Virus record (IMG/VR): IMGVR_UViG_3300029267_000809
Coordinates: 1-42,928 of that record
Length of the DNA stretch: 42,928 nucleotides
DNA from: a virus
Taxonomy: Duplodnaviria > Caudoviricetes
Direction: 5' to 3' (one strand)
Positions 1 through 42,928 of the stretch are shown here, in pieces. Made by a program: the position numbers and the translations under genes. The notes beneath the pieces are model-generated. The model saw only the letters and a program-made list of their open reading frames with translations. It searched no databases and was not told where the DNA came from. The first letter of the stretch is position 1; each line of letters begins with the position of its first letter.

Positions 1-92
1 GTTCAAATATGATAAAAGATTTCCTGAGTAGATGGGATGGAAATAGGAAATTTTTACAAATTTATAATTGTGTACATACTCTAAATACACTC

Positions 93-121
93 TTGACAAC
101 TTTAATCGTAAGGTGTATTTT
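93..121 (+). promoter_or_regulatory. sigma70-like promoter upstream of terminase
   Basis: TTGACA (93-98), 17 nt spacer, TATTTT (116-121); AT-rich upstream; bracketed by inverted repeat AAATACAC (83-90) / GTGTATTT (113-120). Confidence 0.5.
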
Positions 122-141
122 GGGATCGAAACGGGGATTAC

Positions 142-153
142 ACATAAACGCAA
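142..153 (+). promoter_or_regulatory. ACATAAACGCAA motif, copy 1
   Basis: ATAAACGCAA also occurs at 15685, 25275 and 31313, each near a gene boundary. Confidence 0.5.
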
Positions 154-216
154 GGATTTCAAAGTGGTGTGATTTCCCTCTGAAAGTAAAGGTATATAAG
201 TAGTTAGAGGGCATTT

Positions 217-3075
217 ATGGCTGTTTTACTCGACAAATATGAACCTTCTGGACCGGGAACCTCCAAAAAGGTCAGAAAGCGGAAAAGTAGGGCTAAATCC
301 TCAACCACAGCCCCCGGTGGAGCAATCAAGAACAAAACAGGTGGTAAGCCTGGACGAAAACCAGGGGGAAAGAAAACCCCTGTTGAAGATCCTGATGCAG
401 ATACCAAACCACCACCCAACAAAGCCCTTTTCTCTGTTTCTTCCAGAAAGGGAAAGGGAACCGTACAAAAACGCACTACTTCCAAGAGGGTAGTCAAGAA
501 GGAAGGAACCTACACCACTAAGAAGAAGACACCCACTCCCAAAAAGAAAGCCACTGGTGTTTCCTCTCCAAAGAAGACGGTCAGAAAGAAATCAACTACT
601 GGAACTGGACAAACCACCAAGACCAAAAAGAAAGCGGTAGTCACCTCCCAAAAGAAAACCACGGTTGATCTCACACCAAAACTTACAGCTAAGAAGGTTG
701 GTAGATCCCGTAAGAACACTGGTGAAGATCAGGCATACACCGCAGAACGTCGAGAACATGGATTGCGGGGTATCCGTGCTGCCAACCGATCAGTAAGGGA
801 TATCTTCCCCATCGACTTCACAGGGATCAATTGGGAACGTCGCCTATCCTGCAAGTACGATCTCCAAAAGTTTGGGGACACCTATCTCAATCAGATCTTC
901 TACCTGCCACCCTCTGACGACCACATGGAATGCTGTGACCGAATGCAGACAGTCTTCCTTGAAGGTGGTATGTTTGCACTTGCCATGCCTCGCGGTCAAG
1001 GGAAAACGGCATGGTGTCGAGCATCTATGATCTGGGGAACTGCCTATGCCCACAAAACCTTCCCCTTCTTTGTTGGCTCGATGAAAGACAAGGCGACCCA
1101 AACACTTGAAGCAGTCAAGATGTTTTGGTATCAGTCTCCCGATCTACGACAAGACTTCCCAGAAATAGCAGTACCGATTGTTGCCCTGGAAAATAGATGG
1201 CACTTGGCACAAGGACAACTCTACAACGGCAACCCCACACACATCGAATGGGGAAGTGACACTATCCGCTATCCCTCCCTCTTACTCGATGATGACATTA
1301 TTGAACTCTTCGAGAAAGAAGATCCCGACTACCTCCGATACGTTCCCCACCTCGACCGTAAGGTAGTCAAGTCCTCTGGTATTCTCATCAGAACCAGCGG
1401 TATTGACGGTAGTATCCGTGGTGAAGCAGACGTACACCCTCTTACCCTGGAACAACCAAGACCAGACGTTGTACTCTTGGACGACATCCAAAAGGACCAA
1501 AAGGCGGAATCACCCACAAGTTGTGAAAAGATTGTGAGACTCATTGACGGTGCTATTGCCGGTCTAGCAGGACCGGACAAGATGATCTCTTGCATCATGC
1601 CCTGCACAGTCATTCGAGAGGATGATGTATCCGATACCTACCTCGATCCAGACAAGAAACCGGAATGGAATGGTAAACGCTGCTCAATGGTCACCAGTTG
1701 GCCCGAAGGAATGGACGACTACATTATCGACATCGAATCGGTAACAGGAGGGCATTGGATCAGATACCAGGAACTTCGCAAACAATCACTCAGACAATTC
1801 AAGGACATCCGATTAGCAACGGAATACTACAAGGATAACCAGGAAGTCATGGACGATGGATTCGTCTGCTCCTGGGATCAACGCTACAACAAAGATCCCA
1901 AACTCAAAGGGAACATCGAGATCTCGGCACAGCAGAACGCGATGAACAAGCGATTCACCGCACCTGCCACCTTCCCTGCCGAATTCCAGAACAATCCAAA
2001 GAACCTCGATGAAAACCAACTGATCCTGTTAACTCCCGCCCAAGTTGCAGAAAGGACTATCGCAGTCCCCCGATCAGTTCCACCCATCGATGCCACCAAG
2101 ATTGTCTGTCACATCGACGTTCAGAATGAAGTCTTGTTCTACACCCTCTTTGCTTTCAAAAACGACTACACAGGTGTCTTCATCGAGTACGACACCTTTC
2201 CCAGCTACAGAACACGCTACTTCTCAAAATCCATGACACAAGGCTGGATGGGACTCTCAAGGCTATTCTTTGAGGATTACCCCCAACACAGGAACCTTGG
2301 AGAACGACACAACAACGGTAAACTCGCAGCACCCCTTGAGGCCAAGATCTACCATGCCCTGGACAAACTAACTACCCAACTTCTTTCCAGAAAGTTCACG
2401 AAGCAGGACCAACACCAATCCTTCCTGATGATTAACAAGATCGGGATTGATACCCAATGGGGTAAGACCAATGACGTAATCAGAAGATTCATTCGAGAGA
2501 AAGGAGATCCACGAATCATACCGATGCACGGTGAGGGTATCGGACCACATCAAAAGCAGTATGAGGAATACAACCCCACCAAGGGTTGGTTATTCGAGCA
2601 TCAGTTACACCCCAATGTGGAAGAGTCCAAGTGGTTAACCAAACCAAACAATGATGGACTCACACACATGGCAATGGATGTCAACCGCTTAAAATCATTC
2701 CTCTTCGTTCGTCTTGCTTCACCGGCAGGAACATCGGGAGCAATCTATCTCCATGAGGGAGATCCAGCAAGACACGAAATGTTTGCCGATCATGTTGCCG
2801 GATCAGAAGAACCTGAAATCGATTACCGCAAAGGAAGACAAGGTTATCGATCTAAGGAACTATGGGTACACAAGGAAACCAGACCAGACAATGACTATCT
2901 CGATAACTGTGTCGGTTGTCTTGCACTGGCATCCCTGGAAGGTGCAACACTCCGTACACCGGAATCAATGGATAAGCCGATAGCACCACCAGCACCCAAA
3001 CGCAAACTTTCAGACATTTACGCAGCAAAACAGGAAGCACGGCGATCCCGTCGTCAACCAGTCAGACCGATGTAA
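217..3075 (+). CDS. terL: phage terminase large subunit (GpA-like) with ~170 aa Lys-rich N-terminal extension
   Basis: Walker A MPRGQGKT, Walker B VVLLDDIQ, C-terminal nuclease motifs (HIDVQ, GIDTQW, DNDYLD); upstream of head genes. Confidence 0.9.
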   Translation: MAVLLDKYEPSGPGTSKKVRKRKSRAKSSTTAPGGAIKNKTGGKPGRKPGGKKTPVEDPDADTKPPPNKALFSVSSRKGKGTVQKRTTSKRVVKKEGTYTTKKKTPTPKKKATGVSSPKKTVRKKSTTGTGQTTKTKKKAVVTSQKKTTVDLTPKLTAKKVGRSRKNTGEDQAYTAERREHGLRGIRAANRSVRDIFPIDFTGINWERRLSCKYDLQKFGDTYLNQIFYLPPSDDHMECCDRMQTVFLEGGMFALAMPRGQGKTAWCRASMIWGTAYAHKTFPFFVGSMKDKATQTLEAVKMFWYQSPDLRQDFPEIAVPIVALENRWHLAQGQLYNGNPTHIEWGSDTIRYPSLLLDDDIIELFEKEDPDYLRYVPHLDRKVVKSSGILIRTSGIDGSIRGEADVHPLTLEQPRPDVVLLDDIQKDQKAESPTSCEKIVRLIDGAIAGLAGPDKMISCIMPCTVIREDDVSDTYLDPDKKPEWNGKRCSMVTSWPEGMDDYIIDIESVTGGHWIRYQELRKQSLRQFKDIRLATEYYKDNQEVMDDGFVCSWDQRYNKDPKLKGNIEISAQQNAMNKRFTAPATFPAEFQNNPKNLDENQLILLTPAQVAERTIAVPRSVPPIDATKIVCHIDVQNEVLFYTLFAFKNDYTGVFIEYDTFPSYRTRYFSKSMTQGWMGLSRLFFEDYPQHRNLGERHNNGKLAAPLEAKIYHALDKLTTQLLSRKFTKQDQHQSFLMINKIGIDTQWGKTNDVIRRFIREKGDPRIIPMHGEGIGPHQKQYEEYNPTKGWLFEHQLHPNVEESKWLTKPNNDGLTHMAMDVNRLKSFLFVRLASPAGTSGAIYLHEGDPARHEMFADHVAGSEEPEIDYRKGRQGYRSKELWVHKETRPDNDYLDNCVGCLALASLEGATLRTPESMDKPIAPPAPKRKLSDIYAAKQEARRSRRQPVRPM

Positions 3076-3159
3076 GAGACCAAGGATTCTTCGATTTCTT
3101 ACGAAATACAAAGAGACCAAGGAAACTCCCATCTTAGATAAGATGAAAGAGAGGGCTTT

Positions 3160-3252
3160 ATGTTAGAAAACATCTTTCTACTTGGGATACTTACTGTTTG
3201 GATTGTTTGGACAATTATTCTCATAGCTTTCCCACCAAGGAAAGGGAGGTGA
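3160..3252 (+). CDS. 30 aa membrane peptide (not in ORF track)
   Basis: MLENIFLLGILTVWIVWTIILIAFPPRKGR; GAGAGGG RBS upstream; stop abuts next ATG. Confidence 0.55.
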   Translation: MLENIFLLGILTVWIVWTIILIAFPPRKGR

Positions 3253-3253
3253 A

Positions 3254-3532
3254 ATGTCCTTACGATGTCCCCAATGCTTTAGTCAATTCAGTAAAGTAAC
3301 CCACACCTATACCAATACCGTAAGCTACAAAGGGAGAACCAAAACAGTCGTATTGCGAAGACGCAAGTGCAAACATTGCGGTACGGCATACAAGGCAGTC
3401 GAGACATTGGAGGAAGACATCATACAAGATGCCGTTGATCCAATCCTCGACCTGATAGATCAACAGAAGGAAGTGAACCCTTACGTTCCACCTCCACCAA
3501 AACCAGATAATCCTTTTATTCCAGAAAGGTAG
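3254..3532 (+). CDS. zinc-ribbon protein (NrdR N-terminal / Ogr-Delta-like), putative regulator
   Basis: CPQC...RRRKCKHCG pattern; GGAGG RBS. Confidence 0.7.
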   Translation: MSLRCPQCFSQFSKVTHTYTNTVSYKGRTKTVVLRRRKCKHCGTAYKAVETLEEDIIQDAVDPILDLIDQQKEVNPYVPPPPKPDNPFIPER

Positions 3533-3536
3533 ACTT

Positions 3537-3607
3537 CCAATATTAAAATATTGATAGGTCTTAGTATCACAGATACCTCGCACTCCCAATATTAAAATAT
3601 TGATAGG
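3537..3607. repeat. 22 bp direct repeat containing palindrome CAATATT-AA-AATATTG
   Basis: CCAATATTAAAATATTGATAGG at 3537-3558 and 3586-3607, intergenic. Confidence 0.85.
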
Positions 3608-3629
3608 GTCTATCATTGATCCCTGTTGA
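3601..3629 (+). promoter_or_regulatory. palindromic TGATAG-N3-CTATCA element, copy 1 (putative late-gene control site)
   Basis: 26/29 identical to 11112-11140; both lie upstream of head genes. Confidence 0.65.
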
Positions 3630-3695
3630 TCTTTGCTGTAATTATTTAGAAACTTACGAGTGATTCTACTTGCTTGAACTCAATGGAGAACAGAT

Positions 3696-3902
3696 ATGTC
3701 GGATGAAATTACTGATGCCAACATTTCCGATATGGCAAAGAGTCCCAAACGGGTAACCACCGAAGAGGGAACAATGGTTGAGCGATCCATTCAAGACATC
3801 CTAGCTGCCGAAAAGTTTCTTGGAGCTAAGGAAGGTCTTGAAGCTGGACCCCCTTATGGTCTTCGTATAGCCAAGATGAAGTTCCCTGGTTCAACCGGAT
3901 AA
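3696..3902 (+). CDS. gpW-like head-to-tail adaptor
   Basis: 68 aa, PKRVTTEEGTMVERSIQDILAAEKFL pattern, between terminase and portal; GGAG RBS. Confidence 0.65.
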   Translation: MSDEITDANISDMAKSPKRVTTEEGTMVERSIQDILAAEKFLGAKEGLEAGPPYGLRIAKMKFPGSTG

Positions 3903-3990
3903 TATATGAATTCTTACGAGTCAGACACTATCCCCTGCCATGACCAATACGGCAGGATACCAAAATTCCAACCACCAAAGGAATCTAATC

Positions 3991-4362
3991 ATGGCAGGTA
4001 CAGTCGCAATCGTTGCATCTATCAAGGTAGACAACGGAAACCTCGCTTTCCCCAAACGTCAAGTTTCCATTTCAAACCTCGTCCAAGATGCGGTAGGGGG
4101 TCCATCCCCCGGCACGGTTACAATCGGGACTTCGGAGATAGACGTAGATCTCAGTGAACTCACTACCGAAGGGTGGGTACTGATGATTAACACAGACTCC
4201 GACAACTATGTTGATTGGGGTGCAAAGGATACGACCATGAAACCTATCGGTCGTATGGAAGCAGGGGAACCTGCCCTCTTCCGTATGTATCCAGGTGCTA
4301 CCCTTCGGATGCAAGCCAACACAGCAGCATGTAAAGTTGAAATCTACGCTTTTGAAGACTGA
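3991..4362 (+). CDS. small beta-rich hypothetical (probable virion) protein
   Basis: ORF 3940-4362; ATG 3991 preferred because AAAGGA precedes it. Confidence 0.6.
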   Translation: MAGTVAIVASIKVDNGNLAFPKRQVSISNLVQDAVGGPSPGTVTIGTSEIDVDLSELTTEGWVLMINTDSDNYVDWGAKDTTMKPIGRMEAGEPALFRMYPGATLRMQANTAACKVEIYAFED

Positions 4363-4432
4363 TGGAACTTACCACCTTTATCCTCTTCGGAATCCTAATT
4401 TTGCACCTTCTCTTATCGAAGGGTACTTAATT

Positions 4433-7400
4433 ATGCACAAGTTAATCCTTACAATCCTTCTTCTAATACCATCCACCCTCTTTGCCCAAGGATTCAATCT
4501 CTGGCAAGTGGATGGTTCAGGATCGGGTATTAAACCCGTCAACAATAAAAACCTCACCCTTGCAGCAGACAACCAATCGATTACCTTCGGTGCTGGTTCT
4601 GATGCTTCTGTCACTTGGGATGCTTCCAAGCTACTCTTCTCCGGTGGACCTGTCCAATACACAGACTCTACCGATACCATCAATATGTTTGGTAGTTACG
4701 GATTCGACGTAACCACTGATGGTAGTAAGATGGCAGCATGGTTAACGGATGGAACTTATCAAGTCTATCTAGCTGACTCTGCGGATACGGGGCGGGCTAT
4801 CTATACAATCGGTTCAGTTGAATTTACCAACGGAAATTTTACTTCGCTGCTCGGCGACGATTCGGCATTCTACGGCAGCGATGGAACCTATACCGCATAC
4901 ATTGTAGATCCGAATAATTCCAGAGCAGCGACTTTTGAAGACACGAGCGGTGTTCAGGTTCATCTATGCGATGGCGGGTCAGCATCGTATTTCACTGATG
5001 GAACGCGACAGGGGTATATCGCATCCGGCACTTATGCCGGGCATTTTGAAGATGGGACAACGTCGGTCTATATTGGCGACGGCACGTATGCGGCGATCTT
5101 TGACGGGGGCAACGTCGGTATCGGGACTTCTACACCTGACGCATACCTAACCGTTGTTGGTTCATCCTTCCCGGTCATAGAGATGCAGCGGACTACTGCG
5201 GTAGCGAGCTACGCTACGGGAATGGACGCTATCAACAAGCGGACGACAGGGGTAGCGTTTAGTGATTCTGACGGGGCTTCGATGACGTTCAGTCTACAAA
5301 CGAACGCTGATGTTCATACCTTCCTTGGGCAAGTAGGGGCGAAGCGGGACGGGGCGGATAATACCGGCAAACTCTACCTCCAAGCTAGGAACGCTGGACT
5401 ATGGGGCGACCCCGTAGTGATTGATAAAGATGGCGGGCTAGGTATCGGAACCGCTGCGCCTACTCAGCCGTTTGAACTTTACTCGAATGATACGGCGAAT
5501 CTAAAGGCGAGGATCAACCACGACAACGCTACCGGCGACCCACTGCTCTACTGGTCTACGAACACTACGAACTGGGCAGTCGGTATAGACAACAGCGATA
5601 ACGATAACTTCGAGATCAACCCCCTAACGAACATGGCGAACGGAGTCTTCGTTATCCAGACAGATGGTAACGTCGGTATCGGAACGCAATCGCCTGATGA
5701 ACTGCTTCACGTCTCCAATGACGGCGACGTTTACGCGAAGGTCGAAGCGACTACCGGAAGTGGGCAGATCGCTGGCGTTAAATTACAGCGAGGCATCTGG
5801 CAAAACGACGTTTATACTGACTACTCGATTTCCAACGACACGGGGGTGTTCACAATTACGCGGTACGCTTCCGGTGCGTCTGTGGATCGATTTGCGATTC
5901 TCGATGACGGTGATGCTTGGTTTGGTGGCTTTCTCGGTGTCAATGGCGAAACATCGCCATCGTCGCCGCTTCACGTTTCGCAAAATGATAGTGAAGTCGG
6001 CGGGGCGGTTGGGCTAACAATTGAGCAAAACGGATTAGGCGATTCAACGGTCAATTTCCTATTGCCGGGAATCACTCGCTGGCAGATGGGAATTGATAAT
6101 TCCGATTCCGACAAATTCAAAATCTCGCCAAGCGTGAACGTCGGCGTCGATCCCGCGATAACGATAGACACGGCGGGCAACGTCGGTATCAACCACAACA
6201 ACCCGCAACGCATCCTTCACATTCACGAGGATAGCGGAGGCGAAGCGCTAACGCAGTACACAAACGACACCACCGGAAGCACTAATACCGATGGGGTGGT
6301 GGTCGGCTTGAACGTCAGTGAAGGCGCGCAGATTTGGAATTTTGAAAGCGACTATTTCCGCGTCGGAACCAGCAACACCGAAAGGATGCGAATCACTTCA
6401 GGCGGAACGCTTTTGATCGGCACGACGACCGGAACAGGGTCAAGCGATAAAGCGATTGTTTTCGGCGACAACAGCAGCGATGTGACGCCGGGCTCTAACA
6501 CGTCTGCGATCTACGGCAAAGATGTCTCTGGAACCGTCGAAGTGTTTGTTGCCGATGAAGCGGGCAACGCAACCCAGATTTCGCCGCACAACTTCACTAA
6601 TTACACACCAAGAGCCGATGACACTTTTCCTTGGTCATACCACTCTCGTAATGAATACCTTGGTGTTGAACGCTCAGTTGATATCTCAGGTGCAATCCTT
6701 GCCCTGGAAGAACTCACCGGCAAGACATTCATCCACGATAAACAGATTCCCAAAAAGGATTGGCAACTCACTAAACGTGAACAACTTATTACCAGAAGAA
6801 TGCAAACCAAGAAGATTGTAGACAAGGCAGAAGCAATCGAACTACTCGATACCGAAGAAACTGTTAATACAGTTGTTGAAGTCACCATCGCTGACGCTTT
6901 CGACCTACAAGATATCTGGACGGATACCCACACCGTACAGCAAGTAGTTCCTACTGAGGAAGCATTACAAACAGTCGATGATGGAACCGAGAATGTTCCC
7001 CTTGCTCAAGCCTTTGAATCTATTGAGATTATGGAACGGGTGGAAGACGGAACAACCACTGAACACTTCTATGAGATGGACGATCAGGGTGTGATGAAAG
7101 TCCATACCAAAGAAGTCCCACAATTCAAAGAACAAGGTACTGGTGAATTCCGCAAACAACTCAAGAGTGGGGTAACCTTCAATCCTGAAACTGGTAAGTT
7201 TGTCCGTAACAAAACCAAAGAAGTTATGAAGGATGGAATCCTAAAAGCTAAGGATGGAACCTATTACCAACTGGTAGAAGAGAAGATTACTGATGGAACC
7301 TTCACAACCACCTACGATTACCAGGAAGACGATCAGGGACAGATCCAGGTAGTTGAAGTACAGACACCCAACTACATCGAAGTCAAAACTGGACAAAAAC

Positions 7401-7633
7401 GCAAGGTACTCAAAGAGGGAGTCAACTTCAATCCTGAAACTGGCAAGTTCGAGAAACTTGAAACTCAAACAGTTATCGTTCAGGTTGAACAACTCAAAGA
7501 AGGTTACTGGCAGGAAGATGATAAATTCTTCCGTAACAAGACAAGGGAAGAAGCAATTGCCTCAATCAAACAGGGCGACGTTAAGCAACCTCCCAAGTGG
7601 ATCAAAGACCGCCTAGCGGCAAGGAGTGAGTAA
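4433..7633 (+). CDS. tail-fibre/spike-like beta-repeat protein with N-terminal signal-peptide-like segment
   Basis: Start MHKLILTILLLIPSTLFAQ at ATG 4433; repeated GNVGIG motifs; duplicated GIDNSD unit; duplicated C-terminal unit (FNPETGKF). Confidence 0.7.
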   Translation: MHKLILTILLLIPSTLFAQGFNLWQVDGSGSGIKPVNNKNLTLAADNQSITFGAGSDASVTWDASKLLFSGGPVQYTDSTDTINMFGSYGFDVTTDGSKMAAWLTDGTYQVYLADSADTGRAIYTIGSVEFTNGNFTSLLGDDSAFYGSDGTYTAYIVDPNNSRAATFEDTSGVQVHLCDGGSASYFTDGTRQGYIASGTYAGHFEDGTTSVYIGDGTYAAIFDGGNVGIGTSTPDAYLTVVGSSFPVIEMQRTTAVASYATGMDAINKRTTGVAFSDSDGASMTFSLQTNADVHTFLGQVGAKRDGADNTGKLYLQARNAGLWGDPVVIDKDGGLGIGTAAPTQPFELYSNDTANLKARINHDNATGDPLLYWSTNTTNWAVGIDNSDNDNFEINPLTNMANGVFVIQTDGNVGIGTQSPDELLHVSNDGDVYAKVEATTGSGQIAGVKLQRGIWQNDVYTDYSISNDTGVFTITRYASGASVDRFAILDDGDAWFGGFLGVNGETSPSSPLHVSQNDSEVGGAVGLTIEQNGLGDSTVNFLLPGITRWQMGIDNSDSDKFKISPSVNVGVDPAITIDTAGNVGINHNNPQRILHIHEDSGGEALTQYTNDTTGSTNTDGVVVGLNVSEGAQIWNFESDYFRVGTSNTERMRITSGGTLLIGTTTGTGSSDKAIVFGDNSSDVTPGSNTSAIYGKDVSGTVEVFVADEAGNATQISPHNFTNYTPRADDTFPWSYHSRNEYLGVERSVDISGAILALEELTGKTFIHDKQIPKKDWQLTKREQLITRRMQTKKIVDKAEAIELLDTEETVNTVVEVTIADAFDLQDIWTDTHTVQQVVPTEEALQTVDDGTENVPLAQAFESIEIMERVEDGTTTEHFYEMDDQGVMKVHTKEVPQFKEQGTGEFRKQLKSGVTFNPETGKFVRNKTKEVMKDGILKAKDGTYYQLVEEKITDGTFTTTYDYQEDDQGQIQVVEVQTPNYIEVKTGQKRKVLKEGVNFNPETGKFEKLETQTVIVQVEQLKEGYWQEDDKFFRNKTREEAIASIKQGDVKQPPKWIKDRLAARSE

Positions 7634-8731
7634 ATGAGATACCTACTGATTTTAATTCTCTGTTTCTTTTCCAGAATAAGTCTGGGACAACCATCAGACT
7701 TCCTAATCGAAGTTGCCAAGGGAAATGTTTCAGGACATCGAGTTATCAATAAGTTTGGTAACAATCCCGATGTGGATACCAATACCGATCCCGAAGACGT
7801 TTGGGGTGGTGGAGGCATCTACGCTTTCTTCTATACCACTAATCAGACCGTTGAAGCGGTCAGTACCGAAACAACCGATGTAGGAACTACGGTATCCTCT
7901 GGAACAGCTACAGGAGGCAGTACAACAACTCTGATTGATACTTCTGCCAAGTTTGAAGATGATTCCGTAGCAGTCGGTGATGTGGTTATCAACGATACCA
8001 CAGGTGAGCTAGGTTTTGTAACAGCTATTGATTCACAGACTCAACTCACTCATTCCACGATGAAGAATACTTCCTCGATGGACCCTTCCACCACAGATAA
8101 TACCCTCGGACATACTTACCGAATAGGCCGATCAACTGGAACAGGTGTAGGTGTCTTCCATGTGGAAGGATTAGCAGCAGACGGTAATGGAGATTGGAAT
8201 GTTCAAACGGAAACAGTCATTCTTAACGGTACAACTGATGTAGAACTTAATAAACAATTCCTACGTCTTTATCGAGCATTTGGTGTTCATGCCGGTAGTT
8301 CCGATACCAATGACGGGAACTTGACAGTCGATGATGATTCAGATGGAACAGTTGGGATCTATATCGTTGCTGGTGATGGGCAAACCCAACAATCTATTTT
8401 TACAATCCCCTCTGGACATAAAGGATACTTTATTGATTACTCAGTAGGAACTACCAATACGGGTTCTGCAACAGCCGGTTATGCTGACTTTACTTGGCAA
8501 GCAAGACACAACAATGGTGCTTCCGGTCCTTGGCTTGTCAAAGGAAAGATTGAATTAGTTACTACTGGTTCTGGATCGTACACAAGAAAGTATCCAATAC
8601 CACCTGGGCTATCACCAAAGACAGATATCAAAATCAATTGTGGTGAAGTCTCTCGAAACGATATGGGTGTTGTAGGTACGATTAGTGTATTGCTTGTTAA
8701 AGATGGTCACTCCAAACCAGTCTGGAAATAA
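7634..8731 (+). CDS. Gly/Thr/Ser-rich beta protein with signal-peptide-like N-terminus
   Basis: MRYLLILILCFFSRISLGQ; SGTATGGSTTTLIDTS motif typical of phage virion proteins; abuts previous stop. Confidence 0.65.
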   Translation: MRYLLILILCFFSRISLGQPSDFLIEVAKGNVSGHRVINKFGNNPDVDTNTDPEDVWGGGGIYAFFYTTNQTVEAVSTETTDVGTTVSSGTATGGSTTTLIDTSAKFEDDSVAVGDVVINDTTGELGFVTAIDSQTQLTHSTMKNTSSMDPSTTDNTLGHTYRIGRSTGTGVGVFHVEGLAADGNGDWNVQTETVILNGTTDVELNKQFLRLYRAFGVHAGSSDTNDGNLTVDDDSDGTVGIYIVAGDGQTQQSIFTIPSGHKGYFIDYSVGTTNTGSATAGYADFTWQARHNNGASGPWLVKGKIELVTTGSGSYTRKYPIPPGLSPKTDIKINCGEVSRNDMGVVGTISVLLVKDGHSKPVWK

Positions 8732-8733
8732 TC

Positions 8734-9588
8734 ATGGCAACTACCCCACTCGAATTTCGATGGTTCACAGGACAAGAGGGAAGTCTGCTCGTAGACCTTT
8801 ACGATATAGACGACAACTCCCTTGCTTCCGATCTATCACCATCTGAATTAACCAATGGTAAGGGTCGCTACCAAGTAGATTACACAGGTTCCTACGAGGG
8901 GCATGTAGTAATGATCCGTAAGCATGGTAGTGACTTCCTGGAACCAATTGACTACTCCATCGCAGACAATACCACCATCCATTTCCCAATCACCATCCAA
9001 GCTGCCCTCGATACTGTTAACGGTGGTTCTGGACTCAGCCTTGTTACCATCACAGTCAATGATGGTGTTGATCCTGTTGTTGGTGCGACTGTCATTGCTA
9101 CCTTGGGTGCTACCAGGAAGGAAGCAACTACTAACGCTTCTGGTATTGCCTACCTCTGGTTAGATGATGCTAGTTGGACAATCGGTATTACCAAGAACGG
9201 TTTCGAGGATCACACAGCAACCCTGGTTGTGAGTGGTGCAACCTCACAAACCTATTCCCTGACTGGTAGTAGTATTAGTCCATCAGAGGCGGGTAAAACC
9301 ACTGTCTTCTTCTACACCTACAACGAAAAAGGTGTGAAGACAGGTAGTATCAGCGTTGATATGAGGATTTTCAAAGCCTATTCATCCAGCACTGGTTCTT
9401 ACGATTCCAAGATACGCACAGAAATAAGTGATGCTTCAACAGCAATTGTTGAATTCACCAACTGCTTCAAGGGAGCAACCTACGAGGTTCGCCGTGGTTC
9501 TGATTGTAAGTGGACTAAGGTAGTTATCTCTGCCGATGCTGGTGCAACCACCGAACTCCCTGATCCCTTCATAGGAATAGACGAATGA
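8734..9588 (+). CDS. beta-sandwich (carboxypeptidase-regulatory-like) domain protein, probable virion accessory
   Basis: VTITVNDGVDPVVGATV...TTNASGIA...ITKNGF pattern; stop overlaps portal start (ATGA). Confidence 0.6.
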   Translation: MATTPLEFRWFTGQEGSLLVDLYDIDDNSLASDLSPSELTNGKGRYQVDYTGSYEGHVVMIRKHGSDFLEPIDYSIADNTTIHFPITIQAALDTVNGGSGLSLVTITVNDGVDPVVGATVIATLGATRKEATTNASGIAYLWLDDASWTIGITKNGFEDHTATLVVSGATSQTYSLTGSSISPSEAGKTTVFFYTYNEKGVKTGSISVDMRIFKAYSSSTGSYDSKIRTEISDASTAIVEFTNCFKGATYEVRRGSDCKWTKVVISADAGATTELPDPFIGIDE

Positions 9589-11114
9589 AAATGTTATTAG
9601 ATCATCGAGGGGAACCAATCCGAAAATCCCCAACACAGATTTCGCATCGAGAATACATGGCAATGAAAGCCAAGTACGATGCTAGTTCAAATGATGACTT
9701 TGCCCTTGAAAATCATTGGTTGAATACAGACAACCTTGATCCCCACTCAGCCAACAGCTATGAAGTTCGTAAACGTCTTCGTTCCAGAAGTCGCTATGAA
9801 ATCATTGAGAACAATCCCTATCTCAAGGGAATTGCACTCACCCTAGCTAACGATTTCATCGGTAGTGGTCCCAAGCTGAAAATCACAGATAAACGCATTC
9901 CTAAAGAAGTGGCCCGTAACATCGAGCAACGCTTCATGGAATGGTCGAAGCATATCAACCTTCGACGTAAACTGTGGAGACTCCGACTTGCCAAACTGGT
10001 CGATGGTGAAGGGATTGGTATCTTCTACAGCAACCGCAAAGAGTATCCCATCAAACTTGATATCGATGTAATCGAGACCGACAGAATCAGTAGTGAAGAG
10101 GTAAGACCGCTTCTCCAACCTGATGAAGTCGATGGTATCAAGTTTGACAGACATGGGAATCCAAAAAAGTATTTCCTGCTCAAACATCATCCAGGCAGTA
10201 CCCAACAAAACTATACCCTCCAAAAACGTGAAGGTAATTGGGTCAAGGCAAAGTGGATTATCCATTGGTTCCGACAAGATCGTGGTTGGTTGCGTGGTAT
10301 CCCTGAAACGACACCCTCACTTCCCCTCTGTGCTTTGCTTCGACGCTACACCCTAGCTGTCGTCAAAGCAGCGGAATCGGCAGCAGGTTTCTCGGTACTC
10401 TTGGAAACGGATGGTCCCCCCTCTGTTGTCTCCTACGGTGACGATGATGACCCATTCGATATGTTTCCGATTTCTCACGGTATGATGACCACCCTGCCGT
10501 GGGGACACAAAATGAAACAACTGACACCGGAACACCCAATGTCGGTTTATGATGCTTTTGTCGATGCTCTGTTGAAAGAGATCACTCGACCCCTGATGGT
10601 TCCTTTCAACATTGCTGGTGGAACTTCCAAAGATTCCAACATGGCAAGTGCTGTGGTCGATGCTCATATCTATAAAGCATCAGGGGAACAAGAAAGGTAT
10701 CACTGTGAAGAAGAAGTCCTCGATGCCAACGTCTTGCCCCGCTGGTGGGAAGAAGCAATCAGGACTCCCGGCTACCTCCAAGGGGGAGTCATCCCAAGCA
10801 TTACCGCAGAGAACCCAACACTACAAGACAGTGTACCCATGCACCGCTGGGGATGGGATCGTATCGGTCTCGATCATACGGACCCACAAAAAGTCGCCAA
10901 CAGTCTCAAAACCCTCCGAGAAAACAAGTTCATCACTGATCGCTGGATTCAAGAAACTTATTACAACCGTGATATCGAGGATTGGCGGGAAGAGATTGAA
11001 GAGGATGAAGACTTCCGGCAAAAGATTACACCGGAACCAGTAGCCCCCGAACCAGGACAGCAACAGCCTGGGAAGAATGGACAACCACAACAACCGGGAC
11101 AGTCAAAGAAATGA
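9585..11114 (+). CDS. phage portal protein, lambda family
   Basis: LRSRSRYEIIENNPYLKG, LVDGEG, DGIKFDRHGNP..Y, IIHWF....RGIP motifs; synteny. Confidence 0.9.
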   Translation: MKMLLDHRGEPIRKSPTQISHREYMAMKAKYDASSNDDFALENHWLNTDNLDPHSANSYEVRKRLRSRSRYEIIENNPYLKGIALTLANDFIGSGPKLKITDKRIPKEVARNIEQRFMEWSKHINLRRKLWRLRLAKLVDGEGIGIFYSNRKEYPIKLDIDVIETDRISSEEVRPLLQPDEVDGIKFDRHGNPKKYFLLKHHPGSTQQNYTLQKREGNWVKAKWIIHWFRQDRGWLRGIPETTPSLPLCALLRRYTLAVVKAAESAAGFSVLLETDGPPSVVSYGDDDDPFDMFPISHGMMTTLPWGHKMKQLTPEHPMSVYDAFVDALLKEITRPLMVPFNIAGGTSKDSNMASAVVDAHIYKASGEQERYHCEEEVLDANVLPRWWEEAIRTPGYLQGGVIPSITAENPTLQDSVPMHRWGWDRIGLDHTDPQKVANSLKTLRENKFITDRWIQETYYNRDIEDWREEIEEDEDFRQKITPEPVAPEPGQQQPGKNGQPQQPGQSKK

Positions 11115-11140
11115 TAGCGTCTATCATTGATCGCTCTTGA
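11112..11140 (+). promoter_or_regulatory. palindromic TGATAG-N3-CTATCA element, copy 2
   Basis: TGATAGCGTCTATCATTGATCGCTCTTGA, beginning at the portal stop codon, upstream of capsid gene. Confidence 0.65.
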
Positions 11141-11248
11141 ATTGTTCAAGACTGCCTGACAAAATACACACAGTTTATTTCCAGAAATGAGAACTCAGAA
11201 TCTTAGATTCATCGTACTTCTGATTCTACGAATCAAAAGGATCACACA

Positions 11249-13474
11249 ATGAAACTCAGACCTAAACCTAAATCGCTGTTGATTCCAGGTTTCCTACGGG
11301 CAGGTAAGGTAGACATTCCTGAAAGCCTTGCCCTTCCTGGTAAACTCGAAATCGCAGCAGTCCAGAAAGATGCAGAGGGTAAAGAAAAACTTCCCCTTAT
11401 TCATCTTTCAGCCAACAGTGGGGAACCAATGAACCTCACTGGTTTTCCCTTTCCCGTAGTGATTGATTTCGTAGGTGCGTCTTTTGACAAACCCAAGACT
11501 CCAATCATTATGGATCACGATACGAGTCTCAGACTTGGCTATACCACCAAACAAGAGATTGGTGAGAAGATCACCGCTGATGGTTTAGTTTCGTCTACGT
11601 CGGAAGTCGCCAAGTCATTCATTTCGGATGCTCGTGGCGGTTTTCCATTCCAAGTTTCGGTAGGTGCTTCTATCCAAGACGGTTATATCGTTGAAGAGGG
11701 TGATACGGATACCGTCAACGGCAGGACTGTTAGCGGTCCTGTTATTGTTGCCAGTAAGTCTAAGATCCGAGAACTCTCGGTATTGGTACTTGGTGCTGAC
11801 AGCAAAACATCTGCCATCGTCGCTAAGGTGAAGAACAATCCCTCTTCCACAGGAGTACATGAAATGAAGTTTGCAGAATGGCTAAAAGCCTATTGCAAGT
11901 CTCTTGGTCTCGATGTCAATAAGTTGACTGACGATCAAAAGACTCGCCTCAAGGCAACTTATGATGCCGAGATCAAGGCAGGTTCTATTGATCCTCCGAA
12001 GAAACCGGAAGATCCCCCGACTGCCCCTGGTCTGGATCTCAAAAAGATTGCTGCCCAGCACGAAAAGATCGAACGTGTCTCCGAGATCTTCGCAAAATAC
12101 GAAGATGTCAAGGGTCCGTTCGAGATCGACGGTCAGACCTTCAAGACCCGTAGTGCTTTGAAAGCACATGCTATCGAGAAAGAATGGTCGGAGGACAAAG
12201 TGGAACTCAACCTGATCCATGCTTCTCGACCTGATCCCGAAGGATTCCGTGGAATCCACATGAAGGGAACCCCTGAGAACGAATTGCTTGCCCAATCGAT
12301 TCGTGTCTCGATGCTTCGCAAGATGAATGTTCCTGCCCTTGCCAAGTCCAAGAAAGATGGCAGGGAATTCGGTGTCGAGAAATGGTACAGTGAGAAGGAA
12401 TTGGAAGCAGCGGATCATGTTTCTGTCCGAAACATTTCGCTCACCCGAATCTTCGATCTACAGATCCAAGCTGCTGGTATGGCTCCCTTCATTGGGGACA
12501 AGACCAGCAAGGAATACTTCCAAACGGTCAAAGAAGCAAACCGTCTCATTCGTGCTGCCGGTCAAGGCTTCACGACTCTCGGTGTTGCCAACATCTTTGA
12601 CGATGTGATGCACAAAGCAACCATCGCATCTTACCAGATGTATAACACCGTCTGGGATCAGATCGCTCAAGTGAAGTCACTCAATGACTTCCGTGCTCAC
12701 AACTTCTACCGTCTGGATGTCCACGGTGGTTACAGCAAAGTCAACTCTGACGGTAAGCTGGCACAGGGAACCATGACGGATGCGAAGTACAGCTTGCAAG
12801 CCGACACCTACGGAATGCTGATGGTCCTTGGTCGTCAACAGATGATTAACGACGATCTCGGTGTTCTGGAAAATGGTGCTCGCAGCATTGCTCGACTCGC
12901 TGCCCTGGTTCCCGAAGAGTTGGTCTGGGATCTGCTTGGTACGAACAAAGCATCCTTCCCGACTGTGGCAACCAACAAGGATCTCAGCATTGACGGTATC
13001 ACCGAAGCTGAACAGATCTATGCCGATCAAGTTGACAGTGGTGGCAAACCCATCCTGGTCAGTCCTGATCGTCTGATCGTCGGTACTCAGGATTCCGTGC
13101 TTGCCAAGGATCTCTTTGGTACTCGCAACCTGTTGGCCGATGGTGTTGGGAATGCGGCAAGTCGAGACTTCGCTGAGAACCCGCACGTTGGCAAGTACCG
13201 ACCGCTTTCGAGTCCGTACATGAACAACACTTCGATCAAGAAGGTTACCGATGGTACGGCGATTACCGGACAGACCAGCAACCACTGGTTCCTCTCTGGT
13301 GACCCCGGCACACTCGCGGCTATCCTGATCGGGTTCCTCAACGGGAATCAGGTTCCGACCACGGAAACTGATGACACCGCTTTCGATACTCTTGGTATCC
13401 AGGTCCGAAGTTACCATGATGTCGGTGTCGGCATGGGTGACCTCAAGGCAATGGTTTACTCCGCTGGTGCATAA
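11249..13474 (+). CDS. fused prohead protease-scaffold-major capsid protein (Mu gpT-like C-terminus)
   Basis: Protease motifs IIMDHD, FQVSVGA, RELSV..LGAD; capsid motifs TYG......RQQMINDDLG, YHDVGVG; in-frame internal AGGAG-ATG at 11864. Confidence 0.9.
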   Translation: MKLRPKPKSLLIPGFLRAGKVDIPESLALPGKLEIAAVQKDAEGKEKLPLIHLSANSGEPMNLTGFPFPVVIDFVGASFDKPKTPIIMDHDTSLRLGYTTKQEIGEKITADGLVSSTSEVAKSFISDARGGFPFQVSVGASIQDGYIVEEGDTDTVNGRTVSGPVIVASKSKIRELSVLVLGADSKTSAIVAKVKNNPSSTGVHEMKFAEWLKAYCKSLGLDVNKLTDDQKTRLKATYDAEIKAGSIDPPKKPEDPPTAPGLDLKKIAAQHEKIERVSEIFAKYEDVKGPFEIDGQTFKTRSALKAHAIEKEWSEDKVELNLIHASRPDPEGFRGIHMKGTPENELLAQSIRVSMLRKMNVPALAKSKKDGREFGVEKWYSEKELEAADHVSVRNISLTRIFDLQIQAAGMAPFIGDKTSKEYFQTVKEANRLIRAAGQGFTTLGVANIFDDVMHKATIASYQMYNTVWDQIAQVKSLNDFRAHNFYRLDVHGGYSKVNSDGKLAQGTMTDAKYSLQADTYGMLMVLGRQQMINDDLGVLENGARSIARLAALVPEELVWDLLGTNKASFPTVATNKDLSIDGITEAEQIYADQVDSGGKPILVSPDRLIVGTQDSVLAKDLFGTRNLLADGVGNAASRDFAENPHVGKYRPLSSPYMNNTSIKKVTDGTAITGQTSNHWFLSGDPGTLAAILIGFLNGNQVPTTETDDTAFDTLGIQVRSYHDVGVGMGDLKAMVYSAGA

Positions 13475-13535
13475 GGTCTTTTCTTCCAGAAAGTAACCTA
13501 CACCTTTTCCCAAACACATTAGGAGTTATGAGACA

Positions 13536-14333
13536 ATGACGTATAAGTATAACATTCCTTCTGGGATTGATACTCTGCATCGGTCGGAAGCAGACCGATT
13601 GTATCACACTCCCGGTTCTGCCCTTGCGGCAGGGGATATTGTTCAACCGGGAGGTAGCATCCTTGGGTTCGTGGACAATGCCATTGCTGCAAGTGCTCGC
13701 GGTAACCTCGCTACCGCGAAGTCTGGTGTCCGTCTTGCTGCTGCTGCTTCGGCTACTACCTTCTCGGTAGGTGACGAAGTGTGGTGGGATGCTTCCGCTG
13801 AGAAAGCGGTTGCTCCCAACCTTGCAGTTGGTGATGGTGACATTCCTCTTGGCATCTGCTGCGAAGCAAAAGTCAGCGGTGCTAACTGTGTCGCCTTTAT
13901 CCCCTTCGACATCACCTCACGCTACAATGCAATCAACCCGTTCGTCTACGAGTTTGATTGTGATGGAGACAATGGTGATACCGATGAACACATTCTGATT
14001 CCCGCCAACCAGAATGTCTACGGTCTTCTCTACCGTGGATGTTGGGGTATCGTCACGGAACAGATGGCAGGTTCTTCGGAAGACCAGGGTGTGGTTACCA
14101 TCGAAGACAGTGATGACAATGCCATCGCAACACTGACCGCAAGTGATGCTGCTGCCGATGCTGTCAACGATGTCATCGTTGGAACCAGTGATGTCTTCTC
14201 AGCTACCACAGGTGATGCTGCCAAGGTGGTTGCTGCTGGCAAGGCTGTGCAAGGCTTCGTCAGTCAGCAAACGTCCGGTGGTACTCCCGCTGGTAAGATC
14301 AAAGTCTACCTGGATGTTGTTCCGCTGATCTAA
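13536..14333 (+). CDS. DUF2190-like capsid cement protein with C-terminal extra domain
   Basis: YHTPGSALAAGDIV...TFSVGDEVWWD...LG pattern directly after capsid; AGGAG RBS. Confidence 0.7.
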   Translation: MTYKYNIPSGIDTLHRSEADRLYHTPGSALAAGDIVQPGGSILGFVDNAIAASARGNLATAKSGVRLAAAASATTFSVGDEVWWDASAEKAVAPNLAVGDGDIPLGICCEAKVSGANCVAFIPFDITSRYNAINPFVYEFDCDGDNGDTDEHILIPANQNVYGLLYRGCWGIVTEQMAGSSEDQGVVTIEDSDDNAIATLTASDAAADAVNDVIVGTSDVFSATTGDAAKVVAAGKAVQGFVSQQTSGGTPAGKIKVYLDVVPLI

Positions 14334-14334
14334 C

Positions 14335-14697
14335 ATGACATATTCACTCTCAGAACGGTTTTCATACATCGGCCCCCGTATGGCGGGTATCGATGGAGAT
14401 ACGGTCACCTACCATCGAGGTGGTAGCTCTGTATCCTTGACAGCAGTTCCACAGGAAATGTCTCCTGATGAACTAGCTGCCTACGGGATGCCGGTGGATG
14501 AAACCGTTAGAGTGTTTGTCATTGATTCGGCAGATCTTGAAATTGACGGTTGTGTAACCCTTCCCCGACCGGGAGACTGGATCAAACACGACAGCATTAA
14601 ATGCAAAGTCGCCCCCGTTGGGGAGGGGCAACCGTCTTATCGTCACACGACCCACACCAGGGATCGACTGATGATCTACACAAAGGTAATTGGATAA
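14335..14697 (+). CDS. head-tail joining protein (gpFII-like)
   Basis: TVTYHRG...PRPGDWI...IYTK; 120 aa; synteny. Confidence 0.65.
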   Translation: MTYSLSERFSYIGPRMAGIDGDTVTYHRGGSSVSLTAVPQEMSPDELAAYGMPVDETVRVFVIDSADLEIDGCVTLPRPGDWIKHDSIKCKVAPVGEGQPSYRHTTHTRDRLMIYTKVIG

Positions 14698-15188
14698 TGT
14701 CATCGGTACTCGCCCAACTTGCTACTAAAATGGAAGCAGCAATTGTCACCAAGCGTGACAACGGGAACTATGTAGATAACTCGTTTACAACCGAGAGAAC
14801 CTACATGCCGATAGCTACTCTCGAATCCATCGAAGGAAAACCGAGAGTAATCCTAATCCCATTACCCGTAGAAGACACGGTACTTACTAGAGGAAATTCT
14901 TACCAGAAGGATGCCCAAGTTCAGGTAGGAATTCAATGTGGTGTTGATAATAGTGACGATGATGAGATTGATAAATTCCTCGAACTAGAGGAAGAGATCA
15001 GACACACCCTGTTACAGACTTTTACCCTGGATACGACAAGTATACGATTTTCCCCACAGAGCATCGAACCGCTTACGGATGAAAGTGGTACACCGTTCAA
15101 CTATACGGGGATGAGAGAGGGAAGTGTTTTTGAGGTGTACTTCACCGTGACGTATGCCTGTGTAATCGACAACTCTCTAGGAGTTTAA
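14697..15188 (+). CDS. putative tail terminator/completion protein
   Basis: ATG 14697 coupled to previous stop (TAATG); lies before tail tube. Confidence 0.55.
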   Translation: MSSVLAQLATKMEAAIVTKRDNGNYVDNSFTTERTYMPIATLESIEGKPRVILIPLPVEDTVLTRGNSYQKDAQVQVGIQCGVDNSDDDEIDKFLELEEEIRHTLLQTFTLDTTSIRFSPQSIEPLTDESGTPFNYTGMREGSVFEVYFTVTYACVIDNSLGV

Positions 15189-15191
15189 CCA

Positions 15192-15677
15192 ATGGCACTA
15201 GACGGTCCAAAAACAGGCCATGATATGTTCCTGTACTACAATGCAGGTTCGTATGCTACGCCTACTTGGACAGTCATCGATGAAATCGGTGATGTGTCCA
15301 TATCAGAATTTACCAGGGCTGTTGCCGAACTTCGTCGCCGTGCTTCGGAATTCGCCAAGGGTCTTGCTGGTACTTTTGATCCGATCAATGTTGAGTTTGA
15401 ACTGCGTCACGGTTTGACTGAGGCAGTCTTTGAAGCCCTCCGTGCTGCTTTCTTTGCCGGTACTAATATGGAATTCCAGATTATGTCTGGGGACATTACC
15501 AGTGCCGATGCAGAAGGTTTACGGGCATACTTCATCATCAGTCAGTTCCCTTGGGAACAACCACTGGACGATGTTTCAAACCATTCCGTTCGTCTTACGC
15601 TTGCCTATCAGAATGATTCATCTGATGTTGAGATTGATCCTTCTTGGGTTGCGTATACCGGCGGAACTTTGGAGTAA
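15192..15677 (+). CDS. major tail (tube) protein
   Basis: LYYNAGSYATPTWT.I..I.DV...GLRA.F...FPWEQPLDD; AGGAG RBS; followed by terminator. Confidence 0.75.
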   Translation: MALDGPKTGHDMFLYYNAGSYATPTWTVIDEIGDVSISEFTRAVAELRRRASEFAKGLAGTFDPINVEFELRHGLTEAVFEALRAAFFAGTNMEFQIMSGDITSADAEGLRAYFIISQFPWEQPLDDVSNHSVRLTLAYQNDSSDVEIDPSWVAYTGGTLE

Positions 15678-15682
15678 TCCAA

Positions 15683-15694
15683 ACATAAACGCAA
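15683..15694 (+). promoter_or_regulatory. ACATAAACGCAA motif, copy 2
   Basis: 5 nt after tail tube stop, immediately before a terminator hairpin. Confidence 0.5.
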
Positions 15695-15699
15695 CAATA

Positions 15700-15733
15700 C
15701 CCACAGGGGCACTACGCCCCTAGTGGGTTTTTT
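15700..15733 (+). terminator. intrinsic terminator
   Basis: CCCAC-AGGGGC actac GCCCCT-a-GTGGG followed by TTTTTT. Confidence 0.8.
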
Positions 15734-15748
15734 CAAAAGGATTTTACT

Positions 15749-16123
15749 ATGAACGATGATGTTAAGAAAGTTTTGGAGAAGTTAACACTTCCTCCCGAAG
15801 CAGCGATTGCTGATCGAGTCACAGTGATGTCTGCTTCCAAGCTGACTGTCAAAGATCTCAAGACGATGGTAGAGAGCAATCCTAATCATCCCGCCTCGAT
15901 AGTTTATGCAAAAGCTATCAAGGATTATCCCGACCATCACATCATGGTAGTTGAAGATCTCGACATCGAAGGGATTGCAACCAATCGAGTGGTCTACATG
16001 GAAGAGACTTACATTCGGGAGAAGAATCAATTCATCCGTATGAAAAAACTCGGTGATGAGATCTTGGTTACTCCCAAGAAAACTCCCAAGAAGAAAACAC
16101 CACCCAAAGAAAAAACAAACTAG
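15749..16123 (+). CDS. hypothetical protein with TPKK-repeat basic tail
   Basis: 124 aa ORF, AAGGGA RBS, ends TPKKTPKKKTPPKEK. Confidence 0.65.
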   Translation: MNDDVKKVLEKLTLPPEAAIADRVTVMSASKLTVKDLKTMVESNPNHPASIVYAKAIKDYPDHHIMVVEDLDIEGIATNRVVYMEETYIREKNQFIRMKKLGDEILVTPKKTPKKKTPPKEKTN

Positions 16124-16174
16124 AAGGGGTAATCGTTTTCCTCCTTCCCATTTATCTGAAAGAGAGGGTCCGTA

Positions 16175-16609
16175 ATGTTTCCGTCTACTCGCACGTTTCT
16201 GTTAGGTCTTGCCGCTGGTGCTGTCATTCTTTGTGCTATGCTCACCGTGTTGTGGGCTCAACCGTCTGGTTGGGAAGTCCCCACACCAACACCACCGGCT
16301 GTCGTAGATACTCAACCCGATTCGTCGGAAAAAGAGATCTACACAAAGCTATCCGATTCCCCCGGTATCTCTTGGCGACAACGCCGAGAAATGGGAATCA
16401 CGTTCCGCAACATCCGAACGAAGATGAAGGAACTGAAAGTTGAGGGTCGCCTTGAGGACTTGGATCGTTCCGCCGCTGCTGCCCTCGTACTGGACGAACT
16501 GGTAGCAGACAATCCAAAAGCCTTTGCAGACCCATCGTTGGATTGGGACAGCTTGTTATCTTTCATCGAAAGGATACTTGCTATCATTGCCCGATTCATC
16601 AGTTTTTAA
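16175..16609 (+). CDS. membrane-anchored/secreted hypothetical protein
   Basis: Hydrophobic N-terminus FLLGLAAGAVILCAMLTVLWA; amphipathic C-terminal helix. Confidence 0.7.
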   Translation: MFPSTRTFLLGLAAGAVILCAMLTVLWAQPSGWEVPTPTPPAVVDTQPDSSEKEIYTKLSDSPGISWRQRREMGITFRNIRTKMKELKVEGRLEDLDRSAAAALVLDELVADNPKAFADPSLDWDSLLSFIERILAIIARFISF

Positions 16610-16633
16610 CTCTACCCATGAGAGGGGATAATT

Positions 16634-17359
16634 ATGTGTAAGGATTTTCCAGCTAGGCTATTACTAGTCCTAGCCCTGAGCATCCACACAATCGCTTCTA
16701 ACGCGATGTCTCAGGAACCCGCCCTGGTTTTCGATGGACCCTCTACGGTCGCATCAGGCGAGGAAATTGATCTCTTCGTGAAGGGACTGACCCTAGAAGA
16801 CATCCAAGACCCTGCCACGGTCCTCTCCTGCTACCCAAGAGGTGCAGGAATCCGTGCTAGGGGTTGTGTCGATTGGGGAATGCGACCTTTCGTAATCTTC
16901 TCGGCTAAACCTACGGGAAACTACTTGCTTTACGTTTCTTCCAGAAAAGGCTATGCCGAAATCGAAGTCACAGTCACAGGTGATGACAGTGATGATGAAG
17001 GGGAGGAAGAAAAAGAAGACGAAAACCCTCCGATGCCAGGTACTCGCCACCTTCGGATTATTTACGAGAACCAGGACTTGACGGTAGCACAAGCACAAGT
17101 CATTCGGAATCCGAAGATTCGGGAGTACCTACAGAACAAGGGACACCACTGGATTATCAGGGACAAGACCTTGTACCAGGGGGAGGATCAAACACCTGTG
17201 GGGAAGGTAGTTGCCAAGTACCTCAATATGGCAACCGACCAAGGAGTTTCACTCCCCGTACTCGCTATCGCAGACGATGACCTCAAGGTGCTTTACTTTG
17301 GACCTGTCCCCGATTCCGTGGACAAGGTTATTCGACTCATTCAAGACACAGGAGGTTAA
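16634..17359 (+). CDS. secreted two-domain hypothetical protein
   Basis: Signal-like RLLLVLALSIHTIASNA; acidic linker; C-terminal alpha/beta domain (SLPVLAI...GPVP). Confidence 0.7.
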   Translation: MCKDFPARLLLVLALSIHTIASNAMSQEPALVFDGPSTVASGEEIDLFVKGLTLEDIQDPATVLSCYPRGAGIRARGCVDWGMRPFVIFSAKPTGNYLLYVSSRKGYAEIEVTVTGDDSDDEGEEEKEDENPPMPGTRHLRIIYENQDLTVAQAQVIRNPKIREYLQNKGHHWIIRDKTLYQGEDQTPVGKVVAKYLNMATDQGVSLPVLAIADDDLKVLYFGPVPDSVDKVIRLIQDTGG

Positions 17360-17361
17360 TC

Positions 17362-18252
17362 GTGGCTAAGAAAAGAACTCCCCGCAAAAAAGCAGCACCT
17401 AAGAAAAGGGTTACCCCAAAGAATAATCCTGATCGTCATGTAGATCCCGATTCCGTGAACGTCAATGCTTGGCAGGTTCCCAACCTTGACATTGACGAAC
17501 TCAGAACGAGTATTACCAAAGAATGTAAAAAGCGTGCTACTACGCTTGGTGCTGATCCTATTGGTTCACCCGTCTTTGAAGACCGAATCAAGATGGTGGA
17601 CAAAAAGGAATGGGACCACTACATCGAAACTGTCGATTCTATCGAAGTCGATATGCCGTGGGTTCACGATCAGAATGGTGATGGTCAATGCACTTGTGAA
17701 GCAACTTCGACTGCTTATGAAGTACAGGACTTCATAGATGATGGTGCTGCTGTCCGTCATTCACCTGCCCACCTCTACAAGAGAATCAATGGTGGTGTAG
17801 ACCGTGGATCGAACATCGACCGTGCTTTGGAAGAGATTGCTGAGAACGGTTTACTTCCTGCTCCCAACCAAGGTTTTGAACATTCCTTCCCCCTGGTGGG
17901 TTGGAGAAATCGACACCCCGTTGGTTGGACAAGCACAGCCGAGCGTTTCAAAGCAACAGAATGGATGGATATTGCAACCTCAGAAGGATTCGTCAATGCT
18001 CTTTTTCGACGTTGGCCGGTCGTTTGGGGTCGCCGTGGACATGCCATCTGTGCTGTTAAACTCATCAAGGTCGATGGGATACTCTACATTCGTTCCAGAA
18101 ATTCATGGGGTCAGTACAAACTGTATCTCACAGATAGTTTCAGTACCCTTCAAAGGTACATCGATTACTATGGAGCGTGGGCATTATGCTCAACCAAACT
18201 GCGAACGAACGAATCAACGGGAGTCTCCACGGAACCTTCTACCGTCCTCTAA
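17362..18252 (+). CDS. papain-like (C1 family) cysteine peptidase
   Basis: VHDQNGDGQCTC (Gln, Cys), GHAIC (His), RNSWG (Asn); GGAGG-GTG start. Confidence 0.8.
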   Translation: MAKKRTPRKKAAPKKRVTPKNNPDRHVDPDSVNVNAWQVPNLDIDELRTSITKECKKRATTLGADPIGSPVFEDRIKMVDKKEWDHYIETVDSIEVDMPWVHDQNGDGQCTCEATSTAYEVQDFIDDGAAVRHSPAHLYKRINGGVDRGSNIDRALEEIAENGLLPAPNQGFEHSFPLVGWRNRHPVGWTSTAERFKATEWMDIATSEGFVNALFRRWPVVWGRRGHAICAVKLIKVDGILYIRSRNSWGQYKLYLTDSFSTLQRYIDYYGAWALCSTKLRTNESTGVSTEPSTVL

Positions 18253-18683
18253 GTGTAGAGTTAGTAGGAGTCCGTCGTTGGCGACTGTTGAAAGACCATA
18301 CCTACCGAACACCGCAAGGTGAAGTCTTCCAGGTTCCCTCTGGTGAAACAACAGACTTTGCCAGTGTTCCTAGAAAGCCCCTTGCGGTGTTGGGTCTGGT
18401 TGTTGTGGTTCTTGTAACCTACTTTGTACCGACTTACCTGTTTTGGTTTCTTCCACCCATTGTCTTAGCTTACCTTACTATGCCTACCAGGGAAGAAGGG
18501 GCTCCCGCTGCTGTTGTGCATGATTGGTTATACAGACAGCAAACAAAGAAGAAGAAAGCAGACAGAGTGTTTTACTATGGTCTTAGGGCATGTGGTGTAA
18601 GTCGTCCTTGGGCTTTCTTCTATTGGATCGCCGTTACATTATTCGGTGGTAAAGCATACCGACGACCCAAACTAGAAAGCTAG
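18177..18683 (+). CDS. DUF1353-like protein with inserted hydrophobic segment (start uncertain)
   Basis: VPSGETTDFASVPR, AAVVHDWLY, ADRVF...GVS motifs. Confidence 0.8.
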   Translation: MGIMLNQTANERINGSLHGTFYRPLSVELVGVRRWRLLKDHTYRTPQGEVFQVPSGETTDFASVPRKPLAVLGLVVVVLVTYFVPTYLFWFLPPIVLAYLTMPTREEGAPAAVVHDWLYRQQTKKKKADRVFYYGLRACGVSRPWAFFYWIAVTLFGGKAYRRPKLES

Positions 18684-18685
18684 AA

Positions 18686-19201
18686 ATGGAAAATCAGGAT
18701 AACAATGTACTCGATGATCTCATAGATAAAATTGCTGGTGAGAGTGGGATTATTGAGAGGGGAAAACAAACCGTTGTTTCTCTCGGTCCTATCTACAGTG
18801 TTTTACTGAAAGGACTTATTACTGTCCTCTCTGTGATTGCTCTGCCCTCTCTTGGTTGGTTTACTTGGGTAACACATACCAACATGAAGATGGAAGCATT
18901 CATGGAAGCAGGGGGACGCTTCACTCAGCATGATGGAGAAAATCTCAAGTACGAAGTCACAAAAGATACTGACAACAAGGTGATGGCTGTCGCCAAGGAG
19001 TTTCAAAAAGCAATCGAAGATGATAAAGAGGAACATCGGAAGGACTTGAAAGAGGTTCACGAAATTCTTGCCAAACTTCCACCCGAAGAATTTCGTGAGC
19101 GTATTAAAGCGGTGGAACAAAACCAACAACTGATACTTCAAAACCAACAAAGGCTGTTTACCATGATGGAGTATATACAAGGTAAACGACCGAATCCTTG
19201 A
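18686..19201 (+). CDS. single-pass membrane protein with coiled coil (holin/spanin-like candidate)
   Basis: Hydrophobic LLKGLITVLSVIALPSLGWFTWV followed by charged helical region. Confidence 0.6.
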   Translation: MENQDNNVLDDLIDKIAGESGIIERGKQTVVSLGPIYSVLLKGLITVLSVIALPSLGWFTWVTHTNMKMEAFMEAGGRFTQHDGENLKYEVTKDTDNKVMAVAKEFQKAIEDDKEEHRKDLKEVHEILAKLPPEEFRERIKAVEQNQQLILQNQQRLFTMMEYIQGKRPNP

Positions 19202-19211
19202 GAGGGAAAAA

Positions 19212-19739
19212 ATGGCTAAGAAAGAAAAAACAAAAGACCTATCTGAATACAGCTTCATGGATACAAAAGGACGTATCTGGAACTGTAAATTGACTCTAGC
19301 TATCGCACAGAAAATCGATGGTACAGACTTCTCAGAAATCACGGATCTTGAATTCGTCTTTCTACAACCTGATGAAGAATTCTTCAAAGAAATCTTCACC
19401 AATGTCAGACTTCAATTCGCCTTGATCTGGGTAATTGTCAGGGATCAAAATCCAGAAGTACAAGATGAGTTTGAATTCACAGAGGCACTCGATGGTAACT
19501 CAGTCACACTTGGAAGGGAGGCATTGTTTGAATCCCTCTCGGATTTTTTCCTAGACCAGAGGAACTTCCTGCAATTACTAAAGCAGCAGAGAGAAAGTCT
19601 AAAGAGGATCATGGACGAAAAGATGAGCAAGGCGAACAATCAAGTCTTGGAGAAAGCGGGTCCGATGATGGACGATGTACTAGAGAAAGAAATAAAGAAA
19701 ATCGAAGAAAAAGTTGGTCAGATTTCTACCAGTTCATAG
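19212..19739 (+). CDS. tail assembly chaperone (gpG-like)
   Basis: SFMDTKGRIW...ALDG......REAL...LSDFF; slippery G GAT TTT TTC at 19541-19550; upstream of tape measure. Confidence 0.75.
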   Translation: MAKKEKTKDLSEYSFMDTKGRIWNCKLTLAIAQKIDGTDFSEITDLEFVFLQPDEEFFKEIFTNVRLQFALIWVIVRDQNPEVQDEFEFTEALDGNSVTLGREALFESLSDFFLDQRNFLQLLKQQRESLKRIMDEKMSKANNQVLEKAGPMMDDVLEKEIKKIEEKVGQISTSS

Positions 19740-20026
19740 GTATCGTTGGCTTGCCAATTTCAGAGGTAAAGACATACACCCTAAGAGAATTTATGTGCTA
19801 CGCCGAAGGGAGAATTGTAACATCCTGGGACCACACTATCACCGTTGCTTCTTTTGTCCAGAACTTGTTCGCGGCAGTTTCCAATATCTTCGGTGGTAAG
19901 ATTGAATTTCTTACCTACCAAAAGTTGCACCCATTTATGGAAGACACAGGTACTTCAAAAGTAGGAGTTACAAAGATTACTGGCAGTAACATCAAAGCCC
20001 TCAAGGGCATTACGAAAATGAAATAA
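19547..20026 (+). CDS. gpT-like extension reached by -1 frameshift (gpGT fusion)
   Basis: The -1 frame has TGA at 19529 and then no stop until 20026; it contains the tracked ORF 19751-20026 (TTG start). Confidence 0.7.
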   Translation, partial: FPRPEELPAITKAAERKSKEDHGRKDEQGEQSSLGESGSDDGRCTRERNKENRRKSWSDFYQFIGIVGLPISEVKTYTLREFMCYAEGRIVTSWDHTITVASFVQNLFAAVSNIFGGKIEFLTYQKLHPFMEDTGTSKVGVTKITGSNIKALKGITKMK

Positions 20027-20736
20027 TGTTTGGTTCTGCTTCAAGAGCGACGTATACGTTCGACCGATCTATCCTGAAAAAAAGATGGAAACGATGGGTC
20101 GATGAACCTATGGCTAAGAAAGCCTTGTATATCCGCAAAGTAGCAATCAACAGTATTCGGAATGCCCATAAAGCAAAGACTTCCGCAGGATTCCAATCAC
20201 CTAGCAAACCTGGACGACCACCAAAGACCAGGGCAGCAGGTCATCCAATGCGGAAGATCATTGCTGACAAGATAGGAACTTCAACACGGAAGACCAGTTG
20301 GGCGATTGGATCAGTAAAACTTACCTCCAAGCAAAAAGGAAAACATGCACCTCAGTTACATGAGCATGGTGGTAAAGCACGGAGAGAATTCAGGGAACCA
20401 AAGTTTCGGGAAAGTGGAAGTCGAGGTGTTACCTATATACCACTAAGTTCTGTCAGAAAGAAAGGCAGTAGGTGGAAAAGAGTAGGTTCCAACAGACTCC
20501 AATACAGTATCTTTGGTAGAACACCTAAAGGCAGGGGTAAAAGAAAAACGGTAAAGATTTATCGAATTGCTAATCATCCAAAGAATGGAAATCTCTGCTA
20601 CGTTATCCCGGCTATCATCGGAACAACCACAACAAAAACCAAAGGACGATATCCAAAAAGATCCTTTATGAAACCTGCCCTCAAAAAAGGTATGAAAAGG
20701 ATGTCAAAGTTTTGGAAAAGTTCATTGAAAGGTTAG
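20026..20736 (+). CDS. basic neck/tail-completion protein (HK97 gp10-like)
   Basis: PSKPGRPP, APQLHEHGG, YPKRSFMKPAL motifs. Confidence 0.65.
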   Translation: MFGSASRATYTFDRSILKKRWKRWVDEPMAKKALYIRKVAINSIRNAHKAKTSAGFQSPSKPGRPPKTRAAGHPMRKIIADKIGTSTRKTSWAIGSVKLTSKQKGKHAPQLHEHGGKARREFREPKFRESGSRGVTYIPLSSVRKKGSRWKRVGSNRLQYSIFGRTPKGRGKRKTVKIYRIANHPKNGNLCYVIPAIIGTTTTKTKGRYPKRSFMKPALKKGMKRMSKFWKSSLKG

Positions 20737-20740
20737 AAAA

Positions 20741-23095
20741 ATGCCTGGTAGTCCAGCACTTAGTGGTAAAGCGTTTGTGATACTACAAGCTATCGACAAA
20801 ACAGGGCAAGTCCTTGCTGCTGCACATAAACGCATTGCTGCTTGGGCTGCCCGTACTCAGATGCTTATTCGTGGTGCTTTTGCTGCCCGTCGCATTGGGC
20901 AGAAATTTACAAGAGCTATCCAACAAAGACTTCGAGCCCTTGCACGAATGTCAACAACGATAGCCAATAAGTTCCAAAATGCTGCACTTATGTTGGGTAA
21001 TCTCAACCGTACTGGTGATGCTTTCAATTCTATCGGTCGTAGAATGGTACTCACCGCAGTTGCTATTACCGCTGCGATGGGTTGGGCTGGGAAGACTTAC
21101 GCAAACTTCGATGATACCATACGTAAGGTGATGGTTCGCAGTTCTGGTACAGAAGCGGAATATCTCAAACTACGAGATACCGCAAAAGAGCTAGGAGCAA
21201 CTACATCATTCACAAACTCAGAAGTTGCTCAACTAATGTCTACCCTAGCCCGAAGAGGTTGGGATAGAAATGAAATAGATGCAATGACTGCTTCCATCCT
21301 CGACCTTGCCAAAGCAGCGGGTGAGGGGGAATCAGCAATGGAGGATGCCACCTTAGCAGCAGACATCACCTCCGGTCTATTACAAGCCTATCGAATGAAA
21401 GCAAGTGATGCAGCACAGGTAACAGACCTTGTAACTGCCACCGTAAATAATGCAGCTACTTCCATGCGAGAACTTCAAGATGGTTTGAAGTTTGTGGCAA
21501 GTCTCTCTTATGCTGCTGAGATCCCCATGAGGGATATGTTGGAAACTCTCGGTAACCTCTCCAATGCTTGGATTAGGGGTACTCAGGGTGGTACTACTTA
21601 CCGAAGAGTTATGACAGAACTCACAAGAAAATCTGAGGATCTTCTTGGTGTAGCTATCCAGGTCGAGAAAGCTGGTGGTGGTTTCCGTACTCTCGATGAA
21701 GTCATCATGGATGTGAAGAAAGCTACTGAGGGAATGTCAGCTTTACAACGATTCAAAGTGATGGAAGAGTTGTTTGGTATTCGAGGTATCACAGGTGCAA
21801 CAGCCCTGGGAGAACGATCACAAGAACTTGCCGACGCTCTTGATAATGCCGCAGGAAGTACCGCAAGGGTTGCCAAAGAAATGGAGTCTGGTCTTGGTGG
21901 TGCTGCCCGTCGAGCCCTGTCTGTTTTTGAAGCCTTGCGTACATCAATTGGTGAAGCCCTCTCGGCATCCTTCATTGAAATGCTGGACACACTCCGCATC
22001 GTCTTGGCACACTTCAATGAGTGGGTTCAAAACAATGCAGAACTTATTCCCCAGATAATTACCATCGTTGGAAAGATGGCAGCATTAGGTGCTACCTTCA
22101 TTGCTGCTGGTCCCGCCCTTTCCCTGGTAGCAATGTCACTTAATGTGGTAGCTACCACTCTTGCAGGAATGGCAGCATTACTCCCAGCCCTTCTATCACC
22201 CATTGGTGCTCTCATCGCATCCTTTGTAGCACTAGGATATTATACTTCCAGATATACCGAAGAGGGTATGGCAACTGTAGATCGTTTGAAGAATTCTTGG
22301 AATCGAGCATTTACAGATATGGGGAGAACTCTTGATACCCTCAAGGGAGCATTGGGGGCATTCTGGGAAGCACTCAGAACAGGTCAGATGGATAATGCTC
22401 TCAGTATTCTCAAAAAGAGTTTTGAATTAGCCTGGGTCACTGTTAAGGTAACCTTCACACGAATCTGGGACAGTATAATTCGTTACCTCCATGAAACCTT
22501 TCTTAATGTTATGCAGGGAATCGATGATACCATCGTTTCCATGTATAAAACTGCTTCGATGATTCCTGGTGCTCAACTTGGTACTTATCTTGGTAAAAAA
22601 GCATTTGATAGTCTAATGTCTGGTAATCGTGAATACAGACAAAAAATTAGAGATAGGTATGCGAGGGAAGATCGACAAGCCGAATTGTCGGGTGAAGATT
22701 ATGCCATTCGTAAACTCCGTCAAGAACTTGAAGCACTCTCACAGGCAACAAGAGAGTCTGCTAAGGAAATTGACAAGGAACGTATGGCAAGGGAAATGGC
22801 GGAAAAATTCTTAGGTAAAGCTAGAACAACAGCAGAGGGTCTTTGGAAGAATTATGCCATTCCCGCCCTTTGGCCTGAACCCGCTGCTGCTGCTAGTGGT
22901 GGTTCTACGGGTGGTGGTGGACCAATACCCTCTCAAGTTATCCAAGGTCTTCAACGAGGAACAGTCGAAGCATTTCGCAAGAGTGTAGAGAATGATAACA
23001 AACCAATTTTGGATGCTATCAAGAAGAATACAAAGGATAGTGCTTCTGCCTTAGAAGACATCAAACGGGACATCAATCCGACCAGGAGTATATAA
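20741..23095 (+). CDS. tail tape measure protein (TP901-type core)
   Basis: Ala-rich helical; LRDTAKELGATTSFT..EVA, ILDLAKA, GIRG motifs. Confidence 0.92.
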   Translation: MPGSPALSGKAFVILQAIDKTGQVLAAAHKRIAAWAARTQMLIRGAFAARRIGQKFTRAIQQRLRALARMSTTIANKFQNAALMLGNLNRTGDAFNSIGRRMVLTAVAITAAMGWAGKTYANFDDTIRKVMVRSSGTEAEYLKLRDTAKELGATTSFTNSEVAQLMSTLARRGWDRNEIDAMTASILDLAKAAGEGESAMEDATLAADITSGLLQAYRMKASDAAQVTDLVTATVNNAATSMRELQDGLKFVASLSYAAEIPMRDMLETLGNLSNAWIRGTQGGTTYRRVMTELTRKSEDLLGVAIQVEKAGGGFRTLDEVIMDVKKATEGMSALQRFKVMEELFGIRGITGATALGERSQELADALDNAAGSTARVAKEMESGLGGAARRALSVFEALRTSIGEALSASFIEMLDTLRIVLAHFNEWVQNNAELIPQIITIVGKMAALGATFIAAGPALSLVAMSLNVVATTLAGMAALLPALLSPIGALIASFVALGYYTSRYTEEGMATVDRLKNSWNRAFTDMGRTLDTLKGALGAFWEALRTGQMDNALSILKKSFELAWVTVKVTFTRIWDSIIRYLHETFLNVMQGIDDTIVSMYKTASMIPGAQLGTYLGKKAFDSLMSGNREYRQKIRDRYAREDRQAELSGEDYAIRKLRQELEALSQATRESAKEIDKERMAREMAEKFLGKARTTAEGLWKNYAIPALWPEPAAAASGGSTGGGGPIPSQVIQGLQRGTVEAFRKSVENDNKPILDAIKKNTKDSASALEDIKRDINPTRSI

Positions 23096-24087
23096 TGGCT
23101 GTTTCATTAGGAATTAAAGACAGGGAAGGTGATGCTTCCACAGAAGTACAACGTGGAACAATCGTTTCAAAACTGACAGAGTTCTCACGAACTTATTATA
23201 TTCTTTCAGATGATACCACCGATGATGAAGAGGATGCTTTAGCATGTTCTGATCTCCCAGACTATGGTGATAAACTTGAGGGAACAAAATCGAGGTGTGT
23301 TAGTAAGTCTATTCAGGAGAGTCCACAAACAATTAGACATCCAATCTCTGGGGTTATGGCTTACCTTTGGGAAGTTGTTTGTGATTTTAGTAGTGATCTT
23401 TCTCAAAAACAAGCAGATCAACTCTCTTCGGGTGATGATCCTACTTCCATAGAACCAACAATTTCCTGGTCTACGGAAACAATCCAAGTACAAAGAAGTT
23501 ATGATATCTTCGGAAACCCAATTCAGACAGAAGCGGGAGATCCAATAGAGATCACAACTCCCCTACCTATCCCTGTACTCACCGTTAGAAAGTATGAGGA
23601 TACACCCTTCGATCCAAACATCATGTTGGATTATGTTGGTGCTGTTAATCTTGGAGCATTCTATGGAGCACCAGATGGTTGTGCAATGATTTCTTCAATC
23701 ACCGCTGATCCAGAAGTTATTGAAGAAATTGAATACCAGTTAGTGACTTATGTTGTAAAGTTCCGTATCGAAAAGGAATTCGTGAATGAGAGTGGGGTAA
23801 CTCCGAATGGTATTACTTGGGTTAACTTGGTACAGGGAGCACCTGGACCCGACCTAGCCCAAGAAACTTGGCAAGCCTATCTACTCCATCATGGTATCCG
23901 CTATAACTCACTGACTGGTAGTACCAAGGTATTCGTTGACGATTCATCTGGTACACCAGCAACCACCAACCTCAATGAACGTGGTGAACTTCTCGGTATT
24001 GAAGATCCTGATGAAGCCAAAGTATATCTGCTGTTTGCTACCCACCCCTACCGAGATTTTGGACCTCTTGATTTAGGACCATTCTAA
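23095..24087 (+). CDS. putative distal tail/baseplate protein
   Basis: 330 aa acidic beta-rich ORF coupled to tape measure (TAATG). Confidence 0.6.
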   Translation: MAVSLGIKDREGDASTEVQRGTIVSKLTEFSRTYYILSDDTTDDEEDALACSDLPDYGDKLEGTKSRCVSKSIQESPQTIRHPISGVMAYLWEVVCDFSSDLSQKQADQLSSGDDPTSIEPTISWSTETIQVQRSYDIFGNPIQTEAGDPIEITTPLPIPVLTVRKYEDTPFDPNIMLDYVGAVNLGAFYGAPDGCAMISSITADPEVIEEIEYQLVTYVVKFRIEKEFVNESGVTPNGITWVNLVQGAPGPDLAQETWQAYLLHHGIRYNSLTGSTKVFVDDSSGTPATTNLNERGELLGIEDPDEAKVYLLFATHPYRDFGPLDLGPF

Positions 24088-24719
24088 TGCCTGATAAACC
24101 ACCAATTTTTGGATTCAATAAGACTGATGCTCTCGCTCTTAAAGAAAGGGCAGCTTATGACCGTCAGCAAGGTCTTATCCATGATGGGTTCCATTCAATC
24201 CCTGAATACTTCAACTATAACACTCCCGGTTGGCAAGCCTATAAATCACTTGACCAAACCTTTGATAATACTACCTGGACACCCGTAACTGATTTCACCG
24301 AATACTTTAACTGTGCAACAGCATTTTTTAACACAGTGGATGTGGATGCCTCTTACCACATTTTACTCTCGGTCATAGGTGTTTATCGATTCTCTATCTC
24401 TCTTGAATTCGAGGTAGATTTATCAGACTCTTATCCAAACATTGTAAGTAGTTTTGAAACAAGGATTCTGGGAGATCTAACCGGAGTGATTCCCAAGTCC
24501 CGTATTGTTTGGGATCAATTCCCTACCTGTCTTGACAACGATCAGTACACCATTGAAAAAACCTTTATGGTTTATGTCTCTCAACCTGAAAACTTCCGCC
24601 TTGAATGTCGGTTAACACAATCAACAGGATTGGACCCACTGATTCTTCTTGGTGGGGGTGCTGCTGCTTATGAGGGTTGTGTCATGGGGATTCAATATGT
24701 CTGTCCTATCTCCGGTTAG
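24087..24719 (+). CDS. putative tail-tip protein
   Basis: Coupled ORF (TAATG); C-terminal beta-sandwich-like composition. Confidence 0.5.
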   Translation: MPDKPPIFGFNKTDALALKERAAYDRQQGLIHDGFHSIPEYFNYNTPGWQAYKSLDQTFDNTTWTPVTDFTEYFNCATAFFNTVDVDASYHILLSVIGVYRFSISLEFEVDLSDSYPNIVSSFETRILGDLTGVIPKSRIVWDQFPTCLDNDQYTIEKTFMVYVSQPENFRLECRLTQSTGLDPLILLGGGAAAYEGCVMGIQYVCPISG

Positions 24720-25278
24720 TTATTGTATTAGTGTGGATGAAAAACGGTGGGATAGATTTAGATCAGACATCCCAACCGACTGGCCCTTTTCTTATCCAGA
24801 GAGAATGGGAATCCACTACAGGGATCTTAAAATACCTGAGTGGTGGGGAGGAAAACCAAAACACTATGGGAACATGATGTCCCACTTTCAGGTTATTAAC
24901 AGAGCACTCGATGAAGGTCACGACTACATAGCTCTCTTTGAGGATGATGCAGTACCAATGGGTTACCTCTCTATTGGTTGGGACAGGGTGAAAGATTTAT
25001 CTTTTGATTTCCTCTGGATGGGTGGACAGTGGATGAGTGGCAGACCACGACCAGAAGGAATTATTACAGGGCTTCGTCATAAGATTATCCGTTCCCATGC
25101 TCTTTGTTTGTCTCGCAAAGCGATGGAGTTAATTCGTGAATTCCTAATGCCGGATAAGAAAGTTACCTGGGCACTAGACAATCACTACTACCAACTCAAG
25201 AACAGACTCCCTCTTGGCATGTACGCTTGTACTCCCTTCCTTTTCAAACTCCCAAACCAACACCATTCCCAATTATAA
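24697..25278 (+). CDS. glycosyltransferase family 25-like protein
   Basis: YCIS....RW..F, GNMMSH, IALFEDDA, FLWMGG, SHALCL motifs; ATG 24697. Confidence 0.7.
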   Translation: MSVLSPVSYCISVDEKRWDRFRSDIPTDWPFSYPERMGIHYRDLKIPEWWGGKPKHYGNMMSHFQVINRALDEGHDYIALFEDDAVPMGYLSIGWDRVKDLSFDFLWMGGQWMSGRPRPEGIITGLRHKIIRSHALCLSRKAMELIREFLMPDKKVTWALDNHYYQLKNRLPLGMYACTPFLFKLPNQHHSQL

Positions 25279-25295
25279 ACGCAAAGATCCCAACT

Positions 25296-25943
25296 ATGAC
25301 CCCATTCGATATCCAACGCTGTTATGTGGTAAATCTCACACGACGCACAGACCGCCTAGAATCGTTTCTAAGAGCACTTCCAGTTCCTTGGATGCTTCCT
25401 TCGATTCAAGTGTTTGAGGCGATTGACGGGGATCTGGTGCAACCTCCTGGGTGGTGGCATCACAAGGCTTGTCGTCAAGGTGCTTGGGGATGCTACAGAT
25501 CTCACTTGACCGTGCTGGAACAATGTCTGAACGAAGGGATCGAACGAGTCATCATCTTTGAAGACGACATCACATTGAAGGATAATTTCAACCAAAGAAT
25601 AGTGGAATTCCTTGAAGACCTACCCGAAGACACTGAAATGTTTTACCTGGGAGGTCACCACCATCATGTTCCACCAAAACCTGTAAGCAAAACAATAGAT
25701 CGAGTCACCTTCACACTCGGAACCTACGCTTATGGTTTTTCTTCCAGAGAAGGAATTGAGAAAGCATACAAACATCTGAATGAAGCACACCTGTATGAGA
25801 ATCATCACATCGATTGGCAGTATGCTCAGTTTGCCCACCGTGTCAATGTGTATTGTCCTGTTGATTGGCTAGTCCAACATGAGGGGGGCTATAGCGATGT
25901 AGCTAATAGTTATCGTGCCCCCCTCGTACAGAAAATCGGGTGA
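25296..25943 (+). CDS. glycosyltransferase family 25 protein
   Basis: YVVNLTRRTDRL, FEAIDG, GAWGCYRSH, IIFEDD, FYLGG, GYSDV; ATG 25296. Confidence 0.88.
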   Translation: MTPFDIQRCYVVNLTRRTDRLESFLRALPVPWMLPSIQVFEAIDGDLVQPPGWWHHKACRQGAWGCYRSHLTVLEQCLNEGIERVIIFEDDITLKDNFNQRIVEFLEDLPEDTEMFYLGGHHHHVPPKPVSKTIDRVTFTLGTYAYGFSSREGIEKAYKHLNEAHLYENHHIDWQYAQFAHRVNVYCPVDWLVQHEGGYSDVANSYRAPLVQKIG

Positions 25944-25996
25944 GCCCTCTCCACCCGGTGGTGGGTACAGGGAAGGGATGCCCTGTGTCTACCAAA

Positions 25997-26152
25997 CTAG
26001 TAAGGACGACCACAACGATCACAGATGTACCCACAGTGTTGACAATACTTGTCATTGTGGTCATGGCTATAAGGAACCCATCGCTTCTCTTGGTATCTGT
26101 TAACGTACCAATCACAAAGATCACGAAGTTTACGAACGAATCGAATAAGCAT
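25997..26152 (-). CDS. 51 aa zinc-finger peptide (not in ORF track)
   Basis: MLIRFVRKLRDLCDWYVNRYQEKRWVPYSHDHNDKYCQHCGYICDRCGRPY; GGAG RBS; two CxxC. Confidence 0.65.
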   Translation of the reverse strand: MLIRFVRKLRDLCDWYVNRYQEKRWVPYSHDHNDKYCQHCGYICDRCGRPY

Positions 26153-26183
26153 TGTAGTTACTCCATAAGTTAAAGGAAAAAAT

Positions 26184-26365
26184 CTCAGTGTCCCATCGCA
26201 GGTTGCTTTGATTGCTCCGGTTAGAACATTCTACCCATCTGGATTAGTGGGTTACCATCCCACACAACTTTCTTCATCCAGGTTGCACGACTTCTTACAC
26301 CTTTGCCGGATCTACGGTATACCGAGAATAGGTATCCTCCACGACAGGGTTGCAGGGACACTGAG
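26184..26365 (-). ncRNA. putative ~180 nt structured RNA of unknown family
   Basis: 11 bp closing helix CUCAGUGUCCC/GGGACACUGAG followed by U-rich tail; internal helices CUGGAU/AUCCAG, GUGGG/CCCAC, UCCGG/CCGGA. Confidence 0.5.
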
Positions 26366-26374
26366 TTATAAAAT

Positions 26375-26414
26375 CCCCTGCCGATCTATGCGTTGCTCGT
26401 AAGACCGACAGGGG
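26375..26414 (-). other. 13 bp RNA hairpin (terminator-like or part of the ncRNA)
   Basis: CCCCUGUCGGUCU/AGAUCGGCAGGGG pairs fully only on the minus strand (two G-U pairs); followed by AUUUUAU. Confidence 0.7.
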
Positions 26415-26428
26415 TAAACGAAGGGAAG

Positions 26429-26564
26429 GGGCAAGGGTGGTATCTCAAGGACGTATGACCGGGAACTCAGTGTCGGATTCTACCCGATTGGCTGTCTGAC
26501 TCCCTCTTAGAGCGAAGAAGGCATCCCGTTTGCTCACATACTCCCACCTATCCTGCACAAGCCC
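26429..26564 (-). ncRNA. 23S rRNA L1-stalk (H76-H78)-like RNA with expanded H78
   Basis: UGUGCAGGAUAGGUGGGAG ... CCUUGAGAUACCACCCUU, closed by GGGC/GCCC; near-identical to the conserved bacterial L1-stalk strands, no other rRNA sequence nearby. Confidence 0.8.
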
Positions 26565-26584
26565 ACGACCAGGAGCGACCTGTT

Positions 26585-26857
26585 TTACCTCCGTTTCTTT
26601 TTTGAACTTCGCGGTTGTTTCCGACCAGTCTCAACCTCATTCATTTCCCGCCGGAAAATCCCCCTAGCAATCGCTCTGACAGTCTCATCCCTTCGGCGGG
26701 AAATGTTCCTGCACTGACGATTAAAGCTACCAGGACCAACCTGTAGGGCTAGTGGAATGCTTCCACTCCCACCAAACCCAAGAGTACCAAAAGTCTCCCA
26801 TTGCTGTGAGAACTTGACTTTGCCCTTTGCATCCGTATTGAGAATTACATTATCCAT
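26585..26857 (-). CDS. basic hypothetical protein
   Basis: ATG 26857 (MDNVILN...) with GGAGG upstream. Confidence 0.55.
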   Translation of the reverse strand: MDNVILNTDAKGKVKFSQQWETFGTLGFGGSGSIPLALQVGPGSFNRQCRNISRRRDETVRAIARGIFRREMNEVETGRKQPRSSKKKRR

Positions 26858-26954
26858 CTTTATCAACCTCCACCATGAAATAGATCCAAAGAATTACAAC
26901 ACCGAGAATGCCACCTAAAAATCCAGCAACAAAAGGTACGATTATCTCTTGCAT
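26850..26954 (-). CDS. 34 aa membrane peptide (not in ORF track)
   Basis: MQEIIVPFVAGFLGGILGVVILWIYFMVEVDKDG; GGGAG RBS; overlaps both neighbours. Confidence 0.6.
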   Translation of the reverse strand: MQEIIVPFVAGFLGGILGVVILWIYFMVEVDKDG

Positions 26955-27187
26955 GATTCTCCCTTTCTGATCTCCATCGACCAACCAAGTTCCATAAGGA
27001 TCAGTTCAAGACGCTGGTGAGTCTGATCGATTTCACCCTCAATCAAAATCACATTCTGTGCTCTCTGTTGAAACTGATACACCTGTCCGGTAGCTGGAAC
27101 TACCCAGATCCCATCTTCCTTCAAGCTAGCAATAAGTGCCACAACAAAATTGATATGTCCCTGTGTAGGTGTCCAACTAGCTACCAT
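26942..27187 (-). CDS. hypothetical protein
   Basis: 81 aa ORF, AGGGG RBS, coupled to upstream gene. Confidence 0.65.
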   Translation of the reverse strand: MVASWTPTQGHINFVVALIASLKEDGIWVVPATGQVYQFQQRAQNVILIEGEIDQTHQRLELILMELGWSMEIRKGESCKR

Positions 27188-27866
27188 CTGATTCCCCTTG
27201 AAATGTTAAACCATAATGATTGAGGACTTCAAAATCATCCCGATAGAACTCTTCAATCCCATCACGGATATCATCGTCAAAGAATGATGCAACAGGCCAA
27301 GTCCGACCTTCCATATCAAACAGGTTACACCCTTTGATATCTGCTGGGATACCATCAAAATCTAAATCGTACATATACGCAGACAATCCATCCCGATCAT
27401 AGTGAATTTTATGATCGAAGACAACATCTTTTGAACCAGCAAGCATTCCCGACTGTTGTGGTAACTCCACAAGCTGCCACTTCTGAGGTGAGAAGTTTTC
27501 AGTCTGTGGTTGAAAATGGTGCTTCCAAGAATACTTCGACCCAACAATCACAGGTAACTTTTCAACGAACTCACGGAAAGTAACGTCGATCTTTTCACCT
27601 TTCTTTTTGTTTGGGGCCAAGACGTAAATGTTGAGGTAACCCGAAAGACAACGAGTATAGGGATTCCGAACAAACCACCAATACTTCCCGGCATTCTCAG
27701 GACAAGTTTGGTAGGTAGTAGCCTGTATCCAAACATTGTGATGGACCTTGTTAAGATCCTCTGGTATGGGGAAACGATTTTGAAACAACCAACTCAACTT
27801 GACTGCGGTACAACCGCACTTGGGTGACCATGCCCAACACTGACCATTGTGTGCTAAGTAGTGCAT
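27177..27866 (-). CDS. sulfotransferase family 2 (Sulfotransfer_2-like) protein
   Basis: PAPS-binding motifs PKCGCT and FVRNPYTR.LSGY; HFQPQ; C-terminal Y.DDF....Y. Confidence 0.8.
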   Translation of the reverse strand: MHYLAHNGQCWAWSPKCGCTAVKLSWLFQNRFPIPEDLNKVHHNVWIQATTYQTCPENAGKYWWFVRNPYTRCLSGYLNIYVLAPNKKKGEKIDVTFREFVEKLPVIVGSKYSWKHHFQPQTENFSPQKWQLVELPQQSGMLAGSKDVVFDHKIHYDRDGLSAYMYDLDFDGIPADIKGCNLFDMEGRTWPVASFFDDDIRDGIEEFYRDDFEVLNHYGLTFQGESDGS

Positions 27867-27949
27867 TTCTTTTCCTTCCAGAAAAAGCGGTGGGGAATCA
27901 CAATGACTCTATTACAACCCTCAATATCGGGTAACCACCTGGGGGTTTC

Positions 27950-28726
27950 TTAGAATACCAACTCAGCCTTGTCCTGCTCAAGACCACAGTGAGAATCCAT
28001 CACACCATGCAAAGCCTGAGTCCGTGGAAGTGCAACCCTTGCATTACCCTTCAAGACCTCAGTGTAGGCATTGAAGAGGGACCAAGCATTACGATCCTCG
28101 AACTCTTTGTGCTGTGGCTCACGCCACTCTTGCACAACTGCCGGAACCTTGGTGACAGGCAAACAACCCGAATCCAGACTGCGGATAATCAGGTCATGTG
28201 CTTGCATGTCATTCATTCGAGTGTTCTTATAGGCATCAATCCGCTTGTCCTGCCAACCTCGATGATCCATCAATCGACCAATACCCCTTGCAATCACTTG
28301 GGGAAGATCACGATTGATAAAACGGGTATGACGACGGGACAAGTAAACCTCACCACTGAAAGCAAGGTTATCACAAACAAAGACACCTGAACCGAGAGCG
28401 ATGGCGGCAGGGAAGGTTTTGTCATGCGAATTCCGCATACCAACTACCAAACCGTAATCACCATCATCGGTAGAAGCACCATCCCCACCCTTGACCTGGA
28501 ACATACCGAAGTATCGATCATGGTTGTGGGAAGTACCGTGTGCTTGGGATACTACCTCGTAACCATTCTGCTCCAATGAACCCTGGATCTTATCGACCAG
28601 ACCACCATGAGGAATGGGGGTCCAGGTCTTGGTAGCTCTGGGAGTCTTGAGTTTATCAAGGACATCCCGATCCAACTTGCTACCACCACAATGCAACATA
28701 AGATTTAGTCGCTTCGCCATTTTCAT
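27950..28726 (-). CDS. DUF932/DUF945 family protein
   Basis: TWTPIPH, RYFG, GMRNSHDKT, VFVCDNLAF, RRHT, WSLFNAYTE motifs. Confidence 0.85.
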   Translation of the reverse strand: MKMAKRLNLMLHCGGSKLDRDVLDKLKTPRATKTWTPIPHGGLVDKIQGSLEQNGYEVVSQAHGTSHNHDRYFGMFQVKGGDGASTDDGDYGLVVGMRNSHDKTFPAAIALGSGVFVCDNLAFSGEVYLSRRHTRFINRDLPQVIARGIGRLMDHRGWQDKRIDAYKNTRMNDMQAHDLIIRSLDSGCLPVTKVPAVVQEWREPQHKEFEDRNAWSLFNAYTEVLKGNARVALPRTQALHGVMDSHCGLEQDKAELVF

Positions 28727-28732
28727 TCTCCC

Positions 28733-28912
28733 TTAGAAAAGTTCCCGGTACTTGCATACACCTGAATGAATCCAACAACCCAAAATCGTATCTTTGGTTT
28801 CTTGACTGTGTAAAGCAAAGATAAGATTAATGACCGCTTCTCCTGTTTCCCGACTCATCGGGTTGTCCTTACTTGCAGCTTGCAGAATTTCGATTGCTTG
28901 GCTGTTAGTCAT
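28733..28912 (-). CDS. 59 aa hypothetical protein (not in ORF track)
   Basis: MTNSQAIEILQAASKDNPMS...YRELF; GGGAG RBS; first gene after promoter 28957-28985. Confidence 0.6.
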   Translation of the reverse strand: MTNSQAIEILQAASKDNPMSRETGEAVINLIFALHSQETKDTILGCWIHSGVCKYRELF

Positions 28913-28956
28913 CGTTTTATCTCCCGTTTGTGTTTCCGATCACTTCCAACACCCAC

Positions 28957-28985
28957 ATAATATACTATCGGATTAAGAGGGTCAA
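28957..28985 (-). promoter_or_regulatory. sigma70-like promoter
   Basis: TTGACC-N17-TATTAT on minus strand with AT-rich UP-like tract upstream. Confidence 0.75.
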
Positions 28986-29115
28986 TAGCTTGAAGCAAAA
29001 AAATTCAAAATTATTCGTTGTATACAACCATCAATTCTGAAAGCACTACAAGGGAGGGGTGGTATGATTCCACAAAAAAGCACAGTAAGCCCACACAGGG
29101 GATCTACGGGGACAC

Positions 29116-29148
29116 AAAAAAACCCCCGGTCACCGAAGCAACCGGGGG
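29116..29148 (-). terminator. intrinsic terminator
   Basis: CCCCCGGT/ACCGGGGG stem followed by T7 on minus strand, downstream of ORF 29185-30570. Confidence 0.85.
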
Positions 29149-29184
29149 CTTGCGAGGTTCCTACCTACAAGGCAGGACAGTGGA

Positions 29185-30570
29185 TTACACTTCTACATAC
29201 TCTTCTTCGGTTTCTGCCTCTACCTCTTCCTCATCTTCCTCAACAACCTCATCTTCGGGCTCATCAGCACGGAGAGAGCTAATCGCCACCTCAAAGGTGT
29301 CGTCATCTTCCTTGGAGTAGACTTCGGCAGTCTCCATATCGATGAATGCGGCAATGGAACCAAACCAATGTCCACCCCAATCACCCGTTTCATCTTCAAC
29401 CCAACAGAGGTCTTCAAGGTTCCAACCACCGACAGAATCGATCACAGGGTCTTCAACAACCACATCGAGTCCACCGATCTTGGGATCTTCCTTGAAATAC
29501 TTTCGACCACTCTCTTTGTCCACACCTTCCTGAACCTTGATATCCTTCAAGGTAGCAGCATGACCATCAGCAAAGGCATTCCAGGCTTTCACGATAGCGT
29601 GTTGAATACGATCCCTCTCGAAAGCAGAACTTGCTTCCAATCGCATCAGCAGGTTTCGCAGGATCAGGACTGGATGATCCTTTTCCATCCCAGCACCCTC
29701 TGCCAACAGGGTCCAGAACTTGGTGGCTTTTGCCATCTTCTTGGTGCTGATTTCACCACTCTCACGGTCACTGTCACAAGTTGCCATCAGGTACATCAGA
29801 CCAGCAGCAACCGGAAGACTGAGTGAACCAATCTTAGTGATGTTCTTACCATCAACACCCTTGCCACCTTCCAACTCGAAGATCTTGACAACACAATCCT
29901 TCAAAGCAGGATGTTTCTCAAGGACATCCAATGCCTCTGAGTGGTACAGCTTGGGAGCATTCGATACTTTCTTGCCACCCATGCGAGTCCATACCAACTT
30001 GATAGCACCAGCAAGAGTATTGCTGATTCTCTTCGGATCGAAGTCACCCTCGAACTCATGGCGACGGAAGATCACATCACCCAAGGTACGCTTCTGACCC
30101 TTATCGAGTGAATCAGCAACCTCATCCTTGTCACTGATACCGAAGCACAACATGGCAGGAATCTTCACACCACCACGATGGTTGTACTTCGACCACTTCT
30201 CTTTGTTCAGTTCCAACTCTTGACTGGCAAGAACCAAACCAACCAGACGATGTTGGGCGGATTGAGCATCACCGAATCGGTCGAACACCATGTTCTCCCC
30301 ATTCAGATGCCACTTATTCCGCAACATTTCATTGGCATAATCCTTTGCCAAACCCATACGGAAAGGTCGATTGGTCTTGTTTCGAGTCAATCGCACCTTG
30401 TTACCGTGCAGATCTCGGAAGAGGAAATCCGTTCCCCACTTCTCAAACTTATCATCATCGGGTCCAACCGATTCCCAACCGAGCAATTCCTTTGCCCTCT
30501 CGACAGTCAGTGCAGACTGCCCACTAAGAATCTCAACAGTTACTTCGGGGTACAATACTTTTCGTGGCAT
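29185..30570 (-). CDS. ParB/Srx-related DGQHR-like domain protein with acidic tail
   Basis: NRP......Y..EM....W.LNGE..VF...G....AQHRL...DKG.KRT; GGAG RBS. Confidence 0.6.
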   Translation of the reverse strand: MPRKVLYPEVTVEILSGQSALTVERAKELLGWESVGPDDDKFEKWGTDFLFRDLHGNKVRLTRNKTNRPFRMGLAKDYANEMLRNKWHLNGENMVFDRFGDAQSAQHRLVGLVLASQELELNKEKWSKYNHRGGVKIPAMLCFGISDKDEVADSLDKGQKRTLGDVIFRRHEFEGDFDPKRISNTLAGAIKLVWTRMGGKKVSNAPKLYHSEALDVLEKHPALKDCVVKIFELEGGKGVDGKNITKIGSLSLPVAAGLMYLMATCDSDRESGEISTKKMAKATKFWTLLAEGAGMEKDHPVLILRNLLMRLEASSAFERDRIQHAIVKAWNAFADGHAATLKDIKVQEGVDKESGRKYFKEDPKIGGLDVVVEDPVIDSVGGWNLEDLCWVEDETGDWGGHWFGSIAAFIDMETAEVYSKEDDDTFEVAISSLRADEPEDEVVEEDEEEVEAETEEEYVEV

Positions 30571-30610
30571 AACACTTCTCCAAAAGAATCCCTCTCAAAA
30601 CTGAGGCCAC

Positions 30611-30787
30611 TCAAACATTGAGTAGACAAACCTCGCAAGGGCATTGCAGTTCGAGTACAGCAATACCGTTGGTGTCGAATACCAGGACACCATTTCCACG
30701 GACGTTATAGCTGCCACCGAAATCAGCGACGAACTCGGCAGCAACCGCCAAACCCTCTTCCAAGGATCGAACAGTTCGCACGTTCAT
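30611..30787 (-). CDS. 58 aa hypothetical protein (not in ORF track)
   Basis: MNVRTVRSLEEGLAVAAEF...CPCEVCLLNV; AAAGGG RBS; follows promoter 30827-30855. Confidence 0.55.
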   Translation of the reverse strand: MNVRTVRSLEEGLAVAAEFVADFGGSYNVRGNGVLVFDTNGIAVLELQCPCEVCLLNV

Positions 30788-30826
30788 CTTTACACCCTTT
30801 CACAAAACTAAAGGAAAACTTACTGG

Positions 30827-30855
30827 ATGCTACCGTTTACACCTTATATTGTCAA
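30827..30855 (-). promoter_or_regulatory. leftward sigma70-like promoter
   Basis: TTGACA-N17-TAGCAT on minus strand. Confidence 0.7.
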
Positions 30856-30921
30856 CAGTCTTTTCATCCAGAAATTACAAGATATCTCTGAAACCCTACA
30901 AAATAGGGGGAATTTAAGGGG

Positions 30922-30950
30922 TTGACACCAATTCTCAGTTACCCTAAACT
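30922..30950 (+). promoter_or_regulatory. rightward sigma70-like promoter
   Basis: TTGACA-N17-TAAACT. Confidence 0.75.
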
Positions 30951-31028
30951 TTAACGATGTTTCTTTCCGATAATCATTAACAATGCTTGCATGAAAGGAA
31001 AAGTCACCTAACCTATGGAGATAAACCG

Positions 31029-31271
31029 ATGGCAGAAAAGGTTCGCAACTTTGATCCCCCACAAAGAGCAGGAGCACCCGAAAAGTACCCTTGGGACGAA
31101 TGGTTAACCCCTAAATCCCAATGGCGAATCCAACAGGGAGAAGACTTTCACTGTGGTCCTAAATCAATGTGTAATCGAATCAGAGTCCAAGCAAAGAAAA
31201 GAAAACAAAAAGTCAGTGTTTACCATGAACCGGACAATGATCCCTATTCACTCGTTATTGTAAATCGTTGA
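31029..31271 (+). CDS. small basic putative DNA-binding protein (KYPW type)
   Basis: GGAG RBS, ATG 31029; KYPWDEW...GEDF......NRIR..AKKR. Confidence 0.65.
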   Translation: MAEKVRNFDPPQRAGAPEKYPWDEWLTPKSQWRIQQGEDFHCGPKSMCNRIRVQAKKRKQKVSVYHEPDNDPYSLVIVNR

Positions 31272-31310
31272 TACTAAAGACCTTTGATTCCTGGTGAAAT
31301 CAAAAGTCAA

Positions 31311-31322
31311 ACATAAACGCAA
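31311..31322 (+). promoter_or_regulatory. ACATAAACGCAA motif, copy 4
   Basis: Intergenic, right after an imperfect hairpin at about 31279-31308. Confidence 0.5.
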
Positions 31323-31369
31323 CGATTCCCAGATGGACTGATTCCCCTCTGAACATAAAGTAATTAACT

Positions 31370-32203
31370 ATGCAATTCTACAGTTACCCTACAGTCGCAA
31401 AAGAGAGTGGTATCAAACAAAAGGATTGGTGTGCCTGTTATGAAAGGCTTATACCCCAAACCTATCGCACCATCCATAACAGAAGAGATTTCATCGAGAC
31501 TCTTCGTTATCCTCTTGAAATGGATTGGTTGCAGCATGGGATGCAATACTACAAGTTGTTCCCCGCAATCATCCCCCACATGCTCTCACTCGATCTCAGC
31601 AAGGTCTACACCACTAACCTGCCTACAATCAAACCTGTTACCTTGCTAATGCCTGTAGGTAACAAACTTGGTATTGAATCAATCCTGGTTTCTACAACCA
31701 TGTACGAAGGTGAAAAGTACCTGATAGCTTGTATCGCCACCAATATGCGAATGGATGATGGAACAGTTCAGGTTATCTCTCTCCATCACAACGATCCCAC
31801 GAATCCAATCAGTTCATTGAAGGATGGGGACGAATTCGGTGCGGGAGAAGAGATAGGTAAACTTGTCATGGATGCAGCACACCTAGCTGTTTGCTCTATC
31901 CTTCTTTCCAGAGATTCAGCCGACAGCATCATCACACCTGATGTACTTACCAAGGATCTCACCAAGTATCGGGAAACCTTGGACCCCAAGTACATAGAGA
32001 AAGCTAAACGACGGGGAAAGAATGGATTCACTGTGGGTGCTGAATTCCAGGTAGTCCCACACACTCGTAAAGCCCACCTAGCACTCTACTGGACAGGACC
32101 AGGACGTAAAGTACCTGTCATCAAGTGGAGGGGTTTAGACAAGCCTATCATCGTTCACAGGAAAGTTGTAGAAACAGTACCAACGGAGAAAGAACATGCT
32201 TGA
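31370..32203 (+). CDS. hypothetical phage protein
   Basis: 277 aa; C-terminal PHTRKAHLALYWTGPGR resembles the common phage PHxRRxH motif. Confidence 0.7.
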   Translation: MQFYSYPTVAKESGIKQKDWCACYERLIPQTYRTIHNRRDFIETLRYPLEMDWLQHGMQYYKLFPAIIPHMLSLDLSKVYTTNLPTIKPVTLLMPVGNKLGIESILVSTTMYEGEKYLIACIATNMRMDDGTVQVISLHHNDPTNPISSLKDGDEFGAGEEIGKLVMDAAHLAVCSILLSRDSADSIITPDVLTKDLTKYRETLDPKYIEKAKRRGKNGFTVGAEFQVVPHTRKAHLALYWTGPGRKVPVIKWRGLDKPIIVHRKVVETVPTEKEHA

Positions 32204-32410
32204 TTCACTTTTTATTCAACGTGAATACCCTGTTAAGAAGTTAAGTATTATGCTCCGTATCAACAGTGTATGGCGACTCTTTAACCTGGATGATTCATCT
32301 GACAGAGGACGAGAAGGTTTATTTCTTTGAGCCTTTGGAAAAAGAAATATCCGTTGAGGATATGCAGAAGATTGTGGATGCAAACGAAAAGTTAGTTAAG
32401 GAGTTGAAAG

Positions 32411-33448
32411 ATGGGAATAAACGTACTGTCTTTATTTGACGGAATGAGTTGCGGACAGATTGCTCTCGATAAATTAGGGATTGAAGTAGATAACTACTTT
32501 GCTTCTGAAATTGACAAGTATGCAATGCAAGTAACTAAACACAATTACCCAAATACAAAGCATATAGGCGATGTAACACAAGTAAAAGGTTCAGACTTGC
32601 CAAAGATTGATTTATTGATAGGTGGAAGCCCTTGCCAAGGATTCAGCTTTGCAGGGAAGCAATTAAATTTTGACGACCCAAGAAGCAAACTGTTCTTTGA
32701 ATTTGTTAGATTGTTAGAAGAAACAAAGCCTAAATACTTCTTGCTTGAAAACGTAAAAATGAAAAAGGACTACCAAGATATTATAACCGAATATTTAGGT
32801 GTAGAGCCGATAGTTATCAATTCAAATTTAGTTTCGGCACAAAATAGAACGAGATATTATTGGACTAACATAACAAATATTGAGCAACCGAAAGACAAAG
32901 GTTTGTTACTAAAAGATATTACCGAAGAAGGATTGCAAAGTTTAGGGCTGGCACAAAGAGGAAGGTATGATAAAAAAGGTAAGGTGGTGCAGAAATACGA
33001 ATTAAACGGAACGGAAAAAAGCAATGCTATAACAACAGTTTCAAAAGATACTTTGCTATTTATACCCGTTGACAAACACTCTTCAAACTCTGGATTAGTT
33101 TGCTTGGGTGGTGTAATGAAACCAACACATAAACTTTGGCTCGATAATGGGAAACTGTTGCAACGCAATTTTTCACAAGGGAATAGGGTTTATTCAAGCG
33201 AAGGTAAATCTGCAACATTAAACGCTAATAGCGGTGGTATTGGTGGGAAAACAGGGTTATACGAGATTGAGGGTGTTATTAGAAAACTAACAAGGTTAGA
33301 ATGTGAAAGATTGCAAACTGTACCTGATGGATACACTTCTGTTGTAAGTGATACACAAGCAATAAAAATGCTTGGAAATGGATGGACAGTAGATGTAGTA
33401 GATGTTATTGCACACATTTTCAAAGGCTTGCTTAATGAAAATCTATAA
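32411..33448 (+). CDS. DNA (cytosine-5) methyltransferase
   Basis: Motif I LSLFDGMSCG, IV GGSPCQGFS, VI LLENV, VIII QNRTR, X LGNGW. Confidence 0.95.
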   Translation: MGINVLSLFDGMSCGQIALDKLGIEVDNYFASEIDKYAMQVTKHNYPNTKHIGDVTQVKGSDLPKIDLLIGGSPCQGFSFAGKQLNFDDPRSKLFFEFVRLLEETKPKYFLLENVKMKKDYQDIITEYLGVEPIVINSNLVSAQNRTRYYWTNITNIEQPKDKGLLLKDITEEGLQSLGLAQRGRYDKKGKVVQKYELNGTEKSNAITTVSKDTLLFIPVDKHSSNSGLVCLGGVMKPTHKLWLDNGKLLQRNFSQGNRVYSSEGKSATLNANSGGIGGKTGLYEIEGVIRKLTRLECERLQTVPDGYTSVVSDTQAIKMLGNGWTVDVVDVIAHIFKGLLNENL

Positions 33449-34052
33449 AATCACAGAAGCAAGCGATTATCTTGGGGTGTCAATAAACACTCTCAAGACA
33501 CTTGCGAACAACGAAAAGATAAACTCTTTCAAAACTTCTGGTGGCCATAGGCGTTTCAGACAAGACGATTTAGACGCTTATATGGGAGTCAAGAAAGAGA
33601 AACAAGAAAAACTAACGGTTATCTATGCGAGATGTTCAACAGCCAAGCAAAAAGAAAACCTTGAACGTCAGAAAGATAGGTTAAGAAAACACGCTGAAAA
33701 CAAAGGCTACAAGTTTATTTTGATTGATGAAATAGCCAGTGGAATAAATGAGAAGCGAAAAGGATTACATAAACTTATCAAACTATGTTTTGAAGGCAGG
33801 GTTGAAAGAATACTGATTGAATACAAAGATAGGCTTGCAAGATTTGGTTACGAATATCTTGACGCTATTTTCAAGAATCTTGAAATCATAGTTGAGGTTG
33901 TTGAGAAGAAAGATAAGAAATATGAAGAAGAATTAGCAGAGGATATTATGAAAATTTTGACTTGTTATTCTGCCAGATTTTACGGTGCGAGAGGTGGCAG
34001 AAAGAAGAAAAATCAGACTGAAAATGAGACAGGCGAATCTAATGGAATTTAA
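33435..34052 (+). mobile_element. tnpA: IS607-family transposase TnpA (MerR-type HTH + serine recombinase), no tnpB
   Basis: HTH ...TSGGHRRF; YARCST..QK.NL.RQ; DEIASG; YKDRLARFG; ELAED......YSARFYG. Confidence 0.9.
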
Positions 34053-34067
34053 AAAGGAGGTAAAATA

Positions 34068-34589
34068 ATGACCAAACAAGATACAAAACAAGAAGAACGA
34101 CCGCACAACAAAACACCAAATCCCCATCGGATTACCGCATCAGATATGGCTACTTCTATGTATGCAGCTAAAGATGATAATAAAACATCTCGTGAAGAAA
34201 ATAGGGTTGTGGCTTATACTATTGTGGGGCAAGAGGATGAGCGGGTTGACCGGCATGGAGATTATAATGAAGATGGTTATCCACGACTGTTTGACCTGCG
34301 CAAAGAAGTAGATGGCCCTGTCACACCAGCCTCCGAGCGAAGTAATGCCTATGCGAAACAGTTGGTGTCTGCTAATGGGCAGCTTCGATATTATATTAAA
34401 ACCGGGGCTCACGGCAAGTTCTACGACCCACTAGGTTTGTACTCCGAAGGAAGACATCAAAAGAAGGCTTTGGGTATTAATGAGTGGTCCTACAAAGAAG
34501 TCAACCGTAAGGCATTCTATATGTATTTAGACTTCCTTACCACAAAGAATAAGAAGCATTTGGTTCAAGCGGAAAGAGAGGCGGTATAA
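34068..34589 (+). CDS. hypothetical phage protein
   Basis: AGGAGG RBS; 173 aa; coupled to next gene. Confidence 0.7.
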   Translation: MTKQDTKQEERPHNKTPNPHRITASDMATSMYAAKDDNKTSREENRVVAYTIVGQEDERVDRHGDYNEDGYPRLFDLRKEVDGPVTPASERSNAYAKQLVSANGQLRYYIKTGAHGKFYDPLGLYSEGRHQKKALGINEWSYKEVNRKAFYMYLDFLTTKNKKHLVQAEREAV

Positions 34590-35143
34590 TGTCACTATCA
34601 GTAGTAGAAAAGGCGGCGATAGAAACTTTCGTTAAACAGGGTATGAGCCATAATGAAATAGCCATTACTCTCAAGGTTTCAGACGACGAGGTAAAAGAGT
34701 ATGTGGAAAACGAGCTAGAACTTACACCTGAGACAGAGACCGAAGAAGACGAGGGACCAAAAGCCTTGGGGGTTGAGAAAATTCGTAAGGAAATTGACCC
34801 TGCTATTTGGGAAGAAACTCTCAACATGCTTATTCGTGGGGGCGTTAATGATAAGGATAAAGCAGAGCACTTAATGAATAAGGCGTGCAACCAATTGCTG
34901 ATTGTGCCCGAAGATGCTCAGACCTTTTATGGTGTGGCTCTTAGACAGAGGCACGATTCTCGCATTGCTATCAATCACAAGGCTGCTGGTGGTCGAGAGG
35001 GTGTGACCGTATATACTAAAACAGCATCCGAGATGGCAGATGAACATTTAAAGACGGTTCCAAAGCAAATATCTCGTACCGCTCGTGGTAATATTTATGA
35101 TATTAGGAAGGGCGAGATTCTAACTACCAAGAAAGACCAATGA
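34589..35143 (+). CDS. hypothetical protein, possible N-terminal HTH
   Basis: GMSHNEIAITLKVS; coupled (TAATG). Confidence 0.65.
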   Translation: MSLSVVEKAAIETFVKQGMSHNEIAITLKVSDDEVKEYVENELELTPETETEEDEGPKALGVEKIRKEIDPAIWEETLNMLIRGGVNDKDKAEHLMNKACNQLLIVPEDAQTFYGVALRQRHDSRIAINHKAAGGREGVTVYTKTASEMADEHLKTVPKQISRTARGNIYDIRKGEILTTKKDQ

Positions 35144-35613
35144 GCAAAAAGTATACTGAGAAAAGCCGTTTTCAATCTGCATACTCGCCAGGAAAGTATG
35201 TAACAGATGCCCAATATGTAGTAGAGAAAATATGCGAAAAGAATGCGAAAAGTCAAGGGAGAGACTTACCACAACAATTTTGGCAATTGCCAGAGTGGGA
35301 AAAGTTTTTCAGACAGCAAATACCAACGGCAAACAAGCTGTTGCAAAAATATCACGTAAATTCCATTCTGGCCGCATTAAAAGATAAGAGAATGTGGAAA
35401 TGCTATAGCTTACGTTCACCTTTCTTAGCTAAGGTTATCGAGGAAAAGCAGGCTGAACTTGTGACTAAAGCAGAAAAGAATAAGACAGAAGAAAAACAGG
35501 AAGGCGCTACGCATAATATATATACAAAGCCAAAACAAGCACGTGGCAAAAAGAATATTATCAGCGCACTGAAAGACTTAGATGGAGATTTAGATAGCGA
35601 AGAAGAAAGCTAG
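35140..35613 (+). CDS. hypothetical phage protein
   Basis: 157 aa, ATGA overlap. Confidence 0.7.
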   Translation: MSKKYTEKSRFQSAYSPGKYVTDAQYVVEKICEKNAKSQGRDLPQQFWQLPEWEKFFRQQIPTANKLLQKYHVNSILAALKDKRMWKCYSLRSPFLAKVIEEKQAELVTKAEKNKTEEKQEGATHNIYTKPKQARGKKNIISALKDLDGDLDSEEES

Positions 35614-36637
35614 TAAGAAAGAAATTACAGATATTGATGACCATTTGACTAAAAAGTTTGGAGACGATGTTTTTATTAGTGGTAATGCCCTTGTGGATGA
35701 GCCACGAATTGTTATTCCGGTAAGTCCTGTTTTGAACTATATGTTGGGGGGAGGCATACCAGAGGGCTCATTTGTGCTAACAACCGGCCCTGCTAAAGTT
35801 GGTAAGACAACATTGTGTTTAGATTTTGCTGCAACCGCACAGAAGGAGGAATATGCTAGTGAATACTGTCCAGATGGTAGGCATGTATATTTCTTTAACA
35901 TCGAAGGACGATTGTCAGACAGAGATTTGCGTGGAATTAAACATCTTAACCTGGAAAAAGACCGCTTTACAGTTATACGGTCTCGTCCCGGATATATTCT
36001 TAATGCCGAAGACTACCTCGATATTGCAGAATCTCTAATCAACACGAAGACGGGGGCGATTTTCATCTTTGATTCTTTCTCTCAGTTGTGTAGTTCTTCT
36101 CGTAAGGAAAGTGAATATGGTCAGGGCTACAGGGATAATGTGCCCATCATGCTTGCAGACTTTACTAAGAAGGTGTGTAATGTCTTGCCGGTTAACCGCT
36201 CTATAGTCATGGGTATCACCCACATTATTGCCAATACAAGTGGCATGGGTTATTCTCAAACCTCAGAAGCCTCCGGTAGAAAAATCCAATATCAGGCCGA
36301 CGTTAAGCTGCGGGCCACATATAAAGAATTATTCCCGAAAGATGCCGACAATCCGATTGGTCAAAAAGTACACTGGGAATGTTCTACGTCAGCAATAGGC
36401 CCCCCAGGACGCAAGGGTACATCCTTTTTAAGATATGGGCTAGGTATAGATAAGGTTTTTGAAATAGCCGAGCTTAGCAAAGACCTAGGACTTATTAAAC
36501 AGGGTGGAGCATGGTTTACCCTACCGGATGATACAAAGGTCCAGGGTTTTGAAAACTGTGTAGAAAAGTTACGAGAAAAGCCAGAACTAGTTGAACAGCT
36601 TAATAAAGACTTTCAGGAAATGATAATGGCAGGATAA
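35594..36637 (+). CDS. RecA/UvsX-like recombinase (start ATA 35594 or TTG 35645)
   Basis: LGGGIPEG, Walker A GPAKVGKTT, FNIEGR, Walker B IFDS, GLIKQGGAWF. Confidence 0.9.
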   Translation: MAKKKASKKEITDIDDHLTKKFGDDVFISGNALVDEPRIVIPVSPVLNYMLGGGIPEGSFVLTTGPAKVGKTTLCLDFAATAQKEEYASEYCPDGRHVYFFNIEGRLSDRDLRGIKHLNLEKDRFTVIRSRPGYILNAEDYLDIAESLINTKTGAIFIFDSFSQLCSSSRKESEYGQGYRDNVPIMLADFTKKVCNVLPVNRSIVMGITHIIANTSGMGYSQTSEASGRKIQYQADVKLRATYKELFPKDADNPIGQKVHWECSTSAIGPPGRKGTSFLRYGLGIDKVFEIAELSKDLGLIKQGGAWFTLPDDTKVQGFENCVEKLREKPELVEQLNKDFQEMIMAG

Positions 36638-37032
36638 TGAAAATACGAGACCTAGATGATAAACTGATTGATTGGAAACCTAAGACTAAGGTATCTGGTA
36701 GAAATGGTAGCCTTTTACATCAAAGGGCCGGTAAACTTCTGAATGCTATATATCCCACTTTGCATATTTTAGAAGAAGTTCCTGTACCAATTCGTGATAA
36801 ACAAACCCTCTACCTAGACTACTATATTCCTGTGCTTAATACTGCCGTAGAAATACAGGGAGAGCAACATTTCAAATATACTCCACATTTCCATAAGTCT
36901 ATCATGGGATTTGCCAAGGCTAGGCAAAGAGATGCGGACAAGTCTTTATGGTGTGAAAATAATGGAATTATTCTAATACAACTACCCTTTAATGAGGACG
37001 ATAATGACTGGACCACAAGAATCAAGGGATAG
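36637..37032 (+). CDS. Vsr/DUF559-like PD-(D/E)xK endonuclease
   Basis: LDYYIP....VEIQGEQH, RDADK..WC..NGI.LI. Confidence 0.75.
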   Translation: MKIRDLDDKLIDWKPKTKVSGRNGSLLHQRAGKLLNAIYPTLHILEEVPVPIRDKQTLYLDYYIPVLNTAVEIQGEQHFKYTPHFHKSIMGFAKARQRDADKSLWCENNGIILIQLPFNEDDNDWTTRIKG

Positions 37033-37522
37033 TGTTGATTCTCGTATGGATAAAATCAACGAAGCTCTTAATAACTATGAGAAGTCTACTGGACTTCCTA
37101 TATTGAGTCCTCCTGGTACACAATCTGAACTAGAGATGTATTTAAACCAAGAGCGTAGTACCACGGAATCTTTGTCGGCTTCTGAGTGTGGTAGTTTGAG
37201 TTTTAGATTACAGCAATATGCATTCCATATTCAAAGATGTATCAATTTAGAAAAGTCTCGCTCTCTATGGGCTAATGCTCTTTTAAAAGAAACAACTTCA
37301 AAATACCTAAATAACTATGACAGTTATACTAAGTATGAAGTTAAAGTTAGCTTGATATGTCAAGAAAATGCATTTGCAAGCAAGCTTCAAAAAATTATTA
37401 ACTATGCAGAACAAAGAATAGCTAGATTAGATTCCTTGGCATATAGTTTACAGGCCATGGCCAAAACTGTAGGAGACATACAGCGGGCTAAGATATCTGA
37501 AATATATGCAGAAAAGGAATAG
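37004..37522 (+). CDS. helical hypothetical protein (possible recombination mediator; start uncertain)
   Basis: Coiled-coil composition; lies in the RecA-DnaB operon. Confidence 0.55.
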   Translation: MTGPQESRDSVDSRMDKINEALNNYEKSTGLPILSPPGTQSELEMYLNQERSTTESLSASECGSLSFRLQQYAFHIQRCINLEKSRSLWANALLKETTSKYLNNYDSYTKYEVKVSLICQENAFASKLQKIINYAEQRIARLDSLAYSLQAMAKTVGDIQRAKISEIYAEKE

Positions 37523-37531
37523 GAGGCAATT

Positions 37532-38077
37532 ATGGGAATTAGAGAACAACTAGAATCCCTAGACAAAGACGAGCTAATTGATATGTTGGCAGGAGCACTG
37601 TCAAAAAAAGAAGAGGCTCCGCAAAAGTCTAAACGTAGACAAAACAGGGGGAAAAAGAAGCCAGAACAACAGGCTCAAACCTTAAGCGGAAAAGGCGGTA
37701 GGAAAAAGAAAAGCGGCAAGAAGCGTCGTGGTCAGGGTGGCTTTGATGTTCAAGAGCACCGAAGAAAACGCAGCCAGGGTAGGCGGGGGAAAACCGCTAA
37801 AAACTTTGCCCCACCAGAGCCTATGGTAATTCCAGCAGAGGGTAGACCCAATCTATTCTTAGATATGCCAGTCAGTAATCAGTTTAAAGATGATGTGGCG
37901 ATTGATAAGAAATTAAGCGGGGGCGTTGCCAGAGAGCCTAGGCGTGGTAAGATTGACTATATTGAAATGGAATGTTCTAGGTGTGGAGAAGAGTGGGAGG
38001 TTCTACCAAGTCAATTGGTGAATGACCCGGATGAAGGTTATTATTTTATATGTGATGAATGTGGCAATAGTAGGTAA
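37532..38077 (+). CDS. basic protein with C-terminal zinc finger
   Basis: Lys/Arg-rich centre; CSRC...CDEC; AGGAGG RBS. Confidence 0.7.
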   Translation: MGIREQLESLDKDELIDMLAGALSKKEEAPQKSKRRQNRGKKKPEQQAQTLSGKGGRKKKSGKKRRGQGGFDVQEHRRKRSQGRRGKTAKNFAPPEPMVIPAEGRPNLFLDMPVSNQFKDDVAIDKKLSGGVAREPRRGKIDYIEMECSRCGEEWEVLPSQLVNDPDEGYYFICDECGNSR

Positions 38078-38085
38078 GAGAATAT

Positions 38086-39573
38086 ATGACAGATTATCTT
38101 GGAGATAAAGCAGCGGAAAGAGGGGTGTTGGCTGGCATTTGCCGGTATGGGAATGATGCGTACCTAGAAGTGGCGGATATGGTACAAGAAAGCACATTCA
38201 CCGATAAGTCTAACAAAATTATATTCAAGTGTCTTAAACATATATTAGAAAATGACGATAGTGCTGATGTTGATGTGGCATCTATCCATTCTGCCGGTAG
38301 CGAACTAGGAGTTGGGCACATCCTATCTAAACCATCCGAAGGAGCCCATTTAGCGGCAATTTTCAAGTTCCCCGTCGTGCTAACCAATATACGTAAATTT
38401 GCAGCTAAAATTCGCAAGTTTGAAATTACACGACTACTACACGACCAGCTTGAACAGGCTCAAGACCAATTACTAGAAATTGAGGGTCACGAGTCTATTA
38501 CTCATATCCTGGGTATTGCAGAAGAAACCGTCTTTGACTTTACTAGTCTACTAAATGATGGTGCGGATATCCCAACTGCAATGTCTGAGAATATTGACGA
38601 CTATGTACAAGACCTGATTGATAATCCCGTAGAACAAATTGGTTTGTCCACTGGCTTCAAAAACTATGATAAGGCCATTGGTGGAGGATTACGACCGGGA
38701 GCCATTAGTATTGTTGGAGCCCGCATGAAGGTGGGTAAAACAGTATTCACGGATAATGTGGGATATCATGTGGCAGGACACCTAGAAACCCCCGTCTTAA
38801 ATCTCGATACGGAAATGATGAAAGAAGACCACGTATGCAGGTCTCTAGCTATGTTAAGTAGTGTGGAAATTAACCGTATTGCCACAGGACAATTTGGACA
38901 GTGCGAAAATGAAACGGCACGTGTCAAAGATGCCGCAGACAAGCTAAAGAAAACCGGCAATCGTTACATGCATAAGTCTATTGCCGGAATGCCCTTTGAA
39001 GAACAATTGGCAGTAATGCGAAGATGGGTTACAAAAGAGGTGGGTTTAAATGACGATGGCACAGCAAAGAACTGCCTCATTATCTATGACTATCTTAAAT
39101 TGATGAATTCGGGAGATGTGTCTGGTGCCCTACAGGAATATCAAATCCTTGGCTTTATGATGACTAGTCTACATAACTTTGCCGTTCGTTATAAAGTCCC
39201 ACTACTTGTTCTCATCCAGCTTAATAGAGATGGCATCGAAAAAGAAGGTACAGACGTAGCATCAGGCTCAGATAGAATTGGTTGGCTTTGTTCTAATCTC
39301 ACAATATACAAGCCAAAATCTGCTGAAGAAATTACCATGGATGGGGGGCCAGAGCAAGGGACTCATAAGTTAGTGCCTATTGTAGCAAGGCATGGTCCCG
39401 GCATGAGTTCTAATAACTATATTAACTGTGTAATGAAGGGCAGTTGTGCCCAAATCCGCGAATTAAAAACTAAGCACGAATTGGAAAGAGAAAGAGAGCT
39501 AGAAGCCACTGGCTTTGAATTGCAGAATAGTGAGTATGACCCAGACCAACACGAACCTATTGAATTTAAGTGA
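38086..39573 (+). CDS. dnaB: replicative DnaB-like helicase
   Basis: AERGVLAG, Walker A GARMKVGKT, DTEM, IIYDYL, QLNR, ARHG. Confidence 0.93.
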   Translation: MTDYLGDKAAERGVLAGICRYGNDAYLEVADMVQESTFTDKSNKIIFKCLKHILENDDSADVDVASIHSAGSELGVGHILSKPSEGAHLAAIFKFPVVLTNIRKFAAKIRKFEITRLLHDQLEQAQDQLLEIEGHESITHILGIAEETVFDFTSLLNDGADIPTAMSENIDDYVQDLIDNPVEQIGLSTGFKNYDKAIGGGLRPGAISIVGARMKVGKTVFTDNVGYHVAGHLETPVLNLDTEMMKEDHVCRSLAMLSSVEINRIATGQFGQCENETARVKDAADKLKKTGNRYMHKSIAGMPFEEQLAVMRRWVTKEVGLNDDGTAKNCLIIYDYLKLMNSGDVSGALQEYQILGFMMTSLHNFAVRYKVPLLVLIQLNRDGIEKEGTDVASGSDRIGWLCSNLTIYKPKSAEEITMDGGPEQGTHKLVPIVARHGPGMSSNNYINCVMKGSCAQIRELKTKHELERERELEATGFELQNSEYDPDQHEPIEFK

Positions 39574-40690
39574 TGATGATAAGGACATTATCCAGCATGA
39601 ACTATTGTCTAATTTTGAAGATGTTTTACACCACTTTAATGTAGACTTACAAAAGACAGACGAAATGTTCATAGGATGCTGTCCTATTCATGGTGGTAAT
39701 AATACTACCGCATTTAATATGTATCGTGATAGTTATGGGAATTGGAATTGTAATACTAGACAGTGCGAAAACACATTCATGGCTACCCCCATTGGATTTG
39801 TTAGGGGTATGCTGTCTAGAGAAAAGTATGATTGGGAATTTCCCGGAGATAAAACAGTATCTTTCCCTGCCGCTTTAGAGTGGGTCTATAAATATCTTGA
39901 TAAAGATGTGCCAACACCTAGTGAAAACGAAGAATCTAGGGAAAAACAGAACTTTATCAACCAGATGCAAACCTTTTCTGGCAAAAAATCCCCAAAATTG
40001 TCAGGAATTTCTAGAAAAATCGCACAAAAGTCTTTACAAATCCCATCAGCGTACTATATTAATAGAGGATATTCCCCGGAAATTCTCGAAAAGTACGACG
40101 TTGGACTCTGCGACACCAAGGGCAAGCAGATGTACAACAGGGTTGTCGTACCTATCTATGATGAAAATCACCGAATAGTTGTTGGGTGTACCGGGAGAAT
40201 TAAGTGGGACCAGTGTAAAGACTGTAGGACATATCATAATCCCGTCTTACCATGCCCCCCACCCGACTTTCGTCAAAATATCATATATAGTAAATGGAAG
40301 CATAGTAAGGGTCTATCTACTAAATTCCACTTGTATAATTACTGGTTTGCTAAGACGCACATACAAGAAACCGGAATTGCCATTCTTGTTGAAAGCCCCG
40401 GTAATGTATGGAGGATTGAAGAGGCTGGACTACATATGTCTGTTGCTACTTTTGGAGCTAAACTAACAGACCAACAGCTAGATATCTTAGACAGAAGTGG
40501 AGCAATGACCCTAATTGTCCTAGGAGATAATGATAAAGCCGGTCAACTTTATGCGGAACGTATTATTGAGAAATGTGGAAATAGATATAACATAGTTGTC
40601 CCAACATTTCCTGGTGGAGATATAGCAGATAACTATGCCACAGATGTACATAAACTTTTGAGCCCCATTGTTAAGAGATATAGTATATGA
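39536..40690 (+). CDS. DNA primase (Zn-binding + TOPRIM)
   Basis: CPIH...WNCNTRQC; RVVVPI...VGCTGR; ILVES; GDND; follows helicase. Confidence 0.88.
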   Translation: MTQTNTNLLNLSDDDKDIIQHELLSNFEDVLHHFNVDLQKTDEMFIGCCPIHGGNNTTAFNMYRDSYGNWNCNTRQCENTFMATPIGFVRGMLSREKYDWEFPGDKTVSFPAALEWVYKYLDKDVPTPSENEESREKQNFINQMQTFSGKKSPKLSGISRKIAQKSLQIPSAYYINRGYSPEILEKYDVGLCDTKGKQMYNRVVVPIYDENHRIVVGCTGRIKWDQCKDCRTYHNPVLPCPPPDFRQNIIYSKWKHSKGLSTKFHLYNYWFAKTHIQETGIAILVESPGNVWRIEEAGLHMSVATFGAKLTDQQLDILDRSGAMTLIVLGDNDKAGQLYAERIIEKCGNRYNIVVPTFPGGDIADNYATDVHKLLSPIVKRYSI

Positions 40691-40848
40691 ATTACCACAA
40701 AAATATTAAAAGACAAAGAAATGCGGTAATGTGTTTTGAGTTTTGGTCTGATATCAATTGTGATATAACTTGGCTAGTTGGAGAAAAAGTACAAAGACCA
40801 CTACTAAATATAATAATAGACACTAGACGAATAATTAGAGAAGGATAA
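40687..40848 (+). CDS. 53 aa hypothetical protein (not in ORF track)
   Basis: ATGA overlap with primase and TAATG overlap with kinase; fills the gap exactly. Confidence 0.55.
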   Translation: MNYHKNIKRQRNAVMCFEFWSDINCDITWLVGEKVQRPLLNIIIDTRRIIREG

Positions 40849-41687
40849 TGACACAAAAAATATTAGGAATTAGCGGTCGTAAACAGGCTGGTAAAAATAC
40901 AGTAGCCAACTTTTTGATTGGCCTTATGATGAGTAGTCTTGGTATTGTTCATCATAGATTTATGATTGATAAGAACGGTAGACTAGCTATTGAAGACCTG
41001 TATGGAGACAAAAGGTTTGAGGGTATTTTTGATGTTCAGCGTAATACCCCAGAAATGAAACAGTTTCGAGAAGACGCTTTAGACCCATACATTAAACTAT
41101 ATAGTTTTGCCGACCTTCTTAAGCAAGAAGTATGTGTAAATATTCTAGGTCTTACCTGGGAACAGTGTTATGGTGGAGACGATGATAAAAATTCCCTAAC
41201 ACATTTGAAGTGGGAAGATATGCCGGGAATTACTTGTGATGAATCATATAATGACAGAGCCGTTCAAGAAGTTTGTGGTATGATGTTGAACGAATGTTTG
41301 CAATATCATGAACCTGGACAAATGACCGCTCGTGAAGTACTACAATATGTAGGCACAGATATTTTCCGTAAGATGTATGGAAACGTATGGGCAGACGCCA
41401 CTATTAAGAAAGTAAAAGAAGATGGGGCAGATTTAGCAATCATTTGTGATGCTAGATTCCCTAATGAAGTAAATACCGTTCAAAATGCTGGTGGTAAGGT
41501 TATGAGATTGGCTCGTAATCCATTTAATGACCAGCATGCTAGTGAAACCGCATTGGACCCTGAGAACTTTGATTGGAATACATTTGACTGGATTGTGGAT
41601 AACAAAGATATGAATATCGGACAACAAAACGATGCAGTCTACACCCCATTAGCGGAAATTGGGTGGATACCAGAGATTAAAGGGTAA
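40848..41687 (+). CDS. deoxynucleoside monophosphate kinase
   Basis: GISGRKQAGKNT, SFADLLK, REVLQYVGT, DARFPNE, HASE. Confidence 0.88.
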   Translation: MTQKILGISGRKQAGKNTVANFLIGLMMSSLGIVHHRFMIDKNGRLAIEDLYGDKRFEGIFDVQRNTPEMKQFREDALDPYIKLYSFADLLKQEVCVNILGLTWEQCYGGDDDKNSLTHLKWEDMPGITCDESYNDRAVQEVCGMMLNECLQYHEPGQMTAREVLQYVGTDIFRKMYGNVWADATIKKVKEDGADLAIICDARFPNEVNTVQNAGGKVMRLARNPFNDQHASETALDPENFDWNTFDWIVDNKDMNIGQQNDAVYTPLAEIGWIPEIKG

Positions 41688-42743
41688 ATGTCGATACCAA
41701 TTACGTATTTTAGAAGTAGTTCTTATAGTTGCCACGACCAATGTCCTCAAAAATTCTTCGGTGAATACATCCTGGGATGGTCTGGATTATCCAATAAAAA
41801 AGCAGACCAGGGCACGATAGTTCATAAAGTAATGGAAATTCTAGCTGCGGCTAAACTAGCTAAGCAGCAGAACAAGAGAATTATACATGATGAAATAGCG
41901 GGGCGGGTTACTACTAACTTTAATAAGTTGGAAATTGACCCCCTTACAGAACAAGTATATGATTACTATGCTGCGGCATTTGACCATCATGAGTGGGAGG
42001 ATGCGGATTTACGGCGTTGTAAGAGATTAGTGCATAAGGCTCTGGATTTTAACAATGGGGCCTTTGACCCGCGAATGCGCACTATTGTTGATGTTGAGCA
42101 GCAATTTGATATTGAGATTAACGAACCGTGGGCTGCCTATGACTATAATTGGCATGGTGAAAAGCTGACCGGAAATTTGTCTATTAAGGGTACAGTAGAC
42201 CTTATTACGGAGATTGATACGGGCATTTATGAGATTGTCGATTGGAAAACCGGCAAGGCCATTAATTGGACAACCGGAGAAGATATTACGTATGAATCCT
42301 GTAGAAAAAATCCCCAATTGCGCATATATCACTTTGCATGCTGCCAGCTATACCCTGAAGCAGAACATATTATACTCACTGTATACTACATCGACCATAA
42401 TAAACCCTTTACGGTACAATTTGGACGGGAAGATATTCCCGACACGCTAGAAATAATTCGCACTAAGTTTGAGGATATTAAATCAACCTCTCAACCTAAA
42501 CTAAATAAGTCATGGAAGTGTAATAGGCTTTGCAGTCTTGGTAAAACAACATTTGAAGACACACATGTATTGCCCATATTAGAAAAGAGGCGGGGGCAAG
42601 TTACTCCCTGTGGAGAATGGATGACTAAGTGTGAACAGATTAAATACTGTTTAGAGCATAGAACAGTCGAAGAAGTTACAGAAAATATGTCTGAGCAAGG
42701 TTATAATCCTACTAAATATAAATCGCCGGGAAGTACAGAATGA
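41688..42743 (+). CDS. PD-(D/E)xK exonuclease (Cas4/RecB-like)
   Basis: SSY....CP, GTIVH, VEQQF, KGTVDL, IVDWKTG, QL.IY, C-terminal Cys cluster. Confidence 0.85.
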   Translation: MSIPITYFRSSSYSCHDQCPQKFFGEYILGWSGLSNKKADQGTIVHKVMEILAAAKLAKQQNKRIIHDEIAGRVTTNFNKLEIDPLTEQVYDYYAAAFDHHEWEDADLRRCKRLVHKALDFNNGAFDPRMRTIVDVEQQFDIEINEPWAAYDYNWHGEKLTGNLSIKGTVDLITEIDTGIYEIVDWKTGKAINWTTGEDITYESCRKNPQLRIYHFACCQLYPEAEHIILTVYYIDHNKPFTVQFGREDIPDTLEIIRTKFEDIKSTSQPKLNKSWKCNRLCSLGKTTFEDTHVLPILEKRRGQVTPCGEWMTKCEQIKYCLEHRTVEEVTENMSEQGYNPTKYKSPGSTE

Positions 42744-42892
42744 ACAAGCAGGATGTTCTTGTAACATACGACAGAGTTAGGCGATTAACATGGCAAAGAA
42801 TTCATAACGAACACATTAATTATACCGACGCCAATACTCTTAATAGAGCAATAATGAATGCCGTTGGATATCAAAGATTGATTAGAGAATAA
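42740..42892 (+). CDS. 50 aa hypothetical protein (not in ORF track)
   Basis: ATGA overlap; MNKQDVLVTYDRVRR...QRLIRE. Confidence 0.5.
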   Translation: MNKQDVLVTYDRVRRLTWQRIHNEHINYTDANTLNRAIMNAVGYQRLIRE

Positions 42893-42928
42893 AGGAATAC
42901 GTAATGGCCGCACTTATTAGATGGTGGA

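Follow-up and report, generated by a model that had tools for sequence, protein, structure and literature searches.

A free-standing copy of the 23S rRNA L1-stalk head in an uncultured tailed phage, its relatives in other viruses and a possible role in uL1 capture

The stretch of DNA analysed here (the window, 42,928 nucleotides at its full length) comes from an uncultured tailed phage, in which we found genes for the terminase, the portal, a protease-capsid protein and the tape-measure protein, together with a DNA methyltransferase at 32411-33448 on the plus strand. No close relatives of this phage were found in the collections searched, either through the 93-aa ORF described below or through a tail-region protein, and the best relatives of the portal are merely 24-25% identical to it. 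The RNA region that concerns us is flanked by genes for a glycosyltransferase-like protein (25227-25943, plus strand) and a sulfotransferase-family protein (27177-27866, minus strand). Upstream of the element, a leftward run of genes is closed by an ORF of 93 aa with a basic C-terminus (26585..26866, minus strand), and the element starts about 20 nt past its stop codon. This ORF has no PHROG or Pfam match; a search with it returned only its own record, and the viral contigs held no relatives. None of the window proteins scanned belongs to a ribosomal protein family, the element adjoins no ribosomal protein gene, and there are no tRNA genes in the 42.9 kb of the window, which may be incomplete. 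A promoter scan of the window gave no signal above chance.

The next ORF on the same strand starts about 285 nt downstream of the element, behind two other structures on the minus strand. Directly after the element lies a strong hairpin followed by a short U run (26376..26414, z -4.8), a possible 3' boundary that a consensus terminator scan did not call. Beyond it is a second structured element of about 180 nt with a long closing helix and then a U run (26184..26365, z -3.0 to -3.2). This second element has no Rfam match and no real match in INPHARED phages or in the 17 records that carry relatives of the stalk element, and is possibly another non-coding RNA, separate from the stalk copy.

Two segments of the minus strand, 26559-26541 and 26451-26433, correspond to conserved strands of the bacterial L1 stalk. 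Against the 23S gene of Salmonella (L004) they are identical at 19/19 and 18/19 positions, and the figures of 18/19 and 17/18 given in the original prediction were reproduced against the enterobacterial 23S sequence in record L031. Allowing any position in the 23S, the chance expectation for such a pair of strands is at most about 1e-8, a rough value that assumes uniform base composition. The absence of flanking rRNA, which had also been claimed, was borne out: nothing else near the element matches the 619-nt piece of 23S in L004, BLAST of the masked 600-nt flanks against a 2380-nt 23S reference gives no match, and the far 5' flank has an identity of 0.19 to 19 rRNAs. It had been expected that Rfam would report a partial large-subunit match. 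No such match appeared: across the whole window nothing reached the gathering score, LSU_rRNA_bacteria included, and positions 25900-27100 gave only four sub-threshold chance matches. As had been proposed, then, no named Rfam family covers the element, given the lack of any match at gathering score in the window. At the level of sequence, these matches identify the element as an L1-stalk head with no other rRNA attached.

The E. coli 23S position numbers that we place on the window are labels that agree with the stalk positions quoted in PMC5309774 and PMC3602588. All of the following features lie on the minus strand. In the predicted fold the element opens with the 5' strand of a short H76-like helix (26558..26564), whose 3' strand is at 26429..26435; the helix consists of one pair, two U-U mismatches and four pairs, and as a duplex of 1+4 pairs it has p 0.2 against shuffles. 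Loop A, the first T-loop (26549..26557), is recognised by identity to 23S and has G at position 2112 (26556) and C at 2113 (26555). It is followed by the 5' strand of H77 with the GA after it, the core uL1 site (26542..26548, identical to 23S), and by the 5' strand of the H78 base, GTATG (26537..26541). The latter pairs in the constrained fold with CATAC (26453..26457), so that the H78-base helix after G2127 has five pairs, and between these strands lies an expanded H78 arm of 79 nt (26458..26536). Loop B, the second T-loop (26441..26452), again recognised by identity to 23S, has A at 2169 (26445) and G at 2170 (26444), and the 3' strand of H77 follows (26436..26440; identity to 23S and pairing across the family). 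The window thus holds the five-pair H77 helix and the conserved sequence of both loops, and G26556 and A26445 occupy the positions of the G2112-A2169 platform. In the ribosome this platform receives the tRNA elbow (PMC5309774), while the protein uL1 holds region 2120-2127 in a clamp and extends into the pocket between H76 and H78 (PMC3602588).

We searched for other copies with a two-strand pattern. Over IMG/VR, four gap ranges gave 3, 4, 0 and 23 matches; 22 of these 30 are free-standing, four are true rRNA (L012, L014, L017 and L031), two are doubtful contig ends (L009 and L029) and two are chance matches (L001 and L018). A strict pattern with a gap of 75-105 had no viral matches, and the empty one of the four ranges was the gap of 101-131. 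Rfam showed no LSU match among the 22 free-standing IMG/VR copies. A metagenome scan (gap 72-102) yielded 46 matches, comprising 16 free-standing copies, 18 true large-subunit rRNAs (17 recognised when their flanks were run through BLAST, and L041 by eye) and 12 classed as chance; L058 is identical to the window and is therefore not an independent copy. A genome scan (gap 70-100) yielded 13, of which one is a true 23S, seven are chance and five are free-standing-like copies in small-genome bacterial assemblies (L088, L090, L093, L095 and L097), with L095 a borderline member at 26 bits. In total, the pattern scans provided 43 free-standing records, which flank similarity sorts into 26 groups. 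With our model R1 the window shows one copy, as does each of 17/17 carrier records. The window, itself a training member, scores 67.7 bits with R1, within the 41.7-94.5 bits that the training rows reach by construction; of eight chance loci, five have no score at all and none exceeds 28 bits. The terminase of the window matched none of the 17 carrier records, most of which are fragments.

Among cultured phages, blastn against INPHARED found only records annotated as 23S, short unannotated records that we take for host rRNA contamination, and chance matches. We rejected Paenibacillus phage Pd_22F (MZ092003.1, L098) as a carrier because it holds a full 23S and a 5S gene; these (L098 357-3462) are annotated as hypothetical proteins and are likely host sequence in the assembly. 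Two of the free-standing viral loci lie no more than about 1 kb from a ribozyme, a pistol ribozyme for L023 (3062-3130) and an HDV-like ribozyme for L030 (1117-1187). We also saw short eukaryote-like stalk copies in RNA-virus records: L016 (788-823, plus strand), L025 and L021 (273-315, plus strand). These precede the main ORF, in an RNA-helicase record (L016, L025) and in a mitovirus-type polymerase record (L021), and they lack most of H78, as the eukaryotic stalk does. PMC5309774 describes the eukaryotic L1 stalk as having no H78, and PMC13712778 reports that several viral IRESs require uL1 (RPL10A). In a Buchananbacteria assembly (L057 2001-2102, L070 and L090), a T-arm motif lies 50 nt upstream of the element, and in L057 the ribosomal protein L10 gene is found about 650 nt upstream of it.

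The original prediction had listed a set of stems for the window element, and these fared unequally. The stems GTATG/CATAC, CGGGA/TCCCG and GGGC/GCCC appear in the constrained fold; the three extra hairpins of the H78 arm also appear, but without statistical support. The arm can be drawn as a stem with two hairpin branches, and it is variable and likely dispensable. Taken as 89 nt, it folds at -22.6 kcal/mol against -22.8 for shuffled sequence (z 0.06; 153/300 shuffles as good), and because it is no more stable than shuffles we regard the extra hairpins as possible yet unsupported, and not as a mark of the family. The element as a whole folds worse than shuffles (z +1.1 to +2.2), where two true 23S stalks reach z of about -3 and the values for three other mimics lie between -0.1 and -0.6. 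Given this fold and its weak H76, the window copy may be a weakened member of the family.

Comparison across copies speaks to the same arm. The gap between the two strands ranges from 14 to 100 nt over the family, and the shortest H78 is a tiny hairpin. In L002 (2001-2122) and L013 (2001-2060) the flanks are 97-98% identical, while the gaps are 100 and 38 nt; the arms are wholly different, which means that the arm has been exchanged or quickly rebuilt. The H78 insert of the window matches neither inserts nor flanks of other loci. We rejected a tRNA origin for it, since Rfam and tRNA scans show nothing tRNA-like, and ARAGORN at a lowered threshold made eight scattered calls, none of them in the element. 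A long H78 is also present in 17 of the 18 true rRNAs from the metagenome scan. In ten true 23S genes (L034, L037, L040, L044, L047, L051, L061, L065, L068 and L073) H78 is lengthened to 74-102 nt, in several of them by repeat-like inverted sequence, and variable H78 length in CPR rRNAs is described in 10.1101/2024.11.29.625318. The expanded H78 had been put forward as a defining or functional trait, and this view is not supported: the length varies freely, the hairpins are unsupported and true rRNAs have arms just as long. The long arm of the window is likely a tolerated, neutral expansion. The family keeps the H78 base, which shapes the uL1 pocket, and leaves distal H78 free to vary.

For covariation we used an alignment (A1) of 28 distinct copies, whose rows were picked by eye before counting and some of which are related, a choice that can inflate counts. 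When the rRNA-derived structure was imposed on these copies, 80.4% of cells were paired, against 66.0% in shuffled alignments (0/500 as high) and 43-56% when the structure was slid along. The covariation score was 0.406, against 0.174 in shuffles (again 0/500). Both sides had changed in 8/8 pairs of H76, which is 67% paired family-wide, and in 3/4 pairs of the H78 base, which is 82.7% paired across the 28 copies with 14 double changes at its second pair. H77 is 100% paired in the 28 copies, partly by construction of the search pattern; since both H77 and loop B were in that pattern, their conservation is not independent evidence. Positions 2114 and 2115 were outside the pattern, and they are A and G in 26/28 copies. 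Purines stand at both 2112 and 2169 in 24/28.

Between the loops, covariation is seen at 2113 and 2170, which we take from comparative rRNA maps to touch in the fold. In the 23/28 copies with C or T at 2113, the states are C-G in 8, C-A in 1, T-A in 14 and T-G in none (p 1.8e-5, or 1.6e-4 with five close relatives dropped), and this pair of columns ranks among the top two of 77 loop-to-loop pairs. The window has C-G, so its two mismatches to the E. coli type amount to one compensated change. Among 21 true rRNAs the same pair is T-A in 11 and C-G in 5, and the covariation may be partly inherited from different donors. Compensating changes are thus present in H76, in the H78 base and at 2113/2170. 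The likeness to rRNA also has a sharp edge. Loop A of the 28 copies has an identity of 0.58 to 19 rRNAs, about what rRNAs have to each other (0.57), and in the far 5' flank the identity of copies to rRNAs is 0.23 against 0.61 between rRNAs.

The free-standing copies are a family kept by selection. The homologues in other viruses, and the compensating pairs that the original prediction had called for across them, were both found. Its further claim that the element is selected, and is neither a decayed scrap nor a misassembly, is upheld by this covarying family and by the sharp edge to rRNA likeness. It could still be argued that the copy in the window is a functionless relic, or an assembly chimera with host rRNA. 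Its weak fold and short H76 would fit a relic; no close phage relative was found, so purifying selection on this copy is not measurable; and true rRNA chimeras do exist in viral collections (L012, L014, L017, L031 and L098). A chimera should not leave two separate short matches with their stems re-paired on either side of an insert that is not rRNA, however, and the window has the tail and scaffold of a subfamily (below), the compensated state at 2113/2170 and an R1 score, as a training member, far above those of the chance loci. We therefore judge a relic or chimera to be extremely unlikely.

The scaffold in question surrounds the stalk on both sides. P0, a predicted closing helix, has its 5' strand at 26588..26596, where the last codons of the 93-aa ORF overlap it, and forms nine pairs with 26416-26424 both in the constrained fold and in a free fold of 26410-26600. 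P1, a predicted hairpin of four pairs with a 5-nt loop, precedes H76 at 26570..26582; a hairpin at this place recurs in seven related loci, with differing sequence. After H76, a pyrimidine tail at 26416..26428 holds the 3' strand of P0, all on the minus strand. Such a tail is common to a subfamily made up of the window, L002, L010, L013, L026, L038, L049 and L067, and when we searched for loop B followed by the tail, 7/7 viral matches fell at stalk loci already found. Members share an order in which a purine run, hairpin P1 and H76 are closely spaced, with the purine run able to serve as a pairing partner for the tail. We accordingly predict a P0-P1-H76 three-way junction, a model built on folds and on reading by eye, without pair counts; the alignment of the upstream arm (A2) was excluded from the counts. 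In L010 (about 1960-2061, minus strand) and L026 (about 2061-2110, plus strand) the tail pairs either with the upstream P0 or with a purine-rich stretch immediately downstream that resembles a Shine-Dalgarno sequence. The choice between two partners hints that these members may contain a switch.

The two partners of the tail in L010 and L026 are also what one would look for if the element acted in cis, that is, if uL1 bound to the mRNA stabilised the P0-P1-H76 junction and so controlled a neighbouring gene or protected the transcript end. It would then be a counterpart of the L11-L1 operator at rRNA grade. In L005, L010 and L055 an ORF starts 36-45 nt downstream, two RNA viruses carry the copy ahead of the main ORF, and P0 of the window overlaps the end of the upstream ORF. 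The distance of about 285 nt to the next same-strand ORF in the window, with two structures between, sits poorly with such control. Across loci, moreover, the neighbouring proteins have no family in common, and copies in tRNA clusters often have no ORF to regulate. Finally, in L002 and L013 the element is followed, as judged by eye, by consensus promoter-like sequence before the downstream tRNAs. We consider action in cis improbable.

Another feature of the context is the presence of tRNA genes, which occur in 15/15 of the DNA-virus carrier records searched, with 1 to 49 in each. They occur in 0/5 control records taken from chance or rRNA matches, a set that is small and not matched for size. 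Stalk copies lie within tRNA clusters in L003/L054 and L008/L011/L027, and that of L003 lies directly between two tRNA genes. In the cellular copies L057, L090 and L093, and also in L035, a T-arm motif lies 50-60 nt upstream of the element. The window is the exception to this linkage as far as its sequence reaches, and has no T-arm motif near the element, either downstream or within the 150 nt tested upstream.

This linkage raises the possibility that the RNA is mainly a dock for the tRNA elbow, with the T-loops stacking on the G19-C56 corner of tRNAs from phage or host and aiding the processing, folding or protection of these tRNAs, with or without uL1, much as T-box stem I or the RNase P specificity domain contacts tRNA. 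The purine-purine platform in 24/28 copies and the T-arm motif before cellular copies are in keeping with such a role, as is the description of the interdigitated T-loop motif as a portable elbow binder in PMC4810234. The 42.9 kb of the window, possibly an incomplete record, contain no tRNA gene; several carriers have kilobases between the copy and the closest tRNA gene listed, and the linkage is measured against a tiny control set. The RNAs known to bind the elbow also grip their tRNA at a second anchor point. None is evident in the element, and on the ribosome uL1 shares in the elbow contact (PMC5309774 and PMC3602588). We hold a mainly tRNA-docking role to be unlikely, though it comes second to uL1 capture.

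The element keeps the region that uL1 contacts, together with its pocket. According to PMC1920258 and PMC10931766, an 80-nt fragment of 23S retains uL1 binding, the sites are interchangeable between species, and binding to mRNA is an order of magnitude weaker. Because the contacted region and pocket are kept and a fragment of that size binds, we place uL1 capture first. Our reading, drawn from sequence and to our minds just on the probable side, is that the element is a copy of the L1-stalk head kept by selection, likely transcribed and predicted to take the stalk fold, which likely captures host uL1 off the ribosome. The partner would be the host protein, since a uL1 gene (PF00687) was found in 0/18 carrier records searched, L021 being left out. 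Counting against uL1 capture, no uL1 gene was seen in three Saccharibacteria assemblies that carry a similar element, though these assemblies are incomplete. The features that support uL1 capture also fit tRNA docking, and the tRNA linkage of the family is strong.

The mechanism that we propose for uL1 capture runs as follows. Transcription of the leftward gene run would extend through the element at its 3' end, and processing would perhaps release an RNA between P0 and the downstream hairpin. This RNA would fold into the H76-H77-H78 head with two presumably interlocked T-loops, and the folded head would bind host uL1. Since the affinity of uL1 for a full site of the rRNA type is about ten times that for the mRNA operator, this RNA would win uL1 from the L11-L1 operator of the host; it would serve as a sponge for uL1 and could release the L11-L1 operon from repression. 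The resulting particle of uL1 and RNA would also present the tRNA-elbow surface formed by G2112 and A2169.

A stalk copy could also serve as a decoy for some other host factor that recognises the stalk; nucleases directed against phages, modification enzymes and translation factors that bind at the E site are examples. Conservation of the whole head, instead of an operator-like core alone, would suit a decoy, as would the single copy in 17/17 records and the spread over many viruses. We know of no defence protein that targets H76-H78, and our literature searches, in the texts accessible to them, found none. uL1 would also be expected to cover much of the stalk surface. A decoy role therefore seems to us very improbable.

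Among known RNAs, the closest to the element is the stalk of bacterial 23S itself (H76-H78; RF02541), which it matches in sequence and pairing at H77, both loops, G2112-A2169 and the H78 base. Unlike the 23S stalk, the element has no H75, H79 or other rRNA, is encoded by a phage between genes, is missed by the Rfam LSU model, and has a short H76 that sits in a predicted P0-P1-H76 junction of another order. It resembles the operator of the rplK-rplA (L11-L1) operon in being a free-standing mimic of the 23S uL1 site (PMC10931766). That operator, a stem-loop of irregular shape that contains an internal bulge, lies ahead of rplK or rplA and binds uL1 more weakly, whereas the element keeps the full head and both T-loops and is not in an rplK/rplA leader. 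With T-box stem I and the specificity domain of RNase P, the element shares the predicted elbow-binding motif (PMC4810234). Their versions are convergent and unlike 23S in sequence, while the element is a literal copy of the rRNA version, and it has no specifier loop, antiterminator or catalytic domain, as the lack of an Rfam match indicates. GOLLD and ROOL are large structured non-coding RNAs linked with phages and tRNA genes, and their function is not known. They are far larger, have Rfam models of their own and have no match in the window.

The full-text literature that we could search holds no description of such an RNA, though subscription papers and supplementary motif lists may contain one. 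For example, the terms rRNA, stalk, T-loop and 23S are all absent from the main text of the paper that reports 224 motifs (PMC5737381). The stalk-copy RNA is thus apparently undescribed. The window contributes the long form of H78, the subfamily with the three-way junction, the covariation of 2113 with 2170 and an example of a carrier that has no tRNA gene as far as its sequence is known.

For the family at large we tentatively suggest, as a possibility somewhat short of probable, that bacterial and eukaryotic viruses have repeatedly cut a ribosome-free L1 stalk from host rRNA, which would form an E-site-like particle with uL1, drain uL1 and dock tRNA elbows. The rRNA mimics known so far are short operators that act in cis, within mRNAs for the ribosomal proteins of the host itself. 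If our interpretation is true, viruses that keep a full L1-stalk head as a free module would control translation by a new route, and these RNAs would be without precedent as a viral class derived from a functional centre of the ribosome. They would also provide natural variants with which to ask what the stalk head and uL1 do off the ribosome, and whether an isolated double T-loop holds tRNA.
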